From positions 1 through 48,535 of the IMG/VR virus record IMGVR_UViG_3300032290_000188: 48,535 nucleotides of DNA. One strand, written 5' to 3'. This document shows, piece after piece, positions 1-48,535 of this stretch. The position numbers were made by a program, and so were the translations under genes. This DNA is from a virus. Taxonomy: Duplodnaviria; Caudoviricetes. Position 1 is the first letter of the stretch, and each line of letters opens with the position of its first letter. The notes under the pieces were generated by a model. It made no database searches, was not told the DNA's origin, and worked only from the letters and a program-made list of their open reading frames with translations.

Positions 1-1197
1 ATGATCTCGCTCGTTCGTAGAGCAATGCCAAACATCATTGCATACGATATCGGTTCGGTGCAGCCAATGAGTGGTCCAACAGGACTCATCTTTGCCATGC
101 GCTCGAAGTATGTTGCTAACGGTACGCTATCGTCAACCGAAGCACTCTACGACGAACCCGATACCGACTTCTCTGGCGCTCGCCCTGTAACTGGTTCTGG
201 CCGTACAGCAAGTAGCGTTGGTGCAGGTGGTCTAACAGGCGACACCGAAGTAAGCAACGCCAACTCACCAAACTCTGAGGCTGGTCGCGTTCACGGCGGT
301 GGATACGGTGTATGGAACGCAGCAAACACCGATCCTCTATCGGCCAACTACTCAGTTGGTGGTGGTATGACTTCTGTGCAACTTGAGAAGCGTGGCGAGA
401 GTGGAACTCCGTTCTCTGAGATGTCGTTCACAATCGACAAGGGAACTGTAACCGCACAAGCACGCGCTCTGAAGGCAGAGTACACCACAGAACTCGCACA
501 AGACCTCAAGGCTGTTCACGGTCTTGACGCTGAGAGTGAACTGTCGAACATTCTTTCGACAGAAATTCTCGGTGAAATCAACCGCGAGATCATCCGTACT
601 GCTTACCTCACAGCAATCACGGGTACAAATGTAGACAACGCTGCTTCCAACACAGGAAACGGTCGTTGGATGGTTGAACGCTTCAAGTACTTGGTATACC
701 GCATCGAAGCAGAGGCCAACGAGATTGCTCGCTCGACTCGCCGCGGTAAGGGTAACTTCCTGATTTGCAGCACCAATGTTGCTTCTGCGCTCTCGCTCGC
801 AGGTCTTCTAGACTACAGCGGTCCGTTCAACAACAACGGTATTAGAATGCCTGATGAAACAGGTGATCTGTTTGTCGGTACTCTAAACGGTCGCATCAAG
901 GTGTATGTTGATCCGTTCGTAACCGCAGATTACTGCATGATCGGTTACAAGGGAAGCAACCCATACGATGCCGGTCTGTTCTACTGCCCATATGTTCCTC
1001 TACAGATGGTGCGTGCAACTGATCCAAACACCTTCCAGCCAAAGATCGCTTTCAAGACGCGCTACGGTATGGCAACAAACCCATACAATGTCACGCCTTC
1101 AAGCGGAAACATCGACATCAACATCGGTGGAGTCAGTTCGCTGACTCGCAACAACAGATACTTCCGTATCTTTGCTGTGACCAACATCGCTGGCTAA
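1..1197 (+). CDS. 23: T4-like major capsid protein gp23 (5'-truncated by window edge)
   Basis: ISLVRRAMPNIIAYDI, VQPMSGPTGLIFAMR, ARALKAEYTTELAQDLKAVHGLDAESEL, YDAGLFYCPYVPLQ, FQPKIAFKTRYG are hallmark gp23 motifs. Confidence 0.98.
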   Translation: MISLVRRAMPNIIAYDIGSVQPMSGPTGLIFAMRSKYVANGTLSSTEALYDEPDTDFSGARPVTGSGRTASSVGAGGLTGDTEVSNANSPNSEAGRVHGGGYGVWNAANTDPLSANYSVGGGMTSVQLEKRGESGTPFSEMSFTIDKGTVTAQARALKAEYTTELAQDLKAVHGLDAESELSNILSTEILGEINREIIRTAYLTAITGTNVDNAASNTGNGRWMVERFKYLVYRIEAEANEIARSTRRGKGNFLICSTNVASALSLAGLLDYSGPFNNNGIRMPDETGDLFVGTLNGRIKVYVDPFVTADYCMIGYKGSNPYDAGLFYCPYVPLQMVRATDPNTFQPKIAFKTRYGMATNPYNVTPSSGNIDINIGGVSSLTRNNRYFRIFAVTNIAG

Positions 1198-1216
1198 TCG
1201 TTAGGTAACTGAAACC

Positions 1217-1252
1217 GAGGTGGGGAGGGGAAACCCTCCCCACTTTCTTTTT
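1217..1252 (+). terminator. Rho-independent terminator after gp23
   Basis: GTGGGGAGGG-GAAA-CCCTCCCCAC 10-bp perfect stem (1220-1243) followed by TTTCTTTTT. Confidence 0.93.
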
Positions 1253-1255
1253 GGA

Positions 1256-1261
1256 TACATA
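1256..1261 (+). promoter_or_regulatory. Putative gp55-type late promoter box (TACATA)
   Basis: Lies directly after the terminator and before the GGAGG RBS of gp3; resembles T4 TATAAATA; the same TA(A/C)ATA recurs at other gene starts. Confidence 0.55.
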
Positions 1262-1274
1262 CTATGGAGGAACA

Positions 1275-1805
1275 ATGGCAAACTTTGAGTCCAGTACCAA
1301 TAGCGAAAACTACCTGTATCCAACAGCATTCAAGTTTACGATTGCCCGTTTGCCTGGAGTGACATACCATTGTCAAAGTGCAAACATTCCAGGCGTCACA
1401 GTAAACGCGATGTCTGCTAACAATCCAAGAAGCGGCAGAACCCTCAAGATTCCATCTCAGAACTTGCAGTTTGGAGACTTGGATATCTCATTCCTGATTG
1501 ACGAAACCATGACAAACTGGATAGAGTTGTACAACTGGATGCAGGCGTTGCGCGTGGTTAACGATTGGGAAACCGTAAGGCCATTTACTCCAAACATTGC
1601 TACGGGTACTCTAGAAGCACAACTTGATACTGGAACAATGGTGGTACTAAGCAGCGCCAACAACGCTGTGCGAACTTTCAGATTCAACAATATGTTCCCT
1701 GTTGAGTTGTCTTCGGTATCCTTCAACGCTGCAATAGACGGGGCACAAACGCTCACAGCAACCTCCAAGTTTGCATTTGAGTTCTTTACTATAGATCAGG
1801 CTTGA
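1275..1805 (+). CDS. 3: Tail completion / tail tube terminator protein gp3-like
   Basis: NYLYPTAFKFTIARLPGVTYHCQSANIPG, FLIDETMTNWIELYNW, FNNMFPVELS; position after gp23; GGAGG RBS supports ATG 1275. Confidence 0.85.
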   Translation: MANFESSTNSENYLYPTAFKFTIARLPGVTYHCQSANIPGVTVNAMSANNPRSGRTLKIPSQNLQFGDLDISFLIDETMTNWIELYNWMQALRVVNDWETVRPFTPNIATGTLEAQLDTGTMVVLSSANNAVRTFRFNNMFPVELSSVSFNAAIDGAQTLTATSKFAFEFFTIDQA

Positions 1806-1829
1806 CTTGTTTGCCTTTTGGAGTATGCT
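1802..1829 (+). promoter_or_regulatory. sigma70-like promoter (TTGACT-N16-TATGCT), probably leaderless uvsY mRNA
   Basis: -35 at 1802-1807, -10 at 1824-1829, ATG at 1836 with no SD. Confidence 0.7.
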
Positions 1830-1835
1830 TTTGTG

Positions 1836-2270
1836 ATGAAACTAGAAGAACTCCGTGCCATGGTCAAGAAAGACTTGACCGTTGATCCAACAGAACTCGA
1901 CATCGCATCTCTCTTGGTGCCACAGTTGCACTCCAAGTATCTGAATCTGCTGATGGACGAGAAACTAATCCTACGCAAACTCAAGTTAGAGTTGTCTGCT
2001 CTGAAGAGAGACAAGTGGGAATACTACTCAGGCAGAATGAGCGAAGAGCGCCTCGAGCAACTGGGTTGGGAACCGTTTCACTTGAAGATACTTCGTCAGG
2101 ACCTAGACAAGTATTTGGAAAGTGATTCAGACCTCGCAACAATCCACACCAAACTAGCGTTCTGCGAAGAGAAGGTAGAATTCCTAGCGGGAGTAATCAG
2201 AGCAGTTTCCAATCTGCATTGGAACATTCGCAGCGCCATTGATTGGAAAAAGTTCACACAGGGAGCATGA
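1836..2270 (+). CDS. uvsY: Recombination mediator UvsY
   Basis: PQLHSKYL, KWEYYSG, YLESD, WNIRSAIDWKKF; gp3-uvsY-uvsW synteny. Confidence 0.92.
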   Translation: MKLEELRAMVKKDLTVDPTELDIASLLVPQLHSKYLNLLMDEKLILRKLKLELSALKRDKWEYYSGRMSEERLEQLGWEPFHLKILRQDLDKYLESDSDLATIHTKLAFCEEKVEFLAGVIRAVSNLHWNIRSAIDWKKFTQGA

Positions 2271-2803
2271 TGAAAGTAGTGTCTGGCTTTACAGGAGATG
2301 GCGCCGTCTACGCTTCGTATCTGAAACAAGCGTATCGGTTTGCACAGCACAGTCCTGATCCATCGACACAAGTAGGATGTGTGATCGTCCATCCAAGCAT
2401 GGGCGTAATTGCAGGATCATCTAATTCTCTACCCGAAGGAATTGTGGTCACAGATGAAATTCTGCTGAGTAAAGAAGCAAAGAGCATCTACATGGAACAC
2501 GCTGAGAGAAACGCGCTGTATCGCTGTTGCCAGAGCGTTCTATCCACAAAGGGTTGCCATGCATACTCCACCCTTGCTCCGTGCATTGATTGCGCGAGAG
2601 GACTCATACAGTCAGGCATAACCAAACTGGTTGCTCATAAAGAAATGCTTGAACTGTACGATTCTCCCTCGAATCTTGATAGCATCCACAAGGGATGGAA
2701 CATGATGCTTCAAGCGGGAATAGAATGCGTATTGTGGTCAGGGACGGTGTTTCAAGTTCCTACAACGCAAGTGCGTGTCCGAGGTAAACTATGGACACCC
2801 TAA
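2267..2803 (+). CDS. cd: dCMP deaminase family protein
   Basis: SPDPSTQVGCVIV, HAERNA and PCIDC zinc-binding motifs; ATGA overlap with uvsY. Confidence 0.85.
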   Translation: MMKVVSGFTGDGAVYASYLKQAYRFAQHSPDPSTQVGCVIVHPSMGVIAGSSNSLPEGIVVTDEILLSKEAKSIYMEHAERNALYRCCQSVLSTKGCHAYSTLAPCIDCARGLIQSGITKLVAHKEMLELYDSPSNLDSIHKGWNMMLQAGIECVLWSGTVFQVPTTQVRVRGKLWTP

Positions 2804-2811
2804 ATACAAGC

Positions 2812-4305
2812 ATGGAGAGCATAATTGTCAGCAAGAAAAACTCCGTGTACCTCAAGGTAGATTGCGGTAGCAAGGGTGTAGCGCAAGAACTCTCCGACTT
2901 CTTTACATTCAAGGTGCCTGGATTTCAGTTTATGCCTGCGTATCGCAGCAAGATGTGGGACGGTAAAATCCGTCTGTACAATCAACACTCTCAGGAGTTA
3001 TACTGTGGGTTGCTAGACTATGTGAAATCGTTTGCTACAGAACGAAACTACTGGGTTGGTGTTTCGTTTACGGAACCCCAAGATAAATGGACTCAGGAAG
3101 ATGTACGCGAGTACATGAAAACTCTGAATCTAGTAGCAGGTGGCAAGCAGATTGATCCACACCCGCATCAAGTAGATGCAGTATGCCACTCTCTCAATAA
3201 AGAACGATGCCTACTGCTTAGTCCAACTGCATCGGGTAAGAGTCTCATCATCTACACCCTGATGCGTAGACGCTTGGAAGAAGACAAGCGCAAAGTGCTT
3301 ATTGTGGTGCCCACTACTTCGCTCGTGGCGCAGATGGAAAATGACTTTACCGAATACGCTTCTGGCGACAAAGCATGGAAAGCAAGCAAGCACTTGCACA
3401 AGATTTACGCAGGTCAGACCAAAACTACAGACAAGCGAGTGGTAATCACTACTTGGCAGAGCATTTATAAGCAACCTGCAAAGTGGTTTCAGCAGTTTGG
3501 TTCGGTGTTCGGTGACGAGTGCCATCTGTACAAAGCAAAATCGCTGTCAACCATCATGTCTCGCTTGCTCGACTGCGACTTCAGAATCGGAACCACAGGT
3601 ACGCTAGACGGTACGCAGACTCACCGCCTAATCATCGAAGGATTGTTTGGTGCAGTTTACAAGGTGACAAGTACTACAGAACTCATCAAGCAGAAACTAC
3701 TCAGCGACTTTACTATTGACTGCATTACTCTGAAGTATTCTGACGAAGACTGCAAAGCGGTCAAGGGAATGCGATATCAGGATGAGATTGACTTTCTTGT
3801 TTCTCACGCGAAGCGTAATCAGTTCATTACCAATTTAGCGTGCAAAACTAAGGGAAATACGCTGGTCTTGTTTCAGTATGTGGAAAAGCACGGTAAACCC
3901 CTGTTCGAGCAAATACAGAAGCAAGCAAAAGAACTAGGCAAAGATGTGTACTTGGTTTACGGTGGAACTGATGTAGAACAGCGAGAACACATTCGCCATC
4001 TTGCAGAAACCAAAGACAATGCCATAATCGTTGCATCCTACGGGGTCTTCAGCACAGGGGTATCCATTAGGAGACTACATAATATTGTCTTTGCTTCACC
4101 GTCCAAGAGCAGAATCAGGGTGTTGCAAAGCATAGGTCGCCAACTCAGAAAGTCAGAGCATAAGGAGAAGGCAAGACTATACGATGTCGCAGACGATCTG
4201 CGGTGGAAATCTAAGGTGAACTTCACCTTGAATCACTTCTTGGAGCGCATGAAAATCTACTCCACAGAGAAGTTTGACTACACTACGGTTACGATCAAAC
4301 TATAG
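2812..4305 (+). CDS. uvsW: UvsW SF2 DNA helicase (start 2791 or 2812)
   Basis: WDGKIRL, SPTASGKS, DECH, TTGT, LQSIGRQLR. Confidence 0.96.
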   Translation: MESIIVSKKNSVYLKVDCGSKGVAQELSDFFTFKVPGFQFMPAYRSKMWDGKIRLYNQHSQELYCGLLDYVKSFATERNYWVGVSFTEPQDKWTQEDVREYMKTLNLVAGGKQIDPHPHQVDAVCHSLNKERCLLLSPTASGKSLIIYTLMRRRLEEDKRKVLIVVPTTSLVAQMENDFTEYASGDKAWKASKHLHKIYAGQTKTTDKRVVITTWQSIYKQPAKWFQQFGSVFGDECHLYKAKSLSTIMSRLLDCDFRIGTTGTLDGTQTHRLIIEGLFGAVYKVTSTTELIKQKLLSDFTIDCITLKYSDEDCKAVKGMRYQDEIDFLVSHAKRNQFITNLACKTKGNTLVLFQYVEKHGKPLFEQIQKQAKELGKDVYLVYGGTDVEQREHIRHLAETKDNAIIVASYGVFSTGVSIRRLHNIVFASPSKSRIRVLQSIGRQLRKSEHKEKARLYDVADDLRWKSKVNFTLNHFLERMKIYSTEKFDYTTVTIKL

Positions 4306-4313
4306 GAGATGCT

Positions 4314-4859
4314 ATGGAATACAGCGATCCAACCATAATCAAACTAAAGAACGGCGATGATATCATTGCCACTATTCGCGGTGTCACCAAGACTCGCATG
4401 GTTCTAGAGAACCCGTTTACTTTGGAAACCCTGACCCTAATCGACCAGTACGGTATACCCCGTGAGGAAAAACTTCTGATGAAGAAGTGGACCAACTGGA
4501 CAAAGGATGGAGTCATCTCTCTACCCAAGGCCCATATTTTAGACTGCATGGCTCCTAGTGATAAAGCAGTAGCGCATTATCTCATGGTGCTGAAGAATGG
4601 TGGCATCTTTAAGGTAACACCCGCAGAGCAAGCAGAACTAGAAGAAGGTGCGGCATTCATGCAAGAACTCTTGGATCAGATCAAGAGCGGAGAGGTTACG
4701 CCAGAGATGATTGAAGAAGGTCGTATCGAAAGTGAAAGAGAACCACAGATTCCTGCTGCTCCTGAGCAGTTACCTACGGAAGAAACAGATGGTGGTCCTG
4801 ATAAGGAATACGGTAACAGACCAAACGATTGGTCGCCTGATCCCCGTGACTACCTTTAA
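4314..4859 (+). CDS. Conserved T4-like hypothetical protein (Sm-like N-terminus)
   Basis: IIKLKNGDDIIA start typical of the ORF between uvsW and gp55 in exo-T4 phages; AGGAG RBS. Confidence 0.6.
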   Translation: MEYSDPTIIKLKNGDDIIATIRGVTKTRMVLENPFTLETLTLIDQYGIPREEKLLMKKWTNWTKDGVISLPKAHILDCMAPSDKAVAHYLMVLKNGGIFKVTPAEQAELEEGAAFMQELLDQIKSGEVTPEMIEEGRIESEREPQIPAAPEQLPTEETDGGPDKEYGNRPNDWSPDPRDYL

Positions 4860-4944
4860 GGTGTTAAGGACCGTGAAACCTTCACTCTATGTAGTGGTGG
4901 TGCATACGATGCCTGCAAGAAAAACCGAATAGATTTTATCTGGC

Positions 4945-4972
4945 TAGCATCCTTGTGAAACCGTGATATACT
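4945..4972 (+). promoter_or_regulatory. sigma70-like promoter (TAGCAT-N16-TATACT) for gp55
   Basis: Intergenic; -10 TATACT at 4967-4972; same 16-nt spacer as the other promoters. Confidence 0.55.
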
Positions 4973-4992
4973 TCCTTATCGAATGGAGCATT

Positions 4993-5613
4993 ATGAAGAA
5001 ACGAAAACCAAAAACTGAAGAAGATGTAGAGTTGAATCCCGAAGAGATAGAGAAAGAGATTGAGGAAGAAACTCAATCTGGGCATTACATCGACAACAAG
5101 GTGTTCTATGCTGAAATGGTGAAGTGGAAGGTCGTGGTGGACGCGGAGAAGAAAGCAGAACGATCTACTCCTCCAGTAACAGACTACATTGGCAAGTGTT
5201 TCTTGGACATCGCAACGCACTTGTCGTACAGACCAAACTTCATTAACTACCCGTATCGGGAAGAGATGATAGGAGATGGCATTGAAAACTGCCTGATGTA
5301 CGCCAGCAATTTCGATCCCACCAAGTCTAAGAATCCCTTCTCGTACTTTACGCAGATCATTTACTTTGCCTTCTTACGCAGAATTGCTAAGGAGAAAAAG
5401 CAAATGTACATACGCTACAAGATGCTAGAAGCGGCAGACAAGACAGGCAAAGTCAGAAGCAACCTGCTAAATGCATCTGACTCAGATGATCCAGTTGCTG
5501 ATTACTTTCACTTGTCTCAGAATGATATCGCCAAGTTTTCAAAGTCTGATTCCCCTCGAAGAAAAGGCAAGAAAAGCAAAAAGACCAAGCGCAATCACCT
5601 TGACGATCTATGA
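4993..5613 (+). CDS. 55: Late-transcription sigma factor gp55
   Basis: HYIDNK, YIGKCFLDIATHLSYRPNFINY, EMIGDGIENC, NPFSYFTQIIYFAFLRRIAKEKKQ. Confidence 0.97.
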   Translation: MKKRKPKTEEDVELNPEEIEKEIEEETQSGHYIDNKVFYAEMVKWKVVVDAEKKAERSTPPVTDYIGKCFLDIATHLSYRPNFINYPYREEMIGDGIENCLMYASNFDPTKSKNPFSYFTQIIYFAFLRRIAKEKKQMYIRYKMLEAADKTGKVRSNLLNASDSDDPVADYFHLSQNDIAKFSKSDSPRRKGKKSKKTKRNHLDDL

Positions 5614-5627
5614 TCGTGATGTATACT
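5600..5627 (+). promoter_or_regulatory. sigma70-like promoter (TTGACG-N16-TATACT) for the gp47-gp46 operon
   Basis: -35 at 5600-5605, -10 at 5622-5627. Confidence 0.7.
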
Positions 5628-5645
5628 CTTTGTGGGTAAGTTGTA

Positions 5646-6704
5646 ATGAAACTAGCAATCATTAACGATACACACTTTGGCGCCAGGTCTGATTCGCCGG
5701 TATTTGGTGAGTACTTCTTCAAGTTCTTTGATGAAGTGTTCTTTCCGTACTGCGACAAGCACGGTATAGACACAGTACTTCATTTGGGTGATCTTTTGGA
5801 TCGCCGTAAGTTTGTGAACTTCCATACCTTGAATCAGGTGCGTACACGGTTCATGGAACCCTTGCTGCAAAAGGGAATGACCGTCCATTGTATTCTAGGC
5901 AATCACGATGTGTACTACAAGAACACTAATCTAGTCAACTCTCCTAAAGAACTGTTCGGAGACAGGTACACCAACTTCAACATCTACGAAGAGCCTATTG
6001 AGTTGCAGTTTGGCTCTTTGAAGATTGCTATGGTGCCTTGGATCAACAAAAACAATGGCGAAGAGTTTATGCGCTTTATCAAGCGCAGCAAGTGTCCAGT
6101 TATTTGCGGTCACTTTGAACTTGAAGGCTATCAGGTGTTGCGCGGCGTGAAGTTTGAAGGTGGTATGCACGCCAATACTCTTGCACGATACGAGATGGTG
6201 CTGTCGGGGCACTTCCACCACAAGCATAGTGGAGGCAATGTCTACTACCTGGGCACTCAGTATCAGATTACCTTCAGCGATTTGGAAGACCGTAAGGGAT
6301 TCCATGTACTAGACACCGAAACGCGGGAACTTACATTCGTGGAGAATCCCCACAAGATGTTCCACGCCGTTCGCTACGATGACACAGTACAGGATATTGC
6401 TAAGATTCTTGAAACTAAGGACTTCTCAAAGTACGCAAATGCCTTTGTAAAGGTATTCGTAGACAACAAGACCAAGCCGTATCTGTTTGATAAGTTCTTG
6501 GACGGCATCTATACTGCTCCTGCCATGGGTGTAACCATTGTGGAGCAAAACACCGATACAGGTACAGCAGAACCCGCAGCAGACATGGCACTAGACACTC
6601 TTGGACTAATCAACAAAGAGATTGACGGTATGGAAGAGGTGCATGACAAGTCTGCATTGAAGCGTATTGTGCGTGATCTGTACATGGAGAGTCTATCGCT
6701 ATGA
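5646..6704 (+). CDS. 47: Recombination nuclease gp47 (Mre11/SbcD-like)
   Basis: DTHFG, HLGDLLDRR, GNHD, SGHFH metallophosphoesterase motifs. Confidence 0.96.
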   Translation: MKLAIINDTHFGARSDSPVFGEYFFKFFDEVFFPYCDKHGIDTVLHLGDLLDRRKFVNFHTLNQVRTRFMEPLLQKGMTVHCILGNHDVYYKNTNLVNSPKELFGDRYTNFNIYEEPIELQFGSLKIAMVPWINKNNGEEFMRFIKRSKCPVICGHFELEGYQVLRGVKFEGGMHANTLARYEMVLSGHFHHKHSGGNVYYLGTQYQITFSDLEDRKGFHVLDTETRELTFVENPHKMFHAVRYDDTVQDIAKILETKDFSKYANAFVKVFVDNKTKPYLFDKFLDGIYTAPAMGVTIVEQNTDTGTAEPAADMALDTLGLINKEIDGMEEVHDKSALKRIVRDLYMESLSL

Positions 6705-8425
6705 TCGTGTTTACCAAAGTGCGATTCAAGAACTTTGGATCGTTCGGAAACAACTTCACAGAGATTCAACTGAACAAAGCCAAGATGACCCTCGTTTCGG
6801 GTAACAACGGGCACGGAAAGTCATTCGCTCTGTTGGATTCTGTGACATTTGGACTGTTTGGTAAACCATTCCGCAAGATCAATCTGCCTCAGTTGGTGAA
6901 CAGCATCAATGAGAAAGACTGCCTGGTTGAGGTAGAGTTTACCATTGCACAGGATGACTTTAAAGTTGTTCGAGGCATCAAGCCGAATCGCTTTGAGGTG
7001 TGGAAGAACGGCAATCTGCTAGATCAGCACGCCACAACTAAGGACTATCAGAAGATGCTTGAAGAGCAGATTCTGAAGATGAACTACAAGTCTTTTACCC
7101 AAGTAGTGATTCTAGGCAGTTCATCGTTTGTGCCGTTTATGCAGTTGCCTGCTTCGGATCGCCGCGCGGTAATCGAAGATATCCTTGATATCAATGTGTT
7201 CTCCACCATGAACACAATTCTCAAGGCAAAGATGTCCAATCTGAAGGAAGAGATTGCAGACAACGAACGCAAGATTGCGATTCTAAAGGAAAGCATCCGC
7301 GCTCAGAAGGAACTCATTGCAGGCTTGAAAAGCAAGAATGACGAACAGGTACATGGAAATCTGAAAGAGATTGCGCGTTCTGAAACCTTGATTGCTGAGA
7401 AGCAGGAAGAACTGGAATCTCTAACCAAGCAGATTGCCGAAGTAAAGCAGCAGTTGCAAGGAAAGGTGTCGCTGCTGAAACAGATCAGCAAACTGGAGAC
7501 ATTGCAGAAGCAGTTAGAATCCAATCGCAGAAAGGTTGGAGATGAACTTGCATTCTTCGATAACAACGAAGTTTGCCCTACTTGTCATCAGTCCATTGAC
7601 AAGGCAAGTAATCCTATCCACTCTCTGTTGTGCAAAAAGAAGAGCAAGCAGGGAGAGTTGACCGAAGCAGTTGGTGCCATTGTTGATGAGATTGATACAA
7701 AGCGTAAGCAGATTGAGGAATACGAAGTTGTGTCTTCTGAACTGGAGCGCCTAAACACCGAGACAATGGAGGCAAACTCCACTATTACGGCGTGCAACTC
7801 GTACATTTCTAAACTCACCAAAGAGAACAAGACCATCCAAAGCAAAGAGGTGGCAGACACGGATCATCAGAAGCGATTGGTTGATTTTGAAGGTGATCTG
7901 AACAAGAACGAGTCCTCCAAGCACAGTCTTGTAGAAGAGATGCACTACTATAGCGTAGCGGCAACGCTCCTCAAGGATAGTGGTATCAAGGCTAAAATCA
8001 TCAGATACTATTTGCCAATCATCAACAAGACCATCAACAAGTACTTGAACACGATGGATTTCTTCGCAAACTTTACTCTTGACGATGAGTTCAACGAAAC
8101 CATCAAGAGTAGGCATAGAGATGCTTTCTCGTACATGAGTTTCAGCGAAGGTGAAAAAATGCGTATTGATTTGGCTCTGCTGTTGGCATGGAGAGAGATT
8201 GCGCGAATCAAGAACAGCGCAAACACCAATCTGCTGATCTTGGACGAGGTGTTTGATTCTTCCCTAGATACATCAGGAACCGAAGAGTTTATGAAGATTC
8301 TGCACTCATTCGGCGCCAACTCCAATGTGTTTGTGATCTCGCACAAAGCAGACCAGTTGGTTGACAAGTTCGAGCATACCATGTCGTTCGAGAAGAAGAA
8401 CAACTTCAGTAGGATTTCGCCATGA
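6701..8425 (+). CDS. 46: Recombination ATPase gp46 (Rad50/SbcC-like)
   Basis: GNNGHGKS Walker A, CPTC zinc hook, FSEGEK signature, LILDEVFD. Confidence 0.97.
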   Translation: MIVFTKVRFKNFGSFGNNFTEIQLNKAKMTLVSGNNGHGKSFALLDSVTFGLFGKPFRKINLPQLVNSINEKDCLVEVEFTIAQDDFKVVRGIKPNRFEVWKNGNLLDQHATTKDYQKMLEEQILKMNYKSFTQVVILGSSSFVPFMQLPASDRRAVIEDILDINVFSTMNTILKAKMSNLKEEIADNERKIAILKESIRAQKELIAGLKSKNDEQVHGNLKEIARSETLIAEKQEELESLTKQIAEVKQQLQGKVSLLKQISKLETLQKQLESNRRKVGDELAFFDNNEVCPTCHQSIDKASNPIHSLLCKKKSKQGELTEAVGAIVDEIDTKRKQIEEYEVVSSELERLNTETMEANSTITACNSYISKLTKENKTIQSKEVADTDHQKRLVDFEGDLNKNESSKHSLVEEMHYYSVAATLLKDSGIKAKIIRYYLPIINKTINKYLNTMDFFANFTLDDEFNETIKSRHRDAFSYMSFSEGEKMRIDLALLLAWREIARIKNSANTNLLILDEVFDSSLDTSGTEEFMKILHSFGANSNVFVISHKADQLVDKFEHTMSFEKKNNFSRISP

Positions 8426-9087
8426 ACAAGTTTGAAGAGAACTCATATGTGCTAGGTGATGCGTTTGATTATCTGCCTAGTATTCCATCTGAATCGGTTG
8501 ACTTGGTTTTCACATCATGTCCTGATCTGTCTCAGACTCCTTTCGGAAAGGATCAAACTGACGACTACAGGCAGTTTCAGCAAAAAGCAATGCGAGAGTT
8601 TGCTCGTATTGTGAAACCTACTGGCTTTGTGGTTGTGTGTCAGACTGATCGCCGAGTCAATGGATTCATTCTGTCTAACCATATGTGGTACGCACAATGC
8701 CTCGAGAATGAAGGTCTAAGTCTCAAGGATTACAAGGTTGTGGTTCGTAACGAAGTGGGTAAGCGAGATATGTACTACTTCACTTTCCAACATATGCTTG
8801 TGTATACGAGTCAGGGAGTGATACACCGCAAGGGAGACTGGCTACGAGACATCTATGTGGATCAGCAAGAGAAAGTCTTGAATCAATCTGTGTGGTCACA
8901 GGATTTCTGCAAGTATGTGATTGAGAATCTTACAGAACCCGATGCCTTGGTGGTTGATCCGTTTGCAGGTGTTGGTCCTGTTCTGCTTGCGGCAAATACA
9001 ACTGGTAGGCGTTGGTGGGGATGTGAACTTGAAGAGAAGTTCTACGATCCGCAGTTTATGCATTGCAAGGCATCGCTTCCTGTATGA
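8422..9087 (+). CDS. DNA N6/N4-methyltransferase-fold protein (beta order) with atypical catalytic motif
   Basis: SVDLVFTSCPD in place of xDLxxTSPPY; C-terminal VVDPFAGVG SAM-binding motif; very short target-recognition region. Confidence 0.75.
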   Translation: MNKFEENSYVLGDAFDYLPSIPSESVDLVFTSCPDLSQTPFGKDQTDDYRQFQQKAMREFARIVKPTGFVVVCQTDRRVNGFILSNHMWYAQCLENEGLSLKDYKVVVRNEVGKRDMYYFTFQHMLVYTSQGVIHRKGDWLRDIYVDQQEKVLNQSVWSQDFCKYVIENLTEPDALVVDPFAGVGPVLLAANTTGRRWWGCELEEKFYDPQFMHCKASLPV

Positions 9088-10031
9088 AAGCAGAATACGA
9101 CTTCTCTACAGCATTTCCTGCCCATGTTCTTAATAGAACACCCATACAGATGTTGCAGGGGGTGTTCTACAAGCGGGACGATATGTACACTCCATACGGC
9201 CTTCACGATGTGAACGGAGGCAAGGTACGGCAAGCGATTCGTTTGCTGTATCCTATGCGCGAGGAGTTGAAATCCAAATACGCTGGCGTTATAACCCACA
9301 CGCAGGTACACTCTACCACGGGGACGATCATAGCCAGAGTGTGTAAAGACTTGGGTATTCCGTGCGTGATTTGTGTAGGTGGCAGCAGTCCCGAAACCCT
9401 AGACAACCACCACATGATGCGTTACGCAAAATGGCTAGGTGCAGATGTTCGCAATGTTTGTGGAACTGGAATGCACGGACCTGTGCTTGCTCGTATGCGC
9501 GAGATTGCAAAGGCAGAGAATCTGTTCGATTCCGTGTTTACCCACAATGTTGAGTACCGCGAGGACGCGGTAATAGATTCCATCGAAAGACAAGTAGGTA
9601 ACTTGCCTAAGGGTCTAGATCAACTGGTAATTCCAGTTGGCAGCGGAGTACATTTCGCGTCTATACTGCGCGGACTGTCCAAGTATCAAATTGATGCCAA
9701 GCGTATCATTGGGTTGTGTGTGGGCCCCAAGCGTACCGAGAACATTAACAAGTGGGTGAATCCGTTGGGAACTGGATACCATTTGCCTAAGTACGAATTG
9801 CATTGCCTAAATACTGTATACGGAAAACCACTTGTGGAAACGCTTTCTGATGGTACAATCCTTGACGATCTGTACGAAGCAAAAGCGCACAAGTGGATGC
9901 GTGAGAATCTTGATATCACCTCACACCGAACTTGCTTTTGGGTTGTTGGTAGACGATTGAGTGAAGCCGAAGTACAGAACAATATGGAAGGACAGCATGG
10001 AAACTCTGCAAGCACACAAAACATTCTTTGA
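9084..10031 (+). CDS. Fold-type II PLP-dependent enzyme (ACC deaminase/D-cysteine desulfhydrase superfamily; resembles phage DNA-hypermodification PLP enzymes)
   Basis: YKRDD...NGGKVRQ (PLP lysine), PVGSG phosphate-binding loop, LDDLYEAKA, FWVVG. Confidence 0.85.
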   Translation: MKAEYDFSTAFPAHVLNRTPIQMLQGVFYKRDDMYTPYGLHDVNGGKVRQAIRLLYPMREELKSKYAGVITHTQVHSTTGTIIARVCKDLGIPCVICVGGSSPETLDNHHMMRYAKWLGADVRNVCGTGMHGPVLARMREIAKAENLFDSVFTHNVEYREDAVIDSIERQVGNLPKGLDQLVIPVGSGVHFASILRGLSKYQIDAKRIIGLCVGPKRTENINKWVNPLGTGYHLPKYELHCLNTVYGKPLVETLSDGTILDDLYEAKAHKWMRENLDITSHRTCFWVVGRRLSEAEVQNNMEGQHGNSASTQNIL

Positions 10032-11631
10032 GAGAAACACTCATCTACTAAATCATCCAGTAAATGTAACCTTTGAGGAACTACTGGAGATGGACGAAGC
10101 CAAGTTCCGCGAATGGGTCATTGAAATGCGGAAGACCGTGGTGGATGTATGGGACGCCAAGGGTTGTCCTCCGCGCATTGGCAAATCAGAAGCAGACATC
10201 ATTGAAGAGTGGAATAAACTTGGAGAGTTTCCTGTAAAGACCTTTGAGTTTGACGATGAACTGTCTGATATCGGTAAGGATGTTGTGCTAAACAAGGCAC
10301 GACTTGGTTCCGAAGTGGATCAATGGTTTCCTACCATGATGAAGACTCGCATCAACTACAACGAAAAGGATGATGGATACTCCATCTACGAGTTGTTTGC
10401 CGAAGACAGATTCATTGATCGCATGGTAAAGGGTTCAATGCGCCATTTCCGCAGAGACTCCCTGTATATGCACGCCTTGTCTTGCTTGCGTAACAACAAG
10501 AAGCCTGCTTTGGTTTCTGTACCCGATGCAATGACTTGGATCAAGGCGTTCCAAACCAACAAGGAAATCTTCAAGGGTTACGATTTCATGCTTGAGCAAG
10601 TCAAGCAGAGAGAAGGAAACAACACAGGATACTTCCAACTGAATCAGTCGGATATCTTGAATCTCACGCGAGAGCAAGTGCAGCAACTCAAAGACGAGGG
10701 AGTGTTGCAGTACAGGCACTTCTCTACATTTGATGTGAACTCTATGCCTGATGATAAGGTGTACACCATTCGCCTTTACAAGAAGGGTGAGAGAGTATTC
10801 CCAAAGGGATTTGCTGCTTTCCGCATTGGATACATTCAGGTTGCTCACAACTTTCCGCCCATGACTGCCAAGTATTTGTACGAGCGGTTTACTGAACACG
10901 CGAAGGGACAGAAAGACCCTATCGTGATCTACGACCCGTCATCAGGATGGGGTGGTCGTATTCTAGGCGCCATGAGTGTCAAGGATGATCGACGCATTCA
11001 TTACATTGGCACCGATCCAAACCCTGATCTGTATTACATTGACGGAGACACAGGCGAAGAGCGCCCACGGTACGCGGATGTTGCTGATTTCTACAACACC
11101 AAGACCTACAGAGGCAATCCTTTCTTTAGCGAAACAAATACCTACGAAATCTTCAGATCAGGTTCTGAAGAGGTTGGTAAGAATCCTCGCTTCAAGAAGT
11201 ACAAAGGCAAGATCGACATGATCTTTACTAGTCCTCCGTATTTCAATCGTGAAGCGTATTCACAGGACGAGAATCAGTCCTACAAAAAGTACGGATCGTC
11301 TTACGAAGATTGGCGAGACAACTTTCTCCGTCCCACTTTGAAGACCTGTGCTGAGTTCTTGAAGCCTGATCGGTATTTGCTGTGGAACATTGCAGATATT
11401 CAGATCGGTGGAGACTACCTGCCATTGGAAGAAGATTCCAAGAGATTCCTTGAAGAGTTCGGATTGGAGTATAAATACAAGTTGAAGATGGCGATGGAGT
11501 CTATGCCTGGTCAAAATCGGTTGGACGAAGAAACTGGTTTGCCCATGTGTAAGAACTATTGCAAAGTGAATGGTGACTTTCTGAAGTATGAACCCGTATA
11601 TGTGTTTTACAAGCCAAAGGAGAAATCATAA
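9997..11631 (+). CDS. Large DNA amino-methyltransferase (motif I before motif IV) with extended N-terminal domain
   Basis: IYDPSSGWGGR (motif I), YIGTDPN, DMIFTSPPYFNRE (motif IV). Confidence 0.85.
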   Translation: METLQAHKTFFERNTHLLNHPVNVTFEELLEMDEAKFREWVIEMRKTVVDVWDAKGCPPRIGKSEADIIEEWNKLGEFPVKTFEFDDELSDIGKDVVLNKARLGSEVDQWFPTMMKTRINYNEKDDGYSIYELFAEDRFIDRMVKGSMRHFRRDSLYMHALSCLRNNKKPALVSVPDAMTWIKAFQTNKEIFKGYDFMLEQVKQREGNNTGYFQLNQSDILNLTREQVQQLKDEGVLQYRHFSTFDVNSMPDDKVYTIRLYKKGERVFPKGFAAFRIGYIQVAHNFPPMTAKYLYERFTEHAKGQKDPIVIYDPSSGWGGRILGAMSVKDDRRIHYIGTDPNPDLYYIDGDTGEERPRYADVADFYNTKTYRGNPFFSETNTYEIFRSGSEEVGKNPRFKKYKGKIDMIFTSPPYFNREAYSQDENQSYKKYGSSYEDWRDNFLRPTLKTCAEFLKPDRYLLWNIADIQIGGDYLPLEEDSKRFLEEFGLEYKYKLKMAMESMPGQNRLDEETGLPMCKNYCKVNGDFLKYEPVYVFYKPKEKS

Positions 11632-12797
11632 TGGGTAAGAGCGAAAAGAATGATTCGGTTGAGACTAAGCAAAACACTCCAACCGTAATGGAGTGGACTT
11701 ACATTTGGATTGCTGGCGATGGAACTATTCGTAGTTCTAGGTTTAACTCGCGCGGCGAGACCCCAACTATTCAACGCTTTGACGGGTCAGCGACAAAGCA
11801 GGCGTCTACGGATAACTCCGACCTGTTCCTCGTACCTGTGAAGACATGGGTTGAGCATACTTACATGGCATTTGATATGAATGTGGGTAGTGGAATAGTC
11901 CTGTGTGAAGTGCAGACTGCTGATGGAACGCCCCATGCGTCAAATACTCGCGCCGATCTTCGCAAGTTCTTGGACAAGAACACTAAACTTTCTACTGCAA
12001 AGATTGGCTTCGAGCAGGATATTCTTCTGATTGATCCTGAAACCCGTCAGCCGTATGCTTGGCCAAAGGGAAAGAACGAAAAGGGCGAAGAGACTGTCAT
12101 GTTCCCCGGCCCACAGGGTAGATACTACGGTGGAAGCGGAGACTTTATGCGCGGACGAAGCCTTTTTGATTCGTTCACGGAGCGTGTCTTCTATCGCGGT
12201 CCGCTCGTCAAGCAATACCATCCAGGCGTGTGCTTGTCACAATGGTCGTATACCCTTGAAGAAACTGATCTGCTTACTGCTTGTGATAACTTGATTCTGA
12301 GTAGGTATCTGCTTGAATCAAGTGCTGAAGATGTTAGCACTCCTCGTTGCGTAATCAGTTATCAGCCAAAGAGTTTCCCAGGCACCGATTGGAACGGTAG
12401 CGGATGCAACTTCCGTGTCTACTTGGAGAACTACACCAAGTCTGGCGGAAACGCTTCTCTTGCCAAGAATATCTGCGAAACTATCGGTGAAGATCACCGC
12501 GAGCATATGGCAGCATACGGTGCAGGAAACGAGCAGCGACTCGTTGGTAAGGCTGGCGGAATCAGCGATTACAACAAGTTCTCTTGGGGATTCGGAGATA
12601 GAACAGCATCTGTCTGTGTGCCAACTGTTCCTCTAAACGGAAACACATCTGACTTTACCTTTATCGAAGACCGTCGCCCAGGCGCAAATGTTGATCCGTA
12701 TGCGGGTGTTCTTGCCTTGTCTCGTAGTCTAGTTAAGGCTGTTGATCTTGTTCCGCCTGTAAAGGCTGAGGCATTTGAACCGAAACTAGTAAAGTGA
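11631..12797 (+). CDS. Glutamine synthetase type II-like protein with degenerate active site
   Basis: YIWIAG, FDGSATKQA, VLCEV, PGPQGRYY, DWNGSG, AYGAGNEQRL, EDRRPGANVDPY; several catalytic residues replaced. Confidence 0.85.
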   Translation: MGKSEKNDSVETKQNTPTVMEWTYIWIAGDGTIRSSRFNSRGETPTIQRFDGSATKQASTDNSDLFLVPVKTWVEHTYMAFDMNVGSGIVLCEVQTADGTPHASNTRADLRKFLDKNTKLSTAKIGFEQDILLIDPETRQPYAWPKGKNEKGEETVMFPGPQGRYYGGSGDFMRGRSLFDSFTERVFYRGPLVKQYHPGVCLSQWSYTLEETDLLTACDNLILSRYLLESSAEDVSTPRCVISYQPKSFPGTDWNGSGCNFRVYLENYTKSGGNASLAKNICETIGEDHREHMAAYGAGNEQRLVGKAGGISDYNKFSWGFGDRTASVCVPTVPLNGNTSDFTFIEDRRPGANVDPYAGVLALSRSLVKAVDLVPPVKAEAFEPKLVK

Positions 12798-12798
12798 C

Positions 12799-12826
12799 TT
12801 GACTCGTAGGATTATCGTCGTATACT
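12799..12826 (+). promoter_or_regulatory. sigma70-like promoter (TTGACT-N16-TATACT)
   Basis: Intergenic; ATG 12836 follows closely with no SD. Confidence 0.75.
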
Positions 12827-12835
12827 TACTATGCG

Positions 12836-13942
12836 ATGAAAGACTACACCAAGACGCTAGAAAAGGCTTACGGAACTGAGCCAGTTTGGAGCGCAGAGTC
12901 TTACGCTACGGAAGAAGAGCGGGACTCTGCGCTCCAACGCGCTTTTACATGGTATTGGGGAAAAGGCACCAATCGTGAAAAGAAGCGATGGGTACTGGAT
13001 TACTGCAAGCACGCCAAGATGGGGCAAGATGCCATTAAGGCTATTGCTCAAAATGGCATCAAAAGTTACGCTGGCATAGGATACCTGTGCAGGATGCTAA
13101 CTCGCGGCGCCCCTCTGACAGATGACGCTAGACAAAAGGTTGCATCAGAACTGGATAAACTCAAGACGGCTGGTGTTGCGCTGCTGGCGAAGCGCCAGGA
13201 CGCTGCTGTGCCCTCTATACAGGAGCGCACGGAACTCAAGTACAGAGAGTACTTGGGTGACATTGATGCGTATGTTGACTCTGTGGTGCAGGCCTGCGTG
13301 TCTAAAACCGATGTAAAGTTTGATCCTGTTGGATGGGCGTCAACCCGTGGGGTGAAACCAATGCATTGCAGCAAGATTGCTGCGTACATTGAAAGCACCT
13401 ATCTGGCAGAAATGGCAGAAGCATATTCTGGCAAAGACGAGCAACTGGTTGAAGGATACTCATTCCTTACCAAGCCACGGTTCAAGAAACTCATTCAGAT
13501 GCTTTCGGAGACTGTGAAGGCCTTCAAGACCTTTGCCGACGAAAAGAAGTCTAGCAGAAAGCCTCGCAAGAAAAAGGTCAAGACTGCAAGCCAACTCACC
13601 AAGAAAATGAAATTCTTGGCAGAATCTAAAGAGTACGGACTAAAGAGTATTAGTCCCGAAAAGATCATAAGCAGCACAATGTTGGTTGTGTTCAACGAGA
13701 AGTACCGTACACTAACTGTATACCACGCCAAAGACCCGCGCGGTCTTGGAGTCAAGGGTACTACCATTACCAACTACGATGAAGAAAAGTCAGTAACCAA
13801 GAAACTTCGCAAGCCAAAGGAAGTGCTTGCTAAACTCAGCGGTGTTCGCGCAGTAACAAACGCCATTGCTGCAATTAAAACCAAGCCTGCTAAGATGACA
13901 GGCAGAATCAATGAGAACACGGTTCTTGTTGGAGCATACTAA
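12836..13942 (+). CDS. Conserved T4-like hypothetical protein
   Basis: QLVEGYSFL, SISPEKII, GLGVKGTTITNYD, KKLRKP, GRINENT resemble the conserved ORF upstream of rnh in T4-like phages. Confidence 0.7.
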   Translation: MKDYTKTLEKAYGTEPVWSAESYATEEERDSALQRAFTWYWGKGTNREKKRWVLDYCKHAKMGQDAIKAIAQNGIKSYAGIGYLCRMLTRGAPLTDDARQKVASELDKLKTAGVALLAKRQDAAVPSIQERTELKYREYLGDIDAYVDSVVQACVSKTDVKFDPVGWASTRGVKPMHCSKIAAYIESTYLAEMAEAYSGKDEQLVEGYSFLTKPRFKKLIQMLSETVKAFKTFADEKKSSRKPRKKKVKTASQLTKKMKFLAESKEYGLKSISPEKIISSTMLVVFNEKYRTLTVYHAKDPRGLGVKGTTITNYDEEKSVTKKLRKPKEVLAKLSGVRAVTNAIAAIKTKPAKMTGRINENTVLVGAY

Positions 13943-14811
13943 TGATTCTGATTGACAACAACCAAGTACTGTTGGGAAGTCTGTTCGCCCTCACCAAAGG
14001 CGACGCTTCTCAGTTCTCAGAAGACCTGTTGCGCCATACGGTGCTGAACATCTATCGCACTTATCGGCAGAAGTTCAAAGACTGTGGGGAGATTGTTCTG
14101 TGCCATGAGGGTGGAAAATGCTGGCGCAACAGTATCTTTCCTCAGTACAAGCAGAACCGTACCAAGGCAAAGGCTGCCTCTGATGTGGATTGGAAGGCTG
14201 TGTACGGTATGATCGACGGCATCCGCGAAGAAGTTAGGGATGTGTTTCCGTATCGACACATGAGGGTACAAGGTGCTGAAGCAGACGATGTGATTGCAAC
14301 GCTTACCAAGCATTTCTCTGCCAAGGAACAGATTGTAATTGTGTCTAGTGACAAAGACTTTCAACAGTTGCAGATTTATCCTAATGTGCGGCAATGGAGT
14401 CCTGTCACGAAGGGATTTGTTACCTGTAAGGAACCAACAGAGTTTCTGATCGACCATATCCTGAGCGGAGACTCGGGTGACGGTGTACCAAATATTCTTT
14501 CCGATGACGATTGCTTTGTTGCCGATGACAAGCGACAGACTCCTCTGACTGCCAAGAAGGCAGAAGCAATCCATGAAAATCTTGTGGTGCTTGGTAGTAC
14601 CTTTGATGTTGGTGCAAATATGCCAGATAAGGTAAAAAGAAACTGGGATCGCAACCGAACGATGGTTGATTTCAGATACATACCTGTGGAGTTGGAAGAG
14701 TCTATTCTGCAAAAGTATGCGGAGTCCACTCCAACGCGAAAGGGAGATGTTCTTTCTTATCTGATCCAACACAAGATGAAGAATCTTATGGAGGTTGTTT
14801 CGGAGTTCTAA
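13942..14811 (+). CDS. rnh: T4-type RNase H / 5'-3' flap exonuclease
   Basis: MILID, FPQYKQNR, EADDVIA, SSDKDFQQL, GDSGDGVPNILS. Confidence 0.95.
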   Translation: MILIDNNQVLLGSLFALTKGDASQFSEDLLRHTVLNIYRTYRQKFKDCGEIVLCHEGGKCWRNSIFPQYKQNRTKAKAASDVDWKAVYGMIDGIREEVRDVFPYRHMRVQGAEADDVIATLTKHFSAKEQIVIVSSDKDFQQLQIYPNVRQWSPVTKGFVTCKEPTEFLIDHILSGDSGDGVPNILSDDDCFVADDKRQTPLTAKKAEAIHENLVVLGSTFDVGANMPDKVKRNWDRNRTMVDFRYIPVELEESILQKYAESTPTRKGDVLSYLIQHKMKNLMEVVSEF

Positions 14812-14812
14812 T

Positions 14813-15007
14813 ATGAGTAGAGATTGGCACGAAGAATCGGGTTCCTTTGAACGCTTCTATACGGATCGTGGTGTGAAGAAAAAGCAAAAGCGCGGAGATC
14901 GCCACGCGCAAAAGCAGAGAATGCGAGAAGCAGCCTCTGACATTGACCGTTACGAAGACGATTCATTTGAGGATGAAGTCGATGGCAGATCAACCAAACA
15001 ATCCTAA
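14813..15007 (+). CDS. Small charged hypothetical protein
   Basis: Fills the gap between rnh and the next ORF; basic then acidic halves. Confidence 0.55.
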   Translation: MSRDWHEESGSFERFYTDRGVKKKQKRGDRHAQKQRMREAASDIDRYEDDSFEDEVDGRSTKQS

Positions 15008-15560
15008 TCAACCGCAGAAGATTGTTGCAAGCAAGGGATGGAGTAAGGGTACACCTAGACAAAGACCTGCTCCTCCGCCAACACCTCCTGCAACTCCTAG
15101 TGTAACTTCTGCACCGCCAGGAATTTTGGCGCAGGCCAAAAGTTTGGTTGATGCTTATATGTCTCGCGGCATAACGCAAGACAAGCGATGTGACGAGGAC
15201 ACAAAGAAAACTAGACTGGCTTCATGCCACGGTGTTGAGTCTGCTGGTATTCCTCCGTGTCAGTATCGCAAAGACAGTACTGCCGAGGAGGGCAGATACT
15301 ACTGCGGGGAGTGCGGATGCGGAGACAGGAAAGCAACTTGGTTGAATGCAAAGTCGCCAGACGACTATACAAAACTAGACTTTCCTAAAGTGGTGTGTCC
15401 GCTGAATATGCCTGGATTCACCAACTACACGCCAGCAGATCAAGAAACCGTTGAGCGTTCTATGAAATACGACTTTACTCGTAAGAGGCAAATCGAGAAA
15501 CTAGTGACCATTACGGTGAAAGCAACAGATGCCAATACCACACAGACCCAAAATGACTAA
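14982..15560 (+). CDS. Pro-rich, Cys-rich hypothetical protein (possible metal-binding domain)
   Basis: PAPPPTPPATP linker; C-x9-C...CGECGC...CP pattern; GAGG RBS. Confidence 0.7.
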   Translation: MADQPNNPNQPQKIVASKGWSKGTPRQRPAPPPTPPATPSVTSAPPGILAQAKSLVDAYMSRGITQDKRCDEDTKKTRLASCHGVESAGIPPCQYRKDSTAEEGRYYCGECGCGDRKATWLNAKSPDDYTKLDFPKVVCPLNMPGFTNYTPADQETVERSMKYDFTRKRQIEKLVTITVKATDANTTQTQND

Positions 15561-15645
15561 TCAATCCACACCACCGCCTGTTAAAAAGGCAGAACCACCA
15601 CCTCCCAAAAAAGCAGGTGGTTGTGGTTGCAAGAAACCAAAGTGA
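15553..15645 (+). CDS. 30-aa micropeptide MTNQSTPPPVKKAEPPPPKKAGGCGCKKPK (not in ORF track)
   Basis: ATG overlaps the end of the upstream ORF; TGA at 15643-15645; GCGC motif echoes the upstream protein. Confidence 0.55.
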   Translation: MTNQSTPPPVKKAEPPPPKKAGGCGCKKPK

Positions 15646-15654
15646 GTATATACT
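15627..15654 (+). promoter_or_regulatory. sigma70-like promoter (TTGCAA-N16-TATACT) for gp45-gp44
   Basis: -35 at 15627-15632, -10 at 15649-15654, then GGAG RBS. Confidence 0.7.
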
Positions 15655-15682
15655 TAGTGAACCCCCTACAGAATGGAGACAT

Positions 15683-16402
15683 ATGACCGCTACTGCTACT
15701 GAAACCGAAACTGGAATGAAACTGTCGCAAGACACGCTTGCTGTGTTGAAGAACTTTGCTTCTCTGAACTCCAATATCCTGATTCGTCCAGGCAATACTA
15801 TTGCCACCGTGACTCCTGTGAAGAATGTCATGGCGGAAGCGACCGTTGACGAAACCTTTGATGTTGAGTTTGGTATCTGGGACCTGAACAAGTTCCTAGG
15901 CGTTATCTCTCTGTTCAAGGAGCCTGTGCTTACCTTCGGAGAGAAGTCTGTTGTGATCTCAGACGCAGCACGAAAGAACGCTCCTAGCGTAAACTACTAC
16001 TACTGTGAACCGAGTCTTCTGACTGCGCCCAAGAAGAGCATTACGATGCCTGATATTCTTGTGTCGTTCAAGTTGACCGCAGACAATGTTTCTGAAATCA
16101 TGCGCGCCAGTTCGGTGCTACAGGTTGGAGACATTGCTGTTCGTGGTACTAAGGACAAGATTGAAGTGGTTGTCTTCGACAAGGCAGACAAGGGTTCTAA
16201 TACCTACTCTATCGTTGTCGGGGAGAACAAGGCGAAGACCAAGTTCGATATCCACATGAAGGTGGACAATCTGAAACTGATGGCTGGTGACTACGATGTT
16301 CATATCAGCAAGAGCATTGTCGCCAAGTTTGCTCATTGCAGCAAGGACTTGACCTACTTCGTCGCGCTTGAGGCAACTTCTAGCACCGCCACTAAGGAAT
16401 AA
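15683..16402 (+). CDS. 45: Sliding clamp gp45
   Basis: MKLSQDTLAVLKNFASLNSNI, FGIWDLNKFL, NLKLMAGDY, YFVALE. Confidence 0.95.
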   Translation: MTATATETETGMKLSQDTLAVLKNFASLNSNILIRPGNTIATVTPVKNVMAEATVDETFDVEFGIWDLNKFLGVISLFKEPVLTFGEKSVVISDAARKNAPSVNYYYCEPSLLTAPKKSITMPDILVSFKLTADNVSEIMRASSVLQVGDIAVRGTKDKIEVVVFDKADKGSNTYSIVVGENKAKTKFDIHMKVDNLKLMAGDYDVHISKSIVAKFAHCSKDLTYFVALEATSSTATKE

Positions 16403-16404
16403 AG

Positions 16405-17352
16405 ATGACCTCTACGGTAACTGAATACCTTTGGGTGGAGAAGTACCGCCCAAAGGTGATCGCGGATTGTATTCTTCCGTCCGCGATGAAAAAGACTTTC
16501 ACCGATATGGTGGAGTCTGGCGAAGTACAGAATCTGTTGCTTTCAGGCGGAGCGGGATGTGGTAAGACAACCGTTGCCCGCGCTCTGTGCAACGAACTGG
16601 ACGCAGACTACATCATTGTTAACTGCTCAGAAGACGGTAACATTGATACGCTGCGTACTCGCATTCGTAACTTTGCAAGTACTGTTTCCATGTCAGGAAA
16701 CAAGAAAGTTGTGATCCTAGACGAGTTTGACTACTCCAACGCCCAAAGTACACAGCCTGCTTTGCGTGGGTTTATGGAGGAGTTCAGCGCAAACTGTCGG
16801 TTTGTTCTGACTTGCAATTTTAAGAACAGGATCATTGAACCGCTGCATTCGCGGTGTACTTGTATCAACTTCCAAATCCCCACCAAAGAGAAGCCTGTGC
16901 TTGCCAAGCAGATGCTTCAGCGGGTCAAGGGTATCTTGGATGCTGAGGGAGTCGCCTACGATGATAAGGTTCTTGCAGAACTGATTCTGAAGTACTTCCC
17001 TGACTTTCGCCGTATTCTAAACGAGTTGCAGCGATACTCAGTATCAGGCAAAATTGATGTAGGTATCCTCACTCAGTTGGGTGAGGTCAAGATCAAGGAA
17101 CTCATTACTGCTCTTAAGGACAAGGACTTTACTGCTGTACGCAAGTGGGTTGTTGAGAACTCTGATGCAGATAGTGCGTCTTTGTTTCGTAAGATTTACG
17201 AGTCCATGTACGAGTGCTTTGCGCCGTCTAGCATCCCTAAACTGGTGTTGATTCTTGCCGAATATCAGTACAAGGCAGCATTTGTTGCCGACGCTGAGAT
17301 TAACATGACTGCTTGCCTAACCGAGATTATGATGGAGTGTGAATTCAAGTAA
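16405..17352 (+). CDS. 44: Clamp loader large subunit gp44
   Basis: LWVEKYRP, GGAGCGKTT, ILDEFD, PLHSRC. Confidence 0.97.
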   Translation: MTSTVTEYLWVEKYRPKVIADCILPSAMKKTFTDMVESGEVQNLLLSGGAGCGKTTVARALCNELDADYIIVNCSEDGNIDTLRTRIRNFASTVSMSGNKKVVILDEFDYSNAQSTQPALRGFMEEFSANCRFVLTCNFKNRIIEPLHSRCTCINFQIPTKEKPVLAKQMLQRVKGILDAEGVAYDDKVLAELILKYFPDFRRILNELQRYSVSGKIDVGILTQLGEVKIKELITALKDKDFTAVRKWVVENSDADSASLFRKIYESMYECFAPSSIPKLVLILAEYQYKAAFVADAEINMTACLTEIMMECEFK

Positions 17353-17412
17353 AGTTGCAGGATTTGTGCTATGTAAATGATTTGTTGTATACATATCACA
17401 AAGGAGTCAAAC

Positions 17413-17754
17413 ATGACAAACACAAAGCACGGTAAGGTTCTACTTCCATCATCTCAAGACATTGATTGGGCCTCTGTTGAACGGAAGGTTCTTTCGGAGT
17501 ACATCAATCTCTCAGAACTATGCGAAGAGTATGGATTTGGTGTCACCAAGCCAACCTTCAAGAGTTGGATGATGGATCACTTCTCAGGAAAGTATCGCAT
17601 TGACTTTGGCCGACAAGGAAGAGGAAACTTCATTCGGTTTGTTCCAATCTCTGTACAGAACGGTTTAACTGAGCAGATGCGTAGTCTTAGAAAGCAGTAC
17701 GGAGATGCAGCATTCAATCGTTCATTTGCAGAAGTTCTACTTGGAGATGCGTGA
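17413..17754 (+). CDS. Hypothetical protein, possible HTH/DNA-binding
   Basis: AAGGAG RBS; INLSELCEEYGFGVTKPTFKSWM resembles a helix-turn-helix; TACATA at 17390-17395 upstream. Confidence 0.6.
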   Translation: MTNTKHGKVLLPSSQDIDWASVERKVLSEYINLSELCEEYGFGVTKPTFKSWMMDHFSGKYRIDFGRQGRGNFIRFVPISVQNGLTEQMRSLRKQYGDAAFNRSFAEVLLGDA

Positions 17755-18023
17755 TGCTTAGACCAATTGGTAAATGGGTTGCAGTTCGTACTGATCTGGG
17801 CAAACAGAAGACCACCGAAAGCGGTATCATTTACACCGATGATAAGACCAAAGGACACTATGTACTTGCTGAAGTTGTTGCGGTGGGTGACGGTGTAACT
17901 GAAGATATCCAAGTAGGAGACACGGTGTACTGGGAGTTGGCAACAAACAACGGTAATCATTACGGTGACTTGGATTTGGTGCATCAGGACAACATTGCAT
18001 TGGTAGAGCGAGATGCAGCCTAA
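17751..18023 (+). CDS. groES: GroES-like co-chaperonin
   Basis: LRPIGKWVAV, TTESGII, VVAVGDGV, IQVGDTV. Confidence 0.85.
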   Translation: MMLRPIGKWVAVRTDLGKQKTTESGIIYTDDKTKGHYVLAEVVAVGDGVTEDIQVGDTVYWELATNNGNHYGDLDLVHQDNIALVERDAA

Positions 18024-18393
18024 ACTAACAGACTATTTGAATGCCATTAATGTAAACAAGGCTTCTCTGTGCGATGACGAGCAGGGAGAGAAGGGATATG
18101 TTCCCTTCTTGGTTAATCGCGGACTGTCTTACTTTCCCGATACCATTCTGCAAGCAAATGCCATGAATCGCCACGCAAGTCTGCGGAAGCGGATGCAGTT
18201 TGATTTTCTGCGTCACAGCATCCGTTCTCGAAAGCGTTTCAGCAAGTGGTTTAAGGCTGAGGAAGCAGATAATCTGGCAGCAGTTAAAGAGCGATACGGA
18301 TGCTCTGACGCAAAAGCAAAAGAGATACTGAGAGTTCTGACCCCTGAGCAGATTTCTGAGGTGGTCGCTTCCACCAACAAGGGTGGAGCGTAA
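18013..18393 (+). CDS. 62: Clamp loader small subunit gp62
   Basis: DYLNAIN, YVPFLVNRGLSYFPDT, ANAMN, QFDFL, RKRFSKW. Confidence 0.93.
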   Translation: MQPKLTDYLNAINVNKASLCDDEQGEKGYVPFLVNRGLSYFPDTILQANAMNRHASLRKRMQFDFLRHSIRSRKRFSKWFKAEEADNLAAVKERYGCSDAKAKEILRVLTPEQISEVVASTNKGGA

Positions 18394-18454
18394 ACTGGCT
18401 GGTTCCTACATATTGAAAAGATGAGGCATTCTCATTGGCATGGAGCGCATATGT

Positions 18455-18865
18455 ATGGAACACACACCAAAGATAACTGTTGACCAACTTGTTGAGATAA
18501 CATTAGCCAAACCCGATGATTTTCTCAAGGTGAAAGAAACCCTGACCCGCATAGGGATTTCATCCAAGACTGAAAAGAAACTGTATCAGTCTTGCCACAT
18601 TCTACACAAGCGGGGCAAATACTACATCGTACACTTCAAAGAGTTGTTTGCTCTTGACGGTTTGCCTTCTACAATAACCGAGGCAGATATCGCAAGACGC
18701 AACACCATTGTCACTTTGTTGGACGAGTGGGGTCTACTAAAGATAGTCGATCCTTCAAAGACCACGAATGTCACAGCGGGACTTGCTCAGATCAAGATTA
18801 TCCCACACAAAGAAAAAGCAGATTGGGAACTAGTACCTAAATATCACATCGGTAAGAAGTTCTGA
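18455..18865 (+). CDS. regA: Translational repressor RegA
   Basis: DDFLKVKETLTRIGI, LYQSCHILHKRGKYYIVHFKELFALDG, WELVPKYHIG. Confidence 0.97.
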   Translation: MEHTPKITVDQLVEITLAKPDDFLKVKETLTRIGISSKTEKKLYQSCHILHKRGKYYIVHFKELFALDGLPSTITEADIARRNTIVTLLDEWGLLKIVDPSKTTNVTAGLAQIKIIPHKEKADWELVPKYHIGKKF

Positions 18866-18882
18866 TACATCCGAGGTTTATT

Positions 18883-19548
18883 ATGAAGATTGACTTGCGT
18901 GATACGGAAACGCTTTGGATAAATCTAGACTCGGCAAAGAAAAACGCAGAACAGATGGTCGAGCAGTTTGATCGTCTTGGGATCAAGAATCACAAGCGTA
19001 TTTCTGCCAGAGTGATACCACCACCTGCGCTACCTCCAGTTAAACTCAGAGCATTTGGAAAGCATTTTGTAGGCTGTGGGCAGTCTCACATAGATGCTTT
19101 GTCGGCAGCAAAGGGAGTTCCATTCTTGGTGCTTGAAGACGATGCTGCTGTGACTGATAGTTTCTTTCCAGTTTTAGATGTCCCCGAAGGCACAGATGCA
19201 GTTTATCTCGGCGTTTCGCATGGAAACGCCAAGCAAGTGGTAGTGGACCAGGGAAATGGATGGATGCGTATTGGTGGTATGCTAACAACTCATGCCATTC
19301 TCTATCTGTCGGAAACATTCGCCGCCCACGCACGACAGGTGGCTAGAGAGTGCATCTATACTCGTAACCTGCCATTGGACAACGGCTTTGCTGCCTTGCA
19401 AAGGATATACAAGGTGCTTGCGTATCACAAGCCAATGTTCGTACAGTCTGATCTGCGGGAAAGTGCAAACAAGTGGGAGCGTCTTACAAGCGCACCGCTA
19501 CGAGCAACACACAAGATCGTTAACAATCAAGCGATACCTCTTACATGA
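18883..19548 (+). CDS. Glycosyltransferase, GT25-like
   Basis: WINLD, GCGQSH, LVLEDDA, DAVYLG, HAILY. Confidence 0.8.
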   Translation: MKIDLRDTETLWINLDSAKKNAEQMVEQFDRLGIKNHKRISARVIPPPALPPVKLRAFGKHFVGCGQSHIDALSAAKGVPFLVLEDDAAVTDSFFPVLDVPEGTDAVYLGVSHGNAKQVVVDQGNGWMRIGGMLTTHAILYLSETFAAHARQVARECIYTRNLPLDNGFAALQRIYKVLAYHKPMFVQSDLRESANKWERLTSAPLRATHKIVNNQAIPLT

Positions 19549-19557
19549 TGGAGAACC

Positions 19558-20073
19558 ATGAGTACTTTTGGATTTTACAAACTGCACGCAAACGCTGTCA
19601 ACCCTGCATACGGCACAGAACACTCTGCGTGTTTTGATCTTCACGCTCATCTAACCGATGAATACGGTAATCCACGAACTGTAATGCAATACAATTCTGT
19701 TGGTGAATCCCATGAGTGGAAAGCATTTGACGGAAAGATACACATTAGACCCAGTACAACTGCACTAATTCCAACTGGATTGATTGCACAAATGGAATCT
19801 GGCTGGTCACTTAGGGTGCATATGCGCTCTAGCGTTGCATTCAAGCGAGGGTTGATTTTACCGAATGGCGAAGGCATCGTGGATGCCGACTACTATCACG
19901 AACTGTTTATGATGGTTCGTAATGTCTCTCATAATGGCTTAGATATCACGCATGGTGAGAGAATCTGTCAAGGTGAGTGGGTTCCCGTGCTGCGGTTTCC
20001 AATCACCGAGATACATACAAGACCGCAGCAAACCACAGATCGTGTCGGTGGGTTTGGATCAACTGGAGCGTAA
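19558..20073 (+). CDS. dut: Trimeric dUTPase
   Basis: SACFDL, RSS, GIVDADY, GERICQ, RVGGFGSTG. Confidence 0.95.
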   Translation: MSTFGFYKLHANAVNPAYGTEHSACFDLHAHLTDEYGNPRTVMQYNSVGESHEWKAFDGKIHIRPSTTALIPTGLIAQMESGWSLRVHMRSSVAFKRGLILPNGEGIVDADYYHELFMMVRNVSHNGLDITHGERICQGEWVPVLRFPITEIHTRPQQTTDRVGGFGSTGA

Positions 20074-20077
20074 TATT

Positions 20078-20413
20078 ATGACTCGTGATGAACTATTGGC
20101 ATGGCACAAAGAAATTTGCGAATCGGGTAGACTCCTGATGGACGCAAAGAACCGCGACTACGCGGGTAACGACGGCCTTGAACCGTTCGCAAACTTTACA
20201 AGAGTAGAGTCAATGGGCATCTGTTCGACCGAACAGGGGTTCTTGGTTCGTCTTACAGACAAGATGAGTAGACTCAGTTCCTTTGTAGAGTCTGGTAAAC
20301 TTCATGTTTCTAATGAGAGTTTTATGGACACCTGTGTTGATGTCATCAACTACATGGTGCTTTTGAGCGCGTACTTGAAAGAGAAAGAGAGACTAGAAAA
20401 TGGCAAGCGATGA
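20078..20413 (+). CDS. DUF1599 / nucleotide-modification-associated domain 1 (all-alpha MazG-like) protein
   Basis: KNRDYA, PFANF, VRLTDKMSRL, ESFMDTCVDVINY pattern. Confidence 0.75.
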   Translation: MTRDELLAWHKEICESGRLLMDAKNRDYAGNDGLEPFANFTRVESMGICSTEQGFLVRLTDKMSRLSSFVESGKLHVSNESFMDTCVDVINYMVLLSAYLKEKERLENGKR

Positions 20414-21728
20414 TCGTATTTTCATTCAGATTGCAGCGTATCGTGATCCTGAACTGGTTCCAACCATTAAGGATTGCCTAGACAAAGCCAAACACCCTGA
20501 GCGCCTACGATTTGGTATCTGCTGGCAGCACGAACCAAACGATCCGTGGGATGCAGAACTGAACGAGTTCAAGAACGATCCACGGGTCAAGATCATTGAT
20601 GTTCCGTGGAATCAAAGCAAGGGAGCGTGTTGGGCACGCAATTCAATTCAAGAGCAACTGTATGACGGAGAGGAGTATACTCTTCAACTAGACTCACATC
20701 ATAGATTTGCTCAGGATTGGGACGAGACTTTGATTGGTTGGATTAAAGACTTGCAAGCAAAGGGTCATAAAAAGCCATTGCTTACTGCGTATGTAACACC
20801 ATACGATCCCGAAAAGCACAGAGGTCGTCAGCACGATTCTCTGTTGGAAACTGGTCATGCTCTGTACTTGGAGTTTGATAGATTTACTCCCGAAGGATGC
20901 GTCTTCTTCAAGCCGCACTACATTGACGGTACTCACAAGTGGGCAGGAAACGGAAAGGGCTATAAGGATTTAACCGAACCTATTCCTGCGCGGTTTTTCT
21001 CTGCTCACTTTGCGTTTACTCTAGGAAGTCATGTGCGGGAGGTTCCCCATGATCCACAGTACTACTTCCACGGTGAAGAGATTTCATTGGCAATGAGATC
21101 GTTCACTCACGGATATGATCTGTTTACACCGCATCGAAATGTTGTGTGGCACGAATACACCCGAGAGTATCGTACCCACAAGCATTGGGTAGATCATACT
21201 GACCAGAACAAACAAAAACTCGTGGACGGTCTAAATTGGGTAGATCGAAACAACATTTGTCATCATAGAAACCGTGTTCTGTTTGAAATGGAAAGTGATC
21301 CGAATATTGCATTTGGTAAGTACGGATTAGGAAGCGAAAGAACACTTGCTCAGTATGAAGAGTACGCAGGTCTTGATTTCAAAACACGAACAGAACTGCT
21401 GCCGGATAACAAGGCAAAATACGAATACCAGTTGAATTGGACATGGGAACAGTTCCATCAGGCAGATGATCTTGACTTTGTAGTTGCTGCTGTTCATAAC
21501 GATACAGATACCCTTTGGAGAGAAGACTTTACGAAGCAATCTAGACCGTATTTGTGGAATAGAGAACACAAGTCTAAGGATATTCTGAGAGAAAGTCCAA
21601 CTAGGGTTGCAATCAAGTTTGATGCGGTAAGAAACGCAAATCCAAATCGTTTAGTAATCTGGCCACATAGTATCAGCAAGGGGTGGTTAACTAGAGTAGA
21701 AATCCCACTAGGGCAGATAGGATACTGA
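20400..21728 (+). CDS. GT60-like (Skp1-hydroxyproline/polypeptide GlcNAc-transferase-like) glycosyltransferase
   Basis: IFIQIAAYRDPEL, SKGACWAR, LQLDSHHRF, SAHFAF, YFHGEEISLAMRSFTHGYD, WHEYTR. Confidence 0.88.
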   Translation: MASDDRIFIQIAAYRDPELVPTIKDCLDKAKHPERLRFGICWQHEPNDPWDAELNEFKNDPRVKIIDVPWNQSKGACWARNSIQEQLYDGEEYTLQLDSHHRFAQDWDETLIGWIKDLQAKGHKKPLLTAYVTPYDPEKHRGRQHDSLLETGHALYLEFDRFTPEGCVFFKPHYIDGTHKWAGNGKGYKDLTEPIPARFFSAHFAFTLGSHVREVPHDPQYYFHGEEISLAMRSFTHGYDLFTPHRNVVWHEYTREYRTHKHWVDHTDQNKQKLVDGLNWVDRNNICHHRNRVLFEMESDPNIAFGKYGLGSERTLAQYEEYAGLDFKTRTELLPDNKAKYEYQLNWTWEQFHQADDLDFVVAAVHNDTDTLWREDFTKQSRPYLWNREHKSKDILRESPTRVAIKFDAVRNANPNRLVIWPHSISKGWLTRVEIPLGQIGY

Positions 21729-21729
21729 A

Positions 21730-23367
21730 ATGAGTTCATTGACGGTTGTTAGTGGTCTAATCAACATTGGTAGAGGCGAGATGGGTACATCTTTCGCTCG
21801 GTCATTTGACCACTATAAGGAAACCTTTGCAAAGTTACTTAAGACCACTACGGCTCCAATGTTTCTCTACATCAGTCCTGATCTAGAAGAATTGGTTTGG
21901 CAGTATAGAGATAGGTCAAACACTTCCATAAAGTATGTTACTGCTTCTGATCTCAAAAGAATGCCATTCTACGATCAGATACAGAAGATCAGAACAGATC
22001 CTCAATGGTATAAGCAAAAAGGATGGCTAGAGGAAAGCACACAAGCGAGATTAGAGTTGTACAATCCACTTGTAATGTCTAAAATGTTCTGGTTAAACGA
22101 TGCCACTATATTCAATCCATTCAACACCAAGTACTTTCTGTGGATAGATGGAGGCATTGCGAACACCGTAAATCCAACTCTATTGGGAGAAAAGTTCGAG
22201 AAGACTGTCATCCGACACATGGAAGACTCTGCATTGTTCCTCTGTTTTCCTTACGATGCAGACGGAGAGATACACGGATTCAAAGCATCTGAGATGAACC
22301 GATATGCACATGGTTCTGTAGTTAATCGAGTTGCTAGAGGCGGATTATTTGGTGGGTCTAGGGATCAGTTGAATGCATTAAATGGACTGTACTACAAGTA
22401 TCTTAGCGATTCTCTATCAGAAGGATTGATGGGAACTGAAGAGTCCATATTCACTTTGCTAACCTATAATCACTCTGATCTATGCCATTACGAGATGATT
22501 GGTGGTAATGGACTGATAGCACCGTGGATAGAGCAAATGCTAAACAATCCTAAACCAACTGCTGCTTCTAAGTTGGGAGTGTATTCTGTATGCTTCAATC
22601 TGCCAAAGCAGTATCAGTTATGGATAGACTCTATAAATGGAGCGCATAAAGCGTTTCTCAAGAACTGCTCAAAGTATGTTGTGAATAATAGTACTGATCG
22701 CTCTACCGATGCGGAGTTCTCTGAGATGTTTAGATTCAGCAATATCTCAGAGACTCGTAAGCCTGAAAATCTTGGAATTTGCGGAGCGAGACAACTGTGC
22801 GCGGAAATGTTCGATCAATCGGATCACGAGTATATGGTATTCTTTGAAGACGATATGCTTCTGTGTGATGAGTCGTATGATGGTAAACATTGTTCAAATG
22901 GATTCAGAAGATACGATAGCAAGTTGTTTCAGAAGTGCATGAAGATCATGGAAAAGGAAAAACTCGACTATCTTAAACTGTGCTTTACTGAGTTTTACGG
23001 AGACAATCATCTAAATTGGGCATGGGTGAATCTTCCTAAAGACAAGAAGGAGTTACTATTTCCTGGTCCGCAAGTGATGGGTGCGTGTAACAAGAGCAAG
23101 ATTTATCATACTGGTTCTATTGAAGGGATACCATATGCTGTTGGTGAATTTCACTACTGTAACTGGCCTGTGATGTTTAGTAAAGAAGGAAATCGTAAAG
23201 TATTCCTAGACACAAAGTGGGCGCATCCATACGAGCAGACATGGATGAGTCATGTTCAGCAATTGGTTAGCGCAGGAACTGTTAGAACTGGATGTCTTCT
23301 AATGTCTACAATAGACCATACTCGTCAGTATCATTACAGCGGATCAGAGAGAAAAGAAAATCCATAA
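21730..23367 (+). CDS. HtrL/YibB (WlaTC)-like domain fused to a GT-A glycosyltransferase domain
   Basis: TVVSGLINIGR, NPFNTKYFLWIDGG, GGLFGG, GTEESIF; C-half has VVNNS, NLGICGAR, FFEDDM. Confidence 0.75.
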   Translation: MSSLTVVSGLINIGRGEMGTSFARSFDHYKETFAKLLKTTTAPMFLYISPDLEELVWQYRDRSNTSIKYVTASDLKRMPFYDQIQKIRTDPQWYKQKGWLEESTQARLELYNPLVMSKMFWLNDATIFNPFNTKYFLWIDGGIANTVNPTLLGEKFEKTVIRHMEDSALFLCFPYDADGEIHGFKASEMNRYAHGSVVNRVARGGLFGGSRDQLNALNGLYYKYLSDSLSEGLMGTEESIFTLLTYNHSDLCHYEMIGGNGLIAPWIEQMLNNPKPTAASKLGVYSVCFNLPKQYQLWIDSINGAHKAFLKNCSKYVVNNSTDRSTDAEFSEMFRFSNISETRKPENLGICGARQLCAEMFDQSDHEYMVFFEDDMLLCDESYDGKHCSNGFRRYDSKLFQKCMKIMEKEKLDYLKLCFTEFYGDNHLNWAWVNLPKDKKELLFPGPQVMGACNKSKIYHTGSIEGIPYAVGEFHYCNWPVMFSKEGNRKVFLDTKWAHPYEQTWMSHVQQLVSAGTVRTGCLLMSTIDHTRQYHYSGSERKENP

Positions 23368-23376
23368 AGGAGAACC

Positions 23377-24015
23377 ATGAATCTAGAGAAATACACTATC
23401 GTAGGACCTAGGCTAAACGACAATCAGGGACTGTTGACTATAAACGGTCATGCTGCACAGCAGAATCAGTATGCCCCGCTGGCGTTTGCAAAATTGTTGG
23501 AGTCGATTAGACCAAAACGAATATTGGAAATAGGAACCGCATTGGGAGGCCTAACACAATTCTTTAGAGAGATATCTCAAGAAATAGACCTCCCTCTTGA
23601 TATTGTCACATACGACATTCACCGACATCCGTGGTTTGATGATTTGCAGACCAACGGGATTGCAGACTTTAGAACCAAGTCGATATGGGAGAATGATGTA
23701 CTAGAAAAAGGTATATGTCAAGAGTCTATTGATTTCATCAAGCAAGAAGGAACTACTGTTGTATTGTGTGACGGTGGTTCTAAGAAACATGAGTTTGCTA
23801 GTGCTGCAAAACATTTGAAGCCTGGAGATATCATACTTGCACACGATTATGCTCCCAACAAAGATGTATTTGATGCACAGATAGATCATAAATTGTGGAA
23901 CTGGTGTGAGATTACTGATGATGATATCTCCGAAACCTGTATTACGCAGAATCTTGTTTCTTTCATGCACGAAGAGTTTTCAAATGCTGTGTGGGTTTGT
24001 AAGAGAAAGAGTTGA
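23377..24015 (+). CDS. Class I SAM-dependent methyltransferase (CmcI/Methyltransf_24-like)
   Basis: ILEIGTALGG, TYDI, LCDGG, LKPGDIILAHD. Confidence 0.8.
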   Translation: MNLEKYTIVGPRLNDNQGLLTINGHAAQQNQYAPLAFAKLLESIRPKRILEIGTALGGLTQFFREISQEIDLPLDIVTYDIHRHPWFDDLQTNGIADFRTKSIWENDVLEKGICQESIDFIKQEGTTVVLCDGGSKKHEFASAAKHLKPGDIILAHDYAPNKDVFDAQIDHKLWNWCEITDDDISETCITQNLVSFMHEEFSNAVWVCKRKS

Positions 24016-24017
24016 TT

Positions 24018-24788
24018 ATGCCTGTGCCTACATACGCGTACTGTACTGTTGCCATAGGTAAATCGTATCTCTCGTCCGCTTTGTTGTTTCATACTAGTGT
24101 TTCTGACTACCCCAATCACAAGCGTTCTGTGATAACGACGGATGAAAAATCACTAGAAGGTGTAGACTTAGATAAGGTCAGTCCGAAAATACACTTTGAC
24201 ATCATTGAATCTGATTACAAGGTGTTCAATATGCCAGTTGGGTATTACGCGGATCAGTTTAACTACAATGTTAAGCATCGACCAATCTTAAAAAGTCATC
24301 AACTATGTAATGATGCAGATTTCATCATATTCGTTGATGCAGATTGGGAAGTTACTCACCATTACAGCGAGAGCGGAGTTCTTTCCATATTGGAAATGAT
24401 GAAGACTAAGAGTATAGACTTTCTCTATGAAAGACCGCACAGTATTGGTGCGGGAAAACAACCAAACGCATCAGGTGGTTGTTTTTGGAAGCACAAGATA
24501 CAAGCATATGGGTTAATGGAAACCGATAGATATGATGCTGCTGATGTGTGCAATGAACAGTACATGATTTTTGCAAACAACGATAAGTTGTCTATATTCT
24601 CGGCAAACTGGATGAACCTGTTCAATAAAAGTCAAGTAGAGAACATATGGTCATTTGCAGAGGGTGTTGAGATAGGAATGTCTGCGGTGGTTGCAGATAT
24701 GAAAACTTCTCTGATACCCCATATGGTTATGAACGATTACTACCTCTTTAAAGCCAGACATACTGGTGACATATACAGAAAGTTTTGA
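24018..24788 (+). CDS. Putative GT-A glycosyltransferase
   Basis: CTVAIGKSY start, FNYNVK, IIFVDAD DxD motif; island context. Confidence 0.65.
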   Translation: MPVPTYAYCTVAIGKSYLSSALLFHTSVSDYPNHKRSVITTDEKSLEGVDLDKVSPKIHFDIIESDYKVFNMPVGYYADQFNYNVKHRPILKSHQLCNDADFIIFVDADWEVTHHYSESGVLSILEMMKTKSIDFLYERPHSIGAGKQPNASGGCFWKHKIQAYGLMETDRYDAADVCNEQYMIFANNDKLSIFSANWMNLFNKSQVENIWSFAEGVEIGMSAVVADMKTSLIPHMVMNDYYLFKARHTGDIYRKF

Positions 24789-24790
24789 AC

Positions 24791-25549
24791 ATGAGTTTGC
24801 TCATCACTACAGTTTTGTTCGATTATCCATCCGCCTATGAACCTAGTTTTTGCAAAACTGGTATTGAGAGAGGAATATCTCAAACTGATATCCATGTTCA
24901 ACGCTACACTAGCGATGGTTTTCCTCCACCATGCTCGTGGTCAAGTAATGTCTATGAGTCTCTTATGTCTAAACTTCGATGGTATAAGATACACAAGCAT
25001 CTAGAGTACCTGACTGAAATACAATCGAAATACGAGTACACTCTGTTTTTAGATGCAACCGACACTAACTTTACCAAGAATGTAGATGGGATACTTGATG
25101 AGTATTTGAAATACGGACATGACATTGTGATGTGTGCAGAAAAAGGATTGTGGCCACCTACACCATACAATCATCTGTACGAAACTACAGGAGTATCTAC
25201 TCCATACAAATACTTGAATTCGGGATGCATGATAGGAAAAACAACTGCAATCATCTCTGCATTACAGTATGCGGTTAATTCTGCCGATCCCAATGTTTCC
25301 TTCTCTGGCGACGATCAAGGTATTTGGGCAACTCTGTATTTGCTTAAGAAAGCAGACATAGTGCTTGATACTGAGCAGAGATTATTCTTCAGCACCCATC
25401 TATCTAAAGACAAGACTGTTCTAGATCAAACGGGGAATCCAATTGGTATAGATACCTCCGCATATATCATACACGACAATGGTCCGTGGGGAGAAGAAAC
25501 AATCAAACTTACAGAAGTCTGCAATATCAGGCAGTTGGAGACACGATGA
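24791..25549 (+). CDS. PLOD (lysyl hydroxylase GT domain)-like glycosyltransferase
   Basis: LFLDATD, MCAEKGLWP, YKYLNSGCMIG, DDQG, LDTEQRLF, IHDNG. Confidence 0.8.
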   Translation: MSLLITTVLFDYPSAYEPSFCKTGIERGISQTDIHVQRYTSDGFPPPCSWSSNVYESLMSKLRWYKIHKHLEYLTEIQSKYEYTLFLDATDTNFTKNVDGILDEYLKYGHDIVMCAEKGLWPPTPYNHLYETTGVSTPYKYLNSGCMIGKTTAIISALQYAVNSADPNVSFSGDDQGIWATLYLLKKADIVLDTEQRLFFSTHLSKDKTVLDQTGNPIGIDTSAYIIHDNGPWGEETIKLTEVCNIRQLETR

Positions 25550-26562
25550 GAACTATTAGAATTACTAGGCAAGGATTTTCTAGAACTGGAATGTGTTTCT
25601 TCGTGTCATACTTGGAAAGATGTCTTGGTATGAACTACAATATCGTTGTTGATGACGATAATCCAGACATTGTAATTTGGTCAAATCTATCATTCGACAA
25701 TCAGCCTGATGTTTGGATAAGTAAGAAAACAGGAGTACCGACTCCGCAGAGAAGTAGAGTTCCCATAGATCATCCAAACCTCAAGTTTCTATGTGTTAGT
25801 GGAGAACTTATGGATTGGGAGTCTTCCATTTCTCTTCCAAATAAATGGGCAATAGGATATGCTCCAATAAGTCATCCGAGATATCTTCAACAGGCATCTG
25901 CTGCTTTTGATATTTGGGGAATTTACGACGAGATGATGCTTACCGACAATCCAACAGATTGGTTATTCGGAAGAGACTACTCCACGATCTTACAAAGAAA
26001 CATACGATTTTGTTCTGTTGTTCAAAACTCTAGTCCACCGCATAGAGTAACTGCGTGTGCTGAGTTGGATAAGTACAAAACGGTGGATGGTGCTGGTATA
26101 TTCAGGAATAACAGGACAGATAGCGGAGTAAATAGAGATGGAGAACAAGCAATCTATGCTGGTAGAGCAGAAGGTATAGGATATAGACAAAAACTCTTGT
26201 TCCAATCCAACTACAAGTTTTCTATAGCCATGCAATTGTGTTGCGAACCGTATTGTGTGCAAGAAAAACTACCTCAAGCATTCTTTTCTGGAAACATTCC
26301 GATATTTTGGGGAAATCCACGGATACTGGAGTTTGGTTGGAATCCAAATGCTTTCATAAATCTCCATACCTACGAAAGTGTTGTTGGAGACTATAGAACG
26401 ATTGATTGGGATGCTGTTAGAGATAGAATCAGACTCATTGATACCGATGAGTCTGTAAGAAAGCAGATGATAGAAGAACCTATCTTTGTTGGGAACAAAT
26501 TGCCAGAGCAGTTAAGAATGTCGAGAACTGCTGAATTCTTACGCAAAATGGTGGAGGCTTGA
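25546..26562 (+). CDS. GT10-like (alpha-1,3/4-fucosyltransferase family) glycosyltransferase, divergent
   Basis: NPDIVI, FCSVVQN, YKTVDGAG, YKFSIA...EKLPQAF..GNIPIFWG, NPNAFIN. Confidence 0.78.
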   Translation: MRTIRITRQGFSRTGMCFFVSYLERCLGMNYNIVVDDDNPDIVIWSNLSFDNQPDVWISKKTGVPTPQRSRVPIDHPNLKFLCVSGELMDWESSISLPNKWAIGYAPISHPRYLQQASAAFDIWGIYDEMMLTDNPTDWLFGRDYSTILQRNIRFCSVVQNSSPPHRVTACAELDKYKTVDGAGIFRNNRTDSGVNRDGEQAIYAGRAEGIGYRQKLLFQSNYKFSIAMQLCCEPYCVQEKLPQAFFSGNIPIFWGNPRILEFGWNPNAFINLHTYESVVGDYRTIDWDAVRDRIRLIDTDESVRKQMIEEPIFVGNKLPEQLRMSRTAEFLRKMVEA

Positions 26563-26566
26563 TAAT

Positions 26567-27562
26567 ATGAAGCGAGTTATCATAACAGGCGGTGTTGGAT
26601 TTTTGGGGCATCACATGGTTGATTATCTGTTGTCAACTACAGATGCCGAAATAGTCATATTGGACAGGTTGGATTCTTCAGGAAACATCAACCGTCTAAC
26701 TGAACTTGATTCATGGAAAGACAACGCGAATAGAGTCAACTTTGTCTGGCATGATATGCGAGCAGAAATACATTCCAATGTAGTGCTATGCTCAATGCTT
26801 GGAAAAGCAGATACTATCCTTCATATAGGTGCAGGTTCTCATGTGGATAGAAGCATAGAAGACCCTTTATCTTTTGTCATGGATAATGTAGTTGGAACTT
26901 GCAATATTTTGAACTTTGCAAGACGACAAGACTCTTTGGAAAACTTTGTGTACTTCTCTACAGATGAAGTTTTTGGTCCTGCACCTAATGGTGTTGATTA
27001 CTTGGAATGGTCTAGATATAACTCTGGAAATCCCTACGCTGCAACTAAGGCTGGTGGAGAAGAGTTGTGTTTAGCCTTTCATAACACTTATAAGATGCCG
27101 ATGAAGATTTCTCATTGCATGAATATCTTTGGAGAGAGGCAACATCCAGAAAAGTTCATACCCCTTGTTATCAAAAAAGTACTACTTGGAGAAAGAGTAC
27201 TCATTCATTCTGACAAGACAAAAACTCGCGCTGGAAGTAGATTCTATATCCATGCAAAGAATGTGTGTTCTGCTGTTGATTTCATCCTTCAACGGGGAGA
27301 GAATGGAGATAAGTACAATATTGTCGGAGAGAAAGAAATTGACAATCTTTCTTTGGCAAATACAATTGCCTCTATTCTTGGAAAACCTTTGAATTACGAA
27401 CTGGTAGATTTTCATAGCAGCAGGCCTGGACATGATCTTCGATATGCGTTGGATGGATCGAAAATGAGAGATATGGGGTGGAATTTGCCAATGAACTTGG
27501 AGAAGTCTTTAGAGAGTGTTATCTCTTGGTCATTGAATAATCCAAAGTGGATGGGAATGTAG
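26567..27562 (+). CDS. NDP-glucose 4,6-dehydratase (RmlB-like extended SDR)
   Basis: TGGVGFLG, SHVDRSI, STDEVFG, YAATK, QHPEKFIP, RPGHDLRYALD. Confidence 0.92.
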   Translation: MKRVIITGGVGFLGHHMVDYLLSTTDAEIVILDRLDSSGNINRLTELDSWKDNANRVNFVWHDMRAEIHSNVVLCSMLGKADTILHIGAGSHVDRSIEDPLSFVMDNVVGTCNILNFARRQDSLENFVYFSTDEVFGPAPNGVDYLEWSRYNSGNPYAATKAGGEELCLAFHNTYKMPMKISHCMNIFGERQHPEKFIPLVIKKVLLGERVLIHSDKTKTRAGSRFYIHAKNVCSAVDFILQRGENGDKYNIVGEKEIDNLSLANTIASILGKPLNYELVDFHSSRPGHDLRYALDGSKMRDMGWNLPMNLEKSLESVISWSLNNPKWMGM

Positions 27563-27571
27563 AAGAAACCT

Positions 27572-28171
27572 ATGAGCAACTATTCTAGCAAAGAAAACTA
27601 CATCACTCGTGATCCAGTTCCTGAATCGTGGAAATTACATCCAAACGGACAACTGATACGGGACATCTATCCACATTTCATCTCTGGAAATGTTTTGGAT
27701 GTTGGGTGCAATCATGGTGCTTGCACATTTTTGATAGCAGAAGATTCTAAGGTTTCCAAAGTATATGGACTAGACATAAATCCCGAAGCGATTGCACTGG
27801 CAAATAGAATCAAATCAGATAGAAACTGCAATACTTCAGAGTTCATTTGTTCCAATATACTAGAGTGGAAAACTAGTATGAGATTCGATGTTGTGGTGTC
27901 TTTCCATACTCTAGAACACATCTATCCTTCTGATGTTGACTCGTTCATGCAGAAACTGAATAGCCTTTTAAAGACTAATGGCATATTGCTCTTGTCTTTA
28001 CCACACGATCAGACATATGCAAACGAGCCAACTCATGTTGGCCACTATACAGAACATACGCTTGCTGCTTTGTGTTCTAAACATGGATTTGAAACCATCG
28101 AATGTATCTACGATAATAGGGTTTCTGAAGGTGGTGTGCTGACTGGAATATTTCGTAAAGGCATTACATGA
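27572..28171 (+). CDS. Class I SAM-dependent methyltransferase
   Basis: VLDVGCNHG, GLDI, FDVVVSFHTLEH, LKTNG. Confidence 0.85.
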   Translation: MSNYSSKENYITRDPVPESWKLHPNGQLIRDIYPHFISGNVLDVGCNHGACTFLIAEDSKVSKVYGLDINPEAIALANRIKSDRNCNTSEFICSNILEWKTSMRFDVVVSFHTLEHIYPSDVDSFMQKLNSLLKTNGILLLSLPHDQTYANEPTHVGHYTEHTLAALCSKHGFETIECIYDNRVSEGGVLTGIFRKGIT

Positions 28172-28758
28172 AATCTAGTTACTCACAGATGGGACAGGAT
28201 CTATGGGTTCTCTCTGTTCTAGAAGGCAAACACAATGGAACCTTTGTGGACATTGGATGCGCTACTCCTTTCTTTCTAAACAATACTGCTTTGTTAGAAA
28301 CCAAATACGGATGGAGAGGAGTTGCAGTTGATATTTCTCCATTTGGGGGAAGATATCATTCTCCATCCATTTACGAGCGTACTGACCATCCGTATCCCAA
28401 AGAAATCCTAGATGATCCTAGCCTAAGAACATGGGGCACCCGAACAAACACCAAAGTGTACGAATCTGATGCTTTGGTATTCGACTACGATGAATGCTTC
28501 AGTAAGAATAACCTACCGTCTGTGATAGACTTTTTATCCATAGACCTAGACCCACCACAGACAACCTTTGAAGTGTTTCAACTGCTTCCTCACGACAAAT
28601 ACAAGTTTAGGACCATAGCATTTGAACATGACTCGTACAGGATGGCTGATCCTCAAGCATGGGAACAGCATACCCGAGAAGTTATTACGAGTTACGGCTA
28701 CAAGTGGGTAAAGACGCAAAGCCAGGATGACTACTATGTGTTGGATAACTGGCAATAA
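28168..28758 (+). CDS. FkbM-family methyltransferase
   Basis: YSQMGQD, GTFVDIG, NNTALLE, WRGVAVD, IDFLSID, FEHD. Confidence 0.85.
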   Translation: MKSSYSQMGQDLWVLSVLEGKHNGTFVDIGCATPFFLNNTALLETKYGWRGVAVDISPFGGRYHSPSIYERTDHPYPKEILDDPSLRTWGTRTNTKVYESDALVFDYDECFSKNNLPSVIDFLSIDLDPPQTTFEVFQLLPHDKYKFRTIAFEHDSYRMADPQAWEQHTREVITSYGYKWVKTQSQDDYYVLDNWQ

Positions 28759-28773
28759 TCTTAGAAAACTGGC

Positions 28774-28801
28774 TTGACTGTACCGAATCCTGATGTAGAA
28801 T
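28774..28801 (+). promoter_or_regulatory. sigma70-like promoter (TTGACT-N16-TAGAAT), probably leaderless
   Basis: ATG 28808 is 7 nt after the -10 box; no SD. Confidence 0.72.
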
Positions 28802-28807
28802 GAGCGC

Positions 28808-29209
28808 ATGATTCGCTCTCTTCTATCGGTTGTTGCCAGTTTCGCACTCGTTGCTTGCACCGCAAGCGCAGCACCTCCGTCTGATCGGTTGCTTGACGCC
28901 ATCGCAACGGTGGAATCGGGCAACAATCCCGATGCAGTCGGTGACGGTGGTAAGGCAATCGGAGTGTTTCAAATTCATCGGGTGTACTGGCAAGATGCAG
29001 TACAGCACGATCCGAGCATCGGTGGTCGCTACGAGGACTGCCGCGATCCTGAGTACGCTCGCCGCATCGTGATTGCGTACATGGATCGGTACGCTCCTGC
29101 CGATGCTTCAGATGAAACTCTTGCCCGTATTCATAATGGCGGGCCTCGCGGACACAAGAAGTCTGCAACGACTAAGTACTGGAAGAAGGTCAAGAATCAG
29201 TTGAAGTGA
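28808..29209 (+). CDS. Exported lysozyme-superfamily enzyme (i-type/destabilase- or SLT-like)
   Basis: AIATVES, GDGGKAIGVFQIH..YWQDA, ARIHNGGP, TTKYW; N-terminal signal with LVAC lipobox or ASA cleavage site. Confidence 0.82.
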   Translation: MIRSLLSVVASFALVACTASAAPPSDRLLDAIATVESGNNPDAVGDGGKAIGVFQIHRVYWQDAVQHDPSIGGRYEDCRDPEYARRIVIAYMDRYAPADASDETLARIHNGGPRGHKKSATTKYWKKVKNQLK

Positions 29210-29210
29210 C

Positions 29211-29238
29211 TTGCATAGTACGGGTTATGTGCTATGCT
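29211..29238 (+). promoter_or_regulatory. sigma70-like promoter (TTGCAT-N16-TATGCT) for DNA polymerase
   Basis: Intergenic, with TG extension before the -10 box; ATG 29247 has no SD. Confidence 0.68.
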
Positions 29239-29246
29239 TATGAAGT

Positions 29247-31787
29247 ATGAGCAAGTACTACACCAACATTTCTCTGCTTGGCAATCGCATCCTGTTGCGC
29301 GGTGTAGACTCCGCAACAGGATTGCGCTTTAACGAGACACAAGAATACCAGCCAACTCTGTGGGTGCCTAGCAATAAACCAGGCACTCAGTATCGTACTG
29401 TGGACGGCAAGCGGGTTGAACCTGTCCTGCCAGGAACTATGCGCGATTGCAAGGAGTTCATGGATCAGTACGAGGGTGTGCAGGGTTTCGAGATTTTCGG
29501 AAACACGCAGTATCAGTATCAGTTTGCCTACGACTACACTCGCCAGCATTGGAAAGACGACATTCCGTGGTCGATGGATCACATTGATGCCGTTGTGATC
29601 GACATTGAAACCACCTGTGAGTCAGGCTTTCCTCTGCCCGAAGACCCAAACGAAGAGATCAATGTCATTACTCTGTGGCGTAAGGATCGCTACCATTGTT
29701 GGGCGCTTGGAGATGTGCCTGGTGATTTGGATGCAGACGCGCCCGTGGAACTTCATACTTTCAAGCGAGAGCAAGACCTACTTGAATCCTTCTTGGAGTA
29801 CTGGGAGCAGAATCCACCTGATGTAATCACAGGTTGGAACACACGATTCTTTGATCTGCCGTATCTGCACAACCGCATTGTTCGCGTTCTTGGCGACCGC
29901 GAGGTGCTGCGTCTGTCACCGTGGCGTAAGGTGAAAGAGAAGCGTGTGGTTATCAAGCAGCGCGAGACTATCTGCTACGAACTGGTGGGTATCTCATCAC
30001 TTGACTACTTTGAGTTGTACAAGCAGTACACCTTTGTAAACCAAGAGAGTTACAAACTTGACCATATCGCGTTTGTGGAACTAGGCGAACGCAAGTTGTC
30101 GTATGAGGAGTTTGGCTCCATGTCAGACTTCTACAAGCAGAACTTCAAGCGATTCGTGGAGTACAACATCAAGGATGTTGCGCTTGTGCGGCGCCTGGAC
30201 GACAAACTGAAACTGATTGAACTGCAACTGTCGATTGCGTATCTTGCCAAGTGCAACTACGAAGATGTGTTCTCTCAGGTGCGTACATGGGACTGCCTTA
30301 TCCACTCGTACCTGATGGACAACAAGACTGTGATTCCGATGAAGAAGGACTCACGCAAAGACTTCCAGTACGCGGGTGCGTATGTAAAGACTCCTCTGCT
30401 TGGTAGACATGATTGGGTGGTATCGCTTGACTTGAACTCGCTGTATCCGCACCTTATCATGCAGTACAACATCTCGCCCGATACCATTGTGAACCACATC
30501 GGGATGAGCAAGGCAAACACCGTAGACGATCTGCTTGTCCGCAAGGTAGACACCTCGCATCTGCCTGGTCTTGGATACGCCATGGCGGCAAACGGACAAT
30601 GCTTCCGCAAGGACAAGCAGGGATTCTTGCCTGCGCTGATGGATCGTATGTACGAGGATCGCAAGGCAGCAAAGGCGGGTATGATTGCTGCCAAGAAGCA
30701 CAAGGAAACCCTGACCGATCCTGCCGCAAAGCGAGAAGCCGAGAACAAGATTGCGTATTACTCCACCAAACAGATGGCACTCAAGATCGCGCTGAACTCC
30801 GCTTACGGCGCACTTGGTAACGAGTACTTCCGCTTCTTTGACATCAGGCAAGCAGAAGCAATTACGCTTTCGGGGCAACTCAGCATTCGGTGGATTGAGA
30901 ACGCGCTGAATCAGTACATGAATGACTTGCTGAAAACCACAGGCGTTGACTATGTGGTTGCCTCAGACACAGACTCTGTGTATCTGCGTATGGGTGCGCT
31001 TGTGAAGCGCGTGTTCCCAAACGGGGCAGACCATACCAAGATTGTGAACTTCCTGCACAAGTGCGTGGAAGACAAGATCGAACCGTATATTGTGTCTCAG
31101 TACGACTCTCTGGCACGGTACATGAATGCCTACTCAAACAAGATGGTGATGAAGCGCGAGGTGATCGCTGACTCAGGTATTTGGACTGCCAAGAAGCGTT
31201 ACATTTTGAATGTGCATGATTCTGAGGGTGTGCGCTACGCCAAGCCTGCTCTCAAGATCATGGGTATCGAAACTACTCGCTCGTCTACTCCACAGGTCGT
31301 GCGCGATGCTCTTACCAAGGCAATCAACCTGATCCTTACAACCGATCAGGAAACTGTGATTCAGCACATCGAATCGTTCCGCGCTGAGTTCAATCAGATG
31401 CCTCCGCAAGCAATTGCGTTCCCTCGCGGAGTGAAGGGTATGGATAAGTACGCAGACGCTGCCACGCTGTACAAGAAGTCTACCCCACTTCAAGTTCGGG
31501 CGTCGTTGGTTTGGAATCATGCCATCAAGCAACGCAAACTTACACGCAAGTACAAGTCAATCGCCAATCACGACAAGATCAAGTACATTCACCTGCGCGA
31601 GCCAAATCCCATCGGTGAGAATGTGATTGCATTCCCCGACTATCTTCCCAAAGAACTTGACCTTGAGCGATTCATCGACTATGATACGCAGTTCGATAAG
31701 GCGTTCTTGGAACCGCTCAAGACCATCTTGGAAACGGTTGGATGGAGTCACGAACGCAAAGCAACATTGGAGAGTCTATTCGGATGA
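29247..31787 (+). CDS. 43: Family B DNA polymerase gp43
   Basis: DIET exonuclease motif, SLDLNSLYP, KIALNSAYG, SDTDS, KKRY. Confidence 0.98.
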   Translation: MSKYYTNISLLGNRILLRGVDSATGLRFNETQEYQPTLWVPSNKPGTQYRTVDGKRVEPVLPGTMRDCKEFMDQYEGVQGFEIFGNTQYQYQFAYDYTRQHWKDDIPWSMDHIDAVVIDIETTCESGFPLPEDPNEEINVITLWRKDRYHCWALGDVPGDLDADAPVELHTFKREQDLLESFLEYWEQNPPDVITGWNTRFFDLPYLHNRIVRVLGDREVLRLSPWRKVKEKRVVIKQRETICYELVGISSLDYFELYKQYTFVNQESYKLDHIAFVELGERKLSYEEFGSMSDFYKQNFKRFVEYNIKDVALVRRLDDKLKLIELQLSIAYLAKCNYEDVFSQVRTWDCLIHSYLMDNKTVIPMKKDSRKDFQYAGAYVKTPLLGRHDWVVSLDLNSLYPHLIMQYNISPDTIVNHIGMSKANTVDDLLVRKVDTSHLPGLGYAMAANGQCFRKDKQGFLPALMDRMYEDRKAAKAGMIAAKKHKETLTDPAAKREAENKIAYYSTKQMALKIALNSAYGALGNEYFRFFDIRQAEAITLSGQLSIRWIENALNQYMNDLLKTTGVDYVVASDTDSVYLRMGALVKRVFPNGADHTKIVNFLHKCVEDKIEPYIVSQYDSLARYMNAYSNKMVMKREVIADSGIWTAKKRYILNVHDSEGVRYAKPALKIMGIETTRSSTPQVVRDALTKAINLILTTDQETVIQHIESFRAEFNQMPPQAIAFPRGVKGMDKYADAATLYKKSTPLQVRASLVWNHAIKQRKLTRKYKSIANHDKIKYIHLREPNPIGENVIAFPDYLPKELDLERFIDYDTQFDKAFLEPLKTILETVGWSHERKATLESLFG

Positions 31788-33001
31788 GCAACTACACAGT
31801 CATAAACGGCAACTGCCTAGATGAAATGAAGAAACTGCCAGCGAATAGCGTGGACGCTATTGTGTGCGATCCTCCGTATGGCCTGGAGTTCATGGGCAAC
31901 GAATGGGATCGTGGTGTGCCTGGTAAAGACTTTTGGGTGGAAGCGTTGCGAGTTGCAAAGCCTGGAGCGTATCTGCTTGCTTTCAGCGGAACGCGAACCT
32001 ATCACCGTCTTGCCGCTGCAATTGAGGACGCAGGATGGGAAGTGCGCGATATCGTGACATGGGTGAGTAGCAAGACATTTCCCAAGTCGCTTGATGTCAG
32101 CAAGGCAATAGACAAGGCAGCAGGCGCAGAGCGTGAAGTAGTTGGCTACTCCCGTGGCGTGACTGTTGAAGACAATCAAGGTTACGGTGGATTTGCGCGA
32201 GGAGGTGTTGGTATCACACAGAAGGGAGCAGATATCCCCGTTACTAAGGCGGCAACAGACGAAGCAAAGAAGTGGGAAGGTTGGGGCACCGCTCTAAAGC
32301 CTTCTTGTGAACCCATTTGCATGGCGCGAAAGCCACTAGAAGGTACAGTTGCGGAGAATGTACAGAAGTACGGTACGGGTGGTATAAACATCGACGGATG
32401 CCGAGTACCGATGGGTGACGAGTACGACCCCACCAAGATTCAGCGGCAGCAAAACAGCGCAGGTTCTGTAAAGGGCGCGTTTGGTGCCGCTGCTCTTATT
32501 GGCAAAGAGATTCAAACATACAAGCCAGGTGGTAGATGGCCAGCAAACTTGGTGCATGACGGTAGCGAAGAAGTGGTTTCTGAGTTTCCTGTAGATAAGC
32601 CTGGAAAGATGGTACGCAACAGAACTGCTGGCGCACGGATGTTCAACAATAACGGCGAGGACACAGGATACGAAACTGTGGAGGCATTAGACGATCCAGG
32701 CGGATCGCTTGCGCGATTCTTCTATTGTGCCAAGATTTCCAAGGCTGATCGCGGAGAGATGAACGATCATCCCACGGTGAAACCAACCGAACTCATGCGC
32801 TATCTTGTGCGCCTTGTTTGTGCCAAGGGAGGAACTGTACTTGATCCATTCATGGGCAGCGGTTCTACTGGTAAAGGTGCCTTGATGGAAGGATGTAAGT
32901 TTATTGGTATCGAACTGCAAGAGCAATACTGTGAGATCGCCAAGAAACGATTGGGAACTGTAGAGTCTAGTGTTCCTGTGTCGTTGGAGGAACTAATGTG
33001 A
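31784..33001 (+). CDS. DNA N6-adenine/N4-cytosine methyltransferase (beta class)
   Basis: VCDPPYG, GWGTALKP, GRWPAN, HPTVKP, LDPFMGSGSTG. Confidence 0.92.
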   Translation: MSNYTVINGNCLDEMKKLPANSVDAIVCDPPYGLEFMGNEWDRGVPGKDFWVEALRVAKPGAYLLAFSGTRTYHRLAAAIEDAGWEVRDIVTWVSSKTFPKSLDVSKAIDKAAGAEREVVGYSRGVTVEDNQGYGGFARGGVGITQKGADIPVTKAATDEAKKWEGWGTALKPSCEPICMARKPLEGTVAENVQKYGTGGINIDGCRVPMGDEYDPTKIQRQQNSAGSVKGAFGAAALIGKEIQTYKPGGRWPANLVHDGSEEVVSEFPVDKPGKMVRNRTAGARMFNNNGEDTGYETVEALDDPGGSLARFFYCAKISKADRGEMNDHPTVKPTELMRYLVRLVCAKGGTVLDPFMGSGSTGKGALMEGCKFIGIELQEQYCEIAKKRLGTVESSVPVSLEELM

Positions 33002-33255
33002 AAGACATGGAATCAAACTTTGAATGGGCAAAAGCGTGGCAGGAGTACCCTACACGCTGCGTACATTTAACACAGAACGCATACGATTGTGTTCTACATA
33101 CTCTAGAGTCCGCGCTTGAGACAAACCAAGCACTCATCAAAGAGTTGATGAACTCCAAGACTATGAGCGTGGATCGTTTCGATCAGGAAATAGAACGCGG
33201 TGTGCGTCTGAAACTAAGTATTCAAGAACTCAAACGGATAGGAGATAAGGTATGA
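32998..33255 (+). CDS. Hypothetical protein
   Basis: 4-nt overlaps with both neighbours; GGAGG RBS. Confidence 0.6.
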
Positions 33256-34382
33256 GTGATTTTCTTCGTGGCATGGTGAAGATTTCGGGAAATGAACTAG
33301 CAAACACTCTAGACGATGGACTGAGTGGAGAGGTAAGCGGGTTCATTGATACTGGTTCGTATGCATTCAATGCGCTTCTGAGTGGAAGTCTCTACGGAGG
33401 CATCCCCGACAACAAGATCATTGCTCTTGCTGGCGAATCTGCTACAGGTAAGACCTTCTTTACTCTGAGCATCGTATCCAAGTTTTTGGCAGACAATCCT
33501 GATGGAGTTGCTTTGTACTTTGACTCAGAGCAGGCAGTCACCACAGAGATGTTCAAGTCTCGCGGCATTGATGTGAAGCGCGTTGCTGTGTTTCCTGTAG
33601 GAACGGTTGAGGAATTTAGGCATCAGGCTATTCAGATTGTAGACAACTACCGCGCTCTTCCAAAGGACAAGCAGAAGCCAATGATGATGGTACTGGACTC
33701 TCTTGGAATGCTTTCCACCAAGAAAGAAGTGGAAGATACGGCATCAGGTAAGGATGTGCGCGACATGACTCGCGCACAGGTTGTCAAGGCAACATTCAGA
33801 ACCCTCACTCTCAAAATGGGTGCTGCTGGCATTCCGCTGATTATGACCAATCACACATACGATGTGGTTGGAGCGTATATCCCAACCAAAGAAATGGGCG
33901 GCGGAAGCGGACTCAAGTACGCAGCATCTACCATCGTGTATCTAAGCAAGAAAAAGGTGAAGGATGCCGACAATACTGTGATCGGCAATATCATCCATTG
34001 CAAACTGTACAAGTCTCGACTCACCAAAGAAAACTCTATGGTGGATGTACTTGTGACCTACGATAGTGGACTGAATCCGTACTACGGTCTGCTTGATTTG
34101 GCGTTAGAGTTTGGAATCTTCAAGAAGGTGTCTACGCGCATTGAGTTGCCAGATGGTAGCAAAGCCTTTGAGAAGAACATCAACGAGAATCCTGAGAAGT
34201 ACTTCACGAAAGAGGTAATGGATGAACTGGAAAAGATGGTGGGGCAGCATTTCAAATACGGTTCTGCTTTGGAAAGAGATAGTGATGGACTGGCTGATGC
34301 AGAGGGATCAACTCCCCGACTACTTCGAGAACAACTGGACGGAGAAGGCGGACAACCCTCACCTAAAGGTACACCAATCTGA
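33252..34382 (+). CDS. uvsX: RecA-like recombinase UvsX
   Basis: [45 protein letters not shown]. Confidence 0.96.
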
Positions 34383-34710
34383 GATTACCCGTCAGGTAAA
34401 CGGAAAGCAGTACACCATTCTGCTAGACAGGATGGCGCCTTTTACTCCTATCCGTTTGGAAAACGGAGAGTGGGCAGGAGTCATCTATCATTACGGACGC
34501 ACAAGGCTTTTGGAAGAAGATGATTGCGTTCGTCTGAGTTTCGAGTACTATGTTGTAGAAAACCCAGGCGCGCTGAAGACCGCTGACGCGCAAAGATTCT
34601 TGCAATACATCGGTGACATACTCGCGGATATCATGGAGCATAACTTGAAAAGCGGTAAGAATGCTATTCCGATCATGTCTCAGAATGAGTTAGGATACCT
34701 TGCAGACTGA
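34285..34710 (+). CDS. gp40-like protein (head vertex assembly chaperone position)
   Basis: Lies between uvsX and 41 as gene 40 does in T4; GVIYHYG...LSFEY...IGDIL pattern. Confidence 0.55.
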
Positions 34711-36112
34711 AAAAATCATACTAGGTGCGTTGGCTACAAATGAAGAGTTTGTTCGTGCTGTATTGCCCTTCATAAAGGAAGAGTACTTCAGTACCAAACC
34801 TGAACAGGTGGTATACAAGTGCATCAAGAACTTTGTAGACACCTACAACTCTCAGCCAACCAAAGAAGCATTGGTCATTTGCTTGGACGACACTCGACTG
34901 AATGGTGACGAGCATAAACAATGCGTGTCTCTAATCAATGAGGTGTTCTCCATTGATGAATCCAATGACTTGAAGTGGTTGATTGATCTTGCAGAGAAGT
35001 TCTGCAAGGACAAAGCAGTATACAACGCAGTATTGTCTTCCATTCAGATTCTTGACGGCAAAGACAAGACTTACACCAAGAACGCAATACCGCAACTGCT
35101 GTCCGATGCTCTTGCCGTTTCATTTGATACGGCAGTCGGTCACGATTACATGACAGACTCGCAGAAGCGATACGAGTTCTATCATCGGGTAGAAGAGAAG
35201 ATACCCTTTGATCTTGAGTTCTTTAACAAGATCACTAAAGGTGGTGTTCCTCGCAAAACTCTGAACATTGTGATGGCAGGAACTGGTGTTGGTAAGTCCA
35301 TGTTTATGTGCCATCATGCAGCGTCTTGTCTATGCGCGAACAAGAATGTGCTGTACATTACTTGCGAAATGGCAGAAGAGCGAATCGCCGAGCGCATTGA
35401 CGCAAATCTGATGGACACTTCTCTTGATGAACTGAAGGATTTGCCTAAAGAGACTTACGAGAAGCGTCTAAGCAGAGCGATTAGTGCTGTAAAGGGTAAC
35501 TTGATTATCAAGGAATACCCTACAGCAACTGCAACTGTAGCGCACTTTAGGCACCTGTTGCATGAACTGAAGATCAAGAAGAAGTTTGTGCCAGACATCA
35601 TCTTTGTTGACTACTTGAACATCTGTGCTAGTTCTCGCGTAAAGATGAACTCCAATGTAAACACATATGTCTACATCAAGGCTATTGCCGAGGAACTACG
35701 AGGCCTCGCGGTCGAATACGATGTACCGATCTTTTCAGCAACGCAGACAAACCGTGGTGGATTCAACAACAGCGATGTTGGACTAGAAAATACCTCAGAG
35801 TCGTTTGGTTTGCCAGCAACCGCAGATTTCATGTTTGCTGTGATTCGTACCGAGCAACTTGACTCGCTGAATCAAGTGCTTGTCAAGCAACTAAAGAATC
35901 GTTACGGTGACGAGAATACCAACAAGAAGTTTGTGATGGGAGTGGATCGCTCCAAGATGAAGTTCTATGATGTGGAACAGTCCGCTCAAGATTCTTTAGT
36001 GGATACAGGACAGTCAGAAGACGATGATGATGACGGTTACGGTTCTGGCTACGGTGGAAAGAACTTTGAGCGCAAGTTTGAAAGCAAGAAGTTCGAGAAG
36101 TGGAAGATTTGA
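34700..36112 (+). CDS. 41: Replicative helicase gp41 (TTG start)
   Basis: AGTGVGKS, EMAEERIAERIDAN, VDYLNI, ATQTNR, SESFGLPATAD, KQLKNRY. Confidence 0.97.
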   Translation: MQTEKIILGALATNEEFVRAVLPFIKEEYFSTKPEQVVYKCIKNFVDTYNSQPTKEALVICLDDTRLNGDEHKQCVSLINEVFSIDESNDLKWLIDLAEKFCKDKAVYNAVLSSIQILDGKDKTYTKNAIPQLLSDALAVSFDTAVGHDYMTDSQKRYEFYHRVEEKIPFDLEFFNKITKGGVPRKTLNIVMAGTGVGKSMFMCHHAASCLCANKNVLYITCEMAEERIAERIDANLMDTSLDELKDLPKETYEKRLSRAISAVKGNLIIKEYPTATATVAHFRHLLHELKIKKKFVPDIIFVDYLNICASSRVKMNSNVNTYVYIKAIAEELRGLAVEYDVPIFSATQTNRGGFNNSDVGLENTSESFGLPATADFMFAVIRTEQLDSLNQVLVKQLKNRYGDENTNKKFVMGVDRSKMKFYDVEQSAQDSLVDTGQSEDDDDDGYGSGYGGKNFERKFESKKFEKWKI

Positions 36113-36145
36113 TTCACGCAAAAACGCTGTCAACATAGTGCATTT

Positions 36146-37159
36146 ATGAGTTTTGTAGACAAGAAATACATCGGATACATTGCTAGTTCTCTAGAGCGTT
36201 TCAGTTGGAAGAAAGAAACGCTTGCGAACTGTAGATGTCCTTTCTGCGGAGACTCCGACAAGAACAAGTCCAAGGCGCGCGGCTACTTTTTCCCGTTCAA
36301 AGACAGATGGGTGTATAAGTGCCATAACTGCGGAGTCTCATGCGGTATTCACAATGTACTGAAGCAAGTTGCACCATCTCTTGCCAAAGAGTATGCATTG
36401 GAGTCTTTCAAAGAGAAAAATGGAGTGGTTGCTCCTCCACCCGAAACACCAAAGGTGCAGAAGCCAAAGACTAGAAAGACAAATCCGTTGGATGGATTGC
36501 CTAGACTAGTGGAACTGAGTCCGCAGCACCAAGCAGTACAGTATATTTTGGGTAGAGGATTACCCGAATCGTGCCTAGCCGAACTCATGTATGCCCATGA
36601 TTTCACTAAGGTGGGTAAAAAGATAGACCCCGAATACTTTCCTAACAGTCGCAAAGAAGACCCACGGATTGTGATTCCTTTCTTTGATAGGACTGGCAAC
36701 TTCATTGGTGTGCAGGGCAGAACCATGAATCCGCAGGAGTCTTTGCGGTACATTACCTTGAAGCCGAAGGGACAGACCAAACTTTGGTACGGACTGTGGA
36801 AGGTGGACGCAACACAAAGAGTGTATGTGGTTGAGGGGCCACTAGATAGCATGATCCTACCGAATTGCATAGCAATGGTAGGAGCAAATGCAACAGATGA
36901 TCTGCCAGAGTTTCTTGCTCACAGCGATTTAGTGTTCGTGTTGGACAACGAACCACGGAACAAGCAGATTGTGGAATACAACGAAGAACTCATAGAGATG
37001 GGTAAGCAGGTTTGCATTTGGCCTGATAGCGTGCCGGAAAAAGACATCAATGAAATGTTGGGGTCGCGCTCCGCAGAAAACATCCGCGAGACTATTGATT
37101 CCCATACATACTGTGGACTCTCTGCCAGGGTAAACCTTAATAGATGGAGGCGGATATGA
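36146..37159 (+). CDS. 61: DNA primase gp61
   Basis: CPFCGDS, CHNCG zinc finger, VVEGPLDS TOPRIM, DNEPRN, KDINEM. Confidence 0.96.
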   Translation: MSFVDKKYIGYIASSLERFSWKKETLANCRCPFCGDSDKNKSKARGYFFPFKDRWVYKCHNCGVSCGIHNVLKQVAPSLAKEYALESFKEKNGVVAPPPETPKVQKPKTRKTNPLDGLPRLVELSPQHQAVQYILGRGLPESCLAELMYAHDFTKVGKKIDPEYFPNSRKEDPRIVIPFFDRTGNFIGVQGRTMNPQESLRYITLKPKGQTKLWYGLWKVDATQRVYVVEGPLDSMILPNCIAMVGANATDDLPEFLAHSDLVFVLDNEPRNKQIVEYNEELIEMGKQVCIWPDSVPEKDINEMLGSRSAENIRETIDSHTYCGLSARVNLNRWRRI

Positions 37160-37488
37160 ACGACGATGATATCAGGGACTTTGGAGATTCAGAGGACGAT
37201 CTTCCGCCAGAGGCACAAGCGCAACTTGCTTGGGCAATGATGGAGTTCAACGGTAAGTTTTCAGAGTACATCAAGGAAATGAATCCCGAATTGTGGAAGA
37301 AAGCGGTTGATTACGCCGTGACTTTTACTAAGGTGAATGGTATAACCTTTGAGTATGTGAAGACTGATACCACAGAAGATGTGATTGCTAATGTGGACAT
37401 TGATGAGTTGGATGACATTGATATCGAATATGAAGATGAGGATGATGATGCAGACAAATGGACAGACCTCGAAGACGACGCCCAATGA
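37156..37488 (+). CDS. Acidic hypothetical protein
   Basis: GGAGG RBS, ATGA overlap with primase, D/E-rich tail. Confidence 0.65.
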   Translation: MNDDDIRDFGDSEDDLPPEAQAQLAWAMMEFNGKFSEYIKEMNPELWKKAVDYAVTFTKVNGITFEYVKTDTTEDVIANVDIDELDDIDIEYEDEDDDADKWTDLEDDAQ

Positions 37489-38182
37489 CGCAGTTCCAGT
37501 ACTAGACGGTGGATTTGTACACCTTGTAGATTACATGGGTTCCGATCTGACAGTCGTGAACGCTGCCCGTGTTTCGTTTGCTAAAGAGAGTTCGTGGAAT
37601 GGCGAACGCAGTTGGACTGGCGCTCAAAAAGAAGTGTTATCCGAGCGCGACAAGAAACTGATCGCGTATCTTGCCAAACACAATCATTGGACGCCTTTCG
37701 CACATCCGCAAATTACTCTGCGAATCAAGGCGCCAATTTCCATCCGAACACAGTTCTTTAAGCACAAGCAGGGATTTGTGGAAAACGAAATCTCTAGACG
37801 CTATGTGCAGGATGAACCCACCATCTACATTCCAAGATGGCGCGGCGCGCCTACTGGTGGTGCCAAGCAAGGTAGTGAAGACTTTCTTACTGGAAACACT
37901 TTGCTTGACGAGGTTTATCGTAATCTTGCAGATGATGCAATGGAAGCGTACAAGACACTTCTTGCCGAAGGTGTCGCACCTGAGCAAGCACGATTTGTTT
38001 TGCCACAGGGAACATACACCGAATGGTTTTGGACAGGTTCTCTTGCCGCATATGGCCGCTTCTACAAGCAACGAATAGACTCTCACGCGCAATGGGAGAT
38101 TAGGCAATATGCTGCCGCAGTTGGCTCAATCATACAGCCGCTGTTCCCCGAATCGTGGAAGACGCTCACGGAATCCGCTTGA
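37448..38182 (+). CDS. thyX: Flavin-dependent thymidylate synthase
   Basis: VVNAARVSF, HWTPF, KHK...NEISRRY, PEQARFVLP, HAQWEI; start chosen from the GAGG RBS. Confidence 0.95.
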   Translation: MQTNGQTSKTTPNDAVPVLDGGFVHLVDYMGSDLTVVNAARVSFAKESSWNGERSWTGAQKEVLSERDKKLIAYLAKHNHWTPFAHPQITLRIKAPISIRTQFFKHKQGFVENEISRRYVQDEPTIYIPRWRGAPTGGAKQGSEDFLTGNTLLDEVYRNLADDAMEAYKTLLAEGVAPEQARFVLPQGTYTEWFWTGSLAAYGRFYKQRIDSHAQWEIRQYAAAVGSIIQPLFPESWKTLTESA

Positions 38183-38230
38183 CGGAACTCTGTAAGCGCA
38201 TACCTATAACACAAACTAATGGAGACACGC

Positions 38231-40168
38231 ATGAGCGATATGTTGCCCTCTCAGTATCAGAATTTCATTCACCTTTCCCGTTACTCAAGATGGGTTGATG
38301 AAAAGGGTAGACGAGAGACTTGGGAAGAAACGGTTGATCGGTATTTCAGTTTCTTTGACGAGCATCTAAAGGAAAACTACAACTATAAGGTTCCTGGCGA
38401 ACTACGCAAGGAACTCCGAGATGCTGTATTGAATCTAGACATTATGCCGTCCATGCGATGCCTAATGACCGCTGGCGAAGCACTCCGCAGAGATCATGTT
38501 GCGGGTTACAACTGCTCGTATGTTGCCGTAAATCGTGTTCGTGCCTTTGACGAGATCATGTACATTCTGATGTGTGGTACTGGTGTTGGATTCTCTGTTG
38601 AGCGTCAGTATGTTGAGAAACTGCCGACCATCGCAGAGGAATTTACCAACAGCGATACCACGATCATCGTGGAAGACAGCAAGTTGGGATGGGCAAAGGC
38701 CTACAAGGAACTGATATCTCTGCTTATTGGTGGTCAGATTCCTAAGTGGGACTTGACCAAGATTCGCCCCGCAGGCGCTCGGCTAAAGACTTTCGGTGGT
38801 CGCGCAAGTGGTCCTCGTCCGTTGGACGATCTATTCCGCTTCACCGTCGAGACTTTCCGTGCTGCCTCTGGGCGTAAACTCACAAGCATCGAAGCGCACG
38901 ATTTGGTGTGCAAGATTGCAGAGATCGTAGTGGTTGGTGGAGTTCGTCGCAGCGCACTCATTTCTCTCTCGAATCTCACAGACGAACGAATGCGTGAGGC
39001 AAAGAGTGGTGCCTGGTGGGTAAGTAATCCTCAACGCGCACTTGCAAACAACTCTGTTGCGTACAAAGAGAAGCCTGAGATCGGCACCTTTATGGACGAA
39101 TGGGTATCCCTGTACAAGAGCAAGAGCGGCGAGCGAGGTATCTTTAATCGTGACGCTACACGGAAGACTGTTGCTAAACTTGGTGATCGTCGTGATCCCA
39201 ACTACGAGTTTGGAACCAACCCGTGCAGCGAAATCATTCTGCGTGATCGTGAGTTCTGCAATCTCAGCGAAGTAATTGTAAGAGCAAGCGATACTGAAGA
39301 AACTCTAGCACGCAAGGTGCGACTCGCTACCATCTTAGGCACATGGCAGTCTACTCTTGTTGACTTCCGCTACTTGTCGAGCGAGTGGCGTAAGAATTGC
39401 CAAGAGGAAGCGTTGCTTGGTGTGTCTATGACGGGAATCATGGACTGCCATCTGACAAACGGCGGCGACGGTATGCACAAACTCAAGACTGTTCTTCGTG
39501 AACTTCGTGAACTTGCAGTTAAGACAAACGCTGATTACGCCAAGAAGATTGGTGTGAATCCATCTGCTGCCATTACCTGCGTAAAGCCTAGCGGAACCGT
39601 ATCGCAACTAACTGATTCTGCATCGGGTATCCACGCTCGTCACAGCGAGTACTATATTCGTACCGTGAGAGCAGATAACAAAGACCCGCTGTGCAAGTTT
39701 ATGAAAGACATTGGCTTTCCAAACGAAGCAGACGGAATGAAGCCAGATCATACAACCGTGTTCTCTTTCCCAATCAAGTCTCCCAAGAGCGTGTATCGCA
39801 ACGATCTAACTGCGCTTCAGCAACTGGAGATGTGGTTGATCTATCAGGAGAACTGGTGTGAACACAAACCAAGCGTAACTATTACTGTGCGTGAGCATGA
39901 GTGGCTTGAAGTTGGAGCGTGGGTATACGCCCACTTCGATAAGATATCAGGTATCTCATTCTTACCGCATAGCGATCACACATACAAGCAAGCACCGTAT
40001 CAGGAGTGTAGTGTTGCCGAATACGAAGCACTTGCTGCAAAGATTCCAACCAATGTGGATTGGTCAGGACTTTGCAAGTACGAGAAGGAAGACAATACTG
40101 CTGGCACTCAAACCATGGCGTGCAGCGGAGACAAGTGCGAACTTGTCGATCTAACATCAGGCAACTAA
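38231..40168 (+). CDS. nrdJ: Class II (adenosylcobalamin-dependent) ribonucleotide reductase
   Basis: RRETWEETV, YNCSY, VVVGGVRRSA, TNPCSEI, CNLSE, TCVKPSGT, C-terminal CSGDKC; no beta subunit alongside. Confidence 0.93.
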   Translation: MSDMLPSQYQNFIHLSRYSRWVDEKGRRETWEETVDRYFSFFDEHLKENYNYKVPGELRKELRDAVLNLDIMPSMRCLMTAGEALRRDHVAGYNCSYVAVNRVRAFDEIMYILMCGTGVGFSVERQYVEKLPTIAEEFTNSDTTIIVEDSKLGWAKAYKELISLLIGGQIPKWDLTKIRPAGARLKTFGGRASGPRPLDDLFRFTVETFRAASGRKLTSIEAHDLVCKIAEIVVVGGVRRSALISLSNLTDERMREAKSGAWWVSNPQRALANNSVAYKEKPEIGTFMDEWVSLYKSKSGERGIFNRDATRKTVAKLGDRRDPNYEFGTNPCSEIILRDREFCNLSEVIVRASDTEETLARKVRLATILGTWQSTLVDFRYLSSEWRKNCQEEALLGVSMTGIMDCHLTNGGDGMHKLKTVLRELRELAVKTNADYAKKIGVNPSAAITCVKPSGTVSQLTDSASGIHARHSEYYIRTVRADNKDPLCKFMKDIGFPNEADGMKPDHTTVFSFPIKSPKSVYRNDLTALQQLEMWLIYQENWCEHKPSVTITVREHEWLEVGAWVYAHFDKISGISFLPHSDHTYKQAPYQECSVAEYEALAAKIPTNVDWSGLCKYEKEDNTAGTQTMACSGDKCELVDLTSGN

Positions 40169-40220
40169 CTACCCAACCTCTTGGGTATCTTACACTTCAT
40201 AGTCATAGAAAGGAAGACAC

Positions 40221-41042
40221 ATGAAGATTCTAGCAAGTATGATTGGACTGGCAATTACGGCAGCGGCAACCGCTCAGGCCCCAGTACACCCTCCTGTTCA
40301 GCAACCTCCTGCTCCTGTTGTTGAGAAGCAACACAAGCAGGGAGAGCATGGAGAAAAGGCTCCTAAGTTGGAGAAGAACTTTAAGATTGATGTGAGTACG
40401 GAAGTGAACATCTTTAAGTTCTCGAACGCATCCATTGTGGAAGTAGACAATGAGTTCACCTACGAACTGTCCGACAAGTGGACGGTTGGTTTCTCTCTTC
40501 CCATCTTCAACGATGGAGATGTAACTCGGTCAGAGACAGGTCTTGGAGACATTGATTTCTCTGTTGCCTACGATCTGTACGATGGCGATTGGAAGTTCCT
40601 GAACTCAAACAAGACTTGGGTTGACCTGACCGCAGGTTTGGGACTGCCTCTAGACGGCGAGTACTCATCAAATGACATCACCTTTAATCTTGGTGGTGTT
40701 GTTGGTGCCAAGTGGGATGCTCTGAGTGTATCGTACACGGCAAACTACAAGTTTGTTGACGAGTACACCTTTGTTGCTCCTCTTGGTGGATTTGTTTACT
40801 CCGATGTGTACAGCGGAGTTCTGTCCGCAGAATACCAAGTAGAGAAGAACCTGAGCGTTGCATTGAATCTGTCACAGTTCTCTGCTACGGACAACACCGT
40901 TCTGCTTCTTGGTCCTGCTGTGAAGTACGAGTTCAGCAAGGCCTGTGTGCTTACTGCTGAGATCGGTGTTCCTGTTGTTGATGATCTGGCAACTGAAGAC
41001 CTTGATGTTGCTATGAGTGCAGGACTTAGTTTCAAGTTCTAA
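40221..41042 (+). CDS. Putative outer-membrane beta-barrel protein
   Basis: Signal peptide ending ATA-Q; alternating hydrophobic strands; GLGDI motif; C-terminal LSFKF beta-signal. Confidence 0.75.
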   Translation: MKILASMIGLAITAAATAQAPVHPPVQQPPAPVVEKQHKQGEHGEKAPKLEKNFKIDVSTEVNIFKFSNASIVEVDNEFTYELSDKWTVGFSLPIFNDGDVTRSETGLGDIDFSVAYDLYDGDWKFLNSNKTWVDLTAGLGLPLDGEYSSNDITFNLGGVVGAKWDALSVSYTANYKFVDEYTFVAPLGGFVYSDVYSGVLSAEYQVEKNLSVALNLSQFSATDNTVLLLGPAVKYEFSKACVLTAEIGVPVVDDLATEDLDVAMSAGLSFKF

Positions 41043-41046
41043 TCGC

Positions 41047-41084
41047 GGAGGTGACGAGGAAACTCGTCACTTCTATTTCCCTTT
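41047..41084 (+). terminator. Probable intrinsic terminator (or first hairpin of a structured leader)
   Basis: GTGACGAG-GAAA-CTCGTCAC followed by TTCTATTTCCCTTT. Confidence 0.6.
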
Positions 41085-41177
41085 GCTCAGTTGATGGGGT
41101 TGTCCTGAGCATTCACAGTCTAAAGGCCTTTGCACGGTGCATGGGCAGTTAGTGAATGCCAAAATGGAGGATAACCA

Positions 41178-41858
41178 ATGGCAAATACTAGAGTGATGGG
41201 TGTGTTCTGCGCCCTCATCGGGAGTGCAATGTGCAGCCCGACAAATGCAGACTTTGTGGTAGTCAACAATCCAGTAGCGGATACCGTTGGCTTTTATTCT
41301 GATTCCTACGATTCAAAGGGAGCATACACATATGCTCAAAGTGGAGCGCAGGCATTCAGTCTTGAGGATTCATATACAACATCATCGCTTAGGTGGTGGG
41401 GTTCTATGAATGGTTTCAACGATCAGGGAATCCCAAACATTGATTGTTTTCAGATCATTGTGTGGGGCTCAACCTTTGAGTCTCAAGTCTTCAGTCAACG
41501 GATTGACTTGGCAAATATCACCCTAACCGATACAGGTGATTTCAATTTCTTTGGTCAACCTGTCTACGAGTTCTATGTTCCGCTGTCGTTCCAAATCACA
41601 GCAGGCAACTACTTTATGAACATCGGCGCACAACTCAATGATGCGTCAGGGGATCAGTTCGTGTGGTCACAGGGTGAGAATGTTGATGGATTTTGGTACA
41701 CCGACGAAAACGGTCAGAACAAGTGGGGCGATTGGCGACAATTGCCAAATACACTTATTGGCAATACCGCAGGTGGTGCGTTTGTTCTATCTGCTCCCAC
41801 GCCTGGTGCAATAAGTTTGCTTGGTCTTGCAGGAATCCTGCAACGCCGTAGACGCTGA
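41178..41858 (+). CDS. Secreted protein with PEP-CTERM-like (PTPGA) exosortase sorting signal
   Basis: N-terminal signal peptide; C-terminus APTPGAISLLGLAGILQRRRR (motif, TM helix, Arg cluster); GGAGG RBS. Confidence 0.85.
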   Translation: MANTRVMGVFCALIGSAMCSPTNADFVVVNNPVADTVGFYSDSYDSKGAYTYAQSGAQAFSLEDSYTTSSLRWWGSMNGFNDQGIPNIDCFQIIVWGSTFESQVFSQRIDLANITLTDTGDFNFFGQPVYEFYVPLSFQITAGNYFMNIGAQLNDASGDQFVWSQGENVDGFWYTDENGQNKWGDWRQLPNTLIGNTAGGAFVLSAPTPGAISLLGLAGILQRRRR

Positions 41859-41884
41859 TCCTAAATAGGATATCACAGTAAACA

Positions 41885-41929
41885 TCAAGCACGGTAGACG
41901 GCGCCTATAAAGCCGTCTACCGTGCTTGA
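41885..41929. repeat. Perfect 18-bp inverted repeat
   Basis: TCAAGCACGGTAGACGGC-GCCTATAAA-GCCGTCTACCGTGCTTGA. Confidence 0.92.
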
Positions 41930-41948
41930 CATATTTAAGGAGCATGAA

Positions 41949-43265
41949 ATGGTAAAGCACATTTTGTCAGCACTAGCAGCACTTGTCCTGTCCGCAACAG
42001 TAACCGCTCAGACACCACCTACACAGGTGATTCAGTCAGATGGAACTATTCAGTTGGTGCCAGTTCCTCCTGCCGTTGTATTCACCCCATACTTTATTGA
42101 TCCGACTATAGGATACAGGGTTCTTTTGGAATCTGGCTGGTCAAACAAAGATTGGGATGGAAGAACCAAGAACGGATTGCTCGCCAAGAAAGGCGATGTG
42201 ATCGAAGCGCGCATTCTCGCCCAACCCATATCAAAGACCAAAGTTGTGGACGGCAAGACAGTATACTTGTGGAGCATTTTCCGTAGTGGAGATTTTGTAG
42301 TGTCTTGGGACAGTACAAAGTTTGAACTACTTCCAGTTTCAACGATGCTTGACGCTTCTGTGTTCAACAATGCAAAATCAGGATTTGTTGCTCCTGATAA
42401 GTCTGGAGGCGTAAACGAGGCAGCAGTTCCCACCGATGGCAATGCGCTTTATCGGGTGGAGGTTCTGCCAGCACCTGAGAACAGAGTGCCTGCGTTAAAG
42501 CCTCTGTATTATCAATGGAACTTTGATGGATATATGTGGCAGGGATCGTATCGCGTTGTCGGAACTCTCAAGTTCAAGGTAAAGGGCGACTTCTACTATC
42601 CAACAAGTCAGGTTAGTGATATACGGATTCTTCCAAGCATTACCGTAAACGGAGTTGAAACCAAGACAAAGATTGATGGAAGTCCAGTAGTAGGAACAAA
42701 CATTCTTAGCGAGACTCGTAATGGTGTAAATCAAATCAAATTTGGCGCTCCCAAAGATTACAAAATCTCTCATACCCTTTCAGCACCAACAACCCAGTTT
42801 AAAGTTGGCGACACGGTTCCAGTACGGGTGCTAATCAAGAACGAAACTCTTCCACAAAGAGCCTTTTCGGTATCTTCCATCTTTGCCTGGGACAATACCA
42901 AGTTAGAATTCATGGGCGTTAATACGACAGGAGCAAGAGCAAGCATGATGAACAAGATTGATCTGGTTGATCCTAGAGCAGTTAATGAGGCGGTGATTCC
43001 GAAAGACGGAAACGCTTGGCATAACTGGTTGGGTCAACTCGGTGACAAAACCTACATTGACAAGGAAACACTCATAGTTACCCTAAACTTCAAGGTAATC
43101 GCACCTTTTGATGCTACTACAGTTGAACTCATAGAGAAGAGCGATCCTCGTATTGCAGGATTGTTCCAATCTGACGAAACTGGCATATTGGGAAGCGATA
43201 CGCCTGGGGTATTTGTAACAGGAGTAAAGAGCAACGCAACTGTTTTCGGTATTCAAAGCCAGTAA
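41949..43265 (+). CDS. Secreted protein with two tandem cohesin-like beta-sandwich repeats
   Basis: Signal peptide (VTA-Q); internal duplication GDVIEARI..WDSTKFEL..VNEAAVPTDGNA..VGTLKFKV versus GDTVPVRV..WDNTKLEF..VNEAVIPKDGNA..IVTLNFKV. Confidence 0.7.
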   Translation: MVKHILSALAALVLSATVTAQTPPTQVIQSDGTIQLVPVPPAVVFTPYFIDPTIGYRVLLESGWSNKDWDGRTKNGLLAKKGDVIEARILAQPISKTKVVDGKTVYLWSIFRSGDFVVSWDSTKFELLPVSTMLDASVFNNAKSGFVAPDKSGGVNEAAVPTDGNALYRVEVLPAPENRVPALKPLYYQWNFDGYMWQGSYRVVGTLKFKVKGDFYYPTSQVSDIRILPSITVNGVETKTKIDGSPVVGTNILSETRNGVNQIKFGAPKDYKISHTLSAPTTQFKVGDTVPVRVLIKNETLPQRAFSVSSIFAWDNTKLEFMGVNTTGARASMMNKIDLVDPRAVNEAVIPKDGNAWHNWLGQLGDKTYIDKETLIVTLNFKVIAPFDATTVELIEKSDPRIAGLFQSDETGILGSDTPGVFVTGVKSNATVFGIQSQ

Positions 43266-43270
43266 ACGCA

Positions 43271-43276
43271 TAAATA
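43271..43276 (+). promoter_or_regulatory. Putative late promoter box (GCATAAATA)
   Basis: Intergenic; identical GCATAAATA at 47181-47189. Confidence 0.65.
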
Positions 43277-43302
43277 CGGTGAACCCTTAAACAGGAGAAA
43301 CC

Positions 43303-45015
43303 ATGCCAGCAACAACAACACCAACAGTTACTTTTACACCAGAGCCAGGCGGAAAAGGTGGACAAGCGGGAGATGGTGGTTTTTTACTTTCACCTACTCC
43401 AACTACTACTATTACTCCAACTGTAACTCCATCACCTAGTGTAAATGCTAGTCCTGCACCAACTCCGACTGTCACTCCAAGTGCGTTACGCTACGAATCT
43501 GCACTTCTTTCTAGCGCAGGTGCCGACGAAGCAGAGTTGTTGGTTAATACACGGTTGAAAGTTAACTTTGGATTCGATGGTGCTATTACCACTAGTTCTG
43601 GTGCAAATTACAGAGCAGTTAGTTGGGGATGCGATCATCCAAACCATACATGGTTTAACTGGTTGACATTAGATAACTCACCACTCAACTATAATCCATA
43701 TGCCGGTGGAGTTGGTCCTGGAGGTACAAACCTGAGTCCGTGGTGTCTTAAAACTTGGTATCAGGCAGGATATCGTTCTTTCCATTTCCATTGCCCATTT
43801 GGAAAAGTTCAAAGTGGACAAGGAAAGGTTCAAGAACTAGTATATGAGGTAGATCAATTTCTAAACGCAAGAGATGGTCTGACTATTAATGGGGTTGTTC
43901 AGAATCAACCTTGTACGCATCTTACAAATGACTTTGTTCCTGTGTTTAAGGCTTTGTGTACTGGATTACAAGGAACTCTAACAAACGAGCAATGGACTGT
44001 TCTAACAACATGGTTTGATCCAAATTCTCCAATAGACCTTACGGTTTACATTGGAGGAATGTGTATTCCTGGCAACGATAGTGCATATAGTGCCTATGTT
44101 GATCGTTGGGAGGCTCTCGCCGCATCTGATAGAAATGGAACGGCTGCCCTTAATAGACTCAAAGCATCGGTCGCTCCTCTTCTAGAAATAGGATGTAAGA
44201 TTGGATTTGACGCCATGGTTGCTTCTCCTGGCGGTACTGTTGGTCTGAATGTACAAGTTTCTCAGATTAACCGTAGACTACAGACCGTTTGGATCACCTT
44301 CTTTAAGTGGTTGGAAAGAAAGATCGGTAAGAGTAAAATCTATGTGGAGTCTCATCCATTCAGAACTCCAGCAGGAACTACAAATCCTGGCGGCAGAAAC
44401 CCATATTTGGGGTACAACATTATTGCAGACTCGGATTGGTATGCCTCTTATTGCTGTAGTAGTGATCCTTCCAACACATACGGACCTCATGCAAGTAGCG
44501 AGTATGGTGCAATAGAAGTTTGGCACGCACTCTGGACGGGAAGTCCACAAAGAACACCGTTGATCTATAGTCAGCAAACGGGAACACAAGTTATCAAGTG
44601 GGAGAAGTATTCATTCCTTTACGGACTAGACCCGAATGCAACACAGATTGTTCAGTCTGAACAAAGACCAGACCACAAAGAACTACGATTGATTCCAGGC
44701 ACCTGTTGTTCGCCTGGGCATAATTACTATTGGCATCACTTGTTTCCAGAGATTATTGCGTATCACCTGTTGGACGAGACTGCTGTTCTAACAAACAGCG
44801 ATCCATCTCCTACTTCAGTAGTTGCAAAATCGTGTTTTATGATACCCAATACTCTAATGCAGGTTTTACCAACTGCTTCGGTCGGCGACCCTAGATATAG
44901 TAAACAGTTTGCTGTGCGGTATCCGACAAAATCTGCGCTCATATCGTTCATTGCATCTGTATTGGATCAAAGAGCGCAAGACGGTCAAATTACTGGTGGT
45001 GACTTGACTTTGTGA
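43303..45015 (+). CDS. Hypothetical protein with Pro/Thr-rich N-terminus (possible virion or carbohydrate-active protein)
   Basis: AGGAG RBS; PTPTTTITPTVTPSPSVNASPAPTPTVTPS; late-type box upstream. Confidence 0.75.
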   Translation: MPATTTPTVTFTPEPGGKGGQAGDGGFLLSPTPTTTITPTVTPSPSVNASPAPTPTVTPSALRYESALLSSAGADEAELLVNTRLKVNFGFDGAITTSSGANYRAVSWGCDHPNHTWFNWLTLDNSPLNYNPYAGGVGPGGTNLSPWCLKTWYQAGYRSFHFHCPFGKVQSGQGKVQELVYEVDQFLNARDGLTINGVVQNQPCTHLTNDFVPVFKALCTGLQGTLTNEQWTVLTTWFDPNSPIDLTVYIGGMCIPGNDSAYSAYVDRWEALAASDRNGTAALNRLKASVAPLLEIGCKIGFDAMVASPGGTVGLNVQVSQINRRLQTVWITFFKWLERKIGKSKIYVESHPFRTPAGTTNPGGRNPYLGYNIIADSDWYASYCCSSDPSNTYGPHASSEYGAIEVWHALWTGSPQRTPLIYSQQTGTQVIKWEKYSFLYGLDPNATQIVQSEQRPDHKELRLIPGTCCSPGHNYYWHHLFPEIIAYHLLDETAVLTNSDPSPTSVVAKSCFMIPNTLMQVLPTASVGDPRYSKQFAVRYPTKSALISFIASVLDQRAQDGQITGGDLTL

Positions 45016-45044
45016 TCTGACTCAACAATCGTGAGATATTTGGT

Positions 45045-45734
45045 ATGAAGACTGGCCTCTTGATTATTGCCACAGGTAAATACGATAGGTTTTTACCCTC
45101 ACTTATAGAATCAGCAAATACTCACTTCTCTCCAACCGAGGAAGTTGAGTATTTTGTTTTTACCAACCACATCAATCTGAACATACAGTCACGCAGGAAG
45201 ATACACACGCTTCACATAGAACACGAACCGTGGCCAAATCCTACTTTGAAACGATACGACTACTTTCTATCCCACAGATCGGCACTTGAAACTACGAATC
45301 ATCTGTTTTACTGCGATGTTGATATGAGATTTGTAGGTGCAGTTGGTTCTGAAATCTTGGGAAATAGAGTGGGTACTATTCATCCTGGCTTCTATAATAG
45401 ACCAAGGCACATATGGTCGTATGAAAGAAGGCAATCGTCGTGTGCGTATATTCCTGCCAACGAAGGCGCTCACTACTTTGCAGGTGGATTTGTTGGAGGA
45501 AGTACAGACGAGTTTTTGCGTATGTCCAGTACCATATCAGGGTGGAGACAGACCGATGCAAATAACGGTATAGTTCCAGTTTGGCATGACGAAAGTTTGA
45601 TGAACAAATACTATCTTCTGTATCCACCAGACACGGTTCTAGACCCTTCATATTGTCATCCTGAGAAATGGAAAGCAAAATACGAAACAAAGTTGTTGGC
45701 GCTAGACAAGAACCACAAAGAGATGAGACAATAG
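45045..45734 (+). CDS. GT6 (ABO histo-blood-group transferase family) glycosyltransferase
   Basis: IIATGKY, YFVFT, WPNPTLKRY, DVD, YERR..S.AYIP, YFAGGFVGG, WHDES, LDKNH. Confidence 0.92.
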   Translation: MKTGLLIIATGKYDRFLPSLIESANTHFSPTEEVEYFVFTNHINLNIQSRRKIHTLHIEHEPWPNPTLKRYDYFLSHRSALETTNHLFYCDVDMRFVGAVGSEILGNRVGTIHPGFYNRPRHIWSYERRQSSCAYIPANEGAHYFAGGFVGGSTDEFLRMSSTISGWRQTDANNGIVPVWHDESLMNKYYLLYPPDTVLDPSYCHPEKWKAKYETKLLALDKNHKEMRQ

Positions 45735-45735
45735 A

Positions 45736-46569
45736 ATGGCAGTAATCACCTTTGCACAACTAGGTTCGTATGGGCGATTGGGCAATCAGATGTTTCAGCA
45801 CGCCTGTTTGGTTGGATTGGCGAGCAGACACGGATTAACGGTAGCGCATCCAAATCACCAGTTCAGATTACGAGAAGTGTTTGATATTCCAACTCCTATA
45901 CTATCTGAAATGCATCTGACAGAAAGGATGATGCGGGTGCAGGAACCAAAGTTCTCGTACAACGATTCTCTGATCCCATTGACACCAAACACAAACTATA
46001 ACTTGGCAGGATACTTTCAAACAGACAAATACTGGAAGCATGAATCAGATACCATACGAAAGCATTTCACATTCAAGGATCGGTCTATAGAGAAAACTGC
46101 AAAGCAATGCATTGCTTCTCTAAGAAAGACAAAACCTGTTGTTGGTATCGGTGTGCGACGAACTGATTATTTGGCTGCTGCTGACTTTCATGGACTATCT
46201 CTTGACTACTATACCAATGCCTTAGATCACATAAAGAAAACCATTGGCTCTGCAATATTCTTGGTTGTTTCGGACGATCCCGCATGGTGCAAAGAGTTCT
46301 TTTCTAGATACTCTGAGTACGGAGAGTTTCATGTAGTTGCAGAGCATTTTCAACACCCAACTCCAGACTTGGTGGAACTTTCTGTTTTGCAGAATGTGGA
46401 TCATATTATAGCAGCAAACAGTTCCTTTCATTGGTGGGGTGCGTGGTTGAATAAGAATCAAGGCAAGATGGTGATTATCCCTGAGAGATGGTTTGCGGAA
46501 TGCGGACCAAGAGACTATCAAGATATCGCTTGCGAGGGTTGGATTAAGTGTGAAAGTAAACCTTACTAG
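45736..46569 (+). CDS. GT11 alpha-1,2-fucosyltransferase family
   Basis: GRLGNQMFQ, GYFQ, VRRTDY, SDDPAWC, ANSSFHWWGAWL, PERWF. Confidence 0.92.
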   Translation: MAVITFAQLGSYGRLGNQMFQHACLVGLASRHGLTVAHPNHQFRLREVFDIPTPILSEMHLTERMMRVQEPKFSYNDSLIPLTPNTNYNLAGYFQTDKYWKHESDTIRKHFTFKDRSIEKTAKQCIASLRKTKPVVGIGVRRTDYLAAADFHGLSLDYYTNALDHIKKTIGSAIFLVVSDDPAWCKEFFSRYSEYGEFHVVAEHFQHPTPDLVELSVLQNVDHIIAANSSFHWWGAWLNKNQGKMVIIPERWFAECGPRDYQDIACEGWIKCESKPY

Positions 46570-47176
46570 CATCCCCACCGTCTACATTAACATGGATAGA
46601 CGCACCGATCTCCGAGAGCGAATGGAATCCATGTTTTCTAGACTTGGATTCACCAATGTTCACAGATCGCCTGGTGTAGTTGTCCCCGATGCACCAGTAT
46701 GTGTTGGAATCTCATACGCATTCAAGAACGCATTTGACCTGGCCCGATCAGTAAGCAACGGCGGCCCGTTCTTGATGTTGGAGGACGATGTGATCCCAAG
46801 ACAGTCGTTTGCTGCTGATATTGAAGTTCCTGACGATTTCGATGCCGTGTATCTTGGAATATCATCATGGGGATTGCGTGACGGTGTTCCAGGCCCGTAT
46901 ACCTCTGCAACCTATGTCTCTGACACTCTGGCAAGATTGCATACCATGCTTTCTGGCCACGCGATCTTGTACGCTGGCTCAGACAAAGAGTACACCAAGA
47001 CCGTTCACGGTCTGATGGACACATCTGCTCAAGCAAAAACATACCAAGACATTGAGTTTGCAAAGACTATGCCACGCTACAATGTTTACGCTTTTGTAGA
47101 CCCTATGTTCTATCAGACTTCTCAATCAGAACCAACAAATCTGAAACTTACAGATTTCGTATGCCGAAAGCGTTGA
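46550..47176 (+). CDS. GT25-like glycosyltransferase (paralog of 18883-19548)
   Basis: YINMDRRTD, LMLEDDV, DAVYLGIS, MLSGHAILY, PMFYQ; GTG start inferred by alignment to the paralog. Confidence 0.8.
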   Translation: MKVNLTSIPTVYINMDRRTDLRERMESMFSRLGFTNVHRSPGVVVPDAPVCVGISYAFKNAFDLARSVSNGGPFLMLEDDVIPRQSFAADIEVPDDFDAVYLGISSWGLRDGVPGPYTSATYVSDTLARLHTMLSGHAILYAGSDKEYTKTVHGLMDTSAQAKTYQDIEFAKTMPRYNVYAFVDPMFYQTSQSEPTNLKLTDFVCRKR

Positions 47177-47190
47177 TAGGGCATAAATAT

Positions 47191-47333
47191 CAGCGTTCCC
47201 CAACACTACTTCACGGAGTCGGTCGTTGGGACGGTGCAAGCGTGATTACGCTATTCACCGTGCGTCGAGACTTCACACCGACGAGGAACTTCGCTACCGC
47301 CCACCCGTACTTCGGTACGGGTGGGTTTTCTTT
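47191..47333 (+). ncRNA. Candidate structured small RNA
   Basis: Flanked by a TAAATA box (47184-47189) and a strong terminator; several nested stems forming a multi-way junction. Confidence 0.55.
47300..47333 (+). terminator. Rho-independent terminator
   Basis: CCCACCCGTAC-TTCG-GTACGGGTGGG 11-bp stem with UUCG loop, followed by TTTTCTTT. Confidence 0.93.
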
Positions 47334-47363
47334 GGCGTCTACATATACCAAAGTGAGGACTAT

Positions 47364-47978
47364 ATGGAAGACTCAATCGTAAACGAAGCAGTAGCGACAC
47401 CAGCCGATGAAATGCCAGGATTCTTTTCCAATGCGCTGAAACCTCTCAAGCGCAAAACCGATGCTCGTGGAAATCTACTGCCTGATCCCGAGAATACTGC
47501 AAAATCTGCAATAGAAAAGCGCAAAAGCGAACGCGCCCTCAAAGTAAACATGGCAGACTCAAGAGCAGAAGTTGATCGTCTACTAAAGATGAAGAAGACG
47601 GCAGAGATTGATGCCATGGGATTCGATCCAAGCAATCAAACCAAAGAGAAAGATGTAGTCATCATCTTGAAGCGTGTAGTGCTTGGAAAGCCAGAGTTCA
47701 TCCTTAAGAGCAACAAGAAAGAAGTGGTTCCCGAAACTAGCAGTCTAGGTGGAGTCACATGGGCATACGCAGGACAGACAAGTAAAAAGGTAGTCGTGAA
47801 TGCAGTTCATTCTATTCGCATGACCGAATCTCTGATCGAACGAATTGTGAAGCGCGAAGACGGTAAATACGAAGTGGTTTCTAAAGACGGCGACCGTAGT
47901 TTTGGTGTTTACAGTTCTGAGGAAGCAGCAAAGAAGAGACTACAGCAGATTGAGTTCTTCAAGCACATGAAGGGATAA
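47364..47978 (+). CDS. Hypothetical protein, possibly virion/head-associated
   Basis: GAGG RBS, TACATA at 47340-47345; the ORF-track start 47226 would run through the terminator. Confidence 0.7.
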   Translation: MEDSIVNEAVATPADEMPGFFSNALKPLKRKTDARGNLLPDPENTAKSAIEKRKSERALKVNMADSRAEVDRLLKMKKTAEIDAMGFDPSNQTKEKDVVIILKRVVLGKPEFILKSNKKEVVPETSSLGGVTWAYAGQTSKKVVVNAVHSIRMTESLIERIVKREDGKYEVVSKDGDRSFGVYSSEEAAKKRLQQIEFFKHMKG

Positions 47979-47981
47979 CCC

Positions 47982-48535
47982 ATGAAGTCATTTGCAGCAT
48001 ACTTCAAGCGCATAGATGAAATTGTCAAAATCGCTGTCAACGCAGCAGTTTTGGTGAACGAAGACCTACCAACCAAGCAGGTTGATACCAAGCAGTTTCC
48101 AAATCCAATAACCCAAACTCTTGCCAAGATTTTCACAACTAAGGGAGCGATGGACGGAAATCCAGGCGATGATATCGTTGCAACTGTATCTGCACAGATC
48201 CCTGCACAAACTTTGATGCCTACTCAGAGCGAAATCTTCTTGGGTAAAGCACTTGGTATGGCCATTGGTGGTGTTGCGGGTGGCGATCTAAAGGCAATCA
48301 TCTCAAAGGATAACTACATTCTTGACGGACATCACAGATGGGCAGCAACCATGCTCTCAAATCCTAGTGCAAAGGTCGGAGGCCTCAAAGCAAATCTAGG
48401 TATTGGAGACTTGGTGCCTGTGTTGCGGGCATTGGGAGATGTGTTCAACAATCCACGCCGAGGCAATCCAGGCGGAGGAGACATCAATCTGTACGATTCC
48501 AAGTTTGAAGACGCTCTTGCAATAATCAACGAAGG
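47982..48535 (+). CDS. ParB/Srx-like domain protein (3'-truncated; not in ORF track)
   Basis: Manual translation MKSFAAYFKRIDE...LMPTQSEI...IISKDNYILDGHHRWAA; open to the window end. Confidence 0.8.
   Translation, partial: MKSFAAYFKRIDEIVKIAVNAAVLVNEDLPTKQVDTKQFPNPITQTLAKIFTTKGAMDGNPGDDIVATVSAQIPAQTLMPTQSEIFLGKALGMAIGGVAGGDLKAIISKDNYILDGHHRWAATMLSNPSAKVGGLKANLGIGDLVPVLRALGDVFNNPRRGNPGGGDINLYDSKFEDALAIINE

What the first reader, a model, noticed from the sequence alone, without database searches (positions are those of the whole stretch)
8422..12797. Candidate new DNA hypermodification cassette: atypical MTase + PLP enzyme + large amino-MTase + GS-like protein
Seen: four overlapping or abutting genes fused to the end of gp47-gp46, and closed off by a new promoter at 12799. 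Known: fold-type II PLP enzymes with a KR(D/E)D...NG(S/G)KxRQ start act as decarboxylases in phage thymidine hypermodification (Pseudomonas phage M6 and Salmonella phage ViI systems). There they partner a 5-hmU DNA kinase and an amino acid:DNA transferase. Neither partner is visible in this window, and the phage has a normal dTMP route (dCMP deaminase, dUTPase, ThyX). Inference: SAM-dependent MTase-fold proteins may replace the usual partners. One could transfer a non-methyl group such as 3-amino-3-carboxypropyl to a base, the PLP enzyme could decarboxylate or deaminate it, and the other enzymes could tailor it further. That would be a modification chemistry I do not recognise from described pathways.
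Basis: partly seen in the sequence, partly recalled or inferred. Interest (0 to 1): 0.88.

Follow-up and report, generated by a model that had tools for sequence, protein, structure and literature searches.

The report
Phage methylase-PLP DNA hypermodification module
An uncultured T4-like phage carries two methyltransferase-fold enzymes and a vitamin-B6 enzyme related to ones proven to trim amino acids hung on phage DNA; these three travel together in related viruses that lack the usual partner genes, so they likely build an undescribed side chain on DNA bases, while the fourth gene, a glutamine synthetase that has lost active-site residues, is probably a passenger.

Summary
The four genes are real, abut or overlap, and lie in one predicted transcript with gp47-gp46. 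The module is three genes, not four. A (221 aa) is a beta-class amino-methyltransferase fold whose motif IV is SxPD (no base-stacking aromatic). B is a fold-II PLP enzyme of the ViI gp226/M6 gp52 DNA-adduct decarboxylase families. C is an unpermuted methyltransferase with intact SPPY. D is GlnII-like, has lost five to six active-site residues in this clade and moves independently. In 33 non-redundant B loci with full context, a C-type gene lies within 3 kb in 27, A in 22, D in 10. A complete 178.6-kb relative has B coupled to C, ThyX, no A and no amino acid:DNA transferase or 5-hmU kinase. Natural A-PLP, C-A and A-hydroxylase fusions exist. Best reading: C likely transfers SAM's aminocarboxypropyl group to a base, B decarboxylates it, A tailors the amine (0.4; any amino-acid-type DNA hypermodification about 0.65). 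No chemistry is shown, and C often occurs alone. This scan had already noted methylase-plus-PLP modules on other DNA; the SxPD partner and hub analysis are what this adds.

The parts
5600..5627 (+). Predicted sigma-70-type promoter (TTGACG-16-TATACT) opening the gp47-gp46-A-B-C-D unit
   Evidence: same pattern before gp47 in 5 close relatives
5646..8425 (+). gp47 (5646-6704) and gp46 (6701-8425) recombination nuclease genes; context, same predicted transcript
   Evidence: phrog_100, phrog_77
8422..9087 (+). Gene A, 221 aa: circularly permuted (beta-class) amino-methyltransferase fold; motif IV S32-C-P-D35 instead of [DNSH]PP[YFW]; motif I DPFAG at 179; QTDRR at 74; little room for a target-recognition domain. 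Predicted tailoring enzyme
   Evidence: (Foldseek top hits N4-cytosine MTases 8s9m E 8e-17, PvuII 1boo)
9084..10031 (+). Gene B, 315 aa: fold-type II PLP enzyme, PLP lysine K47 (GGKVRQ) aligned to M6 gp52 K36; predicted decarboxylase of a DNA-bound amino acid
   Evidence: (phrog_3650 E 4e-33, phrog_7093 E 1e-07)
9997..11631 (+). Gene C, 544 aa: unpermuted amino-methyltransferase, motif I DPSSGWGGR (313), intact motif IV TSPPY (411), 280-aa N-terminal region; hub of the module, predicted base-modifying transferase
11631..12797 (+). Gene D, 388 aa: type II glutamine synthetase homologue with lost metal/substrate residues (D130, G199, S206, N260, C329 in place of E, E, E, H, R); probable passenger
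12799..12826 (+). Predicted sigma-70-type promoter (TTGACT-16-TATACT) for the next gene; marks the end of the unit

Best explanation
[quoted passage not shown] Shown: folds, motifs, gene coupling, co-occurrence, fusions, absence of the canonical partners in one complete relative. Inferred: that DNA is the substrate, the group transferred, the base, and the order of steps. The likely purpose is protection from host nucleases, as for other phage hypermodifications.
For: B scores on phrog_3650 (E 4e-33), the family of the ViI-like SFP10 enzyme (E 3e-210), and aligns with M6 gp52 at the PLP lysine; both prototypes decarboxylate DNA-bound amino acids (PMC8989533), so B needs an amino-acid adduct. 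The known source of such adducts is missing: 0 of 18 IMG/VR contigs pass the cut-off for PF18724, PF18748 or PF18723, while M6 and SFP10 pass all three; one of the 18 (G011, 178,609 bp, terminal repeats, 100% complete) has B overlapping a C orthologue, ThyX, and no A. Mycobacterium phage Vincenzo has ParB-CPPY methylase + PLP gene and no ADDT. Within 3 kb of B: C-type 27 of 33, A 22 of 33; within 3 kb of A: C-type 17 of 19, B 16 of 19. All A-linked B proteins form one starred clade of 20 rows, B-C pairs occur inside and outside it. C keeps the base-stacking SPPY (94 of 118 C-type proteins show both motifs, the other 24 miss one or both regex matches); A has swapped the aromatic for an invariant Asp. 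Fusions: A-family + PLP (P0390), C-type + A-type (P0299), A-like + hydroxylase (P0373). Other modules add a GNAT-like/Asp-Arg-hydroxylase fusion, an amine- and chain-tailoring type of enzyme. Precedent for MTase-fold acp transferase plus PLP decarboxylase: MccD/MccE (PMC10491745).
Against: No activity is shown for any of the three. C looks like an ordinary N4C/N6A methylase by motif, and no sequence feature proves acp transfer. C often has no A or B nearby: 6 of 7 full-context clusters from the C search; a 123-kb, 68%-complete contig has C without A or B, and cultured Staphylococcus and Bacteroides phages have weak C-like hits though neither genus appears among the listed hits of A or B. C-type genes are common in this phage group (two copies in 4 of 18 contigs), which raises chance co-occurrence. 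5 of 33 B loci have no partner within 3 kb. The one A-PLP fusion and the tight A-B coupling fit A as B's direct partner equally well. B is only 22% identical to M6 gp52. Loci were fetched with A, B and C queries, so the tallies are not a random sample.
Confidence: 0.4

Rival explanations
1. Same kind of pathway, but A (the SxPD enzyme) is the acp transferase, B decarboxylates its product, and C is a conventional methylase that primes or accompanies the site.
For: A deviates from the methyl-transfer motif while C does not (Box 1 of PMC4738411); A and B abut in most of their shared loci in either order; an A-family domain is fused to an M6-gp52-type PLP domain; A occurs once with neither B nor C within 3 kb.
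Against: Complete genome G011 and a six-row B clade have B with C and no A; Vincenzo likewise; A lacks the aromatic that holds a flipped base and has almost no recognition domain.
Confidence: 0.2
2. B acts on SAM, not on DNA: it makes decarboxylated SAM and a methyltransferase-fold enzyme transfers aminopropyl directly (route b considered for MccE/MccD).
For: Route not excluded for microcin C (PMC10491745); B can stand far from its partners in a genome (G007, G012), as a diffusible-cofactor enzyme could.
Against: B's characterised relatives act on DNA-bound adducts, and ViI-type genomes also keep the PLP gene far from the transferase; modules without B (A+C+hydroxylase) exist.
Confidence: 0.12
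3. No hypermodification: C is an ordinary orphan m4C/m6A methylase, A an altered or inactive partner subunit (METTL14-like) or an RNA/small-molecule methylase, and B works on a free metabolite (ACC, D-cysteine, SAM drain).
For: C has canonical motifs and is often alone; Iyer et al. 2016 guessed N4C methylation of RNA for the SLPD clade; B's nearest solved structures are ACC deaminases (E 8e-11); C's best structural hit is the tRNA methylase Trm11, weakly.
Against: B scores far below the ACC deaminase and D-cysteine desulfhydrase cut-offs (24 of 550 and 29 of 289 bits) and has KxRQ like the ViI-type enzyme, not the KxRK of ACC deaminase; repeated adjacency, reordering and fusion of A, B, C-type and hydroxylase genes in unrelated viruses, some beside ParB and terminase, is hard to explain by unrelated functions.
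Confidence: 0.22
4. B belongs to a canonical 5-hmU thymidine pathway whose kinase and amino acid:DNA transferase lie outside this 48-kb fragment.
For: The window is a fragment, and ViI-type phages keep these genes far apart.
Against: ThyX and no thymidylate synthase-type hit in the window; no ADDT/HMUDK in 18 related contigs including one complete genome, with working positive controls.
Confidence: 0.04

Closest known systems
Thymidine hypermodification of Pseudomonas phage M6 (5-NedU) and Salmonella phage ViI (5-NeOmdU) (PMC8989533)
   Same: Fold-II PLP enzyme of the same PHROG families, same PLP lysine and KxR(Q) motif; post-replicative logic of hang an amino acid, then decarboxylate.
   Different: No 5-hmU route (ThyX present), no 5-HMUDK, no amino acid:DNA transferase; partners are amino-methyltransferase-fold proteins, so base and donor must differ.
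Group I clade 2 'SLPD-motif' methylases of Iyer et al. 2016 (Dictyostelium DICPUDRAFT_50950, myxobacteria, halovirus HCTV-2 gp12) (PMC4738411, supplement)
   Same: Permuted fold, S-x-P-D strand-4 motif, Q-T/S-D after strand 5, conserved H/Y-K strand, DPF.G; HCTV-2 member also follows a ParB-methylase gene.
   Different: Window protein is a distant phage subfamily (weak direct scores to HCTV-2 gp12); no PLP or hydroxylase partner appears in the parts of the supplement I read; function untested, guessed there as N4C RNA methylation.
ParB-terminase-locus methylases (group I clade 6, CPPY) such as Vincenzo gp1 and HCTV-2 gp11
   Same: Unpermuted amino-MTase with Arg after the glycine loop and [SC]PPY..xE; window C hits their family phrog_12517 (E 2e-12); neighbours PLP or SxPD genes.
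   Different: C has no ParB domain, has SPPYF and a long N-terminal region, and sits among replication genes of a T4-like phage.
Microcin C aminopropylation, MccD + MccE (PMC10491745)
   Same: MTase-fold acp transferase followed by PLP decarboxylase gives an aminopropyl group: the chemistry proposed here.
   Different: Small-molecule phosphate acceptor; homology to A, B or C was not tested and is not claimed.
Type II glutamine synthetase (GlnII)
   Same: Full-length homology of D (E 9e-44 to plant GS); intact orthologues in related phages.
   Different: Five to six active-site residues replaced in the window's clade.

Membership tests
M6/ViI thymidine hypermodification system | PLP decarboxylase of the gp52/gp226 type | tested here: met
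   phrog_3650 E 4e-33, phrog_7093 E 1e-07; families tied to SFP10 and M6 proteins; K47 aligns with M6 K36
M6/ViI thymidine hypermodification system | Amino acid:DNA transferase (PF18724) | tested here: not met
   absent in window and over cut-off in 0 of 18 related contigs, one complete; controls ring; rest of this phage's genome not held
M6/ViI thymidine hypermodification system | 5-hmU DNA kinase (PF18748, PF18723) | tested here: not met
M6/ViI thymidine hypermodification system | dUMP hydroxymethylase (5-hmU precursor route) | tested here: not met
   window has ThyX and no PF00303 hit among 54 proteins; PF00303 was not searched in the relatives
N4C/N6A DNA amino-methyltransferase (gene A) | [DNSH]PP[YFW] at strand 4 | tested here: not met
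   S-C-P-D; P34 and D35 invariant in 19 of 19 aligned; definition from PMC4738411 Box 1
N4C/N6A DNA amino-methyltransferase (gene A) | Permuted Rossmann fold with SAM-binding motif I | tested here: met
   model pLDDT 86.5; top Foldseek hits beta-class MTases; DPFAG at 179
Iyer 2016 group I clade 2 (SLPD) methylases (gene A) | ShPD motif, QoD, HK strand, DsFCG | tested here: inconclusive
   motifs match the published consensus and A's profile reaches proteins that find HCTV-2 gp12 at E 6e-26, but A's own profile gives only E 2e-04; no tree built
N4C/N6A DNA amino-methyltransferase (gene C) | Motif I and SPPY motif IV intact | tested here: met
N4C/N6A DNA amino-methyltransferase (gene C) | Transfers a methyl group to DNA | not testable with these tools
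   needs assay
ACC deaminase / D-cysteine desulfhydrase (gene B) | Family cut-off and GNKxRK motif | tested here: not met
   29 of 289 and 24 of 550 bits; GGKVRQ against GNKLRK
Type II glutamine synthetase (gene D) | Metal and substrate ligands (EQE, NxEV, QWE, HxN, ET flap, RxxSxR, EDRR) | tested here: not met
   window: EQD, HPGV, QWS, CNF, GGISD, RTASVC; EDRR kept; 7 of 11 aligned orthologues keep them, the 4 of this clade do not

The most novel reading that the evidence does not exclude
A widespread family of phage 'DNA methylases' (C-type) are really DNA aminocarboxypropyl transferases that seed a combinatorial family of amino-acid-derived bases on cytosine or adenine, edited by a PLP decarboxylase, an SxPD-motif amine alkylase and a GNAT-hydroxylase fusion: a wybutosine-like assembly line on DNA, abundant in aquatic T4-like phages and so far annotated as plain methylation.
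Probability: 0.35. Interest if true: 0.9.

Novelty: new variant of a known kind. Interest (0 to 1): 0.72.

Why it matters
All characterised amino-acid DNA hypermodifications that I found start from 5-hydroxymethyluracil. A route that starts from SAM and an amino-methyltransferase fold would be a new entry chemistry, would give a function to two unassigned methylase clades (SxPD and C-type), would mean that many genes annotated as phage DNA methylases do something else, and would supply enzymes that put amine handles on DNA. Three small genes, host SAM and PLP, and an LC-MS read-out make it directly testable.

Tried and rejected
Four-gene cassette: rejected, D is within 3 kb of B only in the window's wider clade (10 of 33), follows C without A/B in other phages and lies elsewhere in G007. 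D as an amidoligase on the DNA adduct: not favoured, its catalytic set is eroded rather than re-specified. My first reading (A+B are the module, C ordinary; 37 of 37 loci) was dropped after a wider B search returned B+C loci without A and a complete genome without A. Sequence search of B against PDB found nothing as a single sequence. Fold search of C gave only generic class I methyltransferases (best E 9e-07). Searching viral contigs with the ParB-linked A of L120 returned only itself. No close cultured relative of A, C or D exists in the phage collection. PF18746 rang nowhere, so that search has no control. A weak ADDT match in G007 (18 bits, 4 stops) was treated as chance. Three long metagenome contigs (156-211 kb) with the module could not be searched whole. 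Iyer et al. 2013 (NAR) is not held; I could not check whether it describes this neighbourhood. Literature searches that found no description of this module. No tRNA genes in the window.
Full report
Setting and observation. The window is a 48.5-kb fragment of a T4-like phage (gp23, UvsW, gp55, gp47/46, gp45/44/62, RegA, PolB, gp41, ThyX, class II RNR); the held record is the window itself. The four ORFs are as described: A 8422-9087, B 9084-10031, C 9997-11631, D 11631-12797, each overlapping the one before, A overlapping the gp46 stop. A loose promoter scan finds 11 sites against 10.5 expected, but the strict pattern TTGAC-N16-18-TATA[CA]T occurs only at 5600 (before gp47) and 12799 (after D), and lies directly after D in the 5 close relatives among 13 loci checked; two more distant relatives (L013, L015) have it between B and C instead. 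So gp47-gp46-A-B-C-D is one predicted transcript here, but not a fixed unit across the group.

Gene A. An AlphaFold model (pLDDT 86.5) matches beta-class amino-methyltransferases, best the N4-cytosine enzymes (8s9m E 8e-17; PvuII E 4e-14). The catalytic strand-4 motif of that class is [DNSH]PP[YFW], the aromatic stacking on the target base (PMC4738411 Box 1, passages). A has S-C-P-D; P34 and D35 are invariant in 19 aligned homologues. A profile search of 1.8 billion representatives gave 29 hits at E 1e-30 or better and a wider xPD/TDRK family beyond. The consensus of Iyer et al.'s 'group I clade 2' (ShPD, QoD, HK, DsFCG; Dictyostelium, myxobacteria, halovirus HCTV-2 gp12) carries the same motifs (supplement part 6 and section 8); their general note was cut after two sentences, so I did not see all of it. 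They tested nothing and guessed RNA N4C methylation. A wider-family member finds HCTV-2 gp12 at E 6e-26, where it follows a ParB-methylase gene near the terminase; A's own profile scores it only E 2e-04, so membership is likely, not proven.

Gene B. PF00291 E 7e-12; phrog_3650 E 4e-33; phrog_7093 E 1e-07. Those PHROGs hold the ViI-like SFP10 protein and M6 gp52. tblastn finds 347 phage records, 160 of them Salmonella phages. K47 aligns with M6 K36, the proposed PLP lysine, and B shares KxRQ with the ViI-type enzyme. Both prototypes were shown to decarboxylate amino acids bound to DNA thymine (PMC8989533, passages). Nearest solved structures are ACC deaminases (E 8e-11), which have GNKLRK; B is far below those families' cut-offs. 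Direct identity to M6 gp52 is only 22%.

Gene C. Unpermuted Rossmann methyltransferase with DPSSGWGGR and TSPPYF; model pLDDT 85.3, only generic structural hits (Trm11 E 9e-07). Shorter relatives (330-440 aa, 'C-type') share F-x-P-x-x-A, D-x-S-x-G-[WYF]-G-[GD]-R and FTSPPY..E.Y. It hits phrog_12517, the family of the ParB-fused methylases of Vincenzo and HCTV-2.

Gene D. Type II glutamine synthetase homologue (E 9e-44 to plant GS). The alignment shows GIEQEY as GFEQDI, NGEV..QWEF as HPGV..QWSY, GAHTN as GCNFR, HETAD as GGISD and RGASVR as RTASVC; that these are metal, glutamate and ATP ligands is recalled. Of 11 aligned orthologues, the 4 of the window's clade have lost most of them and 7 keep them. 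D follows C in phages with no A or B nearby and sits far from C in G007. It is best read as a decayed auxiliary gene.

Neighbourhoods. The first B search (37 loci) had A within one or two genes in all 37, in either order. Wider searches changed this: A profile in viral contigs (71 loci), metagenomes (best 80 of 135), GTDB (3 loci, phage-like contigs in MAGs), and a B profile (best 80 of 98). After clustering at 90% identity and dropping clusters with under 3 kb on either side (28 of 61 for B, 24 of 43 for A), partners within 3 kb were: for B (n=33) C-type 27, A 22, GNAT-like/hydroxylase fusion 12, D 10; combinations A+C 15, A+C+hydroxylase 6, C+hydroxylase 5, C only 1, A+hydroxylase 1, none 5. 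For A (n=19): C-type 17, B 16, hydroxylase 9, D 5, none 1. A variant with VPD[LM]ND lacks B and keeps the hydroxylase. One siphovirus-like locus has ParB, A, C-type, ParB, C5 methylase, terminase. Against: from the C search, 6 of 7 full-context clusters have neither A nor B nearby, and C-type genes are common in these phages. These loci were pulled with A, B or C queries and are related, so the counts are not independent events. A tree of 37 B-type proteins puts all A-linked ones in one starred clade (20 rows, 95/87) and the C-without-A ones in another (6 rows, 100/100); ViI-like and Vincenzo proteins join at unstarred support on long branches, midpoint root only. The added fusion protein has PF05118 at its C-terminus (E 1e-12 to 1e-17); its N-terminus resembles GNATs only as a lead (Atlas scores 0.83-0.87).

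Fusions. P0390 joins a domain 43% identical to A (motif TSPPG) to a PLP domain of the M6 gp52 family (E 9e-27), not of B's own branch; P0299 joins C-type and A-type domains; P0373 joins an A-like domain to the hydroxylase fusion; P0302 has ParB-like, A-like and C-like parts.

Canonical partners. Over 18 IMG/VR contigs of 37-179 kb, none passed the cut-off for PF18724, PF18748 or PF18723, while M6 and SFP10 passed all. 17 of the 18 are fragments (16-75% complete). The complete one, G011, has gp46, peptide deformylase, the hydroxylase fusion, an inserted restriction-modification-like block, then B overlapping C; it has ThyX and no A, its weak A-profile hit being a DPPY methylase. G007 (70%) has C at the gp46 slot, B 66 kb away and no A; G006 (68%) has C and neither A nor B. 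Vincenzo (complete, cultured) has ParB-CPPY methylase, PLP gene and a P-loop kinase (PF18751), no ADDT and no A; the kinase there is unexplained.

Mechanism. B's family needs a primary amino acid on DNA. With no ADDT, the only donor offered by its constant neighbours is SAM, whose acp arm is an amino acid. MTase-fold acp transfer followed by PLP decarboxylation is known from microcin C (MccD, MccE; PMC10491745, passages). C is found with B without A, with A without B, with both and alone, and keeps the base-binding motif, so it fits the first step; Ser at motif IV points to cytosine N4 (established tendency, not a rule). A has an Asp where the base-stacking aromatic should be and never proved necessary for B, so it fits a step on the aliphatic amine; the GNAT-like/hydroxylase fusion fits the same chain. 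All of this paragraph is inference. I put the whole ordered model at 0.4, A as transferase at 0.2, decarboxylated SAM at 0.12, plain methylation with unrelated B at 0.22, canonical partners elsewhere at 0.04.

Novelty. Seven searches of the held library found no description of a methylase-plus-PLP DNA modification; I saw listings, passages of PMC8989533, PMC7824862, PMC13229309, PMC13444090, and the abstract of PMC13458397. Iyer et al. 2013 is not held; from recall it proposed SAM-derivative chemistry in phages and may mention such neighbourhoods; bioRxiv supplements are closed. Earlier notes of this scan describe ParB-methylase plus PLP modules on other DNA and propose the same chemistry; they prompted my test of C as B's partner and are not independent evidence. 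Verdict: a real three-gene module, a new variant of phage DNA hypermodification if the chemistry holds; interest 0.72.

Noticed in passing
PMC4738411 supplement; PMC7316887; PMC9618038: Dictyostelium has an SLPD-clade protein (DDB_G0285285) and also an orphan enzyme, discadenine synthase, that moves acp from SAM to an adenine derivative and whose gene is unidentified. If SxPD enzymes transfer acp this is a candidate. Against: the clade is also in dictyostelids thought not to make discadenine; no paper names the gene.
   Followed up: partly
window:11631-12797; L050:9600-11093, L052, L054: The phage GlnII-like gene is intact in most relatives, degenerate in this clade, and fused to an N-terminal CxxC thioredoxin-like region in L050/L052/L054; 31% identical homologues occur in 635-735 kb huge phages.
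   Followed up: partly
L068:2559-3152; L127:11686-12249: Vincenzo gp4 and M6 gp54 are annotated 'terminase small subunit' but are P-loop kinases (PF18751, PF18748). Vincenzo has this kinase and a PLP gene but no amino acid:DNA transferase.
   Followed up: partly
window:31742-33001: A third, separate N6/N4 methylase-family gene (PF01555 E 6e-29) overlaps the end of the DNA polymerase gene; in several relatives a C-type gene occupies the slot after the polymerase.
   Followed up: no
window:18883-28758 and 45045-47176: Two clusters of glycosyltransferases, an epimerase and small methyltransferases, the first with lower GC (0.39-0.42 against about 0.46); no TET/JBP hit. A weak Nmad1/DUF1599 match (E 0.007) lies next to dUTPase at 19952-20410.
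   Followed up: no
L006:8906-10539 (same contig as L055, L076): C is split into two ORFs (288 and 263 aa) in one close relative while A, B and D are intact; assembly error or real break not determined.
   Followed up: no
L295:5875-10395 (G011): A 1176-aa helicase-methylase-like protein and two small NPPF-type methylase pieces are inserted between the hydroxylase fusion and B.
   Followed up: no
L109:8910-9572, L140: An A gene with the usual PPDISQ motif stands alone among structural-region genes with no B or C-type gene in 13-14 kb.
   Followed up: no
window:28808-29209; 38219-40168: A destabilase/SLT-like lysozyme gene just before the polymerase, and a B12-dependent class II ribonucleotide reductase.
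   Followed up: no
L220-L224 (G007): This relative carries purine genes (adenylosuccinate synthetase, IMPDH/GMP reductase, and a PurB-like ORF between gp47 and gp46), a porin and a RimK-like ATP-grasp protein.
   Followed up: no
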